From Escherichia coli (GTDB taxonomy: Bacteria > Pseudomonadota > Gammaproteobacteria > Enterobacterales > Enterobacteriaceae): a stretch of 64,000 bases of DNA. The notes under the pieces are model-generated. The model had not been told where the DNA came from. It made no database searches and saw only the letters and a list, made by a program, of their open reading frames with translations. A program made the translations under genes and the position numbers. The stretch lies in assembly GCF_003790525.1 (NCBI RefSeq), contig NZ_CP033635.1. One strand, 5' to 3'. Below are positions 1-64,000 of this stretch, in pieces. How positions within the stretch are numbered: position 1 is the first letter of the stretch; each line of letters starts with the position of its first letter.

Positions 1-1
1 C

Positions 2-174
2 GCACTGGATATTCTGATTGCGTGGCTACAGGACAATATCGACTGCGAATCGGGAATTATCTTTGACAACGATGAGGATAGAACGGATTCGGCAGCACTG
101 TTGCCCTGTATCGAACAGGCCAGGGAGGATATCCGTATCCTGCGCCAGTTGCAGCTTCTGCAACAGAACCGGTG
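2..174 (+). CDS. 3' end of an island gene (start lies outside the window); acidic C-terminal tail, function unknown
   Basis: Frame 2 is open from the window edge to TGA at 172..174 (…ALDILIAWLQDNIDCESGIIFDNDEDRTDSAALLPCIEQAREDIRILRQLQLLQQNR*); a hairpin terminator follows. Confidence 0.45.
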
Positions 175-203
175 AGTCTTACTCACCAGACTTCATTCCA
201 CTG

Positions 204-236
204 ACGCCAGCCTGAACAGGGCTGGCGTTTTCATTT
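204..236 (+). terminator. Rho-independent terminator-like hairpin after the upstream island gene
   Basis: 9-bp perfect stem acgccagcc / ggctggcgt with 7-nt loop, followed by a T-rich tail (ttttcattt). Confidence 0.55.
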
Positions 237-259
237 ATCTGCAAAAAGGAATATCGATT

Positions 260-1126
260 ATGTCTGAAATCACAGCCCCCCGTCCGGAAGTGGTCAACGG
301 GCATACGGACGTTATCGGCTCAACCAGCATCCGCCACATTCTGGCTGTACGAAAGAGTGCGCTGCTGCAAATCGACACACTTATCCGGCAACTGGCAGAA
401 ATCTCGGTGCTGACGGAAAGCATCGGAGGTAAAACTGCACTGGACTGGGCCATGAAACAGGATTTTCGCTGCGGTTGCTGGCTGATGGAAAAACCGGAAA
501 CCGCAATGAAAGCCATCACCCGCAACCTTGACCGCGAAATCTGGCGTGATCTGATGCAACGTTCAGGGATGCTGTCATTAATGGATGCACAAGCCCGTGA
601 TACATGGTACCGGTCACTGGAGTACGATAATTTTCCGGAAATCAGCGAAGCAAATATCCTGAGCACGTTTGAACAACTGCACCAGAACAAAGATGAAGTG
701 TTTGAGCGAGGGGTGCTCAACGTTTTCAGAGGACTGAGCTGGAATTACAAAACCAATTCACCCTGCAAATTTGGCAGTAAAATTATCGTCAACAATCTGG
801 TGAGGTGGGACCGGTGGGGGTTTCATCTTATCACCGGACAACAGGCCGATCGACTTGCCGATCTGGAAAGAATGCTGCACCTGTTCAGCGGCAAACCGAT
901 CCCCGACAACCGGGAAAACATCACCATTCATCTGGATGATCACATCCAGTCTGTTCAGGGTAAAGAGGACTATGAAGATGAGATGTTCAGCATCAGATAC
1001 TTTAAGAAGGGCTCCGCGCACATCACGTTCAGGAAACCAGAGCTGGTTGACAGGCTTAATGATATTATTGCCAGACACTACCCGGAAGCCCTGGCAAGCA
1101 CAGTGAACAAAAGCCGCAAGGCATAA
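260..1126 (+). CDS. Hypothetical 288-aa island protein, function unknown (possibly DUF4942-like; unverified)
   Basis: Uninterrupted 867-nt ORF with AAGGAA ribosome-binding site 7 nt upstream of ATG; soluble-looking protein with no transmembrane segment or recognisable catalytic motif; sits between the upstream terminator and the ParDE module. Confidence 0.75.
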   Translation: MSEITAPRPEVVNGHTDVIGSTSIRHILAVRKSALLQIDTLIRQLAEISVLTESIGGKTALDWAMKQDFRCGCWLMEKPETAMKAITRNLDREIWRDLMQRSGMLSLMDAQARDTWYRSLEYDNFPEISEANILSTFEQLHQNKDEVFERGVLNVFRGLSWNYKTNSPCKFGSKIIVNNLVRWDRWGFHLITGQQADRLADLERMLHLFSGKPIPDNRENITIHLDDHIQSVQGKEDYEDEMFSIRYFKKGSAHITFRKPELVDRLNDIIARHYPEALASTVNKSRKA

Positions 1127-1165
1127 AAGAGGTATTTTACAATTCGCGAATATTAACTATTATTA

Positions 1166-1181
1166 ATTGATAGTAATCAAT
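1166..1181. promoter_or_regulatory. Palindromic putative operator in the parDE promoter region
   Basis: ATTGAT-agta-ATCAAT inverted repeat about 17 bp upstream of the parD start, next to a TATTAAT -10-like hexamer (1161..1167). Confidence 0.35.
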
Positions 1182-1197
1182 CGGCGAGAAAATAACC

Positions 1198-1461
1198 ATG
1201 CCTACCAGTGTATCCCTCAGTCCTTACTTTGAAACGTTTATCCGCGAACAAATAGAAAGTGGTCGGTACAACAATACAAGTGAAGTCATTCGTGCCGGAC
1301 TTCGTGCTCTGGAAGAACGGGAACAGCAGATAAAGCTTGAATCACTCCAGAGCGCCGTGGCCGCAGGCATCAACAGCGGTGAAAGTAAAAGTGCTGAAGA
1401 GGTATTCGGGCGACTGACGCACAAATACAAAAAGATGGCAGAAGGTGAACAGCCAATATGA
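1198..1461 (+). CDS. parD: Type II antitoxin, ParD family (ribbon-helix-helix)
   Basis: 87-aa protein MPTSVSLSPYFETFIREQIESGRYNNTSEVIRAGLRALEEREQQI… typical of ParD antitoxins; stop overlaps the next start (ATGA). Confidence 0.85.
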   Translation: MPTSVSLSPYFETFIREQIESGRYNNTSEVIRAGLRALEEREQQIKLESLQSAVAAGINSGESKSAEEVFGRLTHKYKKMAEGEQPI

Positions 1462-1784
1462 AACTGACTGTTTCACCATTAGCAGAACACGATCTTGAAG
1501 CTATAGGTGACTGGATCGCTCAGGATAATCCTGTCCGTGCAATCAGTTTTACCGAAGAGCTTTACCAACAATGTCTGTTGATAGCCGAATCGCCAGTACT
1601 CTACAGAGAAAGACCCGAGTTAGGGGCTGGGATCAGAGGTTGTTCGTATGGTCGTTACCTTCTGCTGTTCAGGGTACTGGATACTGAAGTTCGTATCGAA
1701 CGTATCGTTCATGGTTCCCGGGATATCAACAGGGTACTTGCAGAGCCAGACGACAAACCATCAGATCATTTCTGGCAGCCATAA
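1458..1784 (+). CDS. parE: Type II toxin, ParE/RelE superfamily
   Basis: 108-aa protein; 4-bp overlap with parD; size, basic C-terminal half and gene order fit a ParE toxin. Confidence 0.8.
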   Translation: MKLTVSPLAEHDLEAIGDWIAQDNPVRAISFTEELYQQCLLIAESPVLYRERPELGAGIRGCSYGRYLLLFRVLDTEVRIERIVHGSRDINRVLAEPDDKPSDHFWQP

Positions 1785-2031
1785 ACAAAATCTGTGCGTT
1801 AACGCTCCCTAACACAGGTAGCCAGGTATTTTATAAATCTCTGTATTTTGTTGTCACTTCGATTCCGCGATTCAGCATATCGAACCAGACAAAATGATTA
1901 CAACAAACCACAAGAAAGAGGGATTATAGCGTCAAAAGAATTCGAATTGCACATGGGGGCCTCATTGGTGGCCTCAAAAAGAACAAGGATAAAACAGTCG
2001 ATACAAAACAATTGGTTATATAACCAGTTTC

Positions 2032-2050
2032 ATTCCGAGTCCGGGCACCA
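2032..2050 (+). other. tRNA-Phe 3'-terminal 19-nt remnant (att core direct repeat, attR side); not a functional tRNA
   Basis: ATTCCGAGTCCGGGCACCA matches the acceptor/T-arm 3' end of E. coli tRNA-Phe including CCA; the 57 nt upstream (1975..2031) do not resemble the tRNA body. Confidence 0.8.
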
Positions 2051-2062
2051 AATTCATATAAA

Positions 2063-2088
2063 CGGACCTCCACGGAGGTCCGTTTTTC
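2063..2088 (+). terminator. Native pheU rho-independent terminator retained downstream of the tRNA remnant
   Basis: Stem cggacctc / gaggtccg with 4-nt loop followed by TTTTT, 12 nt after the CCA. Confidence 0.65.
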
Positions 2089-2666
2089 GTTTCAGGACGC
2101 CACAATTTAAGCGTTCTCCCTAAAAATCATTTCTACCGAACTCAACCAGATTCTCCCCACAACACCAGCATTTTGCGGGTATATCCCAATTCGGGGAAAT
2201 GTGTTCCTGAGCGATAGCACTGACTGACGTGAAATGTCGTGCGGCCCCGTGATGCTGTTGAACGTCAAATGACGTCATCAGGAGCGTAACGCATCCATAA
2301 AGCACAACATCGGTCTGAACGCCGACTGATAAGATTTTCTGAATGAGAACAAAGAGAAATGTATCGGTCCACTTGCTCATGCAAAGACTAACAATCCATT
2401 AAAATAGTAAGCGCTCCGGACAACTTTCCATGGATTATTTTCTGCACATTTTTCTTTGGCAAAGATGATGAATTTTGATGGTAAGGAAAATTACTTCTGG
2501 TTCTCAGTAAAATCCTTTCGTAATACTATGTAATCAAGAAGTTTATGGCGGGTAAAAATAACGTCTTGCATTCACCAATAATATGTAAATAAACCCATCT
2601 ATAGATGGAAAAAATAGATTATGGCAATTATCATTGCATCATTCCCTTTTCGAATGAGTTTCTATT

Positions 2667-4205
2667 ATGCAACAACCTGTAGTTCGCGTTGGCGAATGGC
2701 TTGTTACTCCGTCCATAAACCAAATTAGCCGCAATGGGCGTCAACTTACCCTTGAGCCGAGATTAATCGATCTTCTGGTTTTCTTTGCTCAACACAGTGG
2801 CGAAGTACTTAGCAGGGATGAACTTATCGATAATGTCTGGAAGAGAAGTATTGTCACCAATCACGTTGTGACGCAGAGTATCTCAGAACTACGTAAGTCA
2901 TTAAAAGATAATGATGAAGATAGTCCTGTCTATATCGCTACTGTACCAAAGCGCGGCTATAAATTAATGGTGCCGGTTATCTGGTACAGCGAAGAAGAGG
3001 GAGAGGAAATAATGCTATCTTCGCCTCCCCCTATACCAGAGGCGGTTCCTGCCACAGATTCTCCCTCCCACAGTCTTAACATTCAAAACACCACAGCGCC
3101 ACCTGAACAATCCCCAGTTAAAAGCAAACGATTCACTACCTTTTGGGTATGGTTTTTTTTCCTGTTGTCGTTAGGTATCTGTGTCGCACTGGTAGCGTTT
3201 TCAAGTCTTGAAACACGTCTTCCTATGAGCAAATCGCGTATTTTGCTCAATCCACGCGATATTGACATTAATATGGTTAATAAGAGTTGTAACAGCTGGA
3301 GTTCCCCGTATCAGCTCTCTTACGCGATAGGCGTGGGTGATTTGGTGGCGACATCACTTAACACCTTCTCCACCTTTATGGTGCATGACAAAATCAACTA
3401 CAACATTGATGAACCGAGCAGTTCCGGTAAAACATTATCTATTGCGTTTGTTAATCAGCGCCAATACCGTGCTCAACAATGCTTTATGTCGGTAAAATTG
3501 GTAGACAATGCAGATGGTTCAACCATGCTGGATAAACGTTATGTCATCACTAACGGTAATCAGCTGGCGATTCAAAATGATTTACTCCAGAGTTTATCAA
3601 AAGCGTTAAACCAACCGTGGCCACAACGAATGCAGGAGACGCTCCAGCAAATTTTGCCGCATCGTGGTGCGTTATTAACTAATTTTTATCAGGCTCATGA
3701 TTATTTACTGCATGGCGATGATAAATCATTGAATCGTGCCAGTGAATTATTAGGTGAGATTGTTCAATCATCCCCAGAATTTACCTACGCGAGAGCAGAA
3801 AAAGCATTAGTTGATATCGTGCGCCATTCTCAACATCCTTTAGATGAAAAACAATTAGCAGCACTGAATACAGAAATAGATAACATTGTTACACTGCCGG
3901 AATTGAATAACCTGTCCATTATATATCAAATAAAAGCGGTCAGTGCTCTGGTAAAAGGTAAAACAGATGAGTCTTACCAGGCGATAAATACTGGCATTGA
4001 TCTTGAAATGTCCTGGCTAAATTATGTGTTGCTTGGCAAGGTTTATGAAATGAAGGGGATGAACCGGGAAGCAGCTGATGCATATCTCACCGCCTTTAAT
4101 TTACGCCCAGGGGCAAACACCCTTTACTGGATTGAAAATGGTATATTCCAGACTTCTGTTCCTTATGTTGTACCTTATCTCGACAAATTTCTCGCTTCAG
4201 AATAA
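2667..4205 (+). CDS. cadC: CadC, membrane-integrated ToxR-like transcriptional activator of cadBA
   Basis: 512-aa ORF with N-terminal winged-helix DNA-binding domain, one transmembrane segment and periplasmic sensor domain; upstream of cadBA. Confidence 0.93.
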   Translation: MQQPVVRVGEWLVTPSINQISRNGRQLTLEPRLIDLLVFFAQHSGEVLSRDELIDNVWKRSIVTNHVVTQSISELRKSLKDNDEDSPVYIATVPKRGYKLMVPVIWYSEEEGEEIMLSSPPPIPEAVPATDSPSHSLNIQNTTAPPEQSPVKSKRFTTFWVWFFFLLSLGICVALVAFSSLETRLPMSKSRILLNPRDIDINMVNKSCNSWSSPYQLSYAIGVGDLVATSLNTFSTFMVHDKINYNIDEPSSSGKTLSIAFVNQRQYRAQQCFMSVKLVDNADGSTMLDKRYVITNGNQLAIQNDLLQSLSKALNQPWPQRMQETLQQILPHRGALLTNFYQAHDYLLHGDDKSLNRASELLGEIVQSSPEFTYARAEKALVDIVRHSQHPLDEKQLAALNTEIDNIVTLPELNNLSIIYQIKAVSALVKGKTDESYQAINTGIDLEMSWLNYVLLGKVYEMKGMNREAADAYLTAFNLRPGANTLYWIENGIFQTSVPYVVPYLDKFLASE

Positions 4206-4570
4206 GTAACTCCCGGGTTGATTTATGCTCGGGAATATTTGTTGTTGAGTTTTTGTATGTTCCTGTTGGTATAATATGTTGCGGCAATTTATTTGCCGCA
4301 TAATTTTTATTACATAAATTTAACCAGAAAATATTCCGTAATCCATTGTAAACATTGAATGTTTATCTTTTCATGATATCAACTTGCGATCCTGATGTGT
4401 TAATAAAAAACCTCAAGTTCTCACTTACAGAAACTTTTGTGTTATTTCACCTAATCTTTAGGATTAATCCTTTTTTCGTGAGTATTCTTAGCGCCAGTTT
4501 GGTCTGGTCAGGAAATAGTTATACATCATGACCCGGACTCCAAATTCAAAAATGAAATTAGGAGAAGAGC
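4206..4570 (+). promoter_or_regulatory. cadBA promoter region (Pcad) with CadC-binding sites expected
   Basis: 365-bp AT-rich spacer between cadC and cadB; individual binding sites not mapped from sequence. Confidence 0.4.
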
Positions 4571-5905
4571 ATGAGTTCTGCCAAGAAGATCGGGCTATTT
4601 GCCTGTACCGGTGTGGTTGCCGGTAATATGATGGGGAGCGGTATTGCATTATTACCTGCGAACCTAGCAAGTATCGGTGGTATTGCTATCTGGGGTTGGA
4701 TTATCTCTATTATTGGTGCAATGTCGCTGGCGTATGTATATGCCCGACTGGCAACAAAAAACCCGCAACAAGGTGGCCCAATTGCTTATGCCGGAGAAAT
4801 TTCCCCTGCATTTGGTTTTCAGACAGGTGTTCTTTATTACCATGCTAACTGGATTGGTAACCTGGCGATTGGTATTACCGCTGTATCTTATCTTTCCACC
4901 TTCTTCCCAGTATTAAATGATCCTGTTCCGGCGGGTATCGCCTGTATTGCTATCGTCTGGGTATTTACCTTTGTAAATATGCTCGGCGGTACCTGGGTAA
5001 GCCGTTTAACCACTATTGGTCTGGTGCTGGTTCTTATTCCTGTGGTAATGACAGCTATTGTTGGCTGGCATTGGTTTGATGCTGCGACTTATGCTGCTAA
5101 CTGGAATACTGCGGATACCACCGATGGTCATGCGATCATTAAAAGTATTCTGCTCTGCCTGTGGGCCTTCGTGGGTGTTGAATCCGCAGCTGTAAGTACT
5201 GGTATGGTTAAAAACCCGAAACGTACCGTTCCGCTGGCAACCATGCTGGGTACTGGTTTAGCAGGTATTGTTTACATCGCTGCGACTCAGGTGCTTTCCG
5301 GTATGTATCCGTCTTCTGTAATGGCAGCTTCCGGTGCTCCGTTTGCAATCAGTGCTTCAACTATCCTCGGTAACTGGGCTGCGCCGCTGGTTTCTGCATT
5401 CACCGCCTTTGCGTGCCTGACTTCTCTGGGCTCCTGGATGATGTTGGTAGGCCAGGCAGGTGTACGTGCCGCTAACGACGGTAACTTCCCGAAAGTTTAT
5501 GGTGAAGTCGACAGCAACGGTATTCCGAAAAAAGGTCTGCTGCTGGCTGCAGTGAAAATGACTGCCCTGATGATCCTCATCACTCTGATGAACTCTGCCG
5601 GTGGTAAAGCATCTGACCTGTTCGGTGAACTGACCGGTATCGCAGTACTGCTGACTATGCTGCCGTACTTCTACTCTTGCGTTGACCTGATTCGTTTTGA
5701 AGGCGTTAACATCCGCAACTTTGTCAGCCTGATCTGTTCTGTACTGGGTTGCGTGTTCTGCTTCATCGCGCTGATGGGCGCAAGCTCCTTCGAGCTGGCA
5801 GGTACCTTCATCGTCAGCCTGATTATCCTGATGTTCTACGCTCGCAAAATGCACGAGCGCCAGAGCCACTCAATGGATAACCACACAGCGTCTAACGCAC
5901 ATTAA
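4571..5905 (+). CDS. cadB: Lysine:cadaverine antiporter
   Basis: 444-aa polytopic APC-family transporter; conserved position between cadC and cadA. Confidence 0.95.
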   Translation: MSSAKKIGLFACTGVVAGNMMGSGIALLPANLASIGGIAIWGWIISIIGAMSLAYVYARLATKNPQQGGPIAYAGEISPAFGFQTGVLYYHANWIGNLAIGITAVSYLSTFFPVLNDPVPAGIACIAIVWVFTFVNMLGGTWVSRLTTIGLVLVLIPVVMTAIVGWHWFDAATYAANWNTADTTDGHAIIKSILLCLWAFVGVESAAVSTGMVKNPKRTVPLATMLGTGLAGIVYIAATQVLSGMYPSSVMAASGAPFAISASTILGNWAAPLVSAFTAFACLTSLGSWMMLVGQAGVRAANDGNFPKVYGEVDSNGIPKKGLLLAAVKMTALMILITLMNSAGGKASDLFGELTGIAVLLTMLPYFYSCVDLIRFEGVNIRNFVSLICSVLGCVFCFIALMGASSFELAGTFIVSLIILMFYARKMHERQSHSMDNHTASNAH

Positions 5906-5984
5906 TTAAAAGTATTTTCCGAGGCTCCTCCTTTCATTTTGTCCCATGTGTTGGGAGGGGCCTTTTTTACCTGGAGATATGACT

Positions 5985-8132
5985 ATGAACGTTATTGCAA
6001 TATTGAATCACATGGGGGTTTATTTTAAAGAAGAACCCATCCGTGAACTTCATCGCGCGCTTGAACGTCTGAACTTCCAGATTGTTTACCCGAACGACCG
6101 TGACGACTTATTAAAACTGATCGAAAACAATGCGCGTCTGTGCGGCGTTATTTTTGACTGGGATAAATATAATCTCGAGCTGTGCGAAGAAATTAGCAAA
6201 ATGAACGAGAACCTGCCGTTGTACGCGTTCGCTAATACGTATTCCACTCTCGATGTAAGCCTGAATGACCTGCGTTTACAGATTAGCTTCTTTGAATATG
6301 CGCTGGGTGCTGCTGAAGATATTGCTAATAAGATCAAGCAGACCACTGACGAATATATCAACACTATTCTGCCTCCGCTGACTAAAGCACTGTTTAAATA
6401 TGTTCGTGAAGGTAAATATACTTTCTGTACTCCTGGTCACATGGGCGGTACTGCATTCCAGAAAAGCCCGGTAGGTAGCCTGTTCTATGATTTCTTTGGT
6501 CCGAATACCATGAAATCTGATATTTCCATTTCAGTATCTGAACTGGGTTCTCTGCTGGATCACAGTGGTCCACACAAAGAAGCAGAACAGTATATCGCTC
6601 GCGTCTTTAACGCAGACCGCAGCTACATGGTGACCAACGGTACTTCCACTGCGAACAAAATTGTTGGCATGTACTCTGCTCCGGCAGGCAGCACCATTCT
6701 GATTGACCGTAACTGCCACAAATCGCTGACCCACCTGATGATGATGAGCGATGTTACGCCAATCTATTTCCGCCCGACCCGTAACGCTTACGGTATTCTT
6801 GGTGGTATCCCACAGAGTGAATTCCAGCACGCTACCATTGCTAAGCGCGTGAAAGAAACACCAAACGCAACCTGGCCGGTACATGCTGTAATTACCAACT
6901 CTACCTATGATGGTCTGCTGTACAACACCGACTTCATCAAGAAAACACTGGATGTGAAATCCATCCACTTTGACTCCGCGTGGGTGCCTTACACCAACTT
7001 CTCACCGATTTACGAAGGTAAATGCGGTATGAGCGGTGGCCGTGTAGAAGGGAAAGTGATTTACGAAACCCAGTCCACTCACAAACTGCTGGCGGCGTTC
7101 TCTCAGGCTTCCATGATCCACGTTAAAGGTGACGTAAACGAAGAAACCTTTAACGAAGCCTACATGATGCACACCACCACTTCTCCGCACTACGGTATCG
7201 TGGCGTCCACTGAAACCGCTGCGGCGATGATGAAAGGCAATGCAGGTAAACGTCTGATCAACGGTTCCATTGAACGTGCGATCAAATTCCGTAAAGAGAT
7301 CAAACGTCTGAGAACGGAATCTGATGGCTGGTTCTTTGATGTATGGCAGCCGGATCATATCGATACGACTGAATGCTGGCCGCTGCGTTCTGACAGCACC
7401 TGGCACGGCTTCAAAAACATCGATAACGAGCACATGTATCTTGACCCGATCAAAGTCACCCTGCTGACTCCGGGGATGGAAAAAGACGGCACCATGAGCG
7501 ACTTTGGTATTCCGGCCAGCATCGTGGCGAAATACCTCGACGAACATGGCATCGTTGTTGAGAAAACCGGTCCGTATAACCTGCTGTTCCTGTTCAGCAT
7601 CGGTATCGATAAGACCAAAGCACTGAGCCTGCTGCGTGCTCTGACTGACTTCAAACGTGCGTTCGACCTGAACCTGCGTGTGAAAAACATGCTGCCGTCT
7701 CTGTATCGTGAAGATCCTGAATTCTATGAAAACATGCGTATTCAGGAACTGGCTCAGAATATCCACAAACTGATTGTTCACCACAATCTGCCGGATCTGA
7801 TGTACCGCGCATTTGAAGTGCTGCCGACGATGGTAATGACTCCGTATGCTGCATTCCAGAAAGAGCTGCACGGTATGACCGAAGAAGTTTACCTCGACGA
7901 AATGGTAGGTCGTATTAACGCCAATATGATCCTTCCGTATCCGCCGGGAGTTCCTCTGGTAATGCCGGGTGAAATGATCACCGAAGAAAGCCGTCCGGTT
8001 CTGGAGTTCCTGCAGATGCTGTGTGAAATCGGCGCTCACTATCCGGGCTTTGAAACCGATATTCACGGTGCATACCGTCAGGCTGATGGCCGCTATACCG
8101 TTAAGGTATTGAAAGAAGAAAGCAAAAAATAA
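5985..8132 (+). CDS. cadA: Inducible lysine decarboxylase
   Basis: 715 aa from MNVIAILNHMGVYF…; PLP-dependent fold-type I decarboxylase with wing, core and C-terminal domains; ORF-track ORF trimmed to the recognised start. Confidence 0.95.
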   Translation: MNVIAILNHMGVYFKEEPIRELHRALERLNFQIVYPNDRDDLLKLIENNARLCGVIFDWDKYNLELCEEISKMNENLPLYAFANTYSTLDVSLNDLRLQISFFEYALGAAEDIANKIKQTTDEYINTILPPLTKALFKYVREGKYTFCTPGHMGGTAFQKSPVGSLFYDFFGPNTMKSDISISVSELGSLLDHSGPHKEAEQYIARVFNADRSYMVTNGTSTANKIVGMYSAPAGSTILIDRNCHKSLTHLMMMSDVTPIYFRPTRNAYGILGGIPQSEFQHATIAKRVKETPNATWPVHAVITNSTYDGLLYNTDFIKKTLDVKSIHFDSAWVPYTNFSPIYEGKCGMSGGRVEGKVIYETQSTHKLLAAFSQASMIHVKGDVNEETFNEAYMMHTTTSPHYGIVASTETAAAMMKGNAGKRLINGSIERAIKFRKEIKRLRTESDGWFFDVWQPDHIDTTECWPLRSDSTWHGFKNIDNEHMYLDPIKVTLLTPGMEKDGTMSDFGIPASIVAKYLDEHGIVVEKTGPYNLLFLFSIGIDKTKALSLLRALTDFKRAFDLNLRVKNMLPSLYREDPEFYENMRIQELAQNIHKLIVHHNLPDLMYRAFEVLPTMVMTPYAAFQKELHGMTEEVYLDEMVGRINANMILPYPPGVPLVMPGEMITEESRPVLEFLQMLCEIGAHYPGFETDIHGAYRQADGRYTVKVLKEESKK

Positions 8133-8145
8133 TTAGCTCGTACAA

Positions 8146-8173
8146 GGGAAGTGGCTTGCCACTTCCCTTTTTT
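8146..8173 (+). terminator. cadBA operon rho-independent terminator
   Basis: Stem gggaagtggc / ccacttccc with loop ttg, followed by TTTTTT. Confidence 0.7.
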
Positions 8174-8190
8174 GCTCATAAGGAGAACAC

Positions 8191-9648
8191 ATGAAAACAC
8201 CCTCACAGCCGCGCGCGATATACTATATCGTGGCGATCCAAATCTGGGAGTACTTCAGTTTTTACGGCATGCGTGCCTTACTCATTCTCTATCTCACCCA
8301 TCAGCTTGGTTTTGATGATAACCATGCCATCAGCCTGTTCAGCGCATATGCTTCTCTGGTTTACGTTACCCCTATTCTCGGCGGCTGGCTTGCCGACCGC
8401 CTGCTCGGCAACCGCACTGCAGTGATTGCCGGCGCGCTGTTAATGACCCTTGGCCATGTGGTGCTGGGCATTGATACAAATTCAACCTTTAGCCTGTATC
8501 TGGCGCTGGCAATCATTATTTGTGGCTACGGTTTATTCAAATCAAACATCAGCTGTTTGCTTGGCGAGCTCTACGACGAGAACGATCATCGACGTGATGG
8601 CGGTTTTTCGCTGCTGTATGCTGCGGGCAATATCGGTTCTATCGCAGCCCCCATCGCCTGCGGCCTGGCTGCTCAGTGGTATGGATGGCATGTTGGCTTT
8701 GCCCTTGCGGGAGGCGGCATGTTTATCGGTTTGTTGATTTTCTTAAGTGGTCATCGTCATTTCCAGTCCACGCGTAGTATGGATAAAAAAGCGCTCACTA
8801 GCGTCAAATTTGCCTTACCAGTATGGACCTGGTTAGTGGTGATGCTCTGTTTAGCCCCAGTATTTTTTACCCTGCTGCTGGAGAACGACTGGTCCGGATA
8901 TTTGCTGGCGATCGTTTGCCTCATTGCCGCACAAATCATTGCCCGCATGATGATCAAATTCCCCGAACACCGCCGTGCTCTTTGGCAAATTGTATTGTTG
9001 ATGTTTGTCGGGACGTTGTTCTGGGTACTGGCACAACAGGGCGGCAGTACCATCAGCTTGTTTATCGATCGCTTTGTGAATCGTCAGGCATTCAATATTG
9101 AAGTACCTACAGCACTATTCCAGTCGGTGAATGCTATTGCGGTGATGCTCGCTGGGGTTGTTCTGGCCTGGCTGGCGTCGCCAGAAAGCCGCGGCAATTC
9201 AGCATTGCGCGTCTGGCTGAAGTTTGCCTTTGGCTTACTGCTGATGGCTTGTGGCTTTATGTTGCTGGCATTTGATGCCCGACATGCAGCGGCTGGCGGT
9301 CAAGCGTCAATGGGCGTGATGATATCCGGGCTGGCGCTAATGGGCTTTGCTGAACTCTTTATTGACCCAGTGGCGATTGCGCAAATCACGCGTCTGAAAA
9401 TGTCTGGCGTATTAACCGGTATTTATATGCTGGCAACAGGCGCGGTCGCCAACTGGCTGGCAGGCGTCGTGGCACAGCAGACGACAGAGTCGCAAATTAG
9501 CGGTATGGCAATTGCCGCTTACCAGCGATTCTTTTCTCAGATGGGAGAGTGGACGTTGGCTTGTGTCGCGATCATCGTGGTATTGGCCTTTGCTACCCGT
9601 TTTCTGTTTAGCACGCCGACGAATATGATACAGGAGAGCAACGATTAA
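8191..9648 (+). CDS. dtpC: Proton-dependent dipeptide/tripeptide permease (POT family)
   Basis: 485-aa MFS/POT transporter; matches E. coli DtpC (YjdL) in sequence and position. Confidence 0.92.
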
Positions 9649-9884
9649 CTGTCGTAAAAACAATTGGTTATGAATAAATTAACTTTCAGTTTATCACACT
9701 AGTAAATCGAGATTAATAAGTCATTTAAACCATTTTTATGGTTATTTATTAGTGATATCAACTTGAGGTAAGCGTTAGTTTCGATAAGATAAACTGAGTT
9801 ATTAATAGTCGAGGCAGATAATACAGTGTACCGATCTGTCTCTTTATCTACGCTAAATTGAAAGCTGGATTTAGAGGAACCAAA

Positions 9885-11402
9885 ATGTCTGAACGAGAAA
9901 CACGGGGAGCCAATGAGGCTATTGATTTTAACGATGAACTGAGAAATCGCCGCGAAAAACTGGCGGCACTACGTCAGCAAGGTGTGGCGTTTCCCAATGA
10001 TTTTCGCCGCGACCATACCTCTGACCAGTTGCACGACGAGTTTGATGCGAAGGATAACCAGGAACTGGAATCCTTAAACATTGAAGTCTCGGTTGCTGGC
10101 CGAATGATGACCCGTCGTATTATGGGGAAAGCCTCCTTTGTAACGTTGCAGGATGTCGGTGGCCGTATTCAACTGTACGTTGCAAGAGATAGCCTGCCAG
10201 AAGGTGTTTATAACGATCAGTTTAAAAAATGGGATCTGGGTGACATTATCGGTGCCCGCGGTACGCTGTTTAAGACGCAAACGGGTGAGCTTTCCATTCA
10301 CTGTACTGAGCTGCGCCTGCTGACTAAAGCACTACGTCCTTTACCAGATAAATTCCATGGTCTGCAGGATCAGGAAGTCCGTTATCGTCAACGTTATCTG
10401 GACCTCATCGCTAACGATAAATCCCGTCAAACGTTTGTTGTCCGTTCAAAAATTCTGGCCGCTATCCGTCAGTTCATGGTCGCGCGCGGCTTTATGGAAG
10501 TAGAAACCCCGATGATGCAGGTAATTCCAGGTGGGGCATCTGCTCGCCCGTTTATTACCCATCATAACGCTCTGGATTTAGATATGTACCTGCGTATCGC
10601 GCCGGAGCTGTATCTGAAACGTCTGGTTGTAGGCGGTTTTGAACGGGTATTCGAAATCAACCGTAACTTCCGTAATGAAGGTATTTCTGTTCGCCATAAT
10701 CCTGAGTTCACAATGATGGAACTCTACATGGCATATGCGGATTACCATGATTTGATTGAACTGACGGAGTCACTGTTCCGCACCCTGGCACAAGAGGTAC
10801 TGGGTACCACTAAAGTCACTTATGGCGAGCATGTGTTTGATTTCGGCAAACCGTTTGAAAAACTCACCATGCGCGAAGCAATCAAAAAATATCGTCCAGA
10901 AACCGATATGGCGGATCTGGATAATTTTGATGCTGCTAAAGCATTAGCTGAATCTATCGGAATTACGGTAGAGAAAAGCTGGGGGCTGGGACGTATTGTC
11001 ACAGAGATCTTTGATGAAGTGGCAGAAGCACATCTGATTCAGCCAACCTTTATTACGGAATATCCGGCAGAAGTGTCCCCGCTGGCGCGCCGTAATGATG
11101 TTAACCCGGAAATCACCGACCGTTTTGAATTCTTCATCGGTGGTCGTGAAATTGGTAATGGTTTTAGCGAATTAAACGACGCAGAAGATCAGGCTGAACG
11201 TTTCCAGGAACAGGTTAACGCTAAAGCTGCAGGTGACGACGAAGCCATGTTCTATGACGAAGATTACGTGACTGCGCTGGAATATGGTCTGCCGCCAACC
11301 GCTGGTCTGGGTATTGGTATCGACCGAATGATTATGCTGTTTACTAACAGCCATACTATTCGCGACGTTATTCTCTTCCCGGCGATGCGCCCACAGAAAT
11401 AA
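9885..11402 (+). CDS. lysU: Lysyl-tRNA synthetase, inducible isoform
   Basis: 505 aa from MSERETRG…; class II aaRS motifs; located next to the cad locus as for lysU. Confidence 0.93.
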
Positions 11403-11415
11403 ATTTCACTTAAAT

Positions 11416-11445
11416 GAACGAAGCAGTCAGGCGACTGCTTCGTTC
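11416..11445. terminator. Hairpin between convergent lysU and ghoT (possible bidirectional terminator)
   Basis: 13-bp stem gaacgaagcagtc / gactgcttcgttc with 4-nt loop; no clear U-tract on the plus strand. Confidence 0.4.
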
Positions 11446-11520
11446 GTCGTTCCGCAAATCCAGTTTTGAGGAGAGACGCTTCGTTTCAAGATAACCAGCG
11501 GGTCCACTCAACTACAACTC

Positions 11521-11694
11521 CTAAAAGAGAGAAAAAAGTAATGCCACAGGTAAACTCATTGGCCAGGTTATTCCGACCAGGAATGCGCTAAGTAAACGAA
11601 TATGTGTTTTCTCATGTGAGATAAACCAGATAATGACAAAGGATATGTTCACACCAATCACATAAAAAATTAATATTTTAGAGAATAGTGCCAT
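11521..11694 (-). CDS. ghoT: Type V toxin GhoT, small membrane-lytic peptide (57 aa)
   Basis: Below the ORF-track size cut-off; the reverse complement reads MALFSKILIFYVIGVNISFVIIWFISHEKTHIRLLSAFLVGITWPMSLPVALLFSLF*, matching GhoT as I recall it. Confidence 0.85.
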   Translation of the reverse strand: MALFSKILIFYVIGVNISFVIIWFISHEKTHIRLLSAFLVGITWPMSLPVALLFSLF

Positions 11695-11721
11695 TTTTTA
11701 TGTTCTTCTTATCCTTCCTGG

Positions 11722-12018
11722 CTACTTGTAAAACTGACGGAAATAGTCATCAACGGTCATAATGTTGAGGTCAAAATCAATATCCGGTAAGTCTAAGCAT
11801 TTAAGCCTGATTAAATCTTCGATTTCACTTGCGGCTAACGATGTCGTTATTGCGAAGGAATTTTCATTCAATTGTCGTGGTATCCCATATTCATCAGCCA
11901 CGATAGAGGAGAAATTCATATCATACATCAATGATCTTAACCTTAAGAACACTGAGGAATAAGATGATGGATAATCAAAAGAAACAACATAAGTATTGAA
12001 CTTGTTTTTACCTTCCAT
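11722..12018 (-). CDS. ghoS: Type V antitoxin GhoS (sequence-specific endoribonuclease)
   Basis: 98 aa from MEGKNKFNTYVVSFDYPSSY…; immediately upstream of ghoT on the same strand. Confidence 0.85.
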   Translation of the reverse strand: MEGKNKFNTYVVSFDYPSSYSSVFLRLRSLMYDMNFSSIVADEYGIPRQLNENSFAITTSLAASEIEDLIRLKCLDLPDIDFDLNIMTVDDYFRQFYK

Positions 12019-12245
12019 AATATGACTCCTATCAATATTGAACACTCTGGGGACGCAAAACTTATTAACCCCGATCGATGATTCTCATATAGGAGATATT
12101 CTTTTTTTTTGCTCAGTAAAGGGGATGACTTGGGACAAAAAAACGCTCTCTCTGACCATTCTTTGTGCATCCCCCTACCCTTCAGATACTCTCCTGCATC
12201 CCCCCGCGGAGAGCATGAAAAATATTGTGACTCTGTACTCTCCCA

Positions 12246-12518
12246 TCAACTGCGAATATCATCATACTCCCGCGTTTTATCAAATTCGTGTTTCGCAAAT
12301 GGGCATAGTGGGATAATTTTTCGTTTTTCCCGACGCATTTTTTCCACGACTTTCGCAACCAGCTGTTTACCAATCCCTTGCCCTTTCAGGCTTTCATCGA
12401 CATCGGTATGTTCGATAATCGCTAAATTCTCTCCGGTCGGCACAAAGACAATTTCAGCGATTTGCTTGCCCTGTTCGTCATTAATGTAAAATTTATTGTG
12501 GCCTTCGCGTATTTCCAT
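12246..12518 (-). CDS. yjdJ: Small GNAT-like acetyltransferase-fold protein
   Basis: 90-aa ORF matching E. coli YjdJ by sequence and position. Confidence 0.8.
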
Positions 12519-12529
12519 TTTACCCTCGC

Positions 12530-12760
12530 TTATTTATGACGGTATTTCAGCGCGCCGCTCGGGCACGTATCAATCACTTTAACCACAGTGGCGACGTCGA
12601 CTTCATCCGGCATGATCCACGGCTTTCGTTTGAGATTAAATAACTTGCCGTTGCCACGTACGCAATTGCCAGAATGCTGACATATCGCAGTGTTAAAATA
12701 GACATCGATATTTTCGCCGGTATAACAGCGATAACCCCCGTCCAGTAGCGCCTGATCCAT
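12530..12760 (-). CDS. yjdI: Small cysteine-rich protein (putative Fe-S/zinc cluster binding)
   Basis: 76-aa ORF with CxxC…C…C pattern; matches E. coli YjdI. Confidence 0.8.
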
Positions 12761-12940
12761 GACCTTCCCTCTCTCATCAGTATGGTTTTCACTATAAGCA
12801 TAGCCCCGGAATCTTCATACAGCACTGGCAGTTTCCGTTGCCAGAGTCTCTTCCCCTATATAGCCAATCATTCTTACTCCCTTTGAATTACCCGCCTCAT
12901 CAGAGATAATGCTTAAGAAATTTGTCACACAAGGAAGCTG

Positions 12941-14572
12941 ATGAGACATTCATTGCCCTACCGTATGTTACGCAAACGTCCGATGAAATTGAGTACCACT
13001 GTGATCTTAATGGTCAGCGCGGTACTGTTCTCGGTGCTATTGGTGGTGCATCTGATTTACTTCTCGCAAATCAGTGATATGACGCGAGACGGGCTAGCTA
13101 ACAAGGCACTGGCAGTAGCGCGTACCCTCGCCGACTCGCCGGAAATCCGGCAGGGCTTGCAGAAAAAACCGCAGGAGAGCGGCATCCAGGCCATCGCGGA
13201 AGCCGTGCGCAAACGCAACGATCTGCTATTTATTGTCGTTACCGATATGCAAAGTCTTCGCTACTCGCATCCTGAAGCCCAGCGTATTGGTCAGCCATTT
13301 AAAGGTGATGACATCCTTAAAGCGCTGAATGGCGAAGAAAATGTCGCTATCAATCGCGGTTTTCTGGCGCAGGCTTTACGCGTATTTACCCCCATCTACG
13401 ATGAAAATCATAAACAAATTGGCGTGGTGGCGATCGGCCTTGAGTTAAGTCGCGTGACCCAACAGATCAATGACAGTCGCTGGAGCATCATCTGGTCGGT
13501 ATTATTTGGCATGCTGGTCGGGCTGATTGGCACCTGCATTCTGGTTAAGGTACTGAAAAAAATCCTTTTCGGCCTGGAACCCTACGAAATCTCCACGCTG
13601 TTTGAGCAACGCCAGGCCATGTTGCAGTCTATCAAAGAAGGCGTCGTTGCCGTGGACGATCGCGGCGAAGTCACGCTGATCAACGATGCCGCACAAGAAT
13701 TGCTGAATTACCGTAAGTCGCAGGACGATGAGAAGCTGTCGACGCTAAGCCACGCGTGGTCACAGGTAGTAGATGTCTCGGAAGTGTTACGCGACGGTAC
13801 CCCGCGCCGCGACGAAGAGATTACGATTAAAGACCGGCTATTACTGATCAACACCGTTCCGGTGCGCAGTAATGGCGTTATCATCGGTGCCATTTCAACC
13901 TTCAGGGACAAAACTGAAGTACGTAAACTGATGCAGCGACTCGATGGTCTGGTCAACTATGCTGACGCACTTCGTGAACGATCCCACGAATTTATGAATA
14001 AATTGCACGTGATTCTCGGATTATTGCATCTGAAGAGTTATAAGCAGTTGGAAGATTACATTCTCAAAACAGCCAATAACTATCAGGAAGAGATTGGCTC
14101 TCTGCTGGGTAAGATCAAATCTCCGGTTATCGCTGGTTTTTTAATCAGCAAGATTAACCGCGCGACCGATTTAGGCCATACGCTGATTTTAAACAGTGAA
14201 AGCCAGCTGCCAGACAGCGGTAGTGAGGATCAGGTCGCGACGCTGATTACCACGTTGGGAAATCTGATAGAAAACGCGCTGGAGGCATTAGGGCCGGAAC
14301 CCGGAGGCGAAATTAGCGTAACATTGCACTACCGTCACGGCTGGCTGCACTGTGAAGTTAACGATGATGGACCGGGGATCGCACCCGACAAAATCGATCA
14401 CATTTTTGACAAAGGTGTCTCGACAAAAGGAAGCGAGCGAGGCGTCGGTTTAGCACTTGTCAAACAACAGGTAGAAAATCTCGGCGGCAGCATCGCCGTG
14501 GAATCGGAACCCGGGATTTTCACACAATTTTTTGTCCAGATACCCTGGGACGGGGAGAGGTCGAACAGATGA
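12941..14572 (+). CDS. dcuS: C4-dicarboxylate sensor histidine kinase
   Basis: 543 aa; two transmembrane segments flanking a periplasmic PAS-type sensor domain, cytoplasmic PAS and HisKA/HATPase domains. Confidence 0.95.
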   Translation: MRHSLPYRMLRKRPMKLSTTVILMVSAVLFSVLLVVHLIYFSQISDMTRDGLANKALAVARTLADSPEIRQGLQKKPQESGIQAIAEAVRKRNDLLFIVVTDMQSLRYSHPEAQRIGQPFKGDDILKALNGEENVAINRGFLAQALRVFTPIYDENHKQIGVVAIGLELSRVTQQINDSRWSIIWSVLFGMLVGLIGTCILVKVLKKILFGLEPYEISTLFEQRQAMLQSIKEGVVAVDDRGEVTLINDAAQELLNYRKSQDDEKLSTLSHAWSQVVDVSEVLRDGTPRRDEEITIKDRLLLINTVPVRSNGVIIGAISTFRDKTEVRKLMQRLDGLVNYADALRERSHEFMNKLHVILGLLHLKSYKQLEDYILKTANNYQEEIGSLLGKIKSPVIAGFLISKINRATDLGHTLILNSESQLPDSGSEDQVATLITTLGNLIENALEALGPEPGGEISVTLHYRHGWLHCEVNDDGPGIAPDKIDHIFDKGVSTKGSERGVGLALVKQQVENLGGSIAVESEPGIFTQFFVQIPWDGERSNR

Positions 14573-15288
14573 TCAATGTATTAATTATCGATGACGACGC
14601 AATGGTCGCGGAGCTGAATCGCCGATACGTGGCACAAATCCCGGGCTTTCAATGCTGTGGAACGGCTTCGACGCTGGAGAAAGCCAAAGAGATTATTTTC
14701 AACAGCGACACGCCTATCGACCTGATATTGCTAGATATCTATATGCAAAAAGAGAACGGGCTCGATTTACTGCCTGTCCTGCATAACGCGCGTTGCAAAA
14801 GTGATGTGATTGTCATCTCCTCCGCTGCCGATGCAGCAACCATTAAAGATTCGCTGCATTACGGTGTTGTGGATTACCTGATCAAACCCTTCCAGGCTTC
14901 CCGCTTTGAAGAGGCGCTCACCGGCTGGCGGCAAAAGAAAATGGCGCTGGAAAAACATCAGTATTATGACCAGGCCGAGCTTGATCAGCTAATCCACGGC
15001 AGCAGCTCCAACGAGCAGGATCCTCGTCGCTTGCCAAAAGGCTTAACGCCGCAGACGTTACGCACGCTGTGCCAGTGGATTGACGCGCATCAGGACTATG
15101 AGTTTTCAACCGACGAGCTGGCTAACGAGGTTAACATCTCGCGTGTTTCATGCCGTAAATACCTCATCTGGCTGGTCAACTGCCACATCTTGTTCACCAG
15201 TATCCATTATGGCGTCACGGGGCGTCCGGTTTACCGTTACCGTATTCAGGCAGAACACTACTCACTGCTGAAACAATATTGCCAATAA
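14569..15288 (+). CDS. dcuR: Response regulator of DcuS (CitB family)
   Basis: 239 aa; receiver domain plus C-terminal HTH domain; 4-bp overlap with dcuS. Confidence 0.95.
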   Translation: MINVLIIDDDAMVAELNRRYVAQIPGFQCCGTASTLEKAKEIIFNSDTPIDLILLDIYMQKENGLDLLPVLHNARCKSDVIVISSAADAATIKDSLHYGVVDYLIKPFQASRFEEALTGWRQKKMALEKHQYYDQAELDQLIHGSSSNEQDPRRLPKGLTPQTLRTLCQWIDAHQDYEFSTDELANEVNISRVSCRKYLIWLVNCHILFTSIHYGVTGRPVYRYRIQAEHYSLLKQYCQ

Positions 15289-15858
15289 CGGATCGCTGGT
15301 TATCTGTAAGTAATAATTATTACCGTAATGCAAAATATCCCTGGCACAAGTTACATCGTTCATCAGTAAAACTTGTGCCAGATCAAATATAATTATCCCT
15401 CCATCATCGTTAAAAATTAATATCTCTTCAGATGAACGGTGTTTTTAATTTCAAAACGCTAACAAAAGTTAATTAACTATTATGTCACCCACATTATGTG
15501 TATTTTTACCCACAAATGGGTAGATCAGATTAATCTATAAACCTAATGATATCTGCCCTGAGAACAAAAAACAGACCGATAAATATCAATAAGATAACAG
15601 CAAACAAAACATTAACATCTGCGCTGTACAAACTATAAACCCATCGCCAGAGAGTCTTTCTCTCTGAAAAAGCCGCTTATCACAGTGCATAAATTTGCCG
15701 CTGCTTTAATCAGCCAATATTCACTGTGAGGTATTTGCTCAAGCCGGTAACGACCAAACGGATATTTAGTCAGGCTCTGAAAACAGTTCATACAAAACAG
15801 AACGTGACTGTGATCTATTCAGCAAAAATTTAAATAGGATTATCGCGAGGGTTCACAC

Positions 15859-17199
15859 ATGTTATTTACTATCCAACTTATCATAATACTGATATGTCTG
15901 TTTTATGGTGCCAGAAAGGGGGGTATCGCGCTGGGTTTATTAGGCGGTATCGGTCTGGTCATTCTGGTCTTCGTCTTCCACCTTCAGCCAGGTAAACCAC
16001 CGGTTGATGTCATGCTGGTTATCATTGCGGTGGTGGCAGCATCGGCGACCTTGCAAGCTTCGGGCGGTCTTGATGTCATGCTGCAAATTGCCGAGAAGCT
16101 GCTGCGCCGCAACCCGAAATATGTCTCAATTGTCGCGCCGTTTGTGACCTGTACGCTGACCATTCTTTGCGGTACGGGTCATGTGGTTTACACCATTCTG
16201 CCGATCATCTACGACGTTGCTATTAAGAACAACATCCGTCCGGAACGTCCGATGGCGGCAAGTTCTATCGGTGCACAGATGGGGATTATCGCCAGTCCGG
16301 TGTCGGTTGCGGTCGTATCTTTGGTTGCGATGCTGGGTAATGTCACCTTTGATGGTCGCCATCTTGAGTTCCTCGACCTGCTGGCAATCACCATTCCATC
16401 GACGTTAATCGGTATCCTGGCGATCGGTATCTTCAGTTGGTTCCGCGGTAAAGATCTGGATAAAGACGAAGAGTTCCAGAAATTCATCTCCGTACCGGAA
16501 AACCGTGAGTATGTTTACGGTGATACCGCGACGCTGCTCGATAAAAAACTGCCGAAAAGCAACTGGCTGGCAATGTGGATCTTCCTCGGGGCAATCGCTG
16601 TAGTCGCCCTTCTTGGTGCTGATTCGGACCTGCGTCCATCCTTCGGCGGCAAACCGCTGTCGATGGTACTGGTTATTCAGATGTTTATGCTGCTGACCGG
16701 GGCGCTGATTATTATCCTGACCAAAACCAATCCCGCGTCTATCTCAAAAAACGAAGTCTTCCGTTCCGGTATGATCGCCATCGTGGCGGTGTACGGTATC
16801 GCATGGATGGCTGAAACCATGTTCGGTGCGCATATGTCTGAAATTCAGGGCGTACTGGGTGAAATGGTGAAAGAGTATCCGTGGGCCTATGCCATTGTTC
16901 TGCTGCTGGTTTCCAAGTTTGTAAACTCTCAGGCTGCGGCGCTGGCGGCGATTGTTCCGGTCGCGCTGGCGATCGGCGTTGATCCGGCATACATCGTGGC
17001 TTCAGCACCGGCTTGCTACGGTTATTACATCCTGCCGACTTATCCGAGCGATCTGGCAGCGATTCAGTTTGACCGTTCCGGCACCACCCACATCGGTCGC
17101 TTCGTCATCAACCACAGCTTTATTCTGCCGGGGTTGATTGGTGTGAGCGTATCGTGCGTCTTCGGCTGGATCTTCGCCGCGATGTACGGGTTCTTATAA
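15859..17199 (+). CDS. dcuB: Anaerobic C4-dicarboxylate antiporter
   Basis: 446-aa polytopic Dcu-family transporter. Confidence 0.95.
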
Positions 17200-17276
17200 A
17201 TGCACTTTGCGTGCCGCCCGTGACTACGCGGCACGCCATTTTCGAATAACAAATACAGAGTTACAGGCTGGAAGCT

Positions 17277-18923
17277 ATGTCAAACAAACCCTTTATCTAC
17301 CAGGCACCTTTCCCGATGGGGAAAGACAATACCGAATACTATCTACTCACTTCCGATTACGTTAGCGTTGCCGACTTCGACGGTGAAACCATCCTGAAAG
17401 TGGAACCAGAAGCCCTGACTCTGCTGGCGCAGCAAGCCTTTCACGATGCTTCTTTCATGCTCCGCCCGGCACACCAGAAACAGGTTGCGGCTATTCTTCA
17501 CGATCCAGAAGCCAGCGAAAACGACAAGTACGTGGCGCTGCAATTCTTAAGAAACTCCGAAATCGCCGCCAAAGGCGTGCTGCCGACCTGCCAGGATACC
17601 GGCACCGCGATCATCGTCGGTAAAAAAGGTCAGCGCGTGTGGACCGGTGGCGGTGATGAAGAAGCGCTGTCGAAAGGCGTCTATAACACCTATATCGAAG
17701 ATAACCTGCGCTATTCACAGAACGCACCGCTGGACATGTATAAAGAGGTCAACACCGGCACGAACCTGCCTGCGCAAATCGACCTGTACGCGGTAGATGG
17801 CGATGAGTACAAATTCCTCTGTGTCTCTAAAGGCGGCGGCTCTGCCAACAAAACGTATCTCTACCAGGAAACCAAAGCCCTGCTGACGCCCGGCAAACTG
17901 AAAAACTTCCTCGTCGAGAAAATGCGTACCCTCGGTACTGCAGCCTGCCCGCCGTACCATATCGCGTTTGTGATTGGCGGTACGTCTGCGGAAACCAACC
18001 TGAAAACCGTCAAGTTAGCAAGCGCTCACTATTACGATGAACTGCCGACGGAAGGGAACGAACATGGTCAGGCGTTCCGCGATATCCAGCTGGAACAGGA
18101 ACTGCTGGAAGAGGCCCAGAAACTCGGTCTTGGCGCGCAGTTTGGCGGTAAATACTTCGCGCACGACATCCGCGTTATCCGTCTGCCACGTCACGGCGCA
18201 TCCTGCCCGGTAGGCATGGGCGTCTCCTGCTCCGCTGACCGTAACATTAAAGCGAAAATCAACCGCGAAGGTATCTGGATCGAAAAACTGGAACACAATC
18301 CAGGCCAGTACATTCCGGAAGAACTGCGCAAGGCCGGTGAAGGCGAAGCGGTGAAAGTTGACCTTAACCGCCCGATGAAAGAGATCCTCGCCCAGCTTTC
18401 GCAATACCCGGTATCCACCCGCTTGTCGCTCACCGGCACCATTATCGTGGGTCGCGATATTGCACACGCCAAGCTGAAAGAGCTGATTGACGCCGGTAAA
18501 GAACTGCCGCAGTACATCAAAGATCACCCGATCTACTACGCGGGTCCGGCGAAAACCCCTGCCGGTTATCCATCAGGTTCACTTGGCCCAACCACCGCAG
18601 GTCGTATGGACTCCTACGTGGATCTGCTGCAATCCCACGGCGGCAGCATGATCATGCTGGCGAAAGGTAACCGCAGTCAGCAGGTTACTGACGCGTGCCA
18701 TAAACACGGCGGCTTCTACCTCGGTAGCATCGGCGGTCCGGCGGCGGTACTGGCGCAGCAGAGCATCAAGCATTTGGAATGCGTCGCTTATCCGGAGCTG
18801 GGTATGGAAGCTATCTGGAAAATCGAAGTAGAAGATTTCCCGGCGTTTATCCTGGTCGATGACAAAGGTAACGACTTCTTCCAGCAAATCGTCAACAAAC
18901 AGTGCGCGAACTGCACTAAGTAA
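17277..18923 (+). CDS. fumB: Class I fumarate hydratase (anaerobic, Fe-S dependent)
   Basis: 548 aa; located downstream of dcuB as in the dcuB-fumB operon. Confidence 0.95.
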
Positions 18924-18939
18924 CCTCTTCGGCCCAGCG

Positions 18940-18959
18940 CCTGGCAGCATGCTGCCAGG
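18940..18959. terminator. Perfect 20-bp palindrome downstream of fumB (putative terminator hairpin)
   Basis: cctggcagcatgctgccagg is its own reverse complement; a weak T-run follows further downstream. Confidence 0.35.
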
Positions 18960-19045
18960 TGATCCCCCTGGGCCACCTCTTTTGCGATTGTAATTTCACG
19001 CTTACTGGTCAATAGTCAGTATTTTCCCTGACTTGCGAACTCACC

Positions 19046-19675
19046 ATGACCCGCACACTCAAGCCGTTAATTCTTAACACCGGCGCACTGGCGCTAACGT
19101 TAATCCTGATTTATACCGGCATTTCGGCCCATGACAAACTCACCTGGCTGATGGAAGTGACACCGGTGATTATTGTCGTGCCGCTACTGCTTGCCACCGC
19201 TAAACGTTATCCGTTAACGCCGCTGCTCTATACGCTCATTTTCTTTCACGCCATCATCCTGATGGTCGGCGGGCAATACACCTACGCGAAAGTCCCCGTT
19301 GGTTTTGAGGTGCAGGAATGGCTGGGGTTGAGCCGTAATCCGTATGACAAGCTGGGGCATTTTTTCCAGGGGCTGGTGCCTGCACTGGTGGCGCGAGAAA
19401 TTCTCGTTCGCGGGATGTACGTTCGCGGACGTAAGATGGTGGCGTTTCTGGTCTGCTGCGTGGCGCTGGCGATAAGCGCGATGTATGAGTTAATCGAGTG
19501 GTGGGCAGCGCTGGCAATGGGCCAGGGAGCGGATGATTTTCTCGGCACCCAGGGCGACCAATGGGACACGCAATCCGATATGTTCTGCGCGCTGCTTGGC
19601 GCATTAACGACGGTGACACTCCTCGCCGGAACACACTGTCGCCAACTACGGCGCTATGGTTTGATAACCGGATAA
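19046..19675 (+). CDS. yjdF: Inner-membrane protein YjdF (DUF2238)
   Basis: 209-aa hydrophobic ORF matching E. coli YjdF. Confidence 0.88.
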   Translation: MTRTLKPLILNTGALALTLILIYTGISAHDKLTWLMEVTPVIIVVPLLLATAKRYPLTPLLYTLIFFHAIILMVGGQYTYAKVPVGFEVQEWLGLSRNPYDKLGHFFQGLVPALVAREILVRGMYVRGRKMVAFLVCCVALAISAMYELIEWWAALAMGQGADDFLGTQGDQWDTQSDMFCALLGALTTVTLLAGTHCRQLRRYGLITG

Positions 19676-19691
19676 CAACGTGCGCTTTGTT

Positions 19692-19729
19692 GATGCCGGA
19701 TGCGGCGTGAATTCCTTATCCGGTCTACA
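19692..19729. repeat. REP (repetitive extragenic palindromic) element
   Basis: gatgccggatgcggcgtgaattccttatccggtctaca shows the canonical REP palindrome. Confidence 0.75.
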
Positions 19730-19763
19730 AAATTTGCAAATCCAAAGCATTGTATTAAGAAGT

Positions 19764-19796
19764 GGCCTGATAAACATAACACATCAGGCCATTTTC
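19764..19796. terminator. Hairpin between convergent yjdF and melB
   Basis: Stem ggcctgat / atcaggcc with 11-nt loop, then attttc. Confidence 0.5.
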
Positions 19797-19813
19797 GTTA
19801 GCTATTGTCCACG

Positions 19814-21235
19814 TCAGGCTTTCACATCACTCACTGCACCGACCGGAATATCAGCATGAACAGGCTCGGGCGGTACTTTGCGATATTTATCCAGCAGATG
19901 GATCTGGATCCTGCGCAGCGTGTCACCATTGAGGCGATAGAAACGGAAGTAGAGAATCAGCGTTACCATGAAAAACAGAGTGGGTAGAGCAATCATAATA
20001 AACTGCATACCTAATAGGGCTTGCGTAGACTGTTCAACATTCGGTACATAGCCAATCATCCCTAACACAACCGCAATGAAAAAAGCCGCAAAGGCTGAAC
20101 CGCCCTTCACCACCATAGTCTGCACGGAGTAAGCGATGCTTTCACAGCGTACGTGCAGTTTATATTCACCGTAATCAACGGTATCTGCCACCATGATGAC
20201 CTGTAATACCCAGAAAAGCGCCGTTCCCACATTCAGCAAAATACCCGCAATCACAATGAGGACGACGTTGTGATAGCTCATTAATGCCATTAACAGGAGA
20301 ACACCACAGCTTAACACCGGAAGAATAGATGCTCCGGCCCATAAAATGCGTCGGGATAATGATTTAACTAAGCGTGGGAAGAATACTAACGTCACCAGGT
20401 TAGCAGCTCCCGCATACGACAGATAATAGGGGAACAAATCCGCATCACCGATAACATATGAGAAATAATAGATAGCAAAGCCGGTAATAATATTGCTGGC
20501 TACATTATAAGCAAGAGCCATACCCAAGAGGCATGAAAGCTGATCGTTTTTATAAATAAGCGCAACGATGGCTTTAAGTGTCAGATGGCTTCCTTCAGCA
20601 GACGGCTGATTGTCTGACGAAAAGACTTCATGCACATTGCGCAGAGTGATGATGGTTGAAACAATAAAAAAGGCGATCAGTACCAGAGTGAACATCTGAA
20701 AGCCAAATCCCCGATCGCCACCGCCGACATAATTAACAAATGGTAGCGTCACACCTGCCGTAACAAAGCCCGCCAGACTGGCAAAAAAACGCGGATAAGG
20801 AACCAGTTGTTCGCGCTCACGTTTATCGAGCGTTATGGTTGGAACCAGCGACCAGAAGGGAATATCCATAATGGTGTAAGTCATGCCCCAGAGGATGTAG
20901 GTCACGCAAACAAAGACAATCTGAGTAGTACCTTCAAACAGATGCGCACTAAAGAGGAGAAATAAGATTACAGAGTTTGCCAACGTACCGATCAGGATCC
21001 AGGGTTTGAACTTACCCCATCGCGATCGCGTAGCATTTACAATCCATCCCATAATCGGATCGTTAATAGCATCCCAGATCCTCGCCACCAGAAACAAAGT
21101 ACCGACCAAACCCACAGACAGTCCGACGACATCGGTGTAGTAATACATGAGATACATATACACAATGCCGATCGCAAAATCCTTCCCGAACGCTCCAAAT
21201 CCATAACTGAGTTTTGTAGTCATTGAAATGCTCAT
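19814..21235 (-). CDS. melB: Melibiose:cation symporter
   Basis: 473 aa from [20 protein letters not shown]…; GPH-family transporter. Confidence 0.95.
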
Positions 21236-21337
21236 AGGGTATCGGGTCGCTGTTACCAACGCCCGCCTTCTGTTATTGGTATCGTCAGAGGTGTGCGCCG
21301 GAATAAATCCCCCGGCGCAGTAGCGTTTAGTCGCGTT

Positions 21338-22693
21338 TTAACGGTGCAACCAGCCTGGCAGCCAGTCGCCGTGGGCGGCAATCAGGTCGTCAACAAGAGC
21401 ATATATTTCGTCAATGCCCAGCACGGCGGCAGTATGCGGGTCCATCATCGCGGCGTGGTAAACACGGTCGCGATTTTCCGTAAGAATAGCTTCGGTCAGC
21501 AGCGTCTGTACGTTGATGTTGGTTTGCATCAGGGCGGCCAGATGCGAAGGTAGCGTACCGACTTTGGTCGGCTGAATGCCATTAGCATCAACCAGACAGG
21601 CTACTTCCACGCAACATCCTTGTGGCAGGTTATCAATCAATCCATCGTTACGGACGTTGCCGTAAATCACACTCGGCTCGCCAGTCCAGATAGCGTTCAT
21701 GATTGTGCTGGCATATTCCCGTGACGGTTTAATATCAATCCGGGAGGCGTTCTTATACTCCTCCAGCTCTTTATGCCAGTTTGCCAATTGTTCGACGCAG
21801 CGTTTCGGGTACTCATCCAGCGGTACTTTATAACGCTCAATCAAATCCTCACGACCAGGCTTAATAAACCACGGTGTGTATTCAGCAAAATGTTCTGACG
21901 ATTCCGTGACGAAGTAGCCCAGCTTTTTGAACATTTCATAACGCACAATATTCTGGCAGCGAGTATTGCCATGAATATTCGGCTTCGGTGCCTGCCCTGC
22001 GTCATACGCTGCCAGCAGTTCCGGGTAGAGATTCACGTAACTGCCGTCGGCGGTTTTGCGCTCCAGTTCCAGGTAAAACGCCATATGGTTGATACCTGCG
22101 CAACGGTAACGCAGCGTAGCCGGGTCGATATTGAGGTCACGCGCCAGCTCTTCCGCCGTTCCCTGCACCGAATGGCACAGCCCTACCTGTTTGATATGCG
22201 GATAGCGGGCATACATCGCCCAGGTATTCATCGCCATTGGGTTAACGTAGTTGAGCATGGTGGCATCGGGGCAGACTTCCGTCATGTCCTCGCAAATTTG
22301 CCACAGATGCGGAATGGTACGTAGCGCGCGCATAATACCGCCCGGCCCCAACGTATCGGCAATGGTTTGTTCCAGACCATGCCGCTTACAGACCTCGAAA
22401 TCAGTCACCGTGCAAGGTTCATAACCGCCAATCTGAAATGCCACCACCACAAAATCGGCATCCTGTAAGGCTTCTTTCTGTTGGGTGTGGCAGGTGATTT
22501 TGCCGCTGGCCCCTGCTGAATCCATCAGCTTACGCACCACAATGTGCGACTCTTCCAGGCGGGTGGGATCGATATCCATCAGGGCAATATGCGCCGTTTT
22601 CAGCGCCTCACGATGGAACACATCACCAAGAATATTTTTAACGAAAATCGTCGAACCAGCGCCGATAAATGTAATTTTAGGTGCAGACATCAT
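21338..22693 (-). CDS. melA: Alpha-galactosidase (NAD/Mn-dependent, GH4)
   Basis: 451 aa; N-terminal Rossmann GxGS motif (IGAGSTIF). Confidence 0.95.
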   Translation of the reverse strand: MMSAPKITFIGAGSTIFVKNILGDVFHREALKTAHIALMDIDPTRLEESHIVVRKLMDSAGASGKITCHTQQKEALQDADFVVVAFQIGGYEPCTVTDFEVCKRHGLEQTIADTLGPGGIMRALRTIPHLWQICEDMTEVCPDATMLNYVNPMAMNTWAMYARYPHIKQVGLCHSVQGTAEELARDLNIDPATLRYRCAGINHMAFYLELERKTADGSYVNLYPELLAAYDAGQAPKPNIHGNTRCQNIVRYEMFKKLGYFVTESSEHFAEYTPWFIKPGREDLIERYKVPLDEYPKRCVEQLANWHKELEEYKNASRIDIKPSREYASTIMNAIWTGEPSVIYGNVRNDGLIDNLPQGCCVEVACLVDANGIQPTKVGTLPSHLAALMQTNINVQTLLTEAILTENRDRVYHAAMMDPHTAAVLGIDEIYALVDDLIAAHGDWLPGWLHR

Positions 22694-22771
22694 GCAGATC
22701 TCCTGGCTTGCTTGAATGACTTCATCATGGCAGGCGAATCTGCAGAAAACCTCCGGCTTCCAGGTTGAGCA

Positions 22772-22827
22772 TTCCCATAAACTCAGATCCTGCGTGAAGT
22801 ATCAGTAAATCTGAGTTTATGGGAATA
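22772..22827. promoter_or_regulatory. Inverted repeat in the melR/melAB divergent control region (probable MelR operator pair)
   Basis: attcccataaactcag (22772..22787) and its reverse complement ctgagtttatgggaat (22812..22827), separated by 24 bp. Confidence 0.5.
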
Positions 22828-22975
22828 AATTAGCTAAAAAGCAGAGTTTTCGGCCTCAGAATGCTCGGACGGTCCCCTCGCCCCTCTGGGAAGAGAGTGA
22901 AAACCGTGCTCCCACTCGCAGTCAACCTCCCTCACTCCTGCCATAATTCTGATATTCCAGGAAAGAGAGTCATCC

Positions 22976-23884
22976 ATGAATACAGATACGTTTATGTGCA
23001 GCAGCGACGAAAAGCAGACCCGTAGCCCACTGTCGCTGTATTCAGAATACCAGCGGATGGAAATTGAGTTTCGCGCACCACATATCATGCCCACCAGCCA
23101 CTGGCATGGTCAGGTCGAAGTGAATGTGCCTTTCGATGGCGATGTGGAATACCTGATCAACAATGAAAAAGTGAATATCAATCAGGGTCATATCACGCTG
23201 TTCTGGGCCTGCACACCGCACCAACTAACAGATACCGGAACCTGTCAGAGCATGGCGATTTTTAATCTGCCGATGCATCTGTTTCTCTCCTGGCCGCTGG
23301 ATAAAGACCTGATTAACCACGTTACTCACGGCATGGTGATCAAATCACTGGCGACACAGCAACTTAGCCCGTTTGAAGTGCGCCGCTGGCAGCAGGAATT
23401 GAACAGTCCGAACGAGCAAATTCGCCAGCTCGCCATTGATGAAATTGGCCTGATGCTCAAGCGATTTAGCCTCTCTGGCTGGGAACCGATTCTGGTCAAT
23501 AAAACCTCGCGCACACACAAAAACAGCGTCTCGCGCCATGCGCAATTTTATGTCAGCCAGATGCTGGGCTTTATTGCCGAAAACTATGATCAGGCGCTGA
23601 CCATCAACGATGTGGCTGAGCACGTCAAACTTAACGCCAACTATGCAATGGGGATATTCCAGCGGGTCATGCAATTGACAATGAAACAGTACATTACCGC
23701 GATGCGCATCAACCACGTTCGCGCGTTACTGAGCGATACCGATAAAAGTATTCTCGATATTGCCCTGACGGCAGGCTTTCGTTCGAGTAGCCGTTTTTAC
23801 AGCACGTTCGGCAAATATGTCGGCATGTCGCCGCAACAATACCGCAAACTTAGCCAACAACGCCGCCAGGTGTTTCCCGGCTAA
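22976..23884 (+). CDS. melR: AraC-family melibiose operon activator
   Basis: 302 aa; C-terminal AraC-type HTH; divergent from melAB. Confidence 0.95.
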   Translation: MNTDTFMCSSDEKQTRSPLSLYSEYQRMEIEFRAPHIMPTSHWHGQVEVNVPFDGDVEYLINNEKVNINQGHITLFWACTPHQLTDTGTCQSMAIFNLPMHLFLSWPLDKDLINHVTHGMVIKSLATQQLSPFEVRRWQQELNSPNEQIRQLAIDEIGLMLKRFSLSGWEPILVNKTSRTHKNSVSRHAQFYVSQMLGFIAENYDQALTINDVAEHVKLNANYAMGIFQRVMQLTMKQYITAMRINHVRALLSDTDKSILDIALTAGFRSSSRFYSTFGKYVGMSPQQYRKLSQQRRQVFPG

Positions 23885-24082
23885 AGACGATATCAGTATC
23901 AGCCAAAAAAATAGTTTAGCCGTCGATAATAAGCAGTGAAAATAATTTAAAATAATCACATAACGTATTGTTTATAAAAATAAATATTTCAAAAATGTTT
24001 GTTTTTCACGCGCTTTACAGCCCGAAAAGGCCGGAAGATACTTGCCCGCAACGAAGATTCCTTCATAACCGGGTAAGCAATG

Positions 24083-26350
24083 ATGAAAGTATTAATTGTT
24101 GAAAGCGAGTTTCTCCATCAAGACACCTGGGTCGGTAACGCCGTTGAGCGTCTGGCAGATGCTTTAAGCCAGCAAAATGTTATCGTGATTAAATCCACCT
24201 CCTTTGATGATGGTTTTGCCATTCTCTCTTCAAACGAAGCCATTGACTGCCTGATGTTCAGCTACCAAATGGAACATCCGGACGAACATCAAAACGTCAG
24301 ACAATTGATCGGTAAGCTTCATGAGCGCCAACAAAACGTGCCGGTCTTCCTGTTGGGTGATCGGGAAAAAGCCCTCGCCGCAATGGACCGGGATCTGCTG
24401 GAGCTTGTCGATGAATTCGCCTGGATACTGGAAGATACCGCCGACTTTATCGCCGGACGCGCCGTTGCCGCGATGACCCGCTACCGCCAGCAGCTGTTGC
24501 CGCCACTGTTCAGCGCGCTGATGAAATATAGCGACATCCATGAATATTCCTGGGCAGCGCCAGGCCACCAGGGCGGCGTTGGTTTTACTAAAACACCCGC
24601 CGGACGTTTCTACCATGACTACTATGGTGAAAACCTGTTCCGCACCGACATGGGCATCGAACGCACTTCCCTCGGTTCTTTGCTTGACCATACTGGCGCA
24701 TTTGGCGAAAGCGAAAAATATGCCGCACGCGTATTTGGTGCCGATCGCTCCTGGTCGGTAGTCGTCGGTACTTCCGGCTCTAACCGCACCATCATGCAGG
24801 CTTGCATGACCGATAACGATGTCGTGGTCGTTGACCGTAACTGCCATAAATCCATCGAACAAGGCTTGATGCTGACAGGCGCGAAACCGGTCTACATGGT
24901 GCCAAGCCGCAACCGCTACGGCATTATCGGGCCAATCTATCCGCAGGAAATGCAACCTGAAACCTTGCAGAAGAAAATCAATGAAAGCCCGCTGACTAAA
25001 GACAAAGCCGGGCAAAAACCGTCTTACTGCGTGGTGACCAACTGCACCTATGACGGCGTGTGTTATAACGCTAAAGAAGCACAGGATCTGCTGGAAAAAA
25101 CCTCCGATCGTCTGCACTTTGACGAAGCCTGGTACGGCTATGCACGTTTCAACCCGATCTATGCCGATCACTATGCCATGCGCGGCGAACCTGGCGATCA
25201 CAACGGTCCTACCGTTTTCGCCACCCACTCCACCCACAAACTGCTGAATGCGCTGTCACAGGCCTCTTATATTCATGTACGTGAAGGTCGTGGGGCGATT
25301 AACTTCTCCCGCTTCAACCAGGCCTACATGATGCATGCCACCACCTCCCCGCTGTATGCCATCTGCGCATCCAACGACGTGGCGGTGTCGATGATGGACG
25401 GCAACAGCGGCCTGTCACTGACCCAGGAAGTGATCGACGAAGCGGTTGATTTCCGTCAGGCGATGGCGCGGCTATATAAAGAGTTCACCGCTGACGGTAG
25501 CTGGTTCTTCAAACCGTGGAACAAAGAAGTCGTCACCGACCCACAAACCGGCAAAACCTATGACTTTGCTGACGCACCAACCAAACTGCTGACCACCGTT
25601 CAGGACTGCTGGGTCATGCATCCGGGCGAAAGCTGGCACGGCTTCAAAGATATTCCGGATAACTGGAGTATGCTCGACCCGATTAAAGTCAGCATCCTTG
25701 CTCCGGGAATGGGTGAAGATGGTGAACTGGAAGAAACCGGTGTTCCGGCGGCGCTGGTCACAGCCTGGCTTGGTCGCCACGGCATTGTGCCTACCCGTAC
25801 CACTGACTTCCAGATTATGTTCCTGTTCTCTATGGGCGTGACCCGTGGGAAATGGGGAACTCTGGTTAACACCCTTTGCTCCTTCAAACGCCACTATGAT
25901 GCCAACACACCGCTGGCGCAGGTGATGCCGGAACTTGTTGAACAATATCCTGACACTTACGCGAACATGGGGATTCACGATCTGGGTGACACCATGTTTG
26001 CCTGGCTGAAAGAAAACAACCCTGGCGCACGGTTGAATGAAGCCTATTCCGGCCTACCGGTGGCGGAAATCACCCCGCGTGAAGCGTACAACGCGATTGT
26101 CGACAACAATGTCGAACTGGTATCCATTGAAAATCTGCCAGGACGTATCGCGGCAAACTCAGTTATCCCGTATCCGCCAGGAATCCCGATGCTGCTGTCT
26201 GGTGAAAACTTCGGCGATAAAAACAGTCCGCAAGTAAGTTATTTACGCTCGCTGCAATCCTGGGACCATCATTTCCCTGGATTTGAACACGAAACAGAAG
26301 GGACAGAAATTATTGACGGTATTTACCACGTTATGTGTGTGAAAGCGTAA
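24083..26350 (+). CDS. adiA: Acid-inducible (biodegradative) arginine decarboxylase
   Basis: 755 aa from MKVLIVESEF…; paralogous architecture to CadA. Confidence 0.95.
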   Translation: MKVLIVESEFLHQDTWVGNAVERLADALSQQNVIVIKSTSFDDGFAILSSNEAIDCLMFSYQMEHPDEHQNVRQLIGKLHERQQNVPVFLLGDREKALAAMDRDLLELVDEFAWILEDTADFIAGRAVAAMTRYRQQLLPPLFSALMKYSDIHEYSWAAPGHQGGVGFTKTPAGRFYHDYYGENLFRTDMGIERTSLGSLLDHTGAFGESEKYAARVFGADRSWSVVVGTSGSNRTIMQACMTDNDVVVVDRNCHKSIEQGLMLTGAKPVYMVPSRNRYGIIGPIYPQEMQPETLQKKINESPLTKDKAGQKPSYCVVTNCTYDGVCYNAKEAQDLLEKTSDRLHFDEAWYGYARFNPIYADHYAMRGEPGDHNGPTVFATHSTHKLLNALSQASYIHVREGRGAINFSRFNQAYMMHATTSPLYAICASNDVAVSMMDGNSGLSLTQEVIDEAVDFRQAMARLYKEFTADGSWFFKPWNKEVVTDPQTGKTYDFADAPTKLLTTVQDCWVMHPGESWHGFKDIPDNWSMLDPIKVSILAPGMGEDGELEETGVPAALVTAWLGRHGIVPTRTTDFQIMFLFSMGVTRGKWGTLVNTLCSFKRHYDANTPLAQVMPELVEQYPDTYANMGIHDLGDTMFAWLKENNPGARLNEAYSGLPVAEITPREAYNAIVDNNVELVSIENLPGRIAANSVIPYPPGIPMLLSGENFGDKNSPQVSYLRSLQSWDHHFPGFEHETEGTEIIDGIYHVMCVKA

Positions 26351-26467
26351 CCACTATTCCGCTGAAGGCGTAATTGTTAAATAACATTACGCCGCCTAGC
26401 TTGAGGCCTTTTAAGTATGGCAACGTTTTCATAAAAATTGCTGCAAACAAAAAATGTCATACTTTTT

Positions 26468-26494
26468 GCGCGGTCCCACCCCGCGCTTTTTTTT
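26468..26494 (+). terminator. Rho-independent terminator downstream of adiA
   Basis: Stem gcgcgg / ccgcgc with 7-nt loop followed by TTTTTTTT. Confidence 0.6.
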
Positions 26495-26685
26495 GCCTGT
26501 TATTTATCCTTTTTTTAGCCTGTAAAAAAATATGTACATGAGAAATTACTATAAAAATTTGTAATATTAGTAAAACTCGTTATTTTTATGCATGTTTATA
26601 TTCATCATACAATTATATAACCATTTCCCGGTATCGCTTCGCTTTAGCGAGAACTGGTCTTTTATTCGCACTCAGGAGTACATGT

Positions 26686-27447
26686 ATGAGGATTTGCAGC
26701 GACCAACCTTGTATTGTTTTATTGACTGAAAAAGATGTCTGGATAAGGGTGAATGGGAAAGAACCTATTAGCCTTAAAGCTAACCACATGGCGTTATTAA
26801 ATTGTGAAAATAATATTATCGACGTCTCCTCTCTTAATAACACTTTGGTTGCTCATATTAGTCACGACATCATCAAAGATTACCTCCGGTTTCTGAATAA
26901 AGATCTCTCGCAAATACCAGTATGGCAACGTAGCGCTACGCCCATCCTCACCCTGCCATGCCTGACGCCAGACGTCTTTCGCGTTGCCGCGCAACATAGC
27001 ATGATGCCCGCTGAAACTGAGTCAGAAAAGGAACGAACACGTGCATTATTATTCACTGTGCTATCCCGTTTTCTCGACAGTAAAAAATTCCTTTCATTAA
27101 TGATGTATATGTTACGTAATTGTGTAAGTGACAGCGTTTATCAAATTATTGAAAGCGATATCCACAAAGACTGGAATCTTAGTATGGTAGCCAGTTGTTT
27201 ATGTCTTAGCCCAAGTCTGTTAAAGAAAAAGCTGAAAAGCGAAAACACCAGTTATAGCCAAATAATCACCACCTGCCGCATGCGTTATGCCGTAAATGAA
27301 TTAATGATGGACGGTAAAAATATCTCTCAGGTATCACAGTCCTGCGGCTACAACAGTACGTCGTACTTTATTTCTGTCTTTAAAGACTTCTACGGTATGA
27401 CGCCGCTGCATTATGTTAGTCAGCACAGAGAACGCACTGTCGCCTGA
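26686..27447 (+). CDS. adiY: AraC-family regulator of the arginine-dependent acid resistance genes
   Basis: 253 aa; C-terminal AraC HTH; between adiA and adiC. Confidence 0.93.
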   Translation: MRICSDQPCIVLLTEKDVWIRVNGKEPISLKANHMALLNCENNIIDVSSLNNTLVAHISHDIIKDYLRFLNKDLSQIPVWQRSATPILTLPCLTPDVFRVAAQHSMMPAETESEKERTRALLFTVLSRFLDSKKFLSLMMYMLRNCVSDSVYQIIESDIHKDWNLSMVASCLCLSPSLLKKKLKSENTSYSQIITTCRMRYAVNELMMDGKNISQVSQSCGYNSTSYFISVFKDFYGMTPLHYVSQHRERTVA

Positions 27448-27583
27448 TTTTTAACCTTAACGAAGAGCTATATTAATAACGGCATCAGCGATAACCCGGC
27501 CGATAATAATTCAACTATCGAATGCAGGCGTATGATATGACGTAATTTATTGTCACGAAGCTCGCCTTCGCAGGAGTTTAATT

Positions 27584-28921
27584 ATGTCTTCGGATGCTGA
27601 TGCTCACAAAGTGGGCTTAATCCCCGTCACCCTGATGGTGTCGGGGAATATTATGGGGTCAGGTGTTTTTCTGTTACCTGCAAACCTGGCCTCCACTGGC
27701 GGGATTGCCATTTATGGATGGTTGGTGACGATTATCGGTGCGCTGGGGCTCTCGATGGTATACGCCAAAATGTCGTTCCTCGACCCAAGTCCTGGTGGTT
27801 CTTACGCTTACGCCCGCCGCTGCTTTGGCCCGTTTCTCGGTTATCAAACCAACGTCCTCTACTGGCTGGCCTGCTGGATCGGCAATATCGCCATGGTGGT
27901 CATTGGCGTAGGATATTTAAGTTACTTCTTCCCGATTCTGAAAGATCCACTGGTATTAACCATCACCTGCGTCGTGGTGCTGTGGATCTTCGTCCTGCTG
28001 AACATTGTCGGTCCGAAAATGATCACCCGCGTGCAGGCCGTTGCCACCGTGCTGGCGCTGATCCCCATCGTCGGGATTGCCGTATTTGGCTGGTTCTGGT
28101 TCCGTGGTGAAACCTATATGGCGGCATGGAACGTCAGCGGCCTGGGCACCTTCGGCGCGATTCAAAGTACCCTTAACGTTACGCTGTGGTCGTTCATCGG
28201 TGTGGAAAGTGCCTCCGTTGCCGCAGGTGTGGTGAAAAACCCGAAACGCAACGTCCCTATCGCCACCATTGGTGGGGTATTGATTGCCGCCGTTTGCTAT
28301 GTGCTCTCCACCACCGCGATTATGGGGATGATCCCTAATGCCGCACTGCGCGTTTCTGCCTCGCCATTCGGTGATGCCGCACGGATGGCGTTGGGTGACA
28401 CCGCCGGGGCCATTGTTTCCTTCTGCGCAGCTGCGGGTTGCTTAGGTTCACTGGGCGGCTGGACGTTGCTGGCGGGTCAAACGGCGAAAGCCGCTGCCGA
28501 TGACGGACTGTTCCCACCGATTTTTGCCCGTGTAAATAAAGCGGGCACGCCAGTGGCGGGGCTGATTATCGTCGGTATTTTGATGACCATCTTCCAGCTC
28601 AGTAGCATTTCGCCAAACGCGACTAAAGAGTTCGGTCTGGTGTCTTCCGTGTCGGTCATCTTTACACTGGTGCCATATCTTTACACCTGTGCGGCGTTAC
28701 TGCTGCTCGGCCACGGTCACTTTGGTAAAGCACGCCCGGCATATCTGGCAGTGACTACCATTGCCTTCCTCTACTGCATCTGGGCCGTGGTGGGGTCCGG
28801 GGCGAAAGAGGTTATGTGGTCATTTGTCACCCTAATGGTCATCACCGCCATGTATGCGCTGAATTACAACCGGCTGCATAAAAACCCGTATCCCTTAGAT
28901 GCACCAATAAGCAAAGATTAA
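27584..28921 (+). CDS. adiC: Arginine:agmatine antiporter
   Basis: 445-aa APC-family transporter, paralogous to CadB. Confidence 0.95.
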
Positions 28922-28946
28922 TTCCCCTTAATCAAGCACACATAAA

Positions 28947-28981
28947 AGCCAACCTTAAGAACTTAAGGTTGGCTTAATTTT
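28947..28981 (+). terminator. adiC rho-independent terminator
   Basis: 13-bp stem agccaaccttaag / cttaaggttggct with 2-nt loop, followed by taatttt. Confidence 0.6.
28962..28978 (+). promoter_or_regulatory. PmrA (BasR) box in the eptA promoter
   Basis: CTTAAG-gttgg-CTTAAT: two hexamer half-sites with 5-bp spacing, about 45 bp upstream of the eptA start; overlaps the right arm of the adiC terminator. Confidence 0.55.
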
Positions 28982-29024
28982 GCTTTGCGAGCATATGCGC
29001 ACTTTGTTCGATGGAAACACCGTG

Positions 29025-30668
29025 ATGTTGAAGCGCCTACTAAAAAGACCCTCTTTGAATTTACTCGCCTGGCTATTGTTAGCCGCTTTTTATATCTCTA
29101 TCTGCCTGAATATTGCCTTTTTTAAACAGGTGTTGCAGGCGCTGCCGCTGGACTCGCTGCATAACGTACTGGTTTTCTTGTCGATGCCGGTCGTCGCCTT
29201 CAGCGTGATTAATATTGTCCTGACACTAAGCTCTTTCTTGTGGCTTAATCGACCGCTGGCCTGCCTGTTTATTCTGGTCGGCGCAGCTGCACAATATTTC
29301 ATAATGACTTACGGCATCGTCATCGACCGCTCGATGATTGCCAATATTATTGATACCACTCCGGCAGAAAGTTATGCGTTGATGACACCGCAAATGTTAT
29401 TAACGCTGGGATTCAGCGGCGTGCTTGCTGCGCTGATTGCCTGCTGGATTAAAATCAAACCAGCCACCTCGCGCCTGCGCAGTGTTCTTTTCCGTGGAGC
29501 CAATATTCTGGTTTCTGTACTGCTGATTTTGCTGGTCGCCGCACTGTTTTATAAAGACTACGCCTCGTTGTTTCGCAATAACAAAGAGCTGGTGAAATCC
29601 TTAAGCCCCTCTAACAGCATTGTTGCCAGCTGGTCATGGTACTCCCATCAGCGACTGGCAAATCTGCCGCTGGTGCGAATTGGTGAAGACGCGCACCGCA
29701 ACCCGTTAATGCAGAACGAGACACGTAAAAATTTGACCATCCTGATTGTCGGCGAAACCTCGCGGGCGGAGAACTTCTCCCTCAACGGCTACCCGCGTGA
29801 AACTAACCCGCGGCTGGCAAAAGATAACGTGGTCTATTTTCCTAATACCGCATCTTGCGGCACGGCAACGGCAGTTTCAGTACCGTGCATGTTCTCGGAT
29901 ATGCCGCGTGAGCACTACAAAGAAGAGCTGGCACAGCACCAGGAAGGCGTGCTGGATATCATTCAGCGAGCGGGCATCAACGTGCTGTGGAATGACAACG
30001 ATGGCGGCTGTAAAGGCGTTTGCGATCGCGTACCTCACCAGAACGTCACCGCGCTGAACCTGCCTGGTCAGTGCATCAACGGCGAGTGCTATGATGAAGT
30101 ACTGTTCCACGGGCTGGAAGATTACATCAATAACCTGCAGGGTGATGGCGTGATTGTCTTACACACCATCGGCAGCCACGGCCCGACCTATTACAACCGC
30201 TATCCGCCGCAGTTCAGGAAATTTACCCCAACCTGCGACACTAACGAGATCCAGACCTGTACCCAAGAGCAACTGGTGAACACTTACGACAACACGCTGG
30301 TTTACGTCGACTATATTGTTGATAAAGCGATTAATCTGCTGAAAGAACATCAGGATAAATTTACCACCAGCCTGGTTTATCTTTCTGACCACGGTGAATC
30401 GTTAGGTGAAAATGGCATCTATCTGCACGGTCTGCCTTATGCCATCGCCCCGGATAGCCAAAAACAGGTGCCGATGCTGCTGTGGCTGTCGGAGGATTAT
30501 CAAAAACGGTATCAGGTTGACCAGAACTGCCTGCAAAAACAGGCGCAAACGCAACACTATTCACAAGACAATTTATTCTCAACCTTATTGGGCCTGACTG
30601 GCGTTGAGACGAAGTATTACCAGGCTGCGGATGATATTCTGCAAACTTGCAGGAGAGTGAGTGAATGA
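29025..30668 (+). CDS. eptA: Lipid A phosphoethanolamine transferase
   Basis: 547 aa from [12 protein letters not shown]…; N-terminal transmembrane domain plus periplasmic sulfatase-like domain. Confidence 0.93.
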
Positions 30669-31333
30669 AAATTCTGATTGTTGAAGACGATACGCTGTTA
30701 TTGCAGGGATTGATTCTGGCGGCGCAAACCGAAGGCTACGCGTGCGATGGCGTGACAACCGCGCGGATGGCGGAACAAAGCCTTGAGGCCGGTCATTACA
30801 GCCTGGTGGTACTGGATTTAGGGTTACCCGACGAAGATGGACTGCATTTTCTCGCCCGTATCCGGCAGAAAAAATACACCCTGCCGGTACTGATCCTCAC
30901 CGCTCGCGATACGCTGACCGACAAAATCGCCGGGCTGGATGTCGGTGCCGATGACTATCTGGTGAAGCCTTTTGCGCTGGAAGAGTTACACGCCCGTATC
31001 CGCGCCCTGCTACGACGCCATAATAATCAGGGCGAAAGTGAGCTGATTGTTGGCAATCTGACGCTGAATATGGGTCGCCGTCAGGTATGGATGGGCGGTG
31101 AAGAGTTGATTCTGACGCCCAAAGAATATGCTCTGCTGTCACGGTTAATGCTCAAAGCAGGCAGTCCGGTGCATCGGGAAATTCTCTACAACGACATCTA
31201 TAACTGGGACAATGAACCCTCGACCAACACCCTGGAAGTGCATATCCACAATCTGCGCGACAAAGTGGGCAAAGCCCGTATCCGCACCGTGCGCGGATTT
31301 GGCTATATGCTGGTCGCAAATGAGGAAAACTAA
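30665..31333 (+). CDS. basR: Response regulator BasR (PmrA), OmpR family
   Basis: 222 aa; receiver plus winged-helix domains; 4-bp overlap with eptA. Confidence 0.95.
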
Positions 31334-31342
31334 TTGAATCTG

Positions 31343-32434
31343 ATGCGTTTTCTGCGCCGACCAATATCGCTGCGCCAACGGCTGATATTGACCATCGGGG
31401 CCATTTTGTTGGTGTTTGAGCTGATCAGCGTCTTCTGGCTATGGCATGAAAGTACCGAGCAGATTCAGCTGTTTGAGCAGGCGCTACGCGACAATCGCAA
31501 CAACGATCGCCACATCATGCGTGAGATCCGCGAGGCGGTCGCCAGCCTGATTGTCCCCGGCGTCTTTATGGTCAGCCTGACGCTATTTATCTGCTATCAG
31601 GCGGTACGCCGCATCACCCGCCCGCTGGCGGAGCTGCAAAAAGAGCTGGAAGCGCGCACCGCCGACAACTTAACGCCCATTGCCATTCACAGCGCCACCC
31701 TCGAAATCGAAGCGGTGGTTTCAGCGTTAAACGATCTGGTCAGTCGCCTGACCAGCACGCTGGATAACGAAAGGTTGTTTACCGCTGACGTCGCGCACGA
31801 ACTGCGAACGCCACTGGCGGGGGTGCGTTTGCATCTGGAACTGCTGGCGAAAACGCATCACATTGATGTAGCACCGTTAGTGGCTCGACTTGATCAGATG
31901 ATGGAGAGTGTCTCCCAGCTGCTGCAACTGGCGCGTGCCGGACAGTCATTTTCTTCCGGGAATTATCAACATGTAAAACTGCTGGAAGATGTCATTCTCC
32001 CCTCGTATGACGAACTCAGTACCATGCTCGACCAGCGACAGCAAACCCTGCTATTGCCAGAGAGCGCCGCCGACATCACCGTTCAGGGTGATGCAACCCT
32101 GCTGCGGATGTTATTGCGAAACCTGGTAGAAAACGCCCATCGTTACAGCCCGCAAGGCAGCAACATTATGATTAAGCTGCAAGAAGATGGCGGAGCAGTC
32201 ATGGCCGTTGAAGATGAAGGACCGGGTATTGATGAGAGTAAATGCGGGGAGTTGAGTAAAGCGTTTGTACGTATGGACAGCCGTTATGGCGGGATTGGTC
32301 TGGGGTTAAGTATTGTCAGCCGCATTACACAGTTGCATCACGGGCAGTTTTTCCTGCAAAACCGGCAAGAGACTTCCGGCACGCGGGCCTGGGTACGGCT
32401 GAAGAAAGATCAGTACGTGGTAAACCAGATATAA
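31343..32434 (+). CDS. basS: Sensor histidine kinase BasS (PmrB)
   Basis: 363 aa from MRFLRRPISLRQRL…; transmembrane, HAMP, HisKA and HATPase domains. Confidence 0.93.
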   Translation: MRFLRRPISLRQRLILTIGAILLVFELISVFWLWHESTEQIQLFEQALRDNRNNDRHIMREIREAVASLIVPGVFMVSLTLFICYQAVRRITRPLAELQKELEARTADNLTPIAIHSATLEIEAVVSALNDLVSRLTSTLDNERLFTADVAHELRTPLAGVRLHLELLAKTHHIDVAPLVARLDQMMESVSQLLQLARAGQSFSSGNYQHVKLLEDVILPSYDELSTMLDQRQQTLLLPESAADITVQGDATLLRMLLRNLVENAHRYSPQGSNIMIKLQEDGGAVMAVEDEGPGIDESKCGELSKAFVRMDSRYGGIGLGLSIVSRITQLHHGQFFLQNRQETSGTRAWVRLKKDQYVVNQI

Positions 32435-32499
32435 AGAAAGCTGCTGACCACCAGCACGCTGAACACGGTAGTTAAACTTTCATAAACACGGTTTTTCAT
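32410..32499 (-). CDS. pmrR: 29-aa membrane peptide PmrR, convergent with and overlapping the basS 3' end
   Basis: Below the ORF-track cut-off; the reverse complement reads MKNRVYESLTTVFSVLVVSSFLYIWFTTY*; its last 25 nt overlap the basS coding end. Confidence 0.7.
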   Translation of the reverse strand: MKNRVYESLTTVFSVLVVSSFLYIWFTTY

Positions 32500-32569
32500 T
32501 GCACTCTCCTCCGTTAACCTGGAGGAGAGTATGCGCGTCAGAGATTAAGTGAACCTTAAGAGTTCAATT

Positions 32570-32598
32570 GGCCTGATAAGACAGCGTCACATCAGGCC
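32570..32598. repeat. REP-like palindrome downstream of proP (probable terminator hairpin)
   Basis: ggcctgataag…cacatcaggcc palindrome. Confidence 0.55.
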
Positions 32599-32610
32599 AT
32601 CCGTTTCAGC

Positions 32611-34113
32611 TTATTCATCAATTCGCGGATGTTGCTGCACCAGGCGGGTACGTTTCGCCTGCAAATCGGCAATCTCGTGGTCAATATCATCGATTTTCTG
32701 CTCGATATTATCGTAATGCTCGACGAGAATTTCCTTCGCTTCCTGTATATCTGACGCCGCCGGTGTCGCACCTTTCAACGGACGATTTGCCGTCTCTTTC
32801 ATGGTTACGCCGGTGATTAAACCAACCACCGCCACTACCATCAGGTAATAGGCAGGCATCATCAGATTCTGCGAGCTTTCGACCAGCCAGGCCGCCAGTG
32901 TTGGCGTCAGACCGGCAACCAGCACCGAAATATTAAATGCCGCCGCCAGCGCGCTGTAACGGATATGCGTCGGGAACATCGCTGGCAAGGTAGAAGCCAT
33001 AACGCCCGTAAAGCAGTTAAGGATCACCGCCAGCATCAGTAACCCGGCAAAAATCAGGCCGATGACGTTACTGTTAATCAGAATAAACGCCGGGATCGCC
33101 AACACAAACAGTGCAACACTACCAAGTAGCACAAACGGACGACGGCCAAAACGGTCACTCAGCAAGCCCATCACCGGCTGGACAAACAGCATACCGATCA
33201 TAATGGCGATAATAATCAGCACCCCGTGGTCTTCGGAGTAATGCAGGTTATGCGACAAATAACTCGGCATATAGGTCAGCAACATGTAGTAAGTCACGTT
33301 GGTGGCAATTACCAGACCAATACATGTCAACAGGCTGCGCCAGTATTTAGTGGCAATCTCTTTAAACGAGACTTTCGGGCCATCCTGCAAACCTTCGCGG
33401 TCGCCCTGTTCCAGTTTATCAACATGCTGCTGGAACGCCGGAGTCTCTTCCAGCGCATGGCGCAGGTAAAGCCCGATAATCCCTAACGGCAGAGCGATAA
33501 AGAACGGAATACGCCAGCCCCAGTCGAGGAAGTTCTCTTCGCCGACAATGGTCGAAATTAACACCACCACGCCAGCACCCAGCACAAACCCGGCAATAGA
33601 ACCGAAGTCCAGCCAGCTGCCCATAAATCCACGTTTACGGTCAGGGGAGTATTCCGCAACAAATATCGACGCCCCGGTATATTCACCGCCGACCGAGAAA
33701 CCTTGTGCCATCTTACAGATCAACAGCAGAATCGGTGCCCAAATACCAATCGTGTCGTAGGACGGTATTAAGCCAATACAGAACGTACTGATCGACATAA
33801 TCACAATAGTGATAGCGAGGATCTTCTGGCGACCATATTTATCGCCCAACATACCAAAGAAGAGCCCGCCAAGCGGTCGAATCAGAAAGGGAACGGAGAA
33901 AGTGGCAAGTGCAGCAACCATCTGCACGCTGGGGTCAGCCCCCGGGAAAAAAACTTTACCTAATGCGTAAGCAACAAAACCATAAACACCAAAATCGAAC
34001 CATTCCATTGCATTACCCAGTGATGCTGCGGTAATGGCTTTACGCAGTTTACCGTCATCAATAATAGTGACATCACGAAGGGTAATCGGTTTTACTTTTT
34101 TCCTTTTCAGCAT
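32611..34113 (-). CDS. proP: Proline/glycine betaine:H+ symporter (osmosensing MFS)
   Basis: 500 aa from MLKRKKVKPITLRD…; 12 transmembrane segments plus C-terminal coiled-coil tail. Confidence 0.95.
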   Translation of the reverse strand: MLKRKKVKPITLRDVTIIDDGKLRKAITAASLGNAMEWFDFGVYGFVAYALGKVFFPGADPSVQMVAALATFSVPFLIRPLGGLFFGMLGDKYGRQKILAITIVIMSISTFCIGLIPSYDTIGIWAPILLLICKMAQGFSVGGEYTGASIFVAEYSPDRKRGFMGSWLDFGSIAGFVLGAGVVVLISTIVGEENFLDWGWRIPFFIALPLGIIGLYLRHALEETPAFQQHVDKLEQGDREGLQDGPKVSFKEIATKYWRSLLTCIGLVIATNVTYYMLLTYMPSYLSHNLHYSEDHGVLIIIAIMIGMLFVQPVMGLLSDRFGRRPFVLLGSVALFVLAIPAFILINSNVIGLIFAGLLMLAVILNCFTGVMASTLPAMFPTHIRYSALAAAFNISVLVAGLTPTLAAWLVESSQNLMMPAYYLMVVAVVGLITGVTMKETANRPLKGATPAASDIQEAKEILVEHYDNIEQKIDDIDHEIADLQAKRTRLVQQHPRIDE

Positions 34114-34376
34114 AGCTTTCCTCGCAGAGTTGGCCCATTTCCGCAAACGCCAGAAAAATCAGCGCGACGGCCGCAAAAGGGGAGCGGGAATTGCAGGATG
34201 CAATCTCTGTAACAAGCGTAGCGGGTTTGCTTACACCCTCCGGTTAAGGAATGTACAATCAAACCAGTTGACGCCTGAATTGGGCAGTTAATGACCTTTT
34301 TACCCTACCAGTGTTTAAATTTGTGATCAACTTCACACATGTATTTCGTTTAGGACTCATTGGTGTAACTGATTAT

Positions 34377-35255
34377 TTACACCAAATTTACAGAGAAGAT
34401 TTCCTCGACCATTGCCCCCGCCAGACGCTGCGCTGAACAGAGTCGTGGCATCCCCAGCGCGACAGTTTGCCAGCGTTGGGTCACTGACCAGCAAACGGGT
34501 TGTTTATCTGCCGTGGTCCACTTTCCCAGCCAACTTAAAAAATCAGCATGATCCCCGCCCGTCGAAACGGTCGAAGAGGCAAACCACTGATGGTAATAGT
34601 GACGCGTGGTCGGGGCCGCATTGATACTCTCTGCCAGATGTTGTGTCGCTTTCACGCGCAAATCACCCAGCAACAACGCCACCGCTTGCGGGCTTCCCAG
34701 ACGGCAGGCATCGCCAAATGCCCCCCAGCGCAACTCCTCCAGAACGATAAAACAGCGCCCAGGCAACGACCAGGCGTTATACGCCCCAGCACGCCAGCGG
34801 GTAAAAATTTGCTCGCTCTGTTCACCCGCCTGCACCAGTAGGCCTCGTTGCGTTAACGCCTTTTCCTTCCAGCGACAACGGGCTGAAAACCACTCATACA
34901 AGGCGGCAATTTGCTGGGGGAGCTCAGGGAAAGCAGAGTGCTGGCGGTGATCCATTTTTTGCAGCAGCGCCAGATGTTGCGCGATCTGCGTCAGCGCCAG
35001 ATGACCGGGATCCAGCATCGACGCCAGTTTTTCCACCAATGTCAGACGCAGGCTAAGCGGCGCATTTAACATCCCGCTGTTCGTCCATGCCTGAAGCTGC
35101 ACACGCGCAAGAAGTTCCTGCATCAGTCGTTCACGAAACTGCTGCTGATGGGCTTGTGGATGGCGGGCATCATCGCCCTGCGCCAGATCCACTAAAAAGC
35201 GCGGATGAACCGACTCCAGCACGCGACCGGGGCCGTCCAGTAACGTCTTGGTCAA
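34377..35255 (-). CDS. yjcZ: YjcZ, partner protein of dynamin-like CrfC
   Basis: 292-aa ORF; 4-bp overlap with upstream crfC. Confidence 0.85.
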   Translation of the reverse strand: MTKTLLDGPGRVLESVHPRFLVDLAQGDDARHPQAHQQQFRERLMQELLARVQLQAWTNSGMLNAPLSLRLTLVEKLASMLDPGHLALTQIAQHLALLQKMDHRQHSAFPELPQQIAALYEWFSARCRWKEKALTQRGLLVQAGEQSEQIFTRWRAGAYNAWSLPGRCFIVLEELRWGAFGDACRLGSPQAVALLLGDLRVKATQHLAESINAAPTTRHYYHQWFASSTVSTGGDHADFLSWLGKWTTADKQPVCWSVTQRWQTVALGMPRLCSAQRLAGAMVEEIFSVNLV

Positions 35256-37480
35256 TATCGTTCTGCCGTGAAAAGTGTTTGAATATCATCGCGTAACAGC
35301 TGAGCGTCGGTGTAAATCCAGCTGTGAGTCATCACAGCCTGCTGCAATTGCTGCTGCATCAGCCTGACCACCGATTCATTTTGTTGACGCAGAGCCAGGC
35401 TTTCGCGTAAACGCGTCTGTAATTCCGTCAAACATGAAGCGAACTCAGCGAAAAAAGTATTCATGCCTGCCGTAACAGATTCATCGACCTGCTCTGCCAG
35501 AACTTTAGCCATTTGTTGGCAATAAAGATCGACTTCTGCGCTTAATGCTCGTTGCAACACACTGTAATCAACCGTCTCTGTCGGGGATTTCTCATTTCCC
35601 CGTCCCCAGTCGGGCTGATTCAACCAGCGCGAAAAAGTCTCACGCACAACGCCTAAACGCGTGCTCTGCTCGTCCATTGCGTCCTGGCGCGAAATGACTT
35701 CACTGAACAGCTGGCGAGTGTTGAAGTGGGGAACTGCGCTGTGAAAAACAGGAAAATGAAACCCAGGACGAAACCCTGACTCGCTCAATTCCATTTTGAC
35801 TTGTTGCTCAATGGGCCGAATAACATCGGTTAACACCCGGCAAAGGGTGGATTCAAGCTCGGCAAAACGCAGCGTAAAGTCGCGACTGATGGTGTTCTGC
35901 GCCGTCTGTAACAGTGTCTCACAGCAGGTACGAATCTCGCTTAATGACCCCGAATCATCCTGAAACAACGCGGCTAACTGGGCATTCACCGCATCTTGCT
36001 GTTGACGCAGAAAGAGGTTGGCGGAGGTCAGGGCCAGCTCGATTTCATGTTTAATCTCGCCGCTCACCTGAGCCTGATTGAGTTGAAATAGCTGCAAACT
36101 TTCTTCGATCTGGTGGATATTTTGCCGCAATTGTTCACAAGCGACGTTTAACCCGTGCGCACGAAAATCCAGGTATTCCCGCGCCTGCTGCGCGTAATTC
36201 AACAGTTTATGCGCGGCAGATCGCAGAGCATACAACGAGGCGTTAGCGTAAGCGGCATGAAGCAACGCCTGAATTGGCTTGGCGAACAGCGAATCTTCCC
36301 ACAACTGATCGGCAGCATGACGAATATGTTCGAGGTTCGCCAGGTCGGCATGACGCCAGCGCCTGCCGAGCGCGGCATGGGCAAAATCTTCCACCCAGCG
36401 TTGTTGCTCTGGCGCGGGTAACTTACCGCTGTTGGCTAACTCATTACGCGCCCGATTCGCCAGGTAGCCCCACATCGACGACACTGGAAATATCTGCTGT
36501 GGCGTAATACAGCCTTTCATCAGCGTCCCGGAAATCAGTGCCCGCACCTGGTCGGCGTCGTCACTGTTACGATCCTGTTGATCGAACTTATTGACCAGCA
36601 CATACAACGGCACCGATTGCCCCACCGCCAAAATCGCCTCACGGACCTCTTCATCGGAGATCGATTTCAGTTGCGTATAATCCAGCACCGCCAGTACCGC
36701 CGAGGCGCGTGCCAGCTGCTGGTTAAGCATTTTTTGCAGATGCGGTTGCCCGGCTTCATTTGGCCCGGGGGTATCCAGTAACGTCAATTGGCCGGGATAA
36801 CTCTCCAGCCCCGCCAGATGGACAAACTCCACTTCAATCACGGGAATATGCTCAATGGCGGCGTAAGCAGAAAAAGGAAAATCGACGTCCAGCGCCTTCG
36901 CCAGTCGCACCAAATCATTCAAACTTTTCAGACAATGAAAAATAGGCTGGGCACCCAGATAATATTTTTCGAAAGCGACGCCATTTTCGATCCGCTGCAT
37001 AAGCGCACGCATATCTTTATCTATTTCCAGCACATCGGTCAGATGCTTAATATCGCAATCACGCAGGCGCTGTTGTAATTTTTGAATTAAACAATCGATT
37101 GGCGCGACATGTGAAAAATGCAGTACCGGTTCTTTTTGCCCGGGCGTATGGCGAATAAGCGTCGGCAGCGCAGTCATTGGGCGATTGCGATTAGGCAGAA
37201 CCTCCGTACCAACAATGGCATTAATGGTGGTTGATTTCCCTGCTTTCATGGTACCGACAATCGCCAGCACCATTTCCAGTCGGGAAATTTTACGCAACTC
37301 ATTATTCAGCATCGCGTGACGTTCGGCGATATTAGGCTGACTCCAGGGTAAAGCCAGTTGTGGCGCATCGTCTCCGGGTACAGAGAGAGGCATTTTTTCC
37401 AGTAACTGCAACTGTTGGCGAGAAAGCTGTAACAGGCGTTCAGCCTCCTGACTTAACTCATACAGGGTCTGTGTGTACAT
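35252..37480 (-). CDS. crfC: Dynamin-like large GTPase (clamp-binding sister replication fork colocalization protein)
   Basis: 742 aa; P-loop GTIKAGKST and dynamin-type G domain near the N-terminus. Confidence 0.88.
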   Translation of the reverse strand: MYTQTLYELSQEAERLLQLSRQQLQLLEKMPLSVPGDDAPQLALPWSQPNIAERHAMLNNELRKISRLEMVLAIVGTMKAGKSTTINAIVGTEVLPNRNRPMTALPTLIRHTPGQKEPVLHFSHVAPIDCLIQKLQQRLRDCDIKHLTDVLEIDKDMRALMQRIENGVAFEKYYLGAQPIFHCLKSLNDLVRLAKALDVDFPFSAYAAIEHIPVIEVEFVHLAGLESYPGQLTLLDTPGPNEAGQPHLQKMLNQQLARASAVLAVLDYTQLKSISDEEVREAILAVGQSVPLYVLVNKFDQQDRNSDDADQVRALISGTLMKGCITPQQIFPVSSMWGYLANRARNELANSGKLPAPEQQRWVEDFAHAALGRRWRHADLANLEHIRHAADQLWEDSLFAKPIQALLHAAYANASLYALRSAAHKLLNYAQQAREYLDFRAHGLNVACEQLRQNIHQIEESLQLFQLNQAQVSGEIKHEIELALTSANLFLRQQQDAVNAQLAALFQDDSGSLSEIRTCCETLLQTAQNTISRDFTLRFAELESTLCRVLTDVIRPIEQQVKMELSESGFRPGFHFPVFHSAVPHFNTRQLFSEVISRQDAMDEQSTRLGVVRETFSRWLNQPDWGRGNEKSPTETVDYSVLQRALSAEVDLYCQQMAKVLAEQVDESVTAGMNTFFAEFASCLTELQTRLRESLALRQQNESVVRLMQQQLQQAVMTHSWIYTDAQLLRDDIQTLFTAERY

Positions 37481-37882
37481 AGAAAATTCTTCCTTAAAGC
37501 AAATTTTATTACTTTTATTTAGCCAGATTGCTTTTGAGTTCTGTTTTCGGCTTTTATAATTACTGCAAGAAATAATTTTATATTTAGAGTGTTATTTTTT
37601 ATTAGAATAAATAACGTCTTCCGATACGTTTAAAACGTCAGAAAGATAAAAAATATCATTTGAATTAAAAAAAGAACAAGTAGAGCATTAACCTTATCTT
37701 AAATAATAAATGGAGGCAAAAAGATTATTTTCTTTTTGCGTTTCCTTTCAAATGAAAACGATCGTCGTCTAAAATCAGCAGTACCCCCGACAAACTCAGG
37801 GATTTTGTGTATAATTGCGGCCTTTTTCGGCAATCTGCCGTTTTTTGGCGCTTTTGCCCTGCTGACTTTTGAGGAAATCCAC

Positions 37883-38218
37883 ATGTCATTACCACACTGC
37901 CCAAAATGCAACTCCGAATACACCTACGAAGATAACGGCATGTACATCTGCCCGGAATGTGCCTACGAATGGAACGACGCAGAACCTGCACAGGAAAGCG
38001 ACGAGCTGATCGTTAAAGATGCTAACGGCAATCTGCTGGCTGACGGCGACAGCGTTACCATCATTAAAGATCTGAAGGTGAAAGGTAGCTCTTCGATGCT
38101 GAAAATTGGCACCAAAGTGAAAAACATCCGCCTGGTTGAAGGCGACCATAACATCGATTGCAAAATCGACGGTTTTGGTCCGATGAAACTGAAATCTGAG
38201 TTTGTGAAAAAGAACTGA
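37883..38218 (+). CDS. phnA: Zinc-ribbon protein PhnA (YjdM)
   Basis: 111 aa from [30 protein letters not shown]…; two CxxC pairs. Confidence 0.92.
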
Positions 38219-38237
38219 TTGTATTGTGATCGGTAAG

Positions 38238-38312
38238 CCGGATAAGGCGCTCGCGCCGCATCCGGCAACGATGCCGACTGCCTGATGCGACGCTGACCGC
38301 GTCTTATCAGGC
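38238..38312. repeat. BIME: two REP elements in inverted orientation
   Basis: gccggataaggcgctcgcgccgcatccggca and gcctgatgcgacgctgaccgcgtcttatcaggc. Confidence 0.8.
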
Positions 38313-38377
38313 TTCCCTCTCATCTGTATAAATTTCGAACTACACTTAACTGGCTTCTCTTAACTGAGGTCACCATC

Positions 38378-38821
38378 ATGCCGTTAAGTCCCTACCTCTC
38401 TTTTGCCGGTAACTGTGCCGACGCAATTGCTTATTATCAACGTACGTTGGGCGCTGAACTGCTCTATAAAATCAGCTTCGGCGAAATGCCAAAATCAGCG
38501 CAGGATAGCGCCGAGAACTGCCCTTCCGGAATGCAATTTCCCGATACCGCCATCGCTCATGCCAACGTGCGCATTGCAGGAAGCGACATCATGATGAGCG
38601 ATGCTATACCGTCAGGAAAAGCCAGCTACTCCGGCTTTACGCTGGTGCTCGATTCGCAACAGGTCGAAGAAGGAAAACGCTGGTTTGACAACCTTGCCGC
38701 TAACGGAAAAATCGAAATGGCCTGGCAGGAAACTTTCTGGGCGCATGGCTTCGGCAAAGTCACCGATAAATTTGGCGTACCGTGGATGATTAATGTCGTC
38801 AAACAACAACCAACGCACTAA
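38378..38821 (+). CDS. yjdN: Glyoxalase/bleomycin-resistance-fold protein YjdN (PhnB)
   Basis: 147-aa ORF matching E. coli YjdN/PhnB. Confidence 0.9.
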   Translation: MPLSPYLSFAGNCADAIAYYQRTLGAELLYKISFGEMPKSAQDSAENCPSGMQFPDTAIAHANVRIAGSDIMMSDAIPSGKASYSGFTLVLDSQQVEEGKRWFDNLAANGKIEMAWQETFWAHGFGKVTDKFGVPWMINVVKQQPTH

Positions 38822-38849
38822 CCCGCCGGGAGGGCCGCCCTCCCGCACT

Positions 38850-38925
38850 GTCATCGAAATCTCGTTAACTCTTCATCCGTTAGTCACTTTTAGTTAACAA
38901 AATCGTCACAATAATCCGCCACGAT
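38850..38925 (+). promoter_or_regulatory. phnC promoter region with probable PhoB boxes
   Basis: Repeated TTAGTCAC / TCGTCAC heptamers with about 11-bp periodicity upstream of phnC; exact box limits not resolved. Confidence 0.35.
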
Positions 38926-38953
38926 GGAGCCACTTTTTTAGGGAGGCTGCATC

Positions 38954-39742
38954 ATGCAAACGATTATCCGTGTCGAGAAGCTCGCCAAAACCTTCAATCA
39001 GCATCAGGCGCTGCATGCGGTTGATCTGAACATTCATCACGGTGAAATGGTGGCTCTGCTTGGGCCGTCGGGTTCCGGCAAATCCACCCTTTTACGTCAC
39101 TTAAGCGGTTTGATTACCGGCGATAAATCTGCCGGTAGCCATATCGAGCTGCTGGGCCGCACAGTCCAGCGCGAAGGCCGCCTGGCCCGCGATATCCGCA
39201 AAAGCCGCGCCAACACCGGCTACATCTTCCAACAATTCAACCTGGTGAATCGCCTGAGCGTACTGGAGAACGTGCTGATTGGCGCGCTCGGCAGCACGCC
39301 GTTCTGGCGCACCTGTTTTAGCTGGTTCACCCGCGAGCAGAAACAGCGCGCGTTACAGGCGCTGACCCGCGTTGGCATGGTGCATTTTGCCCATCAGCGC
39401 GTTTCCACCCTCTCCGGCGGCCAGCAGCAGCGTGTGGCGATTGCCCGCGCGCTGATGCAGCAGGCGAAGGTGATTCTGGCCGATGAACCCATCGCCTCGC
39501 TGGACCCGGAATCGGCGCGCATCGTGATGGACACCCTGCGCGACATTAACCAGAACGACGGCATTACCGTGGTCGTCACGCTGCATCAGGTGGATTACGC
39601 CCTGCGCTACTGCGAACGCATCGTCGCCCTGCGCCAGGGGCACGTCTTCTACGACGGCAGCAGCCAACAGTTTGATAACGAACGTTTTGACCATCTCTAC
39701 CGCAGCATTAACCGCGTCGAAGAGAACGCGAAAGCTGCCTGA
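38954..39742 (+). CDS. phnC: Phosphonate ABC transporter ATP-binding protein
   Basis: 262 aa; Walker [10 protein letters not shown] and ABC signature LSGGQQQR. Confidence 0.95.
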
Positions 39743-39766
39743 CATCCCCATCATTGAGGAAAACGA

Positions 39767-40783
39767 ATGAACGCTAAGATAATTGCCTCGCTGGCCTTCA
39801 CCAGCATGTTCAGCCTCAGCACCCTGTTAAGCCCGGCGCACGCCGAAGAGCAGGAAAAGGCGCTGAATTTCGGCATTATTTCAACGGAATCACAGCAAAA
39901 CCTGAAACCGCAATGGACGCCGTTCTTACAGGATATGGAGAAGAAGCTGGGCGTAAAGGTCAACGCCTTCTTTGCCCCGGACTACGCGGGCATTATCCAG
40001 GGGATGCGCTTCAATAAAGTGGATATCGCCTGGTACGGCAACCTGTCGGCGATGGAAGCGGTGGATCGCGCCAACGGTCAGGTCTTCGCCCAGACAGTCG
40101 CGGCGGATGGATCGCCAGGTTACTGGAGCGTGTTGATCGTCAACAAAGACAGCCCGATCAACAACCTGAACGATCTGCTGGCGAAGCGTAAAGATCTCAC
40201 CTTTGGCAATGGCGATCCTAACTCCACCTCTGGCTTCCTCGTCCCCGGTTACTACGTCTTTGCCAAAAACAATATCTCCGCCAGCGACTTCAAGCGCACC
40301 GTCAACGCCGGGCATGAAACCAATGCGCTGGCCGTCGCCAACAAGCAAGTGGATGTGGCGACCAACAATACCGAAAACCTCGACAAGCTGAAAACCTCCG
40401 CACCAGAGAAGCTCAAAGAACTGAAGGTGATCTGGAAATCGCCGCTGATCCCAGGCGATCCGATCGTCTGGCGCAAAAATCTTTCCGAAACTACCAAAGA
40501 CAAGATCTACGACTTCTTTATGAATTACGGCAAGACGCCGGAAGAGAAAGCGGTGCTGGAACGCCTGGGCTGGGCCCCGTTCCGCGCCTCCAGCGACCTG
40601 CAACTGGTGCCGATTCGCCAGCTCGCACTGTTTAAAGAGATGCAGGGCGTGAAAAGCAATAAAGGGCTGAATGAGCAGGACAAGCTGGCGAAAACCACCG
40701 CGATTCAGGCGCAGCTGGATGACCTGGACCGCCTGAACAACGCGTTAAGCGCGATGAGTTCGGTAAGTAAAGCGGTGCAGTAA
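39767..40783 (+). CDS. phnD: Phosphonate ABC transporter periplasmic binding protein
   Basis: 338 aa with N-terminal signal peptide. Confidence 0.95.
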
Positions 40784-40847
40784 TGGTTTTCTCCCTCTCC
40801 CCGAAGGGGCGAGGGAACCGATCGAGCACACAATCACGGAGCCAAAC

Positions 40848-41627
40848 ATGCAAACCATCACCATCGCCCCACCCAAGCGCAGCTGGTTCTCGCTTCTGAG
40901 CTGGGCCATTGTTCTCGCCGTGTTGGTCGTCTCGTGGCAGGGCGCGGAAATGGCCCCGCTTACGCTGATCAAAGACGGCGGCAACATGGCGACGTTCGCT
41001 GCCGACTTCTTCCCGCCCGATTTCAGCCAGTGGCAGGATTACCTCACCGAAATGGCCGTCACGCTGCAAATCGCCGTCTGGGGCACCGCGCTGGCGGTGG
41101 TTCTCTCCATCCCCTTCGGTCTGATGAGCGCCGAAAACCTGGTGCCGTGGTGGGTTTACCAGCCCGTACGCCGCCTGATGGACGCCTGCCGCGCCATTAA
41201 CGAAATGGTCTTCGCCATGCTGTTCGTGGTCGCCGTCGGCCTTGGCCCGTTCGCTGGCGTGCTGGCGCTGTTTATCCACACCACCGGCGTGCTCTCCAAG
41301 CTGCTTTCCGAAGCGGTAGAAGCGATCGAACCCGGCCCGGTGGAGGGCATTCGCGCCACCGGTGCCAACAAGCTGGAAGAGATCCTCTACGGCGTGCTGC
41401 CACAGGTGATGCCGCTGCTGATCTCCTACTCCCTCTATCGTTTCGAATCCAACGTCCGCTCGGCGACCGTCGTCGGCATGGTCGGTGCAGGCGGGATCGG
41501 CGTCACCCTGTGGGAAGCGATTCGCGGTTTCCAGTTCCAGCAAACCTGCGCCCTGATGGTGCTGATTATCGTCACGGTCAGCCTGCTGGATTTCCTCTCT
41601 CAACGGTTGCGTAAGCACTTTATCTGA
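40848..41627 (+). CDS. phnE: Phosphonate ABC transporter permease (intact)
   Basis: 259-aa uninterrupted ORF; the K-12 allele carries a frameshifting 8-bp duplication. Confidence 0.92.
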
Positions 41628-41647
41628 TAAGCGAGGCATTGATATCT

Positions 41648-42373
41648 ATGCACTTGTCTACACATCCGACCAGCTACCCAACACGCTATCAGGAGATAGC
41701 CGCAAAACTTGAGCAGGAGCTTCGTCAACACTACCGCTGCGGCGACTATCTTCCCGCCGAGCAGCAACTGGCGGCGCGCTTTGAGGTGAACCGCCACACC
41801 CTGCGCCGCGCCATCGACCAACTGGTGGAAAAAGGTTGGGTACAGCGCCGTCAGGGCGTCGGCGTGCTGGTGCTGATGCGCCCGTTCGATTACCCGCTCA
41901 ACGCCCAGGCGCGTTTTAGCCAGAACCTGCTGGACCAAGGCAGCCATCCCACCAGCGAAAAATTGCTATCGGTGCTGCGCCCCGCCTCCGGTCACGTCGC
42001 TGACGCATTGGGGATTACCGAGGGCGAGAACGTTATCCACCTGCGCACCCTGCGTCGGGTCAACGGCGTCGCGCTCTGTTTAATCGACCACTACTTTGCG
42101 GACCTCGCCCTCTGGCCGACGCTGCAACGCTTCGACAGCGGCTCGCTGCACGATTTTCTGCGCGAGCAAACCGGAATTGCGCTGCGCCGCAGCCAGACGC
42201 GGATCAGCGCCCGCCGCGCCCAGGCCAAAGAGTGCCAGCGTCTTGAAATCCCGAATATGTCGCCGCTGCTGTGCGTGCGCACCCTTAACCACCGTGACGG
42301 TGAAAGCAGCCCGGCGGAGTACTCCGTCAGCCTGACGCGCGCCGACATGATTGAATTCACTATGGAGCACTGA
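41648..42373 (+). CDS. phnF: GntR-family repressor of the phn operon
   Basis: 241 aa from MHLSTHPTSY…; N-terminal GntR HTH, UTRA-type C-terminal domain. Confidence 0.93.
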   Translation: MHLSTHPTSYPTRYQEIAAKLEQELRQHYRCGDYLPAEQQLAARFEVNRHTLRRAIDQLVEKGWVQRRQGVGVLVLMRPFDYPLNAQARFSQNLLDQGSHPTSEKLLSVLRPASGHVADALGITEGENVIHLRTLRRVNGVALCLIDHYFADLALWPTLQRFDSGSLHDFLREQTGIALRRSQTRISARRAQAKECQRLEIPNMSPLLCVRTLNHRDGESSPAEYSVSLTRADMIEFTMEH

Positions 42374-42826
42374 ATGCACGCAGATACCGCGACCCGCCAG
42401 CACTGGATGTCCGTACTGGCGCACAGCCAACCGACTGAGCTGGCAGCCCGCCTGAACGCGCTGAACATCACCGCCGACTATGAAGTAATCCGCGCCGCTG
42501 AAACCGGCCTGGTGCAGATTCAGGCGCGGATGGGTGGCACCGGCGAACGCTTTTTTGCTGGCGACGCCACGCTCACCCGCGCCGCCGTACGCCTGACTGA
42601 CGGCACGCTCGGCTACAGCTGGGTGCTGGGGCGCGACAAACAGCACGCCGAACGCTGCGCGCTGATCGACGCGCTGATGCAGCAAACCCGCCATTTTCAA
42701 AACTTATCAGAAACTCTTATTGCCCCGCTGAACGCTGACCGTATGGCACGCATTGCCGCACGCCAGGCCGAAGTAAACGCCAGCCGGGTCGACTTCTTTA
42801 CGATGGTTCGCGGAGATAACGCATGA
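42374..42826 (+). CDS. phnG: C-P lyase core complex subunit
   Basis: 150 aa; conserved operon position. Confidence 0.93.
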
Positions 42827-43407
42827 CCCTGGAAACCGCTTTTATGCTTCCCGTGCAGGATGCCCAGCACAGTTTTCGTCGCCTGTTAAAGGCCATGAGC
42901 GAGCCGGGCGTGATTGTCGCCCTGCATCAGCTCAAACGCGGCTGGCAGCCGCTGAATATCGCCACCACCAGCGTGCTGCTGACGCTGGCCGATAACGACA
43001 CGCCGGTGTGGCTTTCTGCGCCATTAAGTAACGATATCGTCAGCCAGAGCCTGCGTTTTCATACCAACGCGCCGCTGGTCAATCAGCCGGAACTGGCGAC
43101 CTTCGCGGTAACGGATGAGGCGATTTCCAGCGAACAGCTTAACGCCCTTTCCAGCGGCACCGCTGTTGCGCCAGAAGCGGGCGCGACGCTGATTTTACAG
43201 GTCGTCAGCCTGAGCGGCGGGCGCATGCTGCGCCTTACTGGCGCGGGTATTGCCGAAGAACGAATGATCGCCCCGCAGCTGCCGGAGTGCATTCTGCACG
43301 AACTTACCGAGCGCCCGCACCCGTTCCCGCTCGGCATCGACCTGATCCTGACCTGCGGCGAGCGCCTGCTGGCTATCCCGCGAACCACTCATGTGGAGGT
43401 GTGCTGA
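42823..43407 (+). CDS. phnH: C-P lyase core complex subunit
   Basis: 194 aa; 4-bp overlap with phnG. Confidence 0.93.
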
Positions 43408-44471
43408 TGTACGTTGCCGTGAAAGGGGGCGAGAAGGCGATCGACGCCGCCCACGCCCTGCAAGAGAGCCGACGCCGGGGCAATACCGATTTGCCTGAAC
43501 TGAGCGTCGCCCAGATTGAACAGCAGCTTAATCTTGCAGTAGATCGCGTGATGACCGAAGGCGGCATTGCCGACCGCGAACTGGCGGCGCTGGCGCTGAA
43601 ACAGGCCAGCGGCGATAACGTCGAAGCGATTTTCCTGCTACGCGCCTACCGCACCACGCTGGCGAAGCTTGCGGTGAGCGAGCCGCTCGACACCACGGAG
43701 ATGCGTCTCGAACGGCGTATTTCAGCGGTTTATAAAGATATTCCCGGCGGCCAGCTGCTTGGCCCAACCTACGACTACACCCATCGCCTGCTCGATTTCA
43801 CCCTGCTGGCAAACGGCGAAGCGCCGACGCTGACCACAGCCGACAGCGAACAACAGCCGTCGCCGCACGTTTTCAGCCTGCTGGCGCGTCAGGGGCTGGC
43901 GAAGTTTGAAGAAGATAGCGGCGCACAGCCGGACGACATCACCCGCACGCCGCCGGTTTACCCCTGCTCACGCTCCTCCCGCCTGCAACAATTAATGCGC
44001 GGCGACGAAGGCTATTTGCTGGCGCTGGCCTACTCCACCCAGCGTGGTTACGGACGCAATCATCCGTTCGCAGGCGAAATCCGCAGCGGCTATATCGACG
44101 TGTCGATTGTGCCGGAAGAGCTGGGATTTGCGGTGAACGTCGGCGAACTGCTGATGACCGAATGTGAAATGGTCAACGGTTTTATCGACCCGCCGGATGA
44201 GCCGCCGCACTTCACGCGCGGCTACGGGCTGGTGTTCGGCATGAGCGAGCGCAAAGCGATGGCGATGGCGCTGGTTGACCGCGCTCTACAAGCCCCGGAG
44301 TACGGCGAGCACGCGACAGGCCCGGCGCAGGATGAAGAGTTCGTGCTGGCGCATGCCGACAACGTCGAAGCCGCAGGCTTTGTCTCGCACCTTAAACTCC
44401 CGCACTACGTCGATTTCCAGGCCGAACTGGAGCTACTCAAACGTCTGCAACAGGAGCGGAACCATGGCTAA
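43407..44471 (+). CDS. phnI: C-P lyase subunit PhnI (ribose 1-methylphosphonate 5-triphosphate synthase component)
   Basis: 354 aa from [13 protein letters not shown]…; start overlaps the phnH stop (TGATG). Confidence 0.93.
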   Translation: MYVAVKGGEKAIDAAHALQESRRRGNTDLPELSVAQIEQQLNLAVDRVMTEGGIADRELAALALKQASGDNVEAIFLLRAYRTTLAKLAVSEPLDTTEMRLERRISAVYKDIPGGQLLGPTYDYTHRLLDFTLLANGEAPTLTTADSEQQPSPHVFSLLARQGLAKFEEDSGAQPDDITRTPPVYPCSRSSRLQQLMRGDEGYLLALAYSTQRGYGRNHPFAGEIRSGYIDVSIVPEELGFAVNVGELLMTECEMVNGFIDPPDEPPHFTRGYGLVFGMSERKAMAMALVDRALQAPEYGEHATGPAQDEEFVLAHADNVEAAGFVSHLKLPHYVDFQAELELLKRLQQERNHG

Positions 44472-45309
44472 TCTGAGCGGCTACAACTTTGCCTACCTCG
44501 ACGAGCAGACCAAACGCATGATCCGCCGCGCCATCTTAAAAGCGGTGGCGATCCCCGGTTATCAGGTGCCGTTTGGCGGGCGCGAGATGCCGATGCCGTA
44601 CGGCTGGGGAACTGGTGGTATCCAGCTTACCGCCAGCGTGATTGGCGAAAGCGACGTGTTGAAGGTGATTGACCAGGGTGCGGATGACACCACCAACGCG
44701 GTGTCGATCCGTAACTTCTTTAAGCGCGTGACCGGGGTAAACACCACTGAACGTACGGACGATGCGACGCTTATCCAGACGCGCCACCGCATCCCCGAAA
44801 CGCCGCTGACCGAAGATCAGATCATTATTTTCCAGGTGCCGATCCCCGAACCGCTGCGCTTTATCGAGCCGCGCGAAACGGAGACCCGCACCATGCACGC
44901 GCTGGAGGAGTACGGCGTGATGCAGGTGAAACTGTATGAAGATATCGCCCGCTTCGGTCATATCGCCACCACCTACGCCTATCCGGTGAAGGTAAACGGG
45001 CGCTACGTAATGGACCCGTCGCCGATCCCGAAATTCGATAACCCAAAAATGGACATGATGCCCGCCCTGCAACTGTTCGGCGCGGGGCGCGAGAAGCGCA
45101 TCTATGCGGTGCCGCCGTTTACCCGCGTGGAAAGCCTCGATTTCGACGATCACCCGTTCACCGTTCAGCAGTGGAATGAGCCATGCGCCATCTGCGGATC
45201 GACCCACAGCTATCTCGACGAAGTGGTACTGGATGACGCCGGAAACCGCATGTTTGTCTGCTCCGATACCAATTATTGCCGCCAACAGAGCGAGGCAAAA
45301 AACCAATGA
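44464..45309 (+). CDS. phnJ: C-P lyase catalytic subunit PhnJ (radical SAM-like, Cys cluster)
   Basis: 281 aa from MANLSGYNFAYLDEQTKRMIRRAILKAVAIPGYQ…; C-terminal CxxCGS…C…C motif. Confidence 0.93.
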   Translation: MANLSGYNFAYLDEQTKRMIRRAILKAVAIPGYQVPFGGREMPMPYGWGTGGIQLTASVIGESDVLKVIDQGADDTTNAVSIRNFFKRVTGVNTTERTDDATLIQTRHRIPETPLTEDQIIIFQVPIPEPLRFIEPRETETRTMHALEEYGVMQVKLYEDIARFGHIATTYAYPVKVNGRYVMDPSPIPKFDNPKMDMMPALQLFGAGREKRIYAVPPFTRVESLDFDDHPFTVQQWNEPCAICGSTHSYLDEVVLDDAGNRMFVCSDTNYCRQQSEAKNQ

Positions 45310-46064
45310 ATCAACCGTTACTTTCGGTCAATAACCTGACCCACCTTTACGCGCCGGGCAAAGGCTTTAGCGATGTCTCTTTTGATTTATGGCCGGGGGA
45401 AGTGCTGGGCATCGTCGGGGAATCCGGCTCCGGGAAGACCACGCTGCTGAAGTCGATCTCCGCGCGCCTGACGCCGCAGCAGGGGGAGATTCGCTATGAA
45501 AACCGCTCCCTCTATGGCATGAGCGAAGCCGACCGCCGCCGTTTACTGCGCACCGAATGGGGCGTGGTACATCAGCATCCGCTCGACGGCCTGCGCCGCC
45601 AGGTATCGGCAGGCGGCAATATCGGCGAGCGGCTGATGGCGACCGGGGCGCGTCATTACGGCGACATCCGCGCCACCGCGCAGAAGTGGCTGGAAGAGGT
45701 GGAGATTCCCGCTAACCGGATCGACGACCTGCCGACCACCTTTTCCGGCGGCATGCAGCAGCGTTTGCAGATTGCCCGCAACCTGGTGACGCATCCGAAG
45801 CTGGTGTTTATGGACGAGCCAACCGGCGGGCTGGATGTGTCGGTGCAGGCGCGCCTGCTCGACCTGCTGCGCGGCCTGGTGGTGGAGCTGAACCTGGCGG
45901 TGGTGATTGTCACCCACGATTTAGGCGTCGCCCGCCTGCTGGCGGACCGTTTGCTGGTGATGAAGCAGGGGCAGGTGGTGGAGAGTGGGTTAACCGACCG
46001 CGTGCTCGACGACCCGCATCATCCGTATACCCAGCTGCTGGTGTCATCGGTTTTGCAGAATTGA
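45306..46064 (+). CDS. phnK: C-P lyase-associated ABC-type ATPase
   Basis: 252 aa; Walker [10 protein letters not shown]. Confidence 0.93.
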
Positions 46065-46070
46065 GCCGGT

Positions 46071-46154
46071 GCCGGATGCGGCGTAAACGCCTTATCTGGC
46101 CTACAAATGCGCTCCCCGTAGGTCGGATAAGACGCGTCAGCGTCGCATCCGACA
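46071..46154. repeat. BIME (two REP elements) inside the phn operon, between phnK and phnL
   Basis: gccggatgcggcgtaaacgccttatctggcctaca and gtaggtcggataagacgcgtcagcgtcgcatccgac. Confidence 0.8.
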
Positions 46155-46174
46155 CCCGAACCACGAGGCGAAAA

Positions 46175-46855
46175 ATGATTAACGTACAAAACGTCAGTAA
46201 AACCTTCATCCTGCATCAGCAAAACGGCGTACGCCTGCCCGTCTTACAACGTGCCTCGCTCACCGTCAACGCAGGCGAATGCGTGGTGCTCCACGGTCAC
46301 TCCGGCAGCGGCAAATCAACCCTGCTGCGCTCGCTGTACGCCAACTATCTACCCGACGAAGGTCAAATCCAGATCAAACACGGTGACGAGTGGGTAGACC
46401 TGGTCACCGCGCCAGCGCGCAAAGTGGTGGAAATCCGCAAAACCACCGTCGGCTGGGTGAGCCAGTTTCTGCGCGTCATCCCGCGTATCTCAGCACTGGA
46501 AGTGGTGATGCAGCCGCTGCTCGATACCGGCGTTCCGCGTGAAGCCTGCGCCGCTAAAGCCGCGCGTCTTCTCACCCGCCTGAACGTGCCGGAACGCCTG
46601 TGGCACCTGGCACCATCGACATTTTCCGGTGGCGAACAGCAGCGCGTCAACATCGCCCGCGGCTTTATCGTCGACTACCCCATTCTGCTGCTTGACGAAC
46701 CTACCGCCTCGCTGGACGCCAAAAACAGCGCCGCGGTGGTGGAACTGATTCGCGAAGCCAAAACCCGTGGCGCAGCCATCGTAGGCATCTTCCATGACGA
46801 AGCTGTACGTAATGACGTCGCCGACCGCCTGCACCCAATGGGAGCCTCTTCATGA
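46175..46855 (+). CDS. phnL: C-P lyase-associated ABC-type ATPase
   Basis: 226 aa from [11 protein letters not shown]…; Walker [10 protein letters not shown]. Confidence 0.93.
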
Positions 46856-47988
46856 TTATCAATAACGTTAAGCTGGTGCTGGAAAACGAGGTGGTGCACG
46901 GTTCGCTGGAGGTGCAGGATGGCGAAATCCGCGCCTTTGCCGAAAGCCAGAGCCGCCTGCCAGAAGCGATGGATGGCGAAGGCGGCTGGCTGCTGCCGGG
47001 GCTGATTGAGCTGCATACCGATAATCTGGATAAATTCTTCACCCCGCGCCCGAAGGTTGACTGGCCCGCCCACTCGGCGATGAGTAGCCACGACGCGCTG
47101 ATGGTGGCGAGCGGCATCACCACCGTGCTGGACGCGGTGGCGATTGGCGACGTGCGCGACGGCGGCGATCGGCTGGAGAATCTGGAGAAGATGATCAACG
47201 CCATCGAAGAGACGCAGAAACGCGGCGTCAACCGCGCCGAGCACCGTCTGCATCTGCGCTGCGAACTGCCGCATCACACCACGCTGCCGCTGTTTGAAAA
47301 ACTGGTGCAGCGCGAACCGGTGACGCTGGTGTCGCTGATGGATCACTCGCCGGGCCAGCGCCAGTTCGCCAATCGCGAGAAGTATCGCGAATATTATCAG
47401 GGCAAATATTCCCTCACCGATGCGCAGATGCAGCAGTACGAAGAGGAACAGCTGGCGCTTGCCGCACGCTGGTCACAGCCTAATCGCGAAACTATCGCCG
47501 CAATGTGCCGCGCGCGACACATTGCCCTCGCCAGCCACGATGACGCCACGCACGCCCACGTTGCCGAATCCCACCAGCTTGGCAGCGTGATCGCCGAATT
47601 TCCCACCACGTTCGAAGCGGCAGAAGCCTCGCGCAAGCATGGCATGAACGTGCTGATGGGCGCGCCGAATATCGTGCGCGGCGGTTCGCACTCCGGCAAC
47701 GTGGCGGCCAGTGAACTGGCGCAGCTTGGCCTGCTGGATATCCTCTCTTCCGACTACTACCCCGCCAGCCTGCTCGATGCGGCATTTCGCGTCGCCGATG
47801 ACGAGAGCAACCGCTTTACGCTGCCGCAGGCGGTGAAGCTGGTGACTAAAAATCCGGCGCAGGCGCTTAATCTTCAGGATCGCGGGGTGATTGGCGAGGG
47901 CAAACGCGCCGACCTGGTGCTGGCGCATCGCAAGGGCAACCACATTCATATCGACCACGTCTGGCGTCAGGGTAAAAGGGTGTTCTGA
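46852..47988 (+). CDS. phnM: Amidohydrolase-family RPnTP diphosphatase
   Basis: 378 aa; metal-dependent hydrolase fold (HTD motif). Confidence 0.93.
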
Positions 47989-48545
47989 TGACGGGAAAAC
48001 TGATTTGGTTAATGGGGGCCTCTGGCTCCGGAAAAGACAGTCTGTTGACGGAACTCCGCCAGCGGGAACAAACTCAGCTACTGGTAGCGCATCGCTACAT
48101 CACGCGCGCCGCCAGCGCCGGAAGTGAAAACCATATCGCCCTGAGCGAGCAGGAGTTTTTTACCCGCGCGGGGCAGAACCTTCTGGCCTTAAGCTGGCAC
48201 GCTAACGGTCTGTATTATGGCGTCGGCGTCGAGATTGACCTCTGGCTGCACGCTGGATTTGACGTGGTGGTCAACGGCTCACGCGCCCATCTGCCGCAGG
48301 CGCGGGCGCGCTATCAATCGGCGCTGCTGCCCGTTTGTTTACAGGTTTCGCCAGAGATCCTGCGCCAGCGCCTGGAAAACCGTGGTCGTGAAAATGCCAG
48401 TGAAATTAACGCCCGGCTGGCGCGCGCTGCCCGCTATACTCCTCAGGATTGTCTTACGCTCAATAATGACGGCAGCCTGCGCCAGTCGGTCGACAAGCTG
48501 CTGACGCTGATTCATCAGAAGGAGAAACACCATGCCTGCTTGTGA
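47988..48545 (+). CDS. phnN: Ribose 1,5-bisphosphate phosphokinase
   Basis: 185 aa; P-loop GASGSGKDS. Confidence 0.93.
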
Positions 48546-48966
48546 GCTTCGCCCGGCTACGCAGTACGACACCGACGCAGTTTACGCGCTGATTTGTGAG
48601 CTAAAACAGGCGGAGTTTGACCACCACGCGTTTCGCGTGGGGTTTAACGCCAATCTGCGCGATCCGAACATGCGCTACCATCTGGCGCTGCTGGATGGCG
48701 AAGTTGTCGGCATGATCGGCCTGCATTTGCAGTTTCATCTGCATCATGTCAACTGGATCGGCGAAATTCAGGAACTGGTGGTGATGCCGCAGGCGCGCGG
48801 TCTGAATGTCGGCAGCAAATTACTGGCATGGGCAGAAGAAGAAGCCCGCCAGGCCGGGGCCGAAATGACTGAGCTTTCCACCAACGTGAAGCGCCACGAC
48901 GCGCACCGTTTCTATCTGCGCGAAGGCTACGAGCAGAGCCACTTCCGCTTCACCAAGGCGCTGTAA
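48532..48966 (+). CDS. phnO: Aminoalkylphosphonate N-acetyltransferase (GNAT)
   Basis: 144 aa; 14-bp overlap with phnN. Confidence 0.93.
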
Positions 48967-48967
48967 C

Positions 48968-49726
48968 ATGAGCCTGACCCTCACGCTCACCGGCACCGGC
49001 GGCGCACAGGGCGTTCCGGCATGGGGCTGCGAGTGCGCGGCCTGCGCCAGAGCACGACGCTCGCCGCAGTATCGCCGCCAGCCATGCAGCGGCGTAGTAA
49101 AGTTTAACGACGCAATCACCCTGATCGACGCCGGGCTGCACGATCTCGCCGATCGCTGGTCGCCAGGATCGTTCCAGCAGTTTTTGCTGACGCATTATCA
49201 TATGGATCACGTCCAGGGGCTGTTTCCGCTGCGCTGGGGCGTGGGCGATCAGATCCCGGTCTACGGCCCGCCGGATGAACAGGGCTGCGACGATCTGTTT
49301 AAACATCCGGGCCTGCTTGATTTCAGCCACACGATGGAACCGTTTGTGGTGTTTGATTTACAAGGGTTACAGGTCACGCCCCTGCCGCTCAACCACTCAA
49401 AACTGACCTTCGGTTATCTGCTGGAAACGGCACACAGCCGGGTGGCGTGGCTGTCTGACACCGCTGGCTTGCCGGAAAAAACGCTGAAATTTTTACGCAA
49501 TAATCAGCCGCAGGTAATGGTGATTGATTGCAGCCACCCGCCGCGCGAGGATGCACCGCGTAATCACTGTGATTTAAATACCGTGCTTGCGCTGAATCAG
49601 GTTATCCGCTCGCCACGGGTGATTCTGACCCATATCAACCACCAGTTTGATGCGTGGCTGATGGAAAACGCACTGCCGTCGGGGTTTGAGGCGGGGTTTG
49701 ATGGGATGGAGATTGGGGTGGCGTGA
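48968..49726 (+). CDS. phnP: Metallo-beta-lactamase-fold phosphodiesterase
   Basis: 252 aa; HxHxDH motif ([10 protein letters not shown]). Confidence 0.93.
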
Positions 49727-49760
49727 TGGGTGAGGGGCGATGCCTGCTCTAAACTCAACA

Positions 49761-50090
49761 TCAACGCCCATACTCATCTTCCATTCTCCGCTCTTCATCT
49801 TCTAGCTGCCGACGCTCCTGATCCAGCTGGCGCTGGCGATCGTCCAGCTGCCTGCGGCGATCTTCAAACTGGCGGCGGCGATCGTCATATTGTCTGCGCC
49901 GATCGTCGTTCACTTCACGCTGCCAGCCGTCGTCGCGCGAATCTTCATAGTCTCGCCCACGGTCAGGGTTATAAGCGGCGTTAATCGCCTGCTGAATATT
50001 GCCAATGGTGTCATCGATAATATCGGCCTGGGCCGGAACGGTGGACAGCGTGAACAGGGTGAATAAAAGAAATAGCGGAAAGCGTTTCAT
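49761..50090 (-). CDS. yjdP: Secreted low-complexity protein with RRRQ-type repeats
   Basis: 109 aa; N-terminal signal peptide (MKRFPLFLLFTLFTLSTVPAQA) followed by repeated DDRRRQ(Y/F/L)(D/E) units. Confidence 0.85.
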   Translation of the reverse strand: MKRFPLFLLFTLFTLSTVPAQADIIDDTIGNIQQAINAAYNPDRGRDYEDSRDDGWQREVNDDRRRQYDDRRRQFEDRRRQLDDRQRQLDQERRQLEDEERRMEDEYGR

Positions 50091-50158
50091 TAGCCAACCT
50101 CAAAAAGAAACTCTATCCACATTAGTCATTACTCATCCATGCAAGTAGTGGATGAATC

Positions 50159-50608
50159 TCAATTTCTCCGCTGCTCTATTGCCGTAATCGCCTCCACGCG
50201 TTGTTGATGACGACCGCCTTCGTACTGTGCGCCCAGCCACGCATCGACAATCATTTTTGCCAGTTCGAGGCCAACCACTCGTGAACCAAAAGCCAGCACG
50301 TTGGTATCGTTATGCTGCCGCGAAAGTTGCGCGGAATAAGGTTCGCTACAAACGACGGCGCGAATTCCGGCAAACTTGTTCGCCGCTATCGAAATACCGA
50401 CGCCAGTGCCACAAATCAAAATCCCGCCATCAGCCTCTCCGCCAGCAACGACCAGTGCGACTTGACTGGCGTAATGCGGATAATCAGTACGCTCTGACGA
50501 CCAGGTTCCTTTATCAATCACTTCAACGCCACGCTCAACTAAATGTGCCACTATTTCATGTTTTAAAATGAAACCGACATGATCACAGCCAAATGCAATC
50601 TTTTTCAT
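50159..50608 (-). CDS. rpiB: Ribose-5-phosphate / allose-6-phosphate isomerase B
   Basis: 149 aa; RpiB/LacAB fold (GCDHVG…CGTGVG). Confidence 0.95.
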   Translation of the reverse strand: MKKIAFGCDHVGFILKHEIVAHLVERGVEVIDKGTWSSERTDYPHYASQVALVVAGGEADGGILICGTGVGISIAANKFAGIRAVVCSEPYSAQLSRQHNDTNVLAFGSRVVGLELAKMIVDAWLGAQYEGGRHQQRVEAITAIEQRRN

Positions 50609-50966
50609 TCATCTTCCCCGCCCGCGCAAAACTTCACAATCAAAAAACATTTGTGATGTAAATGAATTAAAAACACCCAAAATCGATGAAACCCGCCTTC
50701 CCTATCTGTTTTACAGAGTTACATCTGGCAGCGCAATAGCGTTAAAGACACTCACTATCCAGCAACATCTATCATCCAATAAACCAGAAAAACAAATAAC
50801 ATCATGTTTTTAAAGTGATTAAATGAAATGAAATTTTAAGCCACTCTCCATTATTCACAACAAAACAAACTTTATAAATTTTATTTTTTTGTGAAGTTGC
50901 CAGCATCTTTTCTGTTCTTGCTGTGGTGATATAGTGGCGTCTTCAATTCAAGGACAAGAGAACGTG

Positions 50967-51857
50967 ATGAGCCAGTCAGAGTTTGATTCAGCGCTTCCGA
51001 ACGGTATCGGGTTAGCGCCTTACCTGCGAATGAAGCAGGAAGGAATGACAGAAAACGAAAGCCGCATCGTGGAGTGGTTACTCAAACCCGGTAACCTGAG
51101 TTGTGCACCCGCAATTAAAGATGTCGCAGAAGCTCTGGCGGTATCTGAAGCGATGATCGTTAAGGTATCAAAGCTGCTGGGGTTTAGCGGCTTTCGTAAC
51201 TTACGCAGTGCGCTGGAAGATTATTTTTCTCAGTCAGAACAAGTATTGCCTTCCGAGTTGGCTTTTGATGAAGCGCCGCAGGATGTGGTGAATAAGGTAT
51301 TTAACATCACTTTACGCACCATTATGGAAGGTCAGTCGATCGTCAACGTTGATGAGATCCACCGTGCCGCCCGCTTTTTCTATCAGGCCAGACAGCGGGA
51401 TTTGTACGGTGCCGGAGGATCAAATGCTATCTGTGCTGATGTACAGCACAAGTTTTTACGCATTGGCGTACGCTGCCAGGCCTATCCGGACGCTCACATC
51501 ATGATGATGTCTGCTTCGTTGTTACAGGAAGGAGATGTGGTGCTGGTGGTGACCCATTCCGGGCGAACCAGTGATGTAAAAGCGGCTGTAGAACTGGCAA
51601 AAAAGAACGGGGCAAAGATTATTTGTATAACGCATAGCTACCATTCACCGATAGCGAAGCTGGCCGATTATATTATTTGCTCACCGGCCCCGGAAACACC
51701 GTTATTAGGTCGTAATGCCTCGGCAAGAATATTACAACTAACTTTGCTGGACGCGTTTTTTGTCTCTGTCGCCCAGCTCAACATTGAACAAGCTAATATT
51801 AATATGCAAAAAACCGGCGCAATTGTTGATTTCTTCTCACCAGGCGCGCTGAAATAA
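50967..51857 (+). CDS. rpiR: RpiR/AlsR transcriptional repressor (HTH plus SIS domain)
   Basis: 296 aa from MSQSEFDSALPNGIG…; divergent from rpiB, upstream of the als genes. Confidence 0.92.
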   Translation: MSQSEFDSALPNGIGLAPYLRMKQEGMTENESRIVEWLLKPGNLSCAPAIKDVAEALAVSEAMIVKVSKLLGFSGFRNLRSALEDYFSQSEQVLPSELAFDEAPQDVVNKVFNITLRTIMEGQSIVNVDEIHRAARFFYQARQRDLYGAGGSNAICADVQHKFLRIGVRCQAYPDAHIMMMSASLLQEGDVVLVVTHSGRTSDVKAAVELAKKNGAKIICITHSYHSPIAKLADYIICSPAPETPLLGRNASARILQLTLLDAFFVSVAQLNIEQANINMQKTGAIVDFFSPGALK

Positions 51858-51915
51858 GAAAAAGGTAATTCCGCCATCGCGGAGTTACCTCTCCCCTTAC
51901 CGTGAGAACATGATT

Positions 51916-52851
51916 ATGAATAAATATCTGAAATATTTCAGTGGCACACTCGTGGGCTTAATGTTGTCAACCAGCGCTTTTGCTGCCGCCGAATATGCTG
52001 TCGTATTGAAAACACTCTCCAACCCATTTTGGGTAGATATGAAAAAAGGCATTGAAGATGAAGCAAAAACGCTGGGCGTCAGCGTTGATATTTTTGCCTC
52101 TCCTTCAGAAGGCGATTTTCAATCTCAATTGCAGTTATTTGAAGATCTCAGTAATAAAAATTACAAAGGTATCGCCTTCGCGCCATTATCCTCAGTAAAT
52201 CTGGTCATGCCTGTCGCCCGCGCATGGAAAAAAGGCATTTATCTGGTCAATCTCGATGAAAAAATCGACATGGATAATCTGAAAAAAGCTGGCGGTAATG
52301 TGGAAGGTTTTGTCACCACCGATAATGTTGCCGTCGGGGCGAAAGGCGCGTCATTCATTATTGACAAGCTGGGTGCCGAAGGGGGTGAAGTCGCAATCAT
52401 TGAGGGTAAAGCCGGTAACGCCTCCGGTGAAGCGCGTCGTAATGGTGCCACCGAAGCCTTCAAAAAAGCAAGCCAGATCAAGCTTGTCGCCAGCCAGCCT
52501 GCCGACTGGGACCGTATTAAAGCACTGGATGTCGCCACTAACGTGTTGCAACGTAATCCGAATATTAAAGCGATCTATTGCGCGAATGACACGATGGCAA
52601 TGGGTGTTGCTCAGGCAGTCGCAAACGCCGGAAAAACGGGCAAAGTGTTGGTCGTCGGTACTGACGGCATTCCGGAAGCCCGCAAAATGGTGGAAACCGG
52701 ACAAATGACCGCGACGGTTGCCCAGAACCCGGCGGATATCGGTGCAACGGGTCTGAAGCTGATGGTTGACGCTGAGAAATCCGGCAAGGTTATCCCGCTG
52801 GATAAAGCACCGGAATTTAAACTGGTCGATTCAATCCTGGTCACTCAATAA
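51916..52851 (+). CDS. alsB: D-allose ABC transporter periplasmic binding protein
   Basis: 311 aa from MNKYLKYFSG… with signal peptide. Confidence 0.95.
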   Translation: MNKYLKYFSGTLVGLMLSTSAFAAAEYAVVLKTLSNPFWVDMKKGIEDEAKTLGVSVDIFASPSEGDFQSQLQLFEDLSNKNYKGIAFAPLSSVNLVMPVARAWKKGIYLVNLDEKIDMDNLKKAGGNVEGFVTTDNVAVGAKGASFIIDKLGAEGGEVAIIEGKAGNASGEARRNGATEAFKKASQIKLVASQPADWDRIKALDVATNVLQRNPNIKAIYCANDTMAMGVAQAVANAGKTGKVLVVGTDGIPEARKMVETGQMTATVAQNPADIGATGLKLMVDAEKSGKVIPLDKAPEFKLVDSILVTQ

Positions 52852-52860
52852 AACTGAATG

Positions 52861-52945
52861 ATGCCGGATGGTGATGCTAATGAAGTGTCTTATCCGGCCA
52901 ACAAAATAACCTGAACGTAGACCTGATAAACGTAGCCCATCAGGC
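52861..52945. repeat. BIME (two REP-like palindromes) between alsB and alsA
   Basis: atgccggatggtgatg…cttatccggcc and gacctgataaacgtagcccatcaggc. Confidence 0.7.
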
Positions 52946-52978
52946 AATAATACGATATTTCGTGCAGAGAGGTTATTT

Positions 52979-54511
52979 ATGGCCACGCCATATATATCGA
53001 TGGCGGGGATCGGCAAGTCCTTTGGTCCGGTTCACGCATTAAAGTCGGTTAATTTAACGGTTTATCCTGGTGAAATACATGCATTACTAGGAGAAAATGG
53101 TGCAGGTAAATCTACGCTAATGAAAGTGTTATCCGGAATACATGAGCCGACCAAAGGCACCATTACCATTAATAACATCAACTATAACAAACTGGATCAT
53201 AAATTAGCGGCACAACTCGGTATCGGGATTATTTATCAGGAACTCAGCGTTATTGATGAATTAACCGTACTGGAAAATTTATATATTGGTCGTCATCTGA
53301 CGAAAAAAATCTGCGGTGTCAATATTATCGACTGGCGAGAAATGCGTGTCCGCGCCGCCATGATGTTATTACGCGTGGGCTTGAAAGTTGATTTAGATGA
53401 GAAAGTGGCGAACTTATCTATCAGCCACAAGCAGATGCTGGAAATTGCCAAAACGCTGATGCTCGACGCCAAAGTCATCATCATGGATGAACCCACCTCC
53501 TCACTCACCAATAAAGAGGTGGACTATCTGTTTCTGATCATGAATCAGTTGCGTAAGGAGGGTACGGCTATCGTCTATATCTCGCATAAATTGGCGGAAA
53601 TTCGCCGTATTTGCGACCGCTATACGGTGATGAAAGACGGCAGCAGCGTTTGCAGCGGCATGGTGAGCGATGTGTCAAATGACGATATCGTCCGTCTGAT
53701 GGTAGGCCGCGAACTGCAAAACCGTTTTAACGCGATGAAGGAGAATGTCAGCAACCTTGCGCACGAAACGGTTTTTGAGGTGCGGAACGTCACCAGCCGT
53801 GACAGAAAAAAGGTCCGGGATATCTCATTTAGCGTCTGCCGGGGAGAAATATTAGGCTTTGCCGGACTGGTCGGTTCCGGACGTACTGAACTGATGAACT
53901 GCCTGTTTGGCGTTGATAAACGCGCTGGCGGAGAAATCCGTCTTAATGACAAAGATATCTCTCCACGCTCACCCCTGGATGCCGTGAAAAAAGGGATGGC
54001 TTACATCACTGAAAGCCGCCGGGATAACGGTTTTTTCCCCAACTTTTCCATCGCTCAGAACATGGCGATCAGCCGCAGTCTGAAAGACGGCGGCTATAAA
54101 GGCGCGATGGGCTTGTTTCATGAAGTTGACGAGCAACGTACCGCTGAAAATCAACGCGAACTGCTGGCGCTGAAATGTCATTCGATAAACCAGAATATCA
54201 CCGAACTCTCCGGGGGGAATCAGCAGAAAGTCCTGATCTCCAAATGGCTGTGCTGTTGCCCGGAAGTGATCATTTTCGATGAACCTACCCGCGGCATCGA
54301 CGTTGGCGCGAAAGCCGAAATTTACAAAGTGATGCGCCAACTGGCGGACGACGGAAAAGTCATCCTGATGGTGTCATCTGAACTACCTGAAATTATCACC
54401 GTCTGCGACCGCATCGCCGTGTTCTGCGAAGGACGACTGACGCAAATCCTGACGAATCGCGATGACATGAGCGAAGAGGAGATTATGGCATGGGCTTTAC
54501 CACAAGAGTAA
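52979..54511 (+). CDS. alsA: D-allose ABC transporter ATP-binding protein (duplicated ABC domains)
   Basis: 510 aa; two Walker A motifs (GENGAGKST, GLVGSGRTE). Confidence 0.95.
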   Translation: MATPYISMAGIGKSFGPVHALKSVNLTVYPGEIHALLGENGAGKSTLMKVLSGIHEPTKGTITINNINYNKLDHKLAAQLGIGIIYQELSVIDELTVLENLYIGRHLTKKICGVNIIDWREMRVRAAMMLLRVGLKVDLDEKVANLSISHKQMLEIAKTLMLDAKVIIMDEPTSSLTNKEVDYLFLIMNQLRKEGTAIVYISHKLAEIRRICDRYTVMKDGSSVCSGMVSDVSNDDIVRLMVGRELQNRFNAMKENVSNLAHETVFEVRNVTSRDRKKVRDISFSVCRGEILGFAGLVGSGRTELMNCLFGVDKRAGGEIRLNDKDISPRSPLDAVKKGMAYITESRRDNGFFPNFSIAQNMAISRSLKDGGYKGAMGLFHEVDEQRTAENQRELLALKCHSINQNITELSGGNQQKVLISKWLCCCPEVIIFDEPTRGIDVGAKAEIYKVMRQLADDGKVILMVSSELPEIITVCDRIAVFCEGRLTQILTNRDDMSEEEIMAWALPQE

Positions 54512-55470
54512 AAAGCGAAGCGAGCGAGAAGAAACCGTTCAACTTTGCGCTGTTCTGGGATAAATACGGCACCTTTTTTATCCTGGCGATCATCGTCGCC
54601 ATCTTTGGTTCGCTGTCACCAGAATATTTTCTGACCACCAATAATATTACCCAGATTTTTGTGCAAAGCTCCGTGACGGTATTGATCGGCATGGGCGAGT
54701 TTTTCGCTATCCTGGTCGCTGGTATCGACCTCTCGGTTGGCGCGATTCTGGCGCTTTCCGGTATGGTGACCGCCAAACTGATGTTGGCAGGTGTTGACCC
54801 GTTTCTCGCGGCGCTGATTGGCGGTGTACTGGTTGGCGGCGCACTGGGGGCGATCAACGGCTGCCTGGTCAACTGGACGGGGCTACACCCATTTATTATC
54901 ACCCTTGGTACCAACGCCATTTTCCGTGGGATCACGCTGGTGATCTCCGATGCCAACTCGGTATACGGCTTCTCATTTGACTTCGTGAACTTCTTTGCCG
55001 CCAGCGTAATTGGGATACCTGTTCCCGTTATCTTCTCGCTAATTGTCGCGCTCATCCTTTGGTTTCTGACAACGCGTATGCGGCTCGGACTCAACATCTA
55101 CGCACTGGGCGGCAACAAAAACTCGGCGTTCTATTCCGGGATTGACGTGAAATTCCACATCCTGGTGGTGTTTATCATCTCCGGTGTTTGTGCAGGTCTG
55201 GCAGGCGTCGTCTCAACTGCACGACTCGGTGCCGCAGAACCGCTTGCCGGTATGGGTTTTGAAACCTATGCCATTGCCAGCGCCATCATTGGCGGCACCA
55301 GTTTCTTCGGCGGCAAGGGGCGCATTTTCTCTGTGGTGATTGGCGGGTTGATCATCGGCACCATCAACAACGGTCTGAATATTTTGCAGGTACAAACCTA
55401 TTACCAACTGGTGGTGATGGGCGGATTAATTATCGCGGCTGTCGCCCTTGACCGTCTTATCAGTAAGTAA
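54490..55470 (+). CDS. alsC: D-allose ABC transporter permease
   Basis: 326-aa polytopic membrane protein; 22-bp overlap with alsA. Confidence 0.95.
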   Translation: MGFTTRVKSEASEKKPFNFALFWDKYGTFFILAIIVAIFGSLSPEYFLTTNNITQIFVQSSVTVLIGMGEFFAILVAGIDLSVGAILALSGMVTAKLMLAGVDPFLAALIGGVLVGGALGAINGCLVNWTGLHPFIITLGTNAIFRGITLVISDANSVYGFSFDFVNFFAASVIGIPVPVIFSLIVALILWFLTTRMRLGLNIYALGGNKNSAFYSGIDVKFHILVVFIISGVCAGLAGVVSTARLGAAEPLAGMGFETYAIASAIIGGTSFFGGKGRIFSVVIGGLIIGTINNGLNILQVQTYYQLVVMGGLIIAAVALDRLISK

Positions 55471-55480
55471 GGAATTGAAC

Positions 55481-57089
<1,609 letters not shown>

Positions 57090-57361
57090 GTAAAGCGTTG
57101 GCACCGTAACGCAATGTCCCGCTGTGCCAACGACAAGTACAATATATATAATAAACACATAAAACAGCTCATATTATTTTCAGCAATGATAGTTCTACTG
57201 TAATTTCCCCTCTTCAGCACAAATGCCTAATAAAATGGCGCGTTCCGCTCACACTTCCACTTATTAAAATCGCAAATTCCCAATTATGATAACGCCAGCT
57301 TCAAATGACGTATTTTGCATGGATTACATATTTACGACATAAATGATAAATGGAGATTTAT

Positions 57362-59347
57362 ATGAATAACTCTCGGTTATTCCGTTTGAGCAGGATTGTT
57401 ATTGCGTTAACTGCCGCCAGCGGCATGATGGTAAATACCGCTAACGCAACAGATGAAGCGAAAGCCGCCACTCAATATACCCAACAGGTTAATCAGAATT
57501 ACGCCAAATCATTACCGTTTAGCGATCGTCAGGATTTTGACGATGCTCAGCGTGGATTTATCGCTCCGCTGCTGGATGAAGGTATTCTGCGCGATGCTAA
57601 TGGCAAACCATATTATCGCGGAGAAGATTATAAATTTGATATCAATGCGCCCGCGCCCGAAACCGTTAACCCAAGCCTGTGGCGTCAGTCGCAGATCAAC
57701 GGCATTTCTGGCCTGTTTAAAGTCACCGACCGCATGTATCAGGTGCGCAGCCAGGATATCTCGAACATCACCTTCATTGAAGGCGATACGGGCATCATCG
57801 TCATTGACCCGCTGGTGACGCCAAATGCAGCAAAAGCCAGCCTTGATCTCTATTTCAAACACCGCCCACAAAAACCGATTGTGGCCGTTATCTACACCCA
57901 CAGCCACACTGACCACTATGGCGGCGTAAAAGGTATTGTCTCAGAAGCCGATGTAAAAGCAGGCAAAGTGCAGATCATCGCCCCGGCAGGCTTTATGGAC
58001 GAAGCCATCAGTGAAAACGTGCTGGCGGGTAATATCATGAGTCGCCGTGCATTTTACTCTTACGGCCTGCTACTCCCGCATAATGCACAGGGAGATATCG
58101 GCAACGGGCTGGGTGTTACGCTTACTACCGGCGGCCCGACAATTATCGCGCCGACGCGATCTATCACCAAGACAGGAGAGAAACTCAATATCGACGGGCT
58201 GGATTTCGAATTCCTGATGGCTCCAGGCAGCGAAGCGCCGTCTGAAATGCACCTCTATATTCCGGCGTTGAAAGCCCTGTGCACAGCGGAAAACAGCACC
58301 CATACCCTGCATAACTTCTACACCCTGCGTGGCGCGAAAACCCGTGATACCGCGAAGTGGACCGATTACCTGAATGAAACGCTGGATAAGTGGGGATCAC
58401 AAGCAGAAGTGCTGTTTATGCCACATACCTGGCCAGTATGGGGTAATCAACATATCAATGATTATATTGGAAAATATCGCGACACCATTAAGTATATTCA
58501 CGACCAGACCCTGCACCTGGCGAACCAGGGTTACACCATGAATGAAATCGGCAACATGATTCATCTGCCGGAAACGCTGGATAAAAACTGGGCCAGCCGT
58601 GGCTATTATGGCTCCGTCAGTCATAACGCTCGCGCGGTATATAACTTTTACCTCGGCTACTACGACGGTAACCCAGCAAACCTGAATCCGTATGGCCAGG
58701 TCGATATGGGTAAACGTTATGTCAAAGCGCTGGGAGGTTCCGCACATGCTATCAATCTGGCGCGTGAAGCCTATAACCAGGGCGACTACCGCTGGGCCTC
58801 TGAACTGCTGAAACAGGTGATTGCTGCCAATCCGGGAGACCAGGTGGCGAAAAACCTACAGGCCGATACCTTCGAACAATTGGGTTATCAGGCCGAATCA
58901 GCCACCTGGCGCGGCTTCTACCTGACGGGAGCGAAAGAACTGCGTGAGGGCGCGAAGAAAATCGAACACGCCAGCACCGCCTCTCCTGACACCATCAAGG
59001 GTATGACCGTCGAGATGCTGCTTGATTACATGGCTGTTCGTCTGAACAGTGAGAAAGCCGCGGGCAAATCCATCAGCCTGAACTTCAATCTCTCTGACAA
59101 CGATAACCTGAACCTCTCACTCAACAATAGCGTATTGAACTACCGTAAAGTACTGCAACCGAAGGTAGACGCATCGTTTTACATGAGCCGCAGCGATCTG
59201 CACGACGTGCTGGTCGGACAAGCCAAAATGGCGGATCTGGTAAAGGCGAAGAAAGCCAAAATTATTGGCAATGGCGCAAAACTGGAAGAAATTATTGCCT
59301 GTCTGGATAATTTCGATTTGTGGGTGAATATCGTAACCCCAAATTAA
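57362..59347 (+). CDS. yjcS: Metallo-beta-lactamase-type alkyl/aryl sulfatase homologue
   Basis: 661 aa from MNNSRLFRL…; signal peptide, HSHTDH motif and C-terminal SCP2-like region. Confidence 0.9.
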
Positions 59348-59355
59348 TGCCACTC

Positions 59356-59394
59356 GCTTTTGGGGGCGCTGAAGCCCCCAAAAGCATTTATTTT
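59356..59394 (+). terminator. yjcS rho-independent terminator
   Basis: 11-bp stem gcttttggggg / cccccaaaagc with 8-nt loop, followed by a T-rich tail. Confidence 0.7.
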
Positions 59395-59555
59395 AAAAAT
59401 ATATACAGACAATTAATAAATAAAATATATAAGTTATGAATGCGGTGGCTGAATAAAGCTATTTTTATTCATCGAGAAAATAGCCATACTGACGCCTTCA
59501 ATGGATATTGATATTCACTACAGATATTGTTCGCAGCAGACAGGATGTATTTAAT

Positions 59556-59831
59556 ATGCCAACAGTTCTCTCTCGCATGGCGATGCAACTCAAAAAAACA
59601 GCCTGGATAATTCCCGTCTTCATGGTTTCGGGATGCTCATTATCTCCGGCAATCCCGGTGATCGGCGCTTATTATCCCAGCTGGTTTTTCTGCGCCATTG
59701 CCAGCCTTATTTTGACGCTCATCACGAGGCGAATTATTCAGAGGGCAAATATCAATCTGGCATTTGTCGGAATTATTTATACCGCCCTTTTTGCTCTCTA
59801 CGCCATGCTGTTCTGGCTGGCATTTTTCTAA
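59556..59831 (+). CDS. ytcA: Small lipoprotein/membrane protein upstream of mdtN
   Basis: 91 aa from MPTVLSRMAMQLKK…; lipobox-like VSGCS and a C-terminal hydrophobic helix. Confidence 0.8.
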   Translation: MPTVLSRMAMQLKKTAWIIPVFMVSGCSLSPAIPVIGAYYPSWFFCAIASLILTLITRRIIQRANINLAFVGIIYTALFALYAMLFWLAFF

Positions 59832-59849
59832 TCTATTTGAGACGCGCTC

Positions 59850-60881
59850 ATGGAAAGTACGCCGAAAAAAGCTCCTCGCAGTAAATTCCCTGCTCTGTTA
59901 GTGGTTGCGTTGGCGCTGGTTGCCCTTGTTTTCGTTATCTGGCGCGTAGACAGTGCGCCATCAACTAATGACGCCTACGCGTCAGCAGATACCATTGATG
60001 TGGTGCCGGAAGTCAGCGGTCGCATTGTAGAACTGGCGGTCACCGACAACCAGGCGGTGAAACAGGGCGATTTGCTGTTCCGCATCGACCCGCGCCCGTA
60101 CGAAGCCAATCTGGCGAAAGCCGAAGCCTCCCTCGCGGCGCTGGATAAGCAAATTATGCTCACCCAACGTAGCGTTGACGCGCAACAGTTTGGTGCCGAC
60201 TCGGTTAATGCCACGGTAGAAAAAGCCCGTGCCGCCGCGAAACAGGCCACAGATACATTACGCCGCACCGAGCCATTACTGAAAGAAGGTTTTGTCTCAG
60301 CGGAAGACGTTGACCGTGCAAGAACTGCGCAGCGCGCCGCAGAAGCCGATCTTAATGCCGTATTGTTGCAGGCGCAGTCAGCCGCCAGTGCCGTCAGCGG
60401 CGTCGATGCGCTGGTCGCCCAACGTGCGGCGGTCGAAGCGGATATTGCCCTGACCAAACTGCATCTGGAAATGGCGACCGTTCGCGCGCCGTTTGATGGC
60501 CGGGTCATTTCCCTCAAAACCTCCGTCGGACAATTTGCTTCTGCCATGCGCCCTATTTTTACCCTAATCGACACTCGTCACTGGTACGTGATCGCCAACT
60601 TCCGCGAAACCGATCTGAAAAATATTCGCTCAGGTACACCCGCAACGATTCGCCTGATGAGCGACAGCGGCAAAACCTTCGAGGGTAAAGTGGATTCGAT
60701 TGGCTACGGCGTGCTACCGGATGACGGCGGCCTGGTGCTGGGCGGCCTGCCGAAAGTGTCTCGTTCTATTAACTGGGTCCGCGTTGCCCAGCGTTTTCCG
60801 GTCAAAATCATGGTTGAAAAACCTGACCCGGAAATGTTCCGCATCGGCGCTTCGGCAGTCGCTAATCTTGAGCCACAATAA
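59850..60881 (+). CDS. mdtN: Multidrug efflux membrane fusion protein (EmrA-like)
   Basis: 343 aa; N-terminal membrane anchor and coiled-coil/HlyD-like domains. Confidence 0.92.
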   Translation: MESTPKKAPRSKFPALLVVALALVALVFVIWRVDSAPSTNDAYASADTIDVVPEVSGRIVELAVTDNQAVKQGDLLFRIDPRPYEANLAKAEASLAALDKQIMLTQRSVDAQQFGADSVNATVEKARAAAKQATDTLRRTEPLLKEGFVSAEDVDRARTAQRAAEADLNAVLLQAQSAASAVSGVDALVAQRAAVEADIALTKLHLEMATVRAPFDGRVISLKTSVGQFASAMRPIFTLIDTRHWYVIANFRETDLKNIRSGTPATIRLMSDSGKTFEGKVDSIGYGVLPDDGGLVLGGLPKVSRSINWVRVAQRFPVKIMVEKPDPEMFRIGASAVANLEPQ

Positions 60882-62932
60882 TGAGCGCGCTCAACTCCCT
60901 GCCATTACCGGTGGTCAGGCTGCTGGCGTTCTTTCATGAAGAGTTAAGCGAGCGGCGGCCAGGTCGTGTGCCGCAGACCGTGCAACTCTGGGTAGGCTGC
61001 CTGCTGGTGATTCTGATCTCGATGACCTTCGAGATCCCCTTTGTGGCGTTATCGCTGGCGGTGCTGTTTTACGGTATTCAGTCCAACGCGTTTTACACCA
61101 AATTTGTCGCGATCTTGTTTGTGGTTGCCACGGTGCTGGAGATCGGCAGCCTGTTTTTGATCTACAAATGGTCATACGGCGAACCGTTGATCCGATTGAT
61201 CATCGCAGGGCCGATCCTGATGGGATGTATGTTTTTGATGCGCACCCATCGGCTGGGACTGGTCTTTTTCGCTGTCGCCATTGTCGCCATTTACGGGCAA
61301 ACCTTCCCCGCCATGCTCGACTATCCGGAAGTGGTCGTGCGCTTAACGCTGTGGTGTATCGTTGTTGGCCTCTATCCAACCTTGCTGATGACGTTAATCG
61401 GCGTGCTGTGGTTTCCCAGCCGCGCTATCACGCAGATGCATCAGGCGCTTAATGATCGGCTTGATGATGCCATTAGCCACCTGACGAACAGCCTCACACC
61501 GCTACCCGAAACGCGGATTGAAAGAGAGGCGCTGGCGCTGCAAAAACTCAATGTCTTTTGCCTCGCGGACGATGCCGACTGGCGTACTCAGAGCGCATGG
61601 TGGCAAAGCTGTGTGGCAACGGTAACCTACATTTACTCGACGCTGAATCGCTACGATCCCACCTCTTTTGCTGATTCTCAGGCAATTATTGAATTCCGGC
61701 AAAAATTAGCCTCAGAAATCAACAAGCTGCAGCATGCCATTGCCGAAGGTCAGTGCTGGCAAAGCGACTGGCGGATCACTGAAAGTCAAGCGATGGCGGC
61801 ACGGGAATGTAACCTGGAGAATATCTGCCAGACATTGTTGCAACTGGGTCAGATGGACCCGAATACGCCGCCAACGCCCGCCACCAAACCGCCATCAATG
61901 GTCGCCGACGCTTTTACCAATCCAGACTATATGCGCTACGCGGTAAAAACGCTGCTCGCCTGTTTGATCTGTTACACCTTCTACAGCGGCGTGGACTGGG
62001 AAGGCATTCACACCTGTATGCTGACCTGCGTGATCGTCGCTAATCCAAATGTCGGTTCGTCGTACCAGAAGATGGTGCTGCGTTTTGGCGGGGCCTTTTG
62101 CGGTGCGATTCTGGCGCTGTTATTCACGCTACTGGTCATGCCCTGGCTGGACAATATTGTCGAATTGCTGTTTGTGCTGGCACCGATTTTCCTGTTGGGC
62201 GCATGGATTGCCACCAGCTCTGAACGCTCTTCTTATATCGGCACACAGATGGTGGTCACCTTCGCGCTCGCCACGCTCGAAAATGTTTTTGGCCCGGTGT
62301 ACGACCTGGTGGAAATTCGCGATCGCGCCCTGGGTATCATCATTGGTACCGTGGTGTCCGCGGTGATTTACACCTTTGTCTGGCCTGAAAGTGAAGCGCG
62401 CACCCTGCCGCAAAAACTGGCTGGCGCGCTGGGTATGTTAAGTAAAGTAATGCGGATCCCACGCCAGCAGGAAGTCACGGCTCTGCGCACTTATCTGCAA
62501 ATTCGCATAGGTCTGCATGCGGCGTTTAATGCCTGTGAAGAGATGTGCCAACGCGTGGCGCTGGAGCGTCAACTGGACAGCGAAGAACGCGCCTTACTGA
62601 TTGAACGTTCGCAAACGGTTATTCGTCAGGGTCGCGATATTCTTCACGCCTGGGATGCAACCTGGAACTCGGCGCAGGCGCTGGATAACGCACTACAGCC
62701 GGACAGAGCTGGTCAGTTTGCCGACGCCCTGGAGAAATACGCTGCCGGTCTGGCAACCGCACTCAGTCGTTCTCCTCAAATAACGCTTGAAGAAACACCC
62801 GCCTCGCAGGCCATCCTGCCGACCTTATTAAAACAGGAGCAACACGTCTGCCAGCTTTTCGCCCGCTTGCCAGACTGGACAGCCCCGGCATTAACGCCCG
62901 CCACGGAACAGGCACAAGGAGCCACGCAATGA
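60881..62932 (+). CDS. mdtO: Multidrug efflux inner-membrane component (aromatic acid exporter family)
   Basis: 683 aa; two hydrophobic domains; start overlaps the mdtN stop. Confidence 0.92.
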   Translation: MSALNSLPLPVVRLLAFFHEELSERRPGRVPQTVQLWVGCLLVILISMTFEIPFVALSLAVLFYGIQSNAFYTKFVAILFVVATVLEIGSLFLIYKWSYGEPLIRLIIAGPILMGCMFLMRTHRLGLVFFAVAIVAIYGQTFPAMLDYPEVVVRLTLWCIVVGLYPTLLMTLIGVLWFPSRAITQMHQALNDRLDDAISHLTNSLTPLPETRIEREALALQKLNVFCLADDADWRTQSAWWQSCVATVTYIYSTLNRYDPTSFADSQAIIEFRQKLASEINKLQHAIAEGQCWQSDWRITESQAMAARECNLENICQTLLQLGQMDPNTPPTPATKPPSMVADAFTNPDYMRYAVKTLLACLICYTFYSGVDWEGIHTCMLTCVIVANPNVGSSYQKMVLRFGGAFCGAILALLFTLLVMPWLDNIVELLFVLAPIFLLGAWIATSSERSSYIGTQMVVTFALATLENVFGPVYDLVEIRDRALGIIIGTVVSAVIYTFVWPESEARTLPQKLAGALGMLSKVMRIPRQQEVTALRTYLQIRIGLHAAFNACEEMCQRVALERQLDSEERALLIERSQTVIRQGRDILHAWDATWNSAQALDNALQPDRAGQFADALEKYAAGLATALSRSPQITLEETPASQAILPTLLKQEQHVCQLFARLPDWTAPALTPATEQAQGATQ

Positions 62933-64000
62933 TCAATCGTCAACTTTCACGCCTGCTGTTGTGCAGCATTCTCGGCAGCACGACGCTGATTTCCGGCTGT
63001 GCCCTGGTACGTAAGGATTCTGCGCCTCATCAACAGCTCAAACCGGAACAAATCAAACTGGCCGATGATATTCATCTTGCCAGCTCCGGCTGGCCGCAGG
63101 CGCAGTGGTGGAAACAACTCAATGACCCGCAGTTGGATGCTTTGATCCAACGGACGCTAAGTGGTTCACACACCCTCGCCGAAGCGAAACTGCGGGAAGA
63201 AAAAGCGCAATCGCAGGCCGATTTGTTAGATGCCGGTTCACAGTTGCAGGTGGCAGCGTTAGGGATGCTTAACCGCCAACGCGTCTCGGCGAACGGCTTT
63301 TTAAGCCCTTATGCGATGGATGCGCCCGCACTGGGGATGGACGGGCCGTACTATACGGAAGCCACAGTAGGTTTGTTTGCCGGACTGGATCTCGATTTGT
63401 GGGGTGTGCATCGCTCAGCGGTTGCCGCCGCCATTGGCGCGCATAATGCAGCGCTGGCAGAAACCGCAGCAGTAGAGCTATCGCTGACCACGGGCGTAGC
63501 GCAGCTTTATTACAGTATGCAGGCCAGCTATCAGATGCTCGATCTGTTAGAACAAACACGCGATGTGATTGATTACGCGGTGAAAGCGCACCAAAGTAAA
63601 GTGGCGCACGGTCTGGAAGCGCAAGTGCCTTTCCACGGCGCGCGGGCGCAAATTCTGGCCGTCGATAAACAAATTGCCGCCGTCAAAGGGCAAATCACTG
63701 AAACGCGGGAATCTCTGCGCGCATTGATTGGCGCGGGCGCCAGCGATATGCCGGAGATCAAACCGGTGGCATTACCGCGAGTCCAGACCGGCATTCCGGC
63801 AACACTCTCTTATGAGTTGCTCGCCAGACGCCCGGATCTGCAAGCCATGCGCTGGTATGTTCAGGCGTCATTAGATCAGGTGGATTCCGCGCGGGCGCTG
63901 TTCTATCCGAGCTTTGATATCAAAGCGTTTTTCGGCCTGGATTCTATCCACCTGGATACCTTATTCAAAAAAACCAGTCGCCAGTTCAACTTTATCCCAG
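62929..64000 (+). CDS. mdtP: Outer-membrane efflux lipoprotein (TolC/OprM family); 5' partial, runs off the window end
   Basis: ATG overlaps the mdtO stop (ATGA); lipoprotein signal with LISGC lipobox; frame open to the window end. Confidence 0.88.
   Translation, partial: MINRQLSRLLLCSILGSTTLISGCALVRKDSAPHQQLKPEQIKLADDIHLASSGWPQAQWWKQLNDPQLDALIQRTLSGSHTLAEAKLREEKAQSQADLLDAGSQLQVAALGMLNRQRVSANGFLSPYAMDAPALGMDGPYYTEATVGLFAGLDLDLWGVHRSAVAAAIGAHNAALAETAAVELSLTTGVAQLYYSMQASYQMLDLLEQTRDVIDYAVKAHQSKVAHGLEAQVPFHGARAQILAVDKQIAAVKGQITETRESLRALIGAGASDMPEIKPVALPRVQTGIPATLSYELLARRPDLQAMRWYVQASLDQVDSARALFYPSFDIKAFFGLDSIHLDTLFKKTSRQFNFIP

Follow-up and report, generated by a model that had tools for sequence, protein, structure and literature searches.

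Descriptions of REP/BIME elements go back to the 1980s. Newbury et al. reportedly recognized REP sequences in 1987 as mRNA stabilisers in polycistronic operons, and Espeli et al. are said to have described BIMEs in 2001 as attenuators in operons of this kind. Like these stabilisers and attenuators, the elements considered here are intercistronic and form stable hairpins without a U-tract, while the bias toward the upstream genes is for phn and als a prediction. The roles established for REPs are the protection of the upstream mRNA from 3'-5' exonucleases and a partial Rho-dependent attenuation, and expression in tandem gene pairs with a REP between them is biased genome-wide toward the upstream gene, with a median log ratio (upstream/downstream) of 0.96 in 146 pairs versus -0.09 in controls (bioRxiv 10.64898/2026.03.23.713779). 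The same preprint shows that REP325, the array found between yjdM and yjdN in K-12, stabilises yjdM mRNA and attenuates yjdN. Its deletion changes yjdM by log2 -1.74 and yjdN by log2 +3.36, so that the ratio of yjdM to yjdN, 35 with REP325 in place, is 1 without it (bioRxiv 10.64898/2026.03.23.713779). Partial Rho dependence was obtained only with the full array of 12 hairpins; fragments with two and four hairpins were insensitive to bicyclomycin, with no detectable Rho dependence in plasmid tests, and the stabilisation conferred by REP325 fragments was strongly context dependent (bioRxiv 10.64898/2026.03.23.713779). The unit types and the definitions of BIME-1 and BIME-2 used below are those of PMC3333891.

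The window analysed here is a stretch of 64,000 nucleotides of Escherichia coli DNA that is 100% identical to the chromosome of strain SMS-3-5 (NC_010498.1), the annotation of which provided the gene map; the + strand of the window corresponds to the - strand of that record. A first-pass annotation of this stretch had called paired REPs in three spacers and single REP-like hairpins in two others. Hairpins are indeed present at the flagged positions, within a few bases, and it is almost certain that they are ordinary, already known E. coli REP/BIME repeats of types Y, Z1 and Z2. The finding is, therefore, correct, the kind of element has long been known, and REP325 itself, the model element, is the principal site among those flagged.

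The units were typed by their edit distance, on both strands of the window, to three references, Y, Z2 and Z1. The Z1 distances refer to a consensus that we take to be that of Z1. The Z2 reference is the Z2 unit of K-12 REP325, and the Y reference is the published consensus GCCGGATGCGGCGTGAACGCCTTATCCGGCCTAC, as quoted in PMC12306157. The chance level was determined from 60 dinucleotide-preserving shuffles of the whole window, taking the best value of each over both strands; all of these were at least 9 for Y and for Z2, and at least 7 for Z1. Given that seven of the nine units lie at 2-6 edits from Y, Z1 or Z2, against at least 7-9 in the 60 shuffles, their likeness to REPs is far beyond chance; the consensus search that had been proposed as a check was run in this form, and alignment to REP units was found. 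The scans replaced a degenerate 36-nt REP pattern that was too strict, recovering with up to three mismatches only one unit (46118-46153) and no match in the shuffles. A loose head/tail regular expression was also rejected, as it returned many in-gene hairpins (e.g., 24251-24280 and 49272-49309) that are chance palindromes within coding sequence. The RefSeq annotation table of K-12 lists no REP features. The genes and repeat features are collected in Table 1.

Table 1. Positions of the genes and repeat features in the window, in order along the stretch.
Feature	Position	Strand	Basis
yjdF	ends 19675		SMS-3-5 annotation
Y unit, convergent yjdF/melB spacer	19695-19728	+	3 edits from Y; identical in K-12
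Z1-like unit, missed by the first-pass annotation	19762-19790	-	5 edits from Z1; hairpin in predicted folds of both strands
melB	from 19814	-	SMS-3-5 annotation
Lone Z-like hairpin, 12 nt after proP stop	32569-32598	-	8 edits from both Z1 and Z2; predicted hairpin
proP	from 32611	-	SMS-3-5 annotation
yjdM (old name phnA)	37883-38218		SMS-3-5 annotation
Y unit, tail GTAA not GTAG	38233-38266	-	3 edits from Y; aligns with first unit of K-12 REP325
naRNA4 (RF02564) match	38236-38313	+	87.5 bits vs gathering score 59.5, E = 2.9e-14
Head-to-head linker AACGATGCCGACT (13 nt), between Y and Z2	38267-38279	.	read from sequence
Z2 unit, tail TTCC not CTAC	38280-38315	+	5 edits from K-12 Z2
yjdN (old name phnB)	38378-38821		SMS-3-5 annotation
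phnK	45306-46064 (stop TGA 46062-46064)		SMS-3-5 annotation
Predicted spacer RNA structure, both REPs paired in one long hairpin	46065-46169	+	MFE -58.5 kcal/mol, z = -6.65
Y unit, GC/TT mismatch, CTAC tail	46071-46104	+	2 edits from Y consensus
Tail-to-tail linker AAATGCGCTCCCC (13 nt), loop of long hairpin	46105-46117	.	sequence and predicted fold
Z2-like unit GTCGGATGCGACGCTGACGCGTCTTATCCGACCTAC, CTAC tail	46118-46153	-	6 edits from Z2, 7 from Y
phnL	46175-46855		SMS-3-5 annotation
alsB	51916-52851		SMS-3-5 annotation
Degenerate Y-like unit, enlarged loop	52863-52902	+	11 edits from Y; head TGCCGGATG and tail CTTATCCGGCC kept, predicted hairpin
Z1 unit, CTAC tail, partner of 52863-52902	52917-52945	-	3 edits from Z1
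alsA	52979-54511		SMS-3-5 annotation

The architecture of the elements agrees with this assignment. They are imperfect palindromes of 30-40 nt, found mostly as pairs in opposite orientation, in transcribed spacers shortly 3' of genes, and all nine units are extragenic, between annotated genes of SMS-3-5. The pairing of Y with Z2 or Z1 in opposite orientation is as defined in PMC3333891, and was for this reason counted toward REP/BIME identity. The Y and Z2 units carry an internal GC/TT mismatch in the stem, such as GCCGGAT[GC]GGCG...CGCC[TT]ATC at 46071-46104, and GC opposite TT is a described feature of REPs (PMC3333891). An exact CTAC stands at the foot of the stem in four of the units (19695, 46071, 46118 and 52917), and at this position the other five show TTAC, TTCC, CAAC or no counterpart. 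Places similar to the phnK-phnL pair number at least 40 in each of 5,426 E. coli genomes, and those similar to the alsB-alsA pair have a median of only 2 per genome. An Rfam scan at permissive E-values gave no match at the als, melB and proP sites; the naRNA4 model demands a head-to-head arrangement of Y and Z2.

The REP pair called at 38238..38312, between yjdM and yjdN, holds up as a Y and a Z2 unit, and Rfam assigns it to naRNA4 with a score above threshold. What had been missed is that this locus is REP325/naRNA4, already dissected experimentally in K-12. Indeed, the segment 38236-38313 is the allele of REP325 with a single unit, and it is from REP325 that naRNA4 derives in K-12. The location in the yjdM-yjdN spacer, the Y-linker-Z2 unit and its orientation to yjdM are all shared with K-12, and the linker is the counterpart of the constant linker of naRNA units (PMC4550694). 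The naRNA4 match reads in the sense of yjdM transcription, the opposite strand scoring 50.5 bits, and the RNA has a predicted fold of -52.7 kcal/mol (z = -4.95). On the mRNA strand, the stretch 3' of the element is C-rich and G-poor, with a C/G of 2.27 (99th percentile of the window). The differences from K-12 lie in the number of units, which is one in a spacer of 159 nt (38219-38377) in SMS-3-5 versus six in 657 nt in K-12 REP325, and in the tetranucleotide GTAG/CTAC, which neither of the two REPs at this SMS-3-5 locus has in exact form. Across strains, the span of the REP325 spacer corresponds to 1 to 7 units. The commonest allele among 59 evenly sampled genomes is that with one unit, as in the window (33 of the 59), the six-unit array of K-12 being a minority form. 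With Y and Z2 units in alternating orientation, a short linker and a unit number that varies between strains, the element fits BIME-2. Given that only the full K-12 array has shown Rho-dependent attenuation, the effect of the one-unit allele may be weaker.

The pair at 46071..46154, between phnK and phnL, was also correctly recognized, and consists of a Y unit and a Z2-like unit. It differs from that of K-12 by a single base, C to T at 46103. The composition fits BIME-2 (Y and Z2-like units in opposite orientation with a 13-nt linker). Nonetheless, BIME-2 elements amplify in tandem, whereas this pair is unamplified in all of the 52 REP-bearing genomes sampled, and the Z2-like unit has a hybrid head, GTCGGATG, versus GCCTGATG in Z2. 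The pair is, in this respect, more like a REP doublet folding into a single long hairpin, or like an 'atypical' BIME. The matches of naRNA4 over it (46058-46211) reach only 29.5-36.6 bits, below the threshold of 59.5. None of 200 shuffles of the spacer folds as well as the native sequence. The predicted long hairpin begins at the base directly after the phnK stop codon, and its outermost three base pairs touch the Shine-Dalgarno sequence of phnL (GAGG, 46165-46168). The stretch 3' of the pair has a C/G of 1.5-1.64 (88th-95th percentile of the window). Nine diverse strains of E. coli keep the pair; the seven columns that vary among them show one-sided changes throughout. There is, therefore, nothing here that shows selection on the structure; variation among these nine genomes is small, and no compensatory change was found in them. 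In three RefSeq records (NZ_CP068591.1, NZ_CP102853.1 and NZ_AP038228.1) a 'hypothetical protein' is annotated, next to phnK and phnL, where the match covers the REP pair, which is probably a spurious gene call. Elsewhere in the operon, the SMS-3-5 annotation gives an intact phnE of 780 nt (40848-41627), whereas the gene is a pseudogene in K-12 MG1655, which suggests that the phosphonate operon of SMS-3-5 is probably functional without the reversion needed by K-12.

The remaining sites are less regular. At 52861..52945, between alsB and alsA, the Z1 half of the pair that had been called is sound, while the Y-like half falls within chance by consensus alone. The pair is nearly identical in K-12 and is followed on its 3' side by a G-rich stretch. 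It has a linker of 14 nt and a decayed Y unit, unlike BIME-1, in which the linker is long. The hairpin at 19692..19729, in the yjdF-melB spacer, is a REP unit as had been noted, although it is not a single one: a Z1-like partner lies 33 nt away, and the site is, therefore, a pair. Like BIME-1, this is a single-copy combination of a Y and a Z1-like unit with a long (33-nt) linker. The single REP-like hairpin reported at 32570..32598, next to proP, remains a lone short Z-like unit, which is borderline by edit distance. It stands directly upstream of the pmrR/STnc630 transcript, in a spacer that is identical to that of K-12 over its whole length. The Rfam family STnc630, an enterobacterial sRNA, matches at 32403-32568 on the - strand with 183 bits, overlapping pmrR, and the 5' end of this match abuts the lone REP unit.

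Taken as a whole, these sites are best explained as members of the REP/BIME family that act as local, context-dependent modulators at the level of RNA, and the probability of this reading is put at about 0.8. Once transcribed, the G+C-rich hairpins would hinder 3'-5' exonucleases and thereby protect the upstream segment of the mRNA. They would also uncouple translation, and with the help of Rho could cause some transcription to be lost before it enters the next gene. The net result would be an expression tilted toward the upstream gene or genes, which for the phn operon would mean more phnC-phnK message than phnL-phnP message. On one side of the phnK-phnL boundary lie the genes for PhnGHIJK, the core complex of C-P lyase, and on the other those for accessory enzymes. 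The role of stabiliser or processing point that had been suggested for the phnK-phnL pair fits the known biology of REPs and is consistent with the family; it is plausible on these grounds. An effect on phn or als expression would be expected by analogy with REP325 and other REPs, and it is about an even bet that the phnK-phnL pair measurably biases expression. In uninduced K-12 the mean counts are 12 for phnC, 32 for phnK and 118 for phnL; since phnL exceeds phnK, there is no upstream bias in these data, which cuts against a strong effect. The lack of Rho dependence of REP325 fragments with two and four hairpins cuts in the same direction. A literature search found neither a described REP between phnK and phnL nor data on the phnK-phnL transcript under phosphate starvation or other inducing conditions.

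The main rival to RNA-level modulation is a neutral one, in which the pairs would be selfish or hitch-hiking repeats without a selected role, parked in the sole untranslated spacer of a tight operon that tolerates insertions. This account is possible rather than probable. The comparison of this junction comprised the 80 loci listed, among which E. albertii, E. fergusonii and Shigella do not figure. Among these matches, the phnK-phnL spacer is positive in 78 of the 79 other species, with a median of 26 nt, and the neighboring phnJ-phnK and phnL-phnM junctions overlap by 4-14 nt in Enterobacteriaceae. The gap is, therefore, ancestral, and the REP pair is a filler rather than its cause. This bears on the earlier statement that the pair interrupts an otherwise overlapping phn block: among the junctions between phnF and phnP, phnK-phnL alone does not overlap (110 nt vs -14 to +1 nt), as had been stated, but the REP pair has filled this gap and did not create it.

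The patchy occupancy of the spacer among close relatives also argues for a neutral origin. It measures 107 nt in Citrobacter werkmanii versus 9 nt in Citrobacter sp. FP75, and 160 nt in Enterobacter asburiae versus 7 nt in an Enterobacter MAG. Empty sites of 7-9 nt are found in Leclercia, in this Enterobacter MAG and in Citrobacter sp. FP75 (e.g., TGAGGCCAACATG), and in them the ribosome-binding site follows directly on the stop codon. GTAG-type REPs occupy this place in Kluyvera, Lelliottia, Enterobacter asburiae, E. cloacae, Citrobacter werkmanii, Pluralibacter and Cedecea, each with REPs of its own. Within E. coli, the REP allele is present in 4,841 genomes, about 90%, while in 551 of 5,426 (~10%) an unrelated repeat replaces it between exactly the same flanking bases. 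This alternative allele is a G+C-rich palindromic element of 158 nt with a predicted fold of -95 kcal/mol, dispersed at a median of 17 places per genome. We take it to resemble BoxC. The absence of compensatory substitutions in the phnK-phnL pair and the variation of REP325 between 1 and 7 units likewise speak for this account.

Three observations stand against this neutral account. The phnC-phnD (24 nt), phnD-phnE (64 nt) and phnE-phnF (20 nt) gaps of the same operon carry no repeat. The REP and the BoxC-like alleles together account for the 5,392 genomes that hold the flanks, and an empty phnK-phnL allele is apparently absent among these ~5,392; none was found in 59 evenly sampled E. coli genomes. 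Finally, the deletion of REP325 gives a clear local expression phenotype, which means that such elements are not generally inert. At phnK-phnL itself, both RNA-level modulation and neutral insertion would fit the data.

The motifs of the 158-nt BoxC-like element are CCCCTCACCC..CCCTCTCCC / GGGAGAGGG..GGGTGAGGGG. The phnP-yjdP spacer of K-12 holds a 112-nt element of this G+C-rich palindromic family, while that of the window (49727-49760) has 34 nt and lacks it. A PhnL that is 99.6-100% identical to the query is encoded on a contig with the label Pseudocitrobacter faecalis DSM 27453, where the phnK-phnL spacer measures 298 nt and contains the CCCTCTCCC/GGGAGAGGG palindrome four times in tandem; the cause could be horizontal transfer, contamination or a wrong label. 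The alphaproteobacteria Pelagibacterium limicola and Devosia geojensis have phnK-phnL spacers of 210 and 253 nt with G+C-rich inverted repeats, the arms of which resemble the enterobacterial CCCTCTCCC-type element. When the BoxC-like spacers and the foreign REP spacers were searched against Rfam, only spurious, sub-threshold microRNA matches came back.

The alternative occupancy by REP or BoxC-like elements, the lack of an apparent empty site in E. coli, the REPs of related genera and the alphaproteobacterial repeats prompt a further reading, in which the phnK-phnL junction would be under selection to hold some strongly folding RNA element, of whichever family, that divides the expression of phnG-phnK from that of phnL-phnP. 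This reading is unlikely.

The hairpins may also act on translation. A REP hairpin situated less than 16 nt past the stop codon would stall the terminating ribosome and lower the amount of the upstream protein. According to PMC12306157, which cites its reference 17, the upstream gene is translated less when a REP lies within 15 nt of its stop codon. By this distance rule, as stated there, a brake of this kind would cover phnK (6 nt from stop codon to REP stem, 0 nt to the long stem), alsB (11 nt) and proP (12 nt), and not yjdM (18 nt), yjdF (19 nt) and melB (23 nt). At phnK, it would oppose the upstream bias that is predicted. A translational brake is somewhat doubtful as the explanation of these sites, although it is compatible with RNA-level modulation.

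It is improbable that the elements serve mainly as sites on the DNA, with Y/Z2 pairs binding DNA gyrase and Y/Z1 pairs binding IHF, and with an effect on local supercoiling rather than on the fate of the RNA. Binding of gyrase to BIME-2 and of IHF to BIME-1 has been described (literature including PMC3333891), and in its long linker the yjdF-melB pair resembles BIME-1. Nonetheless, the linker of BIME-1 carries an IHF site, whereas the exact IHF core WATCAANNNNTTR is absent from the yjdF-melB linker and from all the other linkers; its only two matches in the window lie elsewhere and are no more than expected by chance.

Even less probable is a role of the yjdM-yjdN element in the organization of the nucleoid, by which a naRNA4-like transcript of 38236-38313 would bind HU, bridge cruciform DNA and condense the chromosome. 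This reading draws on the Rfam assignment of the segment to naRNA4, and on the HU binding, the decondensed nucleoids of a REP325 deletion and the condensation in vitro that were reported in PMC4550694. In the original work the antisense RNA was active too (PMC4550694), which means that the activity of naRNA4 is not sequence-specific, and SMS-3-5 has one unit rather than six. Moreover, a 2026 preprint that shares an author with PMC4550694 reports that deletion or overexpression of REP325 had no effect on nucleoid size, and that neither a stable ternary complex nor long-range REP-REP contacts were found (bioRxiv 10.64898/2026.03.23.713779). Intrinsic terminators, for which the stable, G+C-rich stems would speak, and a promoter for phnL-phnP within the phnK-phnL spacer are contradicted by the scans, given that no hairpin-plus-T-run site overlaps any REP unit in the window, that the phnK-phnL spacer has no U-tract terminator, and that no sigma-70-like site was found on the + strand between 45800 and 46400.

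Two loci of the window have practical implications. At yjdM-yjdN, the array of K-12 is a minority allele and a two-hairpin unit has shown no Rho dependence, so that conclusions on REP325 that are based on K-12 may not transfer to most strains. The phnK-phnL junction offers a natural test bed, since a single species has two alternative structured inserts there and related genera have empty sites; it could serve to ask whether REP-type hairpins set the ratios of expression within operons or are merely tolerated there.

Follow-up and report, generated by a model that had tools for sequence, protein, structure and literature searches.

The reading frame at positions 40848..41627 (+ strand) of the window, a stretch of 64,000 nucleotides from contig NZ_CP033635.1 (assembly GCF_003790525.1) of Escherichia coli, is in all likelihood the wild-type, in-frame allele of phnE, located in the complete C-P lyase operon of a non-K-12 E. 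coli close to strain SMS-3-5. The phnE gene encodes the permease subunit of the PhnCDE phosphonate ABC transporter. Its frame in the open reading frame list begins with ATG, is preceded by the ribosome-binding site GGAG at 8 nt 5' of this start, and extends over 259 codons (780 nt) without any interruption. The product scores 311.3 bits (E 4.5e-93) against TIGR01097, the NCBIfam equivalog model for the phosphonate ABC transporter permease protein PhnE, which exceeds the curated cut-off of 216.7 bits, and it covers positions 8-251 of the 252 profile positions. Membership of this family is also indicated by the context, as the ATPase gene phnC and the binding-protein gene phnD adjoin phnE inside the phn C-P lyase operon. 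Over the 780 nt there is 100% identity to phnE as annotated in E. coli SMS-3-5 (NC_010498.1, WP_001193496.1), and related isolates such as CM2 likewise show no difference in this gene. The open reading frame list, the TIGR01097 match and the identity with SMS-3-5 phnE all agree with the original prediction of an uninterrupted 259-aa permease gene. A phnE gene with 90-100% identity is present in 5,394 of 5,426 complete E. coli genomes.

The frameshift in K-12 phnE and its reversion have been textbook matter since 1991. PhnCDE of K-12 is cryptic owing to an 8-bp insertion in phnE, and a K-12 revertant without 5'-GCTGGCGT at ORF positions 407-414 has a working, transporting PhnCDE (Stasi et al. 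2019, PMC6469041). As far as earlier work is recounted in that paper (Makino 1991 and Iqbal 2004, both cited in PMC6469041), slippage readily removes one unit and so gives phnE+ revertants of K-12; the tract itself is described, after Iqbal 2004, as a site of reversible phase variation or slippage. In our pairwise alignment, phnE of the window and of MG1655 share both the ATG and the TGA and run colinearly between them, except for one gap of 8 columns. The gap falls at the tract located at 41253..41268 (+), corresponding to ORF positions 406-421. Here the window contains two units, GCTGGCGT-GCTGGCGC, the in-frame ON state, where MG1655 contains GCTGGCGT GCTGGCGT GCTGGCGC. The extra GCTGGCGT unit of MG1655 shifts the frame after FAGVLA (around residue 141), and the new frame ends some 48 codons further on; its phnE (phnE_1/phnE_2, b4104) is recorded in RefSeq as a 788-nt pseudogene flagged 'frameshifted'. 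In the window, two GCTGGCGT-type units begin at ORF position 406 within a continuous frame of 259 codons opened by the same ATG. The K-12 duplication, which had been predicted to be absent, is therefore lacking when aligned, with one unit fewer in the window. The same ATG and the lacking unit also exclude the case in which the duplication is retained and the frame is rescued by an unusual start. Tandem Repeats Finder (positions 40700-41800, minimum score 30) returned no repeat because two 8-bp units are too short, and the repeat was therefore defined by the pairwise alignment.

Outside the repeat, the nucleotide identity between the window and cryptic MG1655 phnE is about 97.7%. Besides the 8-bp unit there are 18 nucleotide substitutions, 17 of which are silent relative to the K-12 backbone, the exception being V21I. 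When one unit is removed in silico from MG1655 phnE, a 259-aa protein results, and the window protein differs from it only by V21I. E. coli B and the Phn+ revertants of K-12 carry a functional phnE that agrees with the window in its start, its length (780 nt, 259 aa) and its two-unit tract. With a single-residue difference from the functional K-12 revertant protein, the phnE product is expected to transport phosphonates, and phosphate, in vivo.

The genes surrounding phnE are all intact. Upstream are phnC (ATP-binding subunit, 262 aa; 38954..39742, + strand), with 98.2% nucleotide identity and 3 amino-acid differences relative to K-12, and phnD (periplasmic phosphonate-binding protein, 338 aa; 39767..40783, + strand), as established from the open reading frame list and the K-12 comparison. 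Downstream, at 41648..49726 (+ strand), a per-gene check found the regulator gene phnF and the C-P lyase pathway genes phnG, H, I, J, K, L, M, N, O and P. Each of the 14 genes from phnC to phnP has an ATG start and a single terminal stop, and the length of each is that of its K-12 counterpart except for phnE. The gene order is also that of K-12, with yjdM and yjdN flanking on one side and yjdP and rpiB on the other, such that the MG1655 context yjdM-yjdN-phnC...phnP-yjdP-rpiB is common to both. In the near-identical SMS-3-5 annotation the phn genes carry no pseudogene flags. Nucleotide identity to K-12 is 93.9-98.2% per phn gene, with 0-8 amino-acid changes against 13-46 nucleotide changes. 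Judged from these comparisons, the excess of silent change indicates the pattern of purifying selection on a presumably working operon.

The phnD-phnE spacer (40784..40847, + strand), analyzed by sequence comparison and folding, comprises 64 nt with a GC-rich hairpin and the GGAG site. The corresponding MG1655 spacer is 105 nt long, of REP type, and unrelated to it. This difference is an intergenic repeat-element polymorphism inside the operon. The hairpin CTCCCTCTCCCCGAAGGGGCGAGGGA at 40791-40816 has a fold of -23.5 kcal/mol (z -2.2) and is the sole copy in the window. An Rfam scan found no RNA family in phnE or in the adjoining spacers. Elsewhere in the window, two RNAs scored above the gathering threshold, namely naRNA4, a REP-derived nucleoid-associated RNA, at 38236-38313 (+) between yjdM and yjdN, and the sRNA STnc630 at 32403-32568 (-).

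The source of this DNA is a wild-type E. coli of an SMS-3-5-like lineage and not K-12. Positions 2032-64000 are 99.99% identical to SMS-3-5 (NC_010498.1), with 4 substitutions and 2 single-base indels. Downstream of pheU, the differences are at 12101, 17726, 24183, 39178 and 55091; one nucleotide is deleted between yjdJ and ghoS, and fumB, adiA, phnC and alsC have one substitution each. The substitution at 39178 is synonymous and lies at the third position of a phnC glycine codon. Eleven complete genomes, obtained from humans, chicken, pangolin and river water, have a 12-kb phn region with 100% identity to that of the window, and the operon of SMS-3-5 differs from these 11 by one synonymous phnC base.

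Two other explanations of the intact frame were weighed. The first concerns lineage. On this view the DNA would come from a K-12 derivative that regained phnE+ when slipped-strand events removed one 8-bp unit; such revertants are easily obtained, are selected on phosphonate or low phosphate, and have the same two-unit structure at the repeat (PMC6469041). However, phnE of the window has the 18 further differences from MG1655 besides the 8 bp, the other phn genes are just 93.9-98.2% identical to K-12, the phnD-phnE spacer differs in sequence, and nearly the whole window follows SMS-3-5 instead. The window also departs from the K-12 revertants in a few promoter substitutions. Such an origin is thus extremely improbable, and we rejected it on the divergence across phnE and the operon. 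The original prediction that this is not a K-12 derivative holds because of this sequence divergence and the SMS-3-5 identity; what cannot be kept is the missing 8 bp as its proof, because K-12 revertants have two units and some non-K-12 isolates have three. The second explanation concerns the coding strand. A 335-aa open reading frame does exist opposite phnE (40632..41639, - strand) and covers all of it, and if this were the real gene, the phnE frame would be a product of chance or a mis-call. Yet it is the + strand frame that matches the PhnE equivalog model with the E-value given above and that has phnD before it and phnF after it, as in the conserved order of the operon, whereas the antisense frame is a shadow frame of the kind usual for GC-rich genes, unannotated in all records examined. 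We give virtually no credence to an antisense gene and rejected it, as the family match and the synteny favour the + strand. A wild-type phnE in an SMS-3-5-like strain remains our preferred reading, and no feature of the sequence speaks against it.

At the start of the window, ~2,031 bases have no counterpart in SMS-3-5 at the same site. They encode a DUF4942 protein (260-1126), a ParD antitoxin (1198-1461) followed by a ParE/RelE toxin (1458-1784), and also a DUF957-type protein; directly next to them, at about 2032-2050, are the final ~19 nt of tRNA-Phe (pheU). A complete tRNA was looked for in positions 1-4000 and was not found. Positions 1-2050 resemble the right end of a genomic island that inserted into pheU. 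This island end is found with a 100% match in strains XDL and CM2 and not in SMS-3-5; CM2, which is one of the 11 operon-identical genomes, matches positions 1-2400 at 100%.

To place the allele within the species, all complete E. coli genomes were queried with an 84-nt MG1655 sequence made up of the three units with 30 nt of flank on each side. Three units were found in 994 records with 100% identity over the 84 nt and, with a few mismatches, in 15 records with 95-99% identity. Another 3,857 records matched at 80-95% identity and have two units, all sampled rows spanning 76 nt. The three-unit frameshifted allele is therefore present in ~1,009 of ~5,396 complete E. coli records (~19%). The two-unit allele accounts for at least 71% of the records (at least 3,857) and probably for ~81%, as ~530 phnE-bearing genomes were unmatched by the 84-nt query and their repeat number was unscored. 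A second query built on the flanks of the window reproduces this split. Two units are what most E. coli carry, and the surprise at an intact phnE that was implied in the original prediction is misplaced. The intact gene found here is ordinary and already known.

Among 13 evenly spaced three-unit rows, about half were laboratory or K-12 strains and about half came from human, duck or vegetable sources with genomes of 4.7-5.1 Mb. In 2013C-4991 (human stool, 5.37 Mb) and FORC 064 (cucumber), phnE is annotated as a 788-nt frameshifted pseudogene, and both differ from MG1655 by 1-2 bases over 2.5 kb of the phn region. The three-unit allele usually ascribed to K-12 is a natural allele on a K-12-like phn haplotype. 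It could be imagined that the 8-bp tract is a natural phase-variation (contingency) locus across E. coli, its OFF state being upheld in wild populations. In that event the window allele would represent the ON state, and the OFF state would correspond to ~19% of the records, roughly half of them apparently non-laboratory. We consider this unlikely. An artificial three-unit query on the window flanks gave no full-length match of at least 99% among the matches listed, and the three records in that identity band are presumably partial matches; the full-length three-unit matches listed all have the K-12-type flank, at 98.8%. There is thus no evidence for recurrent switching on the haplotype of the window, no three-unit allele being found on it among the matches listed. 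The evidence leans against recurrent natural switching and fits a single inherited three-unit allele, because the wild three-unit alleles examined are 1-2 SNPs from K-12 over 2.5 kb and, among the matches listed, none is on the window haplotype.

An intact frame could still belong to a silent or impaired system, if substitutions in the Pho box weakened activation by PhoB or if V21I or other changes in Phn proteins harmed their function. The phnC promoter region (38845..38953, + strand), as aligned to K-12, is homologous to the PhoB-bound promoter of K-12, of which a fragment for PhoB EMSA is given in PMC6194859. It has 5 substitutions relative to the common K-12-type sequence. Two of these are in the proximal Pho-box-like 22-mer, which reads CCGTTAGTCACTTTTAGTTAAC in the window and CTGTTAGTCACTTTTAATTAAC in K-12, and one of the two is at position 2 of the first half-site. 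Two further changes relative to K-12 are in a second, upstream box-like sequence, CTGTCATCGAAATCTCGTTAAC. Moreover, the phnC promoter of K-12 is already weak, with the lowest PhoB affinity, the highest off-rate and the latest onset among the promoters tested (PMC4447250). Against impairment, 393 complete-genome records of E. coli have retained this promoter haplotype (at least 99% identity), which makes it a normal minority variant. The upstream box-like sequence is also there, V21I is a conservative V to I change in a transmembrane N-terminal segment, and the 14 of 14 open phn genes with few amino-acid changes point to purifying selection on a working operon. We regard a silent or impaired system as quite improbable. 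Neither the variant box nor the weakness of the K-12 promoter gives grounds to doubt the predicted Pho control. A further reading, possible but unlikely, is that the variant Pho box of this lineage retunes the timing of operon onset.

In the mechanism that we propose, the presence of two 8-bp units where K-12 has three would allow the frame to run through to the 259-aa permease. PhoB would activate the phnC promoter under phosphate starvation, resulting in phosphonate uptake and use, and the strain would need no prior slippage mutation to use phosphonates. From its sequence, the strain is expected to be Pho-inducible and not cryptic. The two-unit tract would remain a substrate for slipped-strand events, so that gain of a unit could turn the system off in a minority of cells. 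The strain had also been described as constitutively competent under Pho induction, which contradicts itself; 'constitutively' is wrong because activation by PhoB is expected, phnF is intact and the repeat is a reversible slippage site.

For annotation, the strain is predicted to be Phn+ without a lag, importing phosphonates and, via PhnCDE, phosphate, and it can be grouped with SMS-3-5-like isolates, not with laboratory K-12. The count of alleles is a small addition to existing knowledge, as it shows the cryptic allele to occur outside K-12 too. The three-unit allele is no marker of K-12, and its presence or absence alone is unfit for lineage assignment, because this form occurs in about a fifth of the complete E. 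coli records, including wild isolates.

Follow-up and report, generated by a model that had tools for sequence, protein, structure and literature searches.

What kind of protein is made from a 330-nucleotide gene whose product is named after its own repeat, and under what conditions is it made? In the 64-kb stretch of Escherichia coli DNA analysed here (the window) the question is raised by yjdP, which lies between rpiB and phnP as in K-12. The window copy is 100% identical to that of E. coli SMS-3-5 (NC_010498.1), annotated there as 'DDRRRQL repeat protein YjdP' (WP_000819727.1), and the NCBIfam equivalog model NF041443 (DDRRRQL_YjdP) aligns over positions 1-101 of its 101 with YjdP residues 1-103, scoring 143.3 bits (E = 2.4e-42) against a cut-off of 90 bits; the name yjdP given in the first-pass annotation is therefore correct. 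Matches to PF28054 (YjdP) are precomputed on proteins 95-97% identical to the window protein and on every homologue for which a contig was traced. Both the gene and its DDRRRQL repeat were thus already annotated, the repeat being the basis of the official protein name, and as the repeat finding as first noted redescribes such a gene, by itself it adds little.

yjdP is a real, conserved, protein-coding gene of several Enterobacteriaceae genera. It is found in 5,404 of 5,426 complete E. coli genomes (99.6%), and homologues of named source come from Shigella, E. albertii, E. fergusonii, Citrobacter, Klebsiella sp., Buttiauxella, Cronobacter and Entomohabitans. The window protein is 97% identical to that of K-12, from which it differs by three changes (L13F, D38A and S61N), and the locus is without the 112-bp repeat element that K-12 carries downstream of yjdP. 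A literature search on yjdP in E. coli returned passing mentions only and no experiment on YjdP itself, a search on the repeat name DDRRRQL gave no match, and the locus tag b4487 gave unrelated papers only. The labels 'RNase H-like nuclease', 'Skp family chaperone' and 'membrane protein involved in colicin uptake' attached to some homologues were rejected as evidence, since they stem from the automatic naming of a low-complexity protein. Also rejected were Arm-DNA-bind_5 and DUF4140, two sub-threshold, composition-driven matches in a Pfam scan, and the NCBIfam models FlbB collar, RNase Y and HmpF, which scored far under their cut-offs and reflect charged helical segments. An antisense ORF (49730..49984, plus strand, 84 aa) was judged to mirror the codons of the repeat and was set aside as unsupported; two scan-called 'terminators', which fall within the repeat and on the wrong strand, were discarded. 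An Rfam search of window positions 47000-53000 found nothing.

Table 1. Features of yjdP and of its upstream region, in window coordinates.
Feature	Position	Strand	Basis
yjdP coding sequence, 109 codons + stop, 330 nt	49761..50090	minus	ORF list
Signal peptide, residues 1-22, MKR / FPLFLLFTLFTLSTV / PAQA	50025..50090	minus	Read from sequence; predicted cleavage between AQA and D
(FTL)n-encoding 9-bp tandem repeat in the signal-peptide core	50040..50063	minus	Tandem Repeats Finder, period 9, 2.7 copies
Amphipathic helix opening the mature protein, residues 23-40, DIIDDTIGNIQQAINAAY	49971..50024	minus	Conserved columns and AF2
Acidic linker, residues 41-61, NPDRGRDYEDSRDDGWQREVN	49908..49970	minus	AF2 secondary structure
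Heptad repeats of DDRRRQL type, residues 62-109, six complete units plus a partial one	49764..49907	minus	Lag-7 periodicity
Shine-Dalgarno GAGG	50098..50101	minus	Read from sequence, 7 nt ahead of ATG
-10-like hexamer TAATGT	50119..50124	minus	Anchored alignment; TAnnnT in all lineages
Inverted repeat TCATCCA-N9-TGGATGA, between box and -10-like hexamer	50133..50155	minus	Read from sequence
RcsB-box-like element TGAGATTCATCCAC	50148..50161	minus	Conserved position; its initial triplet is the stop codon of rpiB

The 109 residues of YjdP (MKRFPLFLLFTLFTLSTVPAQA followed by DIIDD...EDEYGR) fall into four parts: a Sec-type signal peptide, a conserved amphipathic helix of 18 residues, a flexible, acidic linker and a heptad helix of about 55 residues. 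The clear signal peptide reported in the first-pass annotation is borne out by inspection. A Sec-type signal has a basic n-region, a hydrophobic core of ~10-15 residues and small residues at -3/-1, and YjdP begins with an MKR n-region, continues with a 15-residue hydrophobic core and carries AQA ahead of the predicted cleavage site; A-x-A followed by D is retained across the family. The sequence holds no twin arginine and no cysteine, and hence no lipobox, so YjdP is not a bacterial lipoprotein. The core of the signal peptide contains a variable (FTL)n repeat, which is a new observation here: the window has two imperfect copies and other E. coli strains have 3-6 perfect ones, giving proteins of 112, 115, 118 and 121 aa (sequences L006, L005, L004 and L003). 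An in-frame series from 2 to 6 copies within one species constitutes a natural experiment on signal-peptide length.

The mature protein opens with a helix predicted by AF2 (pLDDT 67-74), the hydrophobic residues of which are spaced 3-4 apart (I25, I29, I32, I36 and A39/Y40) and which holds invariant alignment columns (D23, I24, I25, D26, I29, G30, N31, I32, Q33, A35 and A39). In the linker AF2 places a loop at residues 41-53, the long helix beginning near residue 54; in distant relatives the linker varies in length and is rich in D, S, G and R. That the mature protein is almost entirely repeat, as first described, overstates the case, since the heptads make up 48 of its 87 residues (about 55%), residues 23-61 being the conserved helix and the acidic linker.

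The repeats themselves are as regular as was claimed. Every arginine/aspartate-rich tandem unit that had been quoted is found in YjdP, and from residue 62 the units run in register as DDRRRQY, DDRRRQF, EDRRRQL, DDRQRQL, DQERRQL, EDEERRM and EDEYGR, six full heptads where at least four are expected of a heptad periodicity. Identities at lag 7 number 26 compared with 7.5 ± 2.3 (z = 8.0) when shuffling is restricted to the charged segment, a value reached in 0 of 20,000 shuffles, and lags 14 and 21 are likewise significant. At the DNA level, Tandem Repeats Finder detects a 21-bp unit in 3.9 copies (49827-49907, 77% matches). The suggestion of a polyelectrolyte did not survive: 17 acidic residues face 16 basic ones in the repeat segment, a net charge of -1, which makes it a near-neutral polyampholyte.

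In these heptads nearly every charge is paired with an opposite one 3 or 4 residues away, a close to optimal layout for salt bridges inside one helix, and each heptad carries a single hydrophobic residue. Opposite-charge pairs at i,i+3 and i,i+4 number 38, compared with 22 ± 3.5 in shuffled segments, while same-charge pairs at these distances number 4 compared with 20.9 ± 3.4, neither value being reached in 20,000 shuffles; such dense opposite-charge and sparse like-charge pairing is the charge network of single-α-helix (SAH, ER-K) domains. The AF2 monomer has one helix at residues 54-108 (55 residues, about 82 Å, pLDDT 88-98, pTM 0.37), although AF2 also gives confident single-chain helices to chains of coiled coils.

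A homo-oligomeric coiled coil, that is, a leucine-zipper-like parallel dimer or trimer, is the strongest competing account of the repeat region, and the first-pass annotation had named a coiled coil as one of its two suggestions. In such an assembly the seam of Y, F, L, L, L and M would occupy position d, arginine would occupy a, and salt bridges would join Arg at g to Asp at e' of the neighbouring chain. The heptad phase is indeed strict through six units, the hydrophobic position is the best conserved across distant relatives (as 'RRQLD'), and with the seam at d the residues at g (R/R/R/R/E/E/E) and at e (D/D/E/D/D/E/E) are complementary in a parallel dimer. However, a canonical coiled coil requires hydrophobic residues at a and d alike, whereas the other core position of YjdP carries a charged or polar residue in all heptads (R, R, R, Q, R, E), and the charges are already paired inside one helix. 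When the mature sequence was modelled as a fused dimer (mature-linker-mature), AF2 returned a pTM of 0.48, higher than that of the monomer, but the pLDDT of the C-terminal helix fell to 78-92 and that of the N-terminal helices to below 40; on these models, the difference in pTM neither supports nor excludes pairing. Foldseek gave no coiled-coil match, nor any other significant match in the PDB, with either the monomer or the fused-dimer model, and a PDB sequence search with mature YjdP gave no match. The earlier suggestion therefore stands as far as the heptad periodicity goes, but with one hydrophobic core position per heptad and a charge layout internal to the helix the canonical form is doubtful, and we regard a coiled coil as possible though not probable. 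An SAH-like rod of about 8 nm fits better.

When the rod would be made is suggested by the DNA upstream of yjdP. An RcsB-box-like element of the shared form TGAGA-N4-TCC stands 71-73 nt ahead of the ATG in all ten lineages examined, despite differing upstream genes, and in an anchored alignment it carries 1.47 bits per column compared with 0.34-0.51 in the flanks. The published consensus of the RcsB box is TN(G/A)GAN4TC(T/C)NA (PMC7913699), which the E. coli element fits at seven of eight specified positions, missing the final A. Since chance alone would give a 7/8 match about every few hundred bases, it is the conservation and position of the element that carry the argument; an exact 8/8 match to the consensus is absent from the whole window. 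The -10-like hexamer lies 37 nt beyond the start of the box and predicts a transcription start near 50112, about 42.5 nt downstream of the box centre and about 22 nt ahead of the ATG, a geometry comparable to that of rprA, in which the box begins 49 nt ahead of the annotated RNA 5' end. A consensus promoter scan upstream of yjdP found no sigma-70-like promoter, as expected where a promoter depends on an activator. The Shine-Dalgarno sequence has a GAGG or AGG counterpart at the equivalent place in other genera; the inverted repeat is confined to E. coli and is missing from other genera. The conserved element, placed as it would be for an activator-dependent promoter, is new here and, from its conservation and spacing, suggests Rcs control of yjdP.

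The presence of this box matches the roughly 10-fold induction of yjdP published for an inhibitor of LolCDE. By RNA-seq the transcript rose 9.5- and 10.6-fold, from 10.6 to 100.6 and 112.3 units, alongside osmB, bdm, wca genes, rcsA, ivy, spy and cpxP, and rpiB is missing from the table of genes that changed more than 5-fold (PMC5105897). In the Rcs literature searched, including some supplements, we found neither rcsB-mutant data on yjdP nor its listing as a member of the Rcs regulon. In an iModulon analysis yjdP is grouped with rpiB in Crp-2 (PMC6892915 supplement), which points to read-through from rpiB.

An alternative is that the box belongs to some other regulator, such as another NarL/FixJ-family protein or an RcsB heterodimer, or that induction upon Lol inhibition proceeds via Cpx or RpoS. 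The LolCDE inhibitor raises Cpx genes (cpxP, degP, spy) and RpoS genes (osmY, katE) alongside those of Rcs (PMC5105897), and overproduction of CsiR lowers yjdP expression 3.5-fold, with a ChIP peak within the gene (PMC5217608). The absence of the final consensus A would also be in keeping with another protein, but the same base is missed in the box-like sequences upstream of K-12 bdm and osmB, which share the TCCTG-type right half of the yjdP box. Moreover, the half-sites and their 4-bp spacing suit RcsB, the position of the box matches that in rprA, and none of the ten yjdP upstream regions contains a CpxR-type site (GTAAA-N5-GTAAA). We therefore consider control by another regulator or route rather unlikely and RcsB the better candidate.

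Selection on the gene bears on whether the rod itself matters. The dN/dS ratio is 0.07-0.11 overall, 0.3-0.4 in the signal peptide and, compared with Citrobacter, 0.01-0.04 in the repeats, the last value being taken at saturated dS; the signal peptide is less constrained than the mature protein. Judged by these codon comparisons, strong purifying selection acts on the repeats, and what is kept is their exact sequence and not composition alone. The comparison of repeat number across strains proposed in the first reading did reveal variation, with forms of 95, 102, 109 and 123 aa, but it is rare: among the complete E. coli genomes sampled, about 90% carry the 330-nt gene, and a 102-aa allele, the only one of that length queried, is present in 18 of 5,405 records. 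As selection preserves the repeat sequence, and nearly always the repeat number too, the length of the rod appears to matter.

The same data weigh against a disordered, hydrophilin- or LEA-like polyampholyte that would protect the periplasm during osmotic or desiccation stress and in which composition alone would count. Mature YjdP is indeed hydrophilic (GRAVY -2.25, 54% charged residues), and residues 41-53 of the linker are a predicted loop. However, hydrophilins are defined by a glycine content above 6%, under which YjdP falls with 4.6%, and the repeats are conserved at saturated synonymous divergence, their phase and the order of their charges depart strongly from random expectation, their number is nearly fixed in E. 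coli and AF2 predicts a confident helix. Even with the co-induction of yjdP with osmB, osmC, osmY, yjbJ, ymdF and otsAB (PMC5105897), we find this account very unlikely. That yjdP serves phosphonate catabolism, as its constant tail-to-tail placement with phnP, where the phn operon ends, might suggest (convergent in E. coli and three other contigs, with 3' ends overlapping by 4 nt in two of three contigs, and only one or two genes from phnP in Buttiauxella and Citrobacter), is scarcely credible, given that the genes are oppositely oriented, that yjdP has a conserved upstream element of its own and is retained in Cronobacter, Entomohabitans and a Klebsiella sp. with only phn remnants, and that its sole strong induction reported is by envelope stress and not by phosphate limitation.

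We propose that YjdP is an exported, charged helical rod made in the Rcs envelope-stress response, a picture that we hold, taken as a whole, to be somewhat on the probable side of even. yjdP would have a weak promoter of its own that requires an activator, most likely phosphorylated RcsB bound at the conserved box, so that YjdP would be produced within the Rcs response, and read-through from rpiB would provide a second input in E. coli. Export and cleavage between AQA and D, as the N-terminal sequence predicts, would release an 87-residue mature protein into the periplasm, where the repeats would form a stiff, charge-zippered, SAH-like α-helical rod of about 8 nm, leaving the Leu/Phe/Tyr seam and the N-terminal amphipathic helix free to dock, either to YjdP itself or to a partner. 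As to what the rod does in the periplasm, which is the least certain step, our best guess is a structural or protective role within the Rcs response. A more specific version, in which YjdP is a free-standing charged SAH in the periplasm, an Rcs-induced rigid rod of ~8 nm with its length under selection, serving as a spacer or adaptor of the stressed envelope that docks through its conserved N-terminal helix, and in which expansion of (FTL)n, carried by roughly one E. coli strain in ten, alters the manner of release from the inner membrane or prevents it, is unlikely to hold in all its parts. For a near-universal E. coli gene, the conserved RcsB-type box together with the published induction makes Rcs control a testable hypothesis.

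Within its own family (NF041443, PF28054) the window protein is a member with no difference of substance. The closest likeness outside the family is to the SAH (ER/K) domains of myosin VI/X, caldesmon and trichohyalin-type proteins. Like these, YjdP has a very high charge density arranged in acidic-then-basic blocks with almost no like-charge clashes, a charge periodicity of about 7 and, in the AF2 model, one long isolated helix; phmmer searches with YjdP gave matches of weak E-value to long R/E/Q-rich repeat proteins of 1,068-3,829 aa. In SAH domains, however, there is normally no conserved hydrophobic seam and the acidic residue is Glu, not Asp, whereas YjdP uses Asp/Arg in place of Glu/Lys and conserves a hydrophobic residue and a Gln in every heptad. 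Furthermore, an SAH domain is a spacer within a large eukaryotic protein, and YjdP is a predicted secreted bacterial protein of 87 residues.

Leucine zippers and Braun's lipoprotein Lpp, a 56-residue periplasmic trimer, share with YjdP the heptads with Leu at every seventh residue, and the YjdP helix (about 55 residues, about 8 nm) is similar in length to that of Lpp and lies in what is, by prediction for YjdP, the same compartment. Unlike them, YjdP has only one of the two core positions hydrophobic, and unlike Lpp it has neither lipobox nor Cys. The CpxP/Spy/ZraP family resembles YjdP, as predicted here, in being small, helical, highly charged, periplasmic and induced by envelope stress, but its members form a helical hairpin cradle whereas YjdP has a repeat architecture; no Pfam match of YjdP to this family was found at E ≤ 1, and the sequence contains no LTXXQ motif. 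In regulation, YjdP would join the RcsB-activated OsmB, Bdm, Ivy, MliC, YpeC, YmgD and Spy, which are likewise small exported or envelope proteins co-induced under LolCDE inhibition. The type of box is shared with the upstream regions of bdm and osmB and the box-to-start spacing with rprA, although none of these proteins is related to YjdP in sequence or fold. Among periplasmic proteins, a helix that is zippered by charges and bears just one hydrophobic seam is an uncommon design.

The window comes from Escherichia coli SMS-3-5, the 651 bp around yjdP being 100% identical to NC_010498.1. Situated 68 bp downstream of rpiB in the same orientation, and convergent, tail to tail, with phnP across 34 bp, yjdP is a real gene whose product belongs to the YjdP family: it scores 143.3 bits, against a cut-off of 90, in a full-length match to the NCBIfam equivalog model NF041443, and proteins near-identical to it carry a precomputed match to Pfam PF28054 'YjdP'. 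Gene, family and repeat had all been recorded previously, the protein being named after its repeat, and our literature search found no study on YjdP itself. The first-pass annotation, which described a secreted protein built from arginine/aspartate-rich repeats, was accurate but known beforehand, and its interpretation was right only in part. What we add is a conserved promoter architecture of RcsB type, a charge pattern of single-helix type under strong purifying selection, a near-fixed number of heptads and a variable (FTL)n signal peptide.

Positions of yjdP, its sequence elements and related loci (L-prefixed positions refer to compared loci, all others to the window)
Feature	Position	Strand	Remarks
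yjdP ORF	49761..50090	minus	109 aa; RefSeq 'DDRRRQL repeat protein YjdP', WP_000819727.1
21-bp DNA unit	49827-49907		3.9 copies, 77% matches (Tandem Repeats Finder)
ORF antisense to the repeats	49730-49984	plus	84 aa, Ala/Gly/Arg-rich
9-bp in-frame tandem repeat, (FTL)n	50040-50063	minus	unit CTGTTCACG; two imperfect copies; signal peptide hydrophobic core
-10-like hexamer	50119-50124	minus	downstream of box
Inverted repeat TCATCCA-N9-TGGATGA	50133-50155	minus	7 bp; between box and hexamer; E. coli only
RcsB-like box	50148-50161	minus	overlaps rpiB stop codon
phnP-yjdP gap, SMS-3-5	49727-49760		34 bp
phnP-yjdP interval with extra 112 bp, K-12	L002:1628-1773		between stop codons
(FTL)n-expanded alleles, E. 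coli	L003:301-666, L004:301-657, L005:301-648, L006:301-639
Hybrid sensor kinase/response regulator, O157:H7 (L011), Citrobacter and Entomohabitans	L011:646-2916, L009:2667-4931, L010:3085-4917		replaces rpiB and allose operon
yjdP/phnP 3' overlap, two contigs	L012:3330-3333, L013:3339-3342		4 nt
phnO, O157:H7 strain FRIK2455	L011:4151-4586		annotated frameshifted

The translation runs MKRFPLFLLFTLFTLSTVPAQA, DIIDDTIGNIQQAINAAYNPDRGRDYEDSRDDGWQREVN and then the heptads DDRRRQY, DDRRRQF, EDRRRQL, DDRQRQL, DQERRQL and EDEERRM with a terminal EDEYGR. In the charged segment, to which shuffling was restricted, 26 identities occur at lag 7 against 7.5 ± 2.3 in shuffles (z = 8.0, a value that none of 20,000 reached), lags 14 and 21 are likewise significant, and with the 21-bp unit in the DNA this heptad periodicity confirms the tandem units read at first pass. 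The signal peptide is borne out by inspection, as the N-terminus has the tripartite layout of a Sec signal peptide, A-Q-A precedes the predicted cleavage site, and neither a cysteine nor a twin arginine is present; we infer export and cleavage after Ala22. The mature protein had been called almost entirely repetitive; repeats are present, but they account for only 48 of its 87 residues, residues 23-61 forming a different conserved module. Four modules are shared by close and distant family members in alignments: a signal peptide with an A-x-A end; a helix D-[IL]-[IL]-D-x-x-[IV]-x-x-[IV]-x-Q-A-[IL]-N-x-A-[YW] with hydrophobic residues 3-4 apart; a variable acidic linker abundant in D, S, G and R; and 4-9 heptads whose best-conserved core is R-R-Q-L-D. 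The antisense ORF looks like a reverse reading of the repeat codons, and nothing supports it as a gene.

AlphaFold2 with a family alignment predicts a loop at residues 41-53 and one continuous helix of about 82 Å at 54-108 (pLDDT 88-98). In this helix opposite charges pair at i,i+3 and i,i+4 38 times versus 22.0 ± 3.5 in shuffled sequences, and like charges 4 times versus 20.9 ± 3.4, neither value being reached in 20,000 shuffles. Each heptad offers only one hydrophobic position (Y68, F75, L82, L89, L96, M103), and with that residue at d, position a is R, R, R, Q, R and E, g is mostly Arg and e is Asp/Glu. The charges are laid out as in a single alpha-helix (ER/K-type) domain, to which a narrow leucine seam is added. 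As for the coiled-coil or polyelectrolyte function originally suggested, the heptad phase holds, but position a is not hydrophobic, and the repeat segment, at net charge -1, is a polyampholyte (mature protein: GRAVY -2.25, 54% charged, net charge -7). A canonical coiled coil fails the defining test of hydrophobic residues at both a and d; the same failure counts against a homo-oligomeric coiled coil of the repeats, which we regard as possible if doubtful, as g-e' salt bridges could hold a zipper-like parallel dimer. As a test of pairing, a mature-linker-mature fusion modelled with AlphaFold2 and a matching alignment gave a pTM of 0.48 versus 0.37 for the monomer, with pLDDT 78-92 in the C-helix and below 40 in the N-helices, and a Foldseek search with the monomer and fused-dimer models returned no significant match.

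The gene upstream of yjdP varies by lineage: most E. coli and the Klebsiella sp. have rpiB there, O157:H7, Citrobacter and Entomohabitans a hybrid histidine kinase, Buttiauxella a transporter, Cronobacter an HSP90-like ATPase and three further contigs other genes. In 10 of 10 upstream regions the sequence TGAGA(A/T)T(C/T)(C/A)TCC... begins 71-73 nt before the ATG and is followed 37 nt later by a TAnnnT hexamer, the information content being 1.47 bits per column in the box and 1.28 in the hexamer versus 0.34-0.51 in the flanks. Structural work and gel shifts in Salmonella have defined the RcsB homodimer box as TN(G/A)GAN4TC(T/C)NA (PMC7913699). The yjdP box agrees with this consensus at 7 of 8 specified positions, missing the final A. 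That A is equally absent from the matching sequences upstream of K-12 bdm (TAAGATTAGTCCTG) and osmB (TAAGATGATTCCTG), both of which we take to be experimentally defined RcsB boxes. With a transcription start 7 nt downstream of the hexamer, the centre of the box would fall at -42.5. The geometry at rprA is the same, 49 nt separating the beginning of its box TGAGACGAATCTGA from the annotated 5' end of the RNA. The window holds three occurrences of the relaxed pattern (5.5 expected) and none of the full consensus, and as matches of this quality are common by chance, we place the weight on conservation and position. No T-run follows the inverted repeat between box and hexamer.

Published RNA-seq lends independent support to Rcs-type control. 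Upon LolCDE inhibition yjdP rose 9.5- and 10.6-fold (from 10.6 to 100.6 and 112.3 units) together with osmB, bdm, wca genes, rcsA, yjbEFGH, ivy and mliC, and rpiB is absent from the >5-fold table of that study (PMC5105897). Cpx and RpoS genes were also co-induced (PMC5105897), which speaks for a regulator other than RcsB at the box; we consider this rather unlikely; it bears on regulation only and leaves the structural question unaffected. In the PRECISE compendium yjdP is grouped with rpiB in the CRP-dependent 'Crp-2' module (PMC6892915 supplement), and read-through from rpiB while Rcs is quiet is suggested for K-12. CsiR overproduction lowered yjdP 3.5-fold (PMC5217608).

Present in 5,404 of 5,426 complete E. 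coli genomes, yjdP has no match in the other 22; in a few genomes, strains E18 and FLI21 among them, it is found in two separate places or partially, which suggests disruption or rearrangement there. Homologues occur in Shigella, E. albertii, E. fergusonii, several Citrobacter species, Klebsiella sp., Buttiauxella, Cronobacter dublinensis and Entomohabitans, and the family is narrow, with 52 representatives at E <= 0.001 among 1.84 billion, including a few long unrelated R/E/Q-rich repeat proteins. Two metagenome proteins (P0167, P0168) are weak relatives (E about 5e-4, 34-39% identity) with a like layout of signal peptide, short helix, low-complexity D/P/R/Y/Q stretch and 'RQIDQERRQIE'-type heptads; judged from such sequences, the architecture may extend beyond Enterobacteriaceae. 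Compared with Citrobacter, dN/dS is 0.07-0.11 for the whole gene, with synonymous sites saturated, 0.01-0.04 in the repeat region and 0.3-0.4 in the signal peptide. Constraint on YjdP is thus strongest in the repeats, which argues against a role through composition only, and a disordered protectant of that kind is very improbable. That the role of YjdP is tied to the phn operon we find barely credible.

The comparison of repeat number across strains proposed at first pass shows that forms of 95, 102, 109 and 123 aa exist, alleles differing in which heptads are deleted and E. albertii carrying a two-unit duplication, and that such variation is seldom seen among complete E. coli genomes. Every full-length match in two systematic samples, of 60 records apiece, spans 330 nt or 330 nt plus a multiple of 9, the latter because of (FTL)n copies in the signal peptide, and just 18 of 5,405 complete E. 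coli records have a match at 95% identity or above to the one 102-aa allele queried, that on most contigs in the protein collection. These spans and this rarity indicate that heptad number is nearly fixed in complete E. coli genomes. The (FTL)n repeat went unnoticed at first pass; its expansion was found in 6/60 and 5/60 sampled genomes (about 8-10%). Strain U13A has three perfect copies, AVS0068 four, AR_0086 five and an ST131 isolate six, giving proteins of 112-121 aa and taking the hydrophobic core from some 15 residues to some 27.

The neighbourhood differs among strains. The extra 112 bp of K-12 are G-rich palindromic repeat sequence, given as a hairpin/G-quadruplex element (PMC5100583); SMS-3-5 is without them, and its 34-bp gap contains no terminator-like hairpin for phnP or yjdP. 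The tail-to-tail pairing with phnP is old. Where the phn operon has decayed to remnants (loci L007, L010 and L015) yjdP is kept: Cronobacter retains phnH, Entomohabitans yjdM and the Klebsiella sp. phnG/phnH. The hybrid kinase region of EHEC is the OI-167 island (PMC10128022), and the element upstream of yjdP is retained despite the replacement.

Based on our data we propose that phosphorylated RcsB would activate yjdP from a class-II-like position, and that YjdP, exported and cleaved after Ala22, would upon Rcs activation accumulate in the periplasm under envelope stress. The mature protein would be a stiff charged helix, for the most part monomeric, with a seam and an N-terminal helix that would both serve for docking, and our guess is that its role is that of a structural or protective component for which length is important. 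Tested as a lipoprotein and as a CpxP/Spy-type protein, YjdP proved to be neither. It is alike in expression to the small Rcs-induced envelope proteins and in heptad phase and length to leucine zippers and Lpp, and its closest likeness, in charge design, is to the single-alpha-helix domain.
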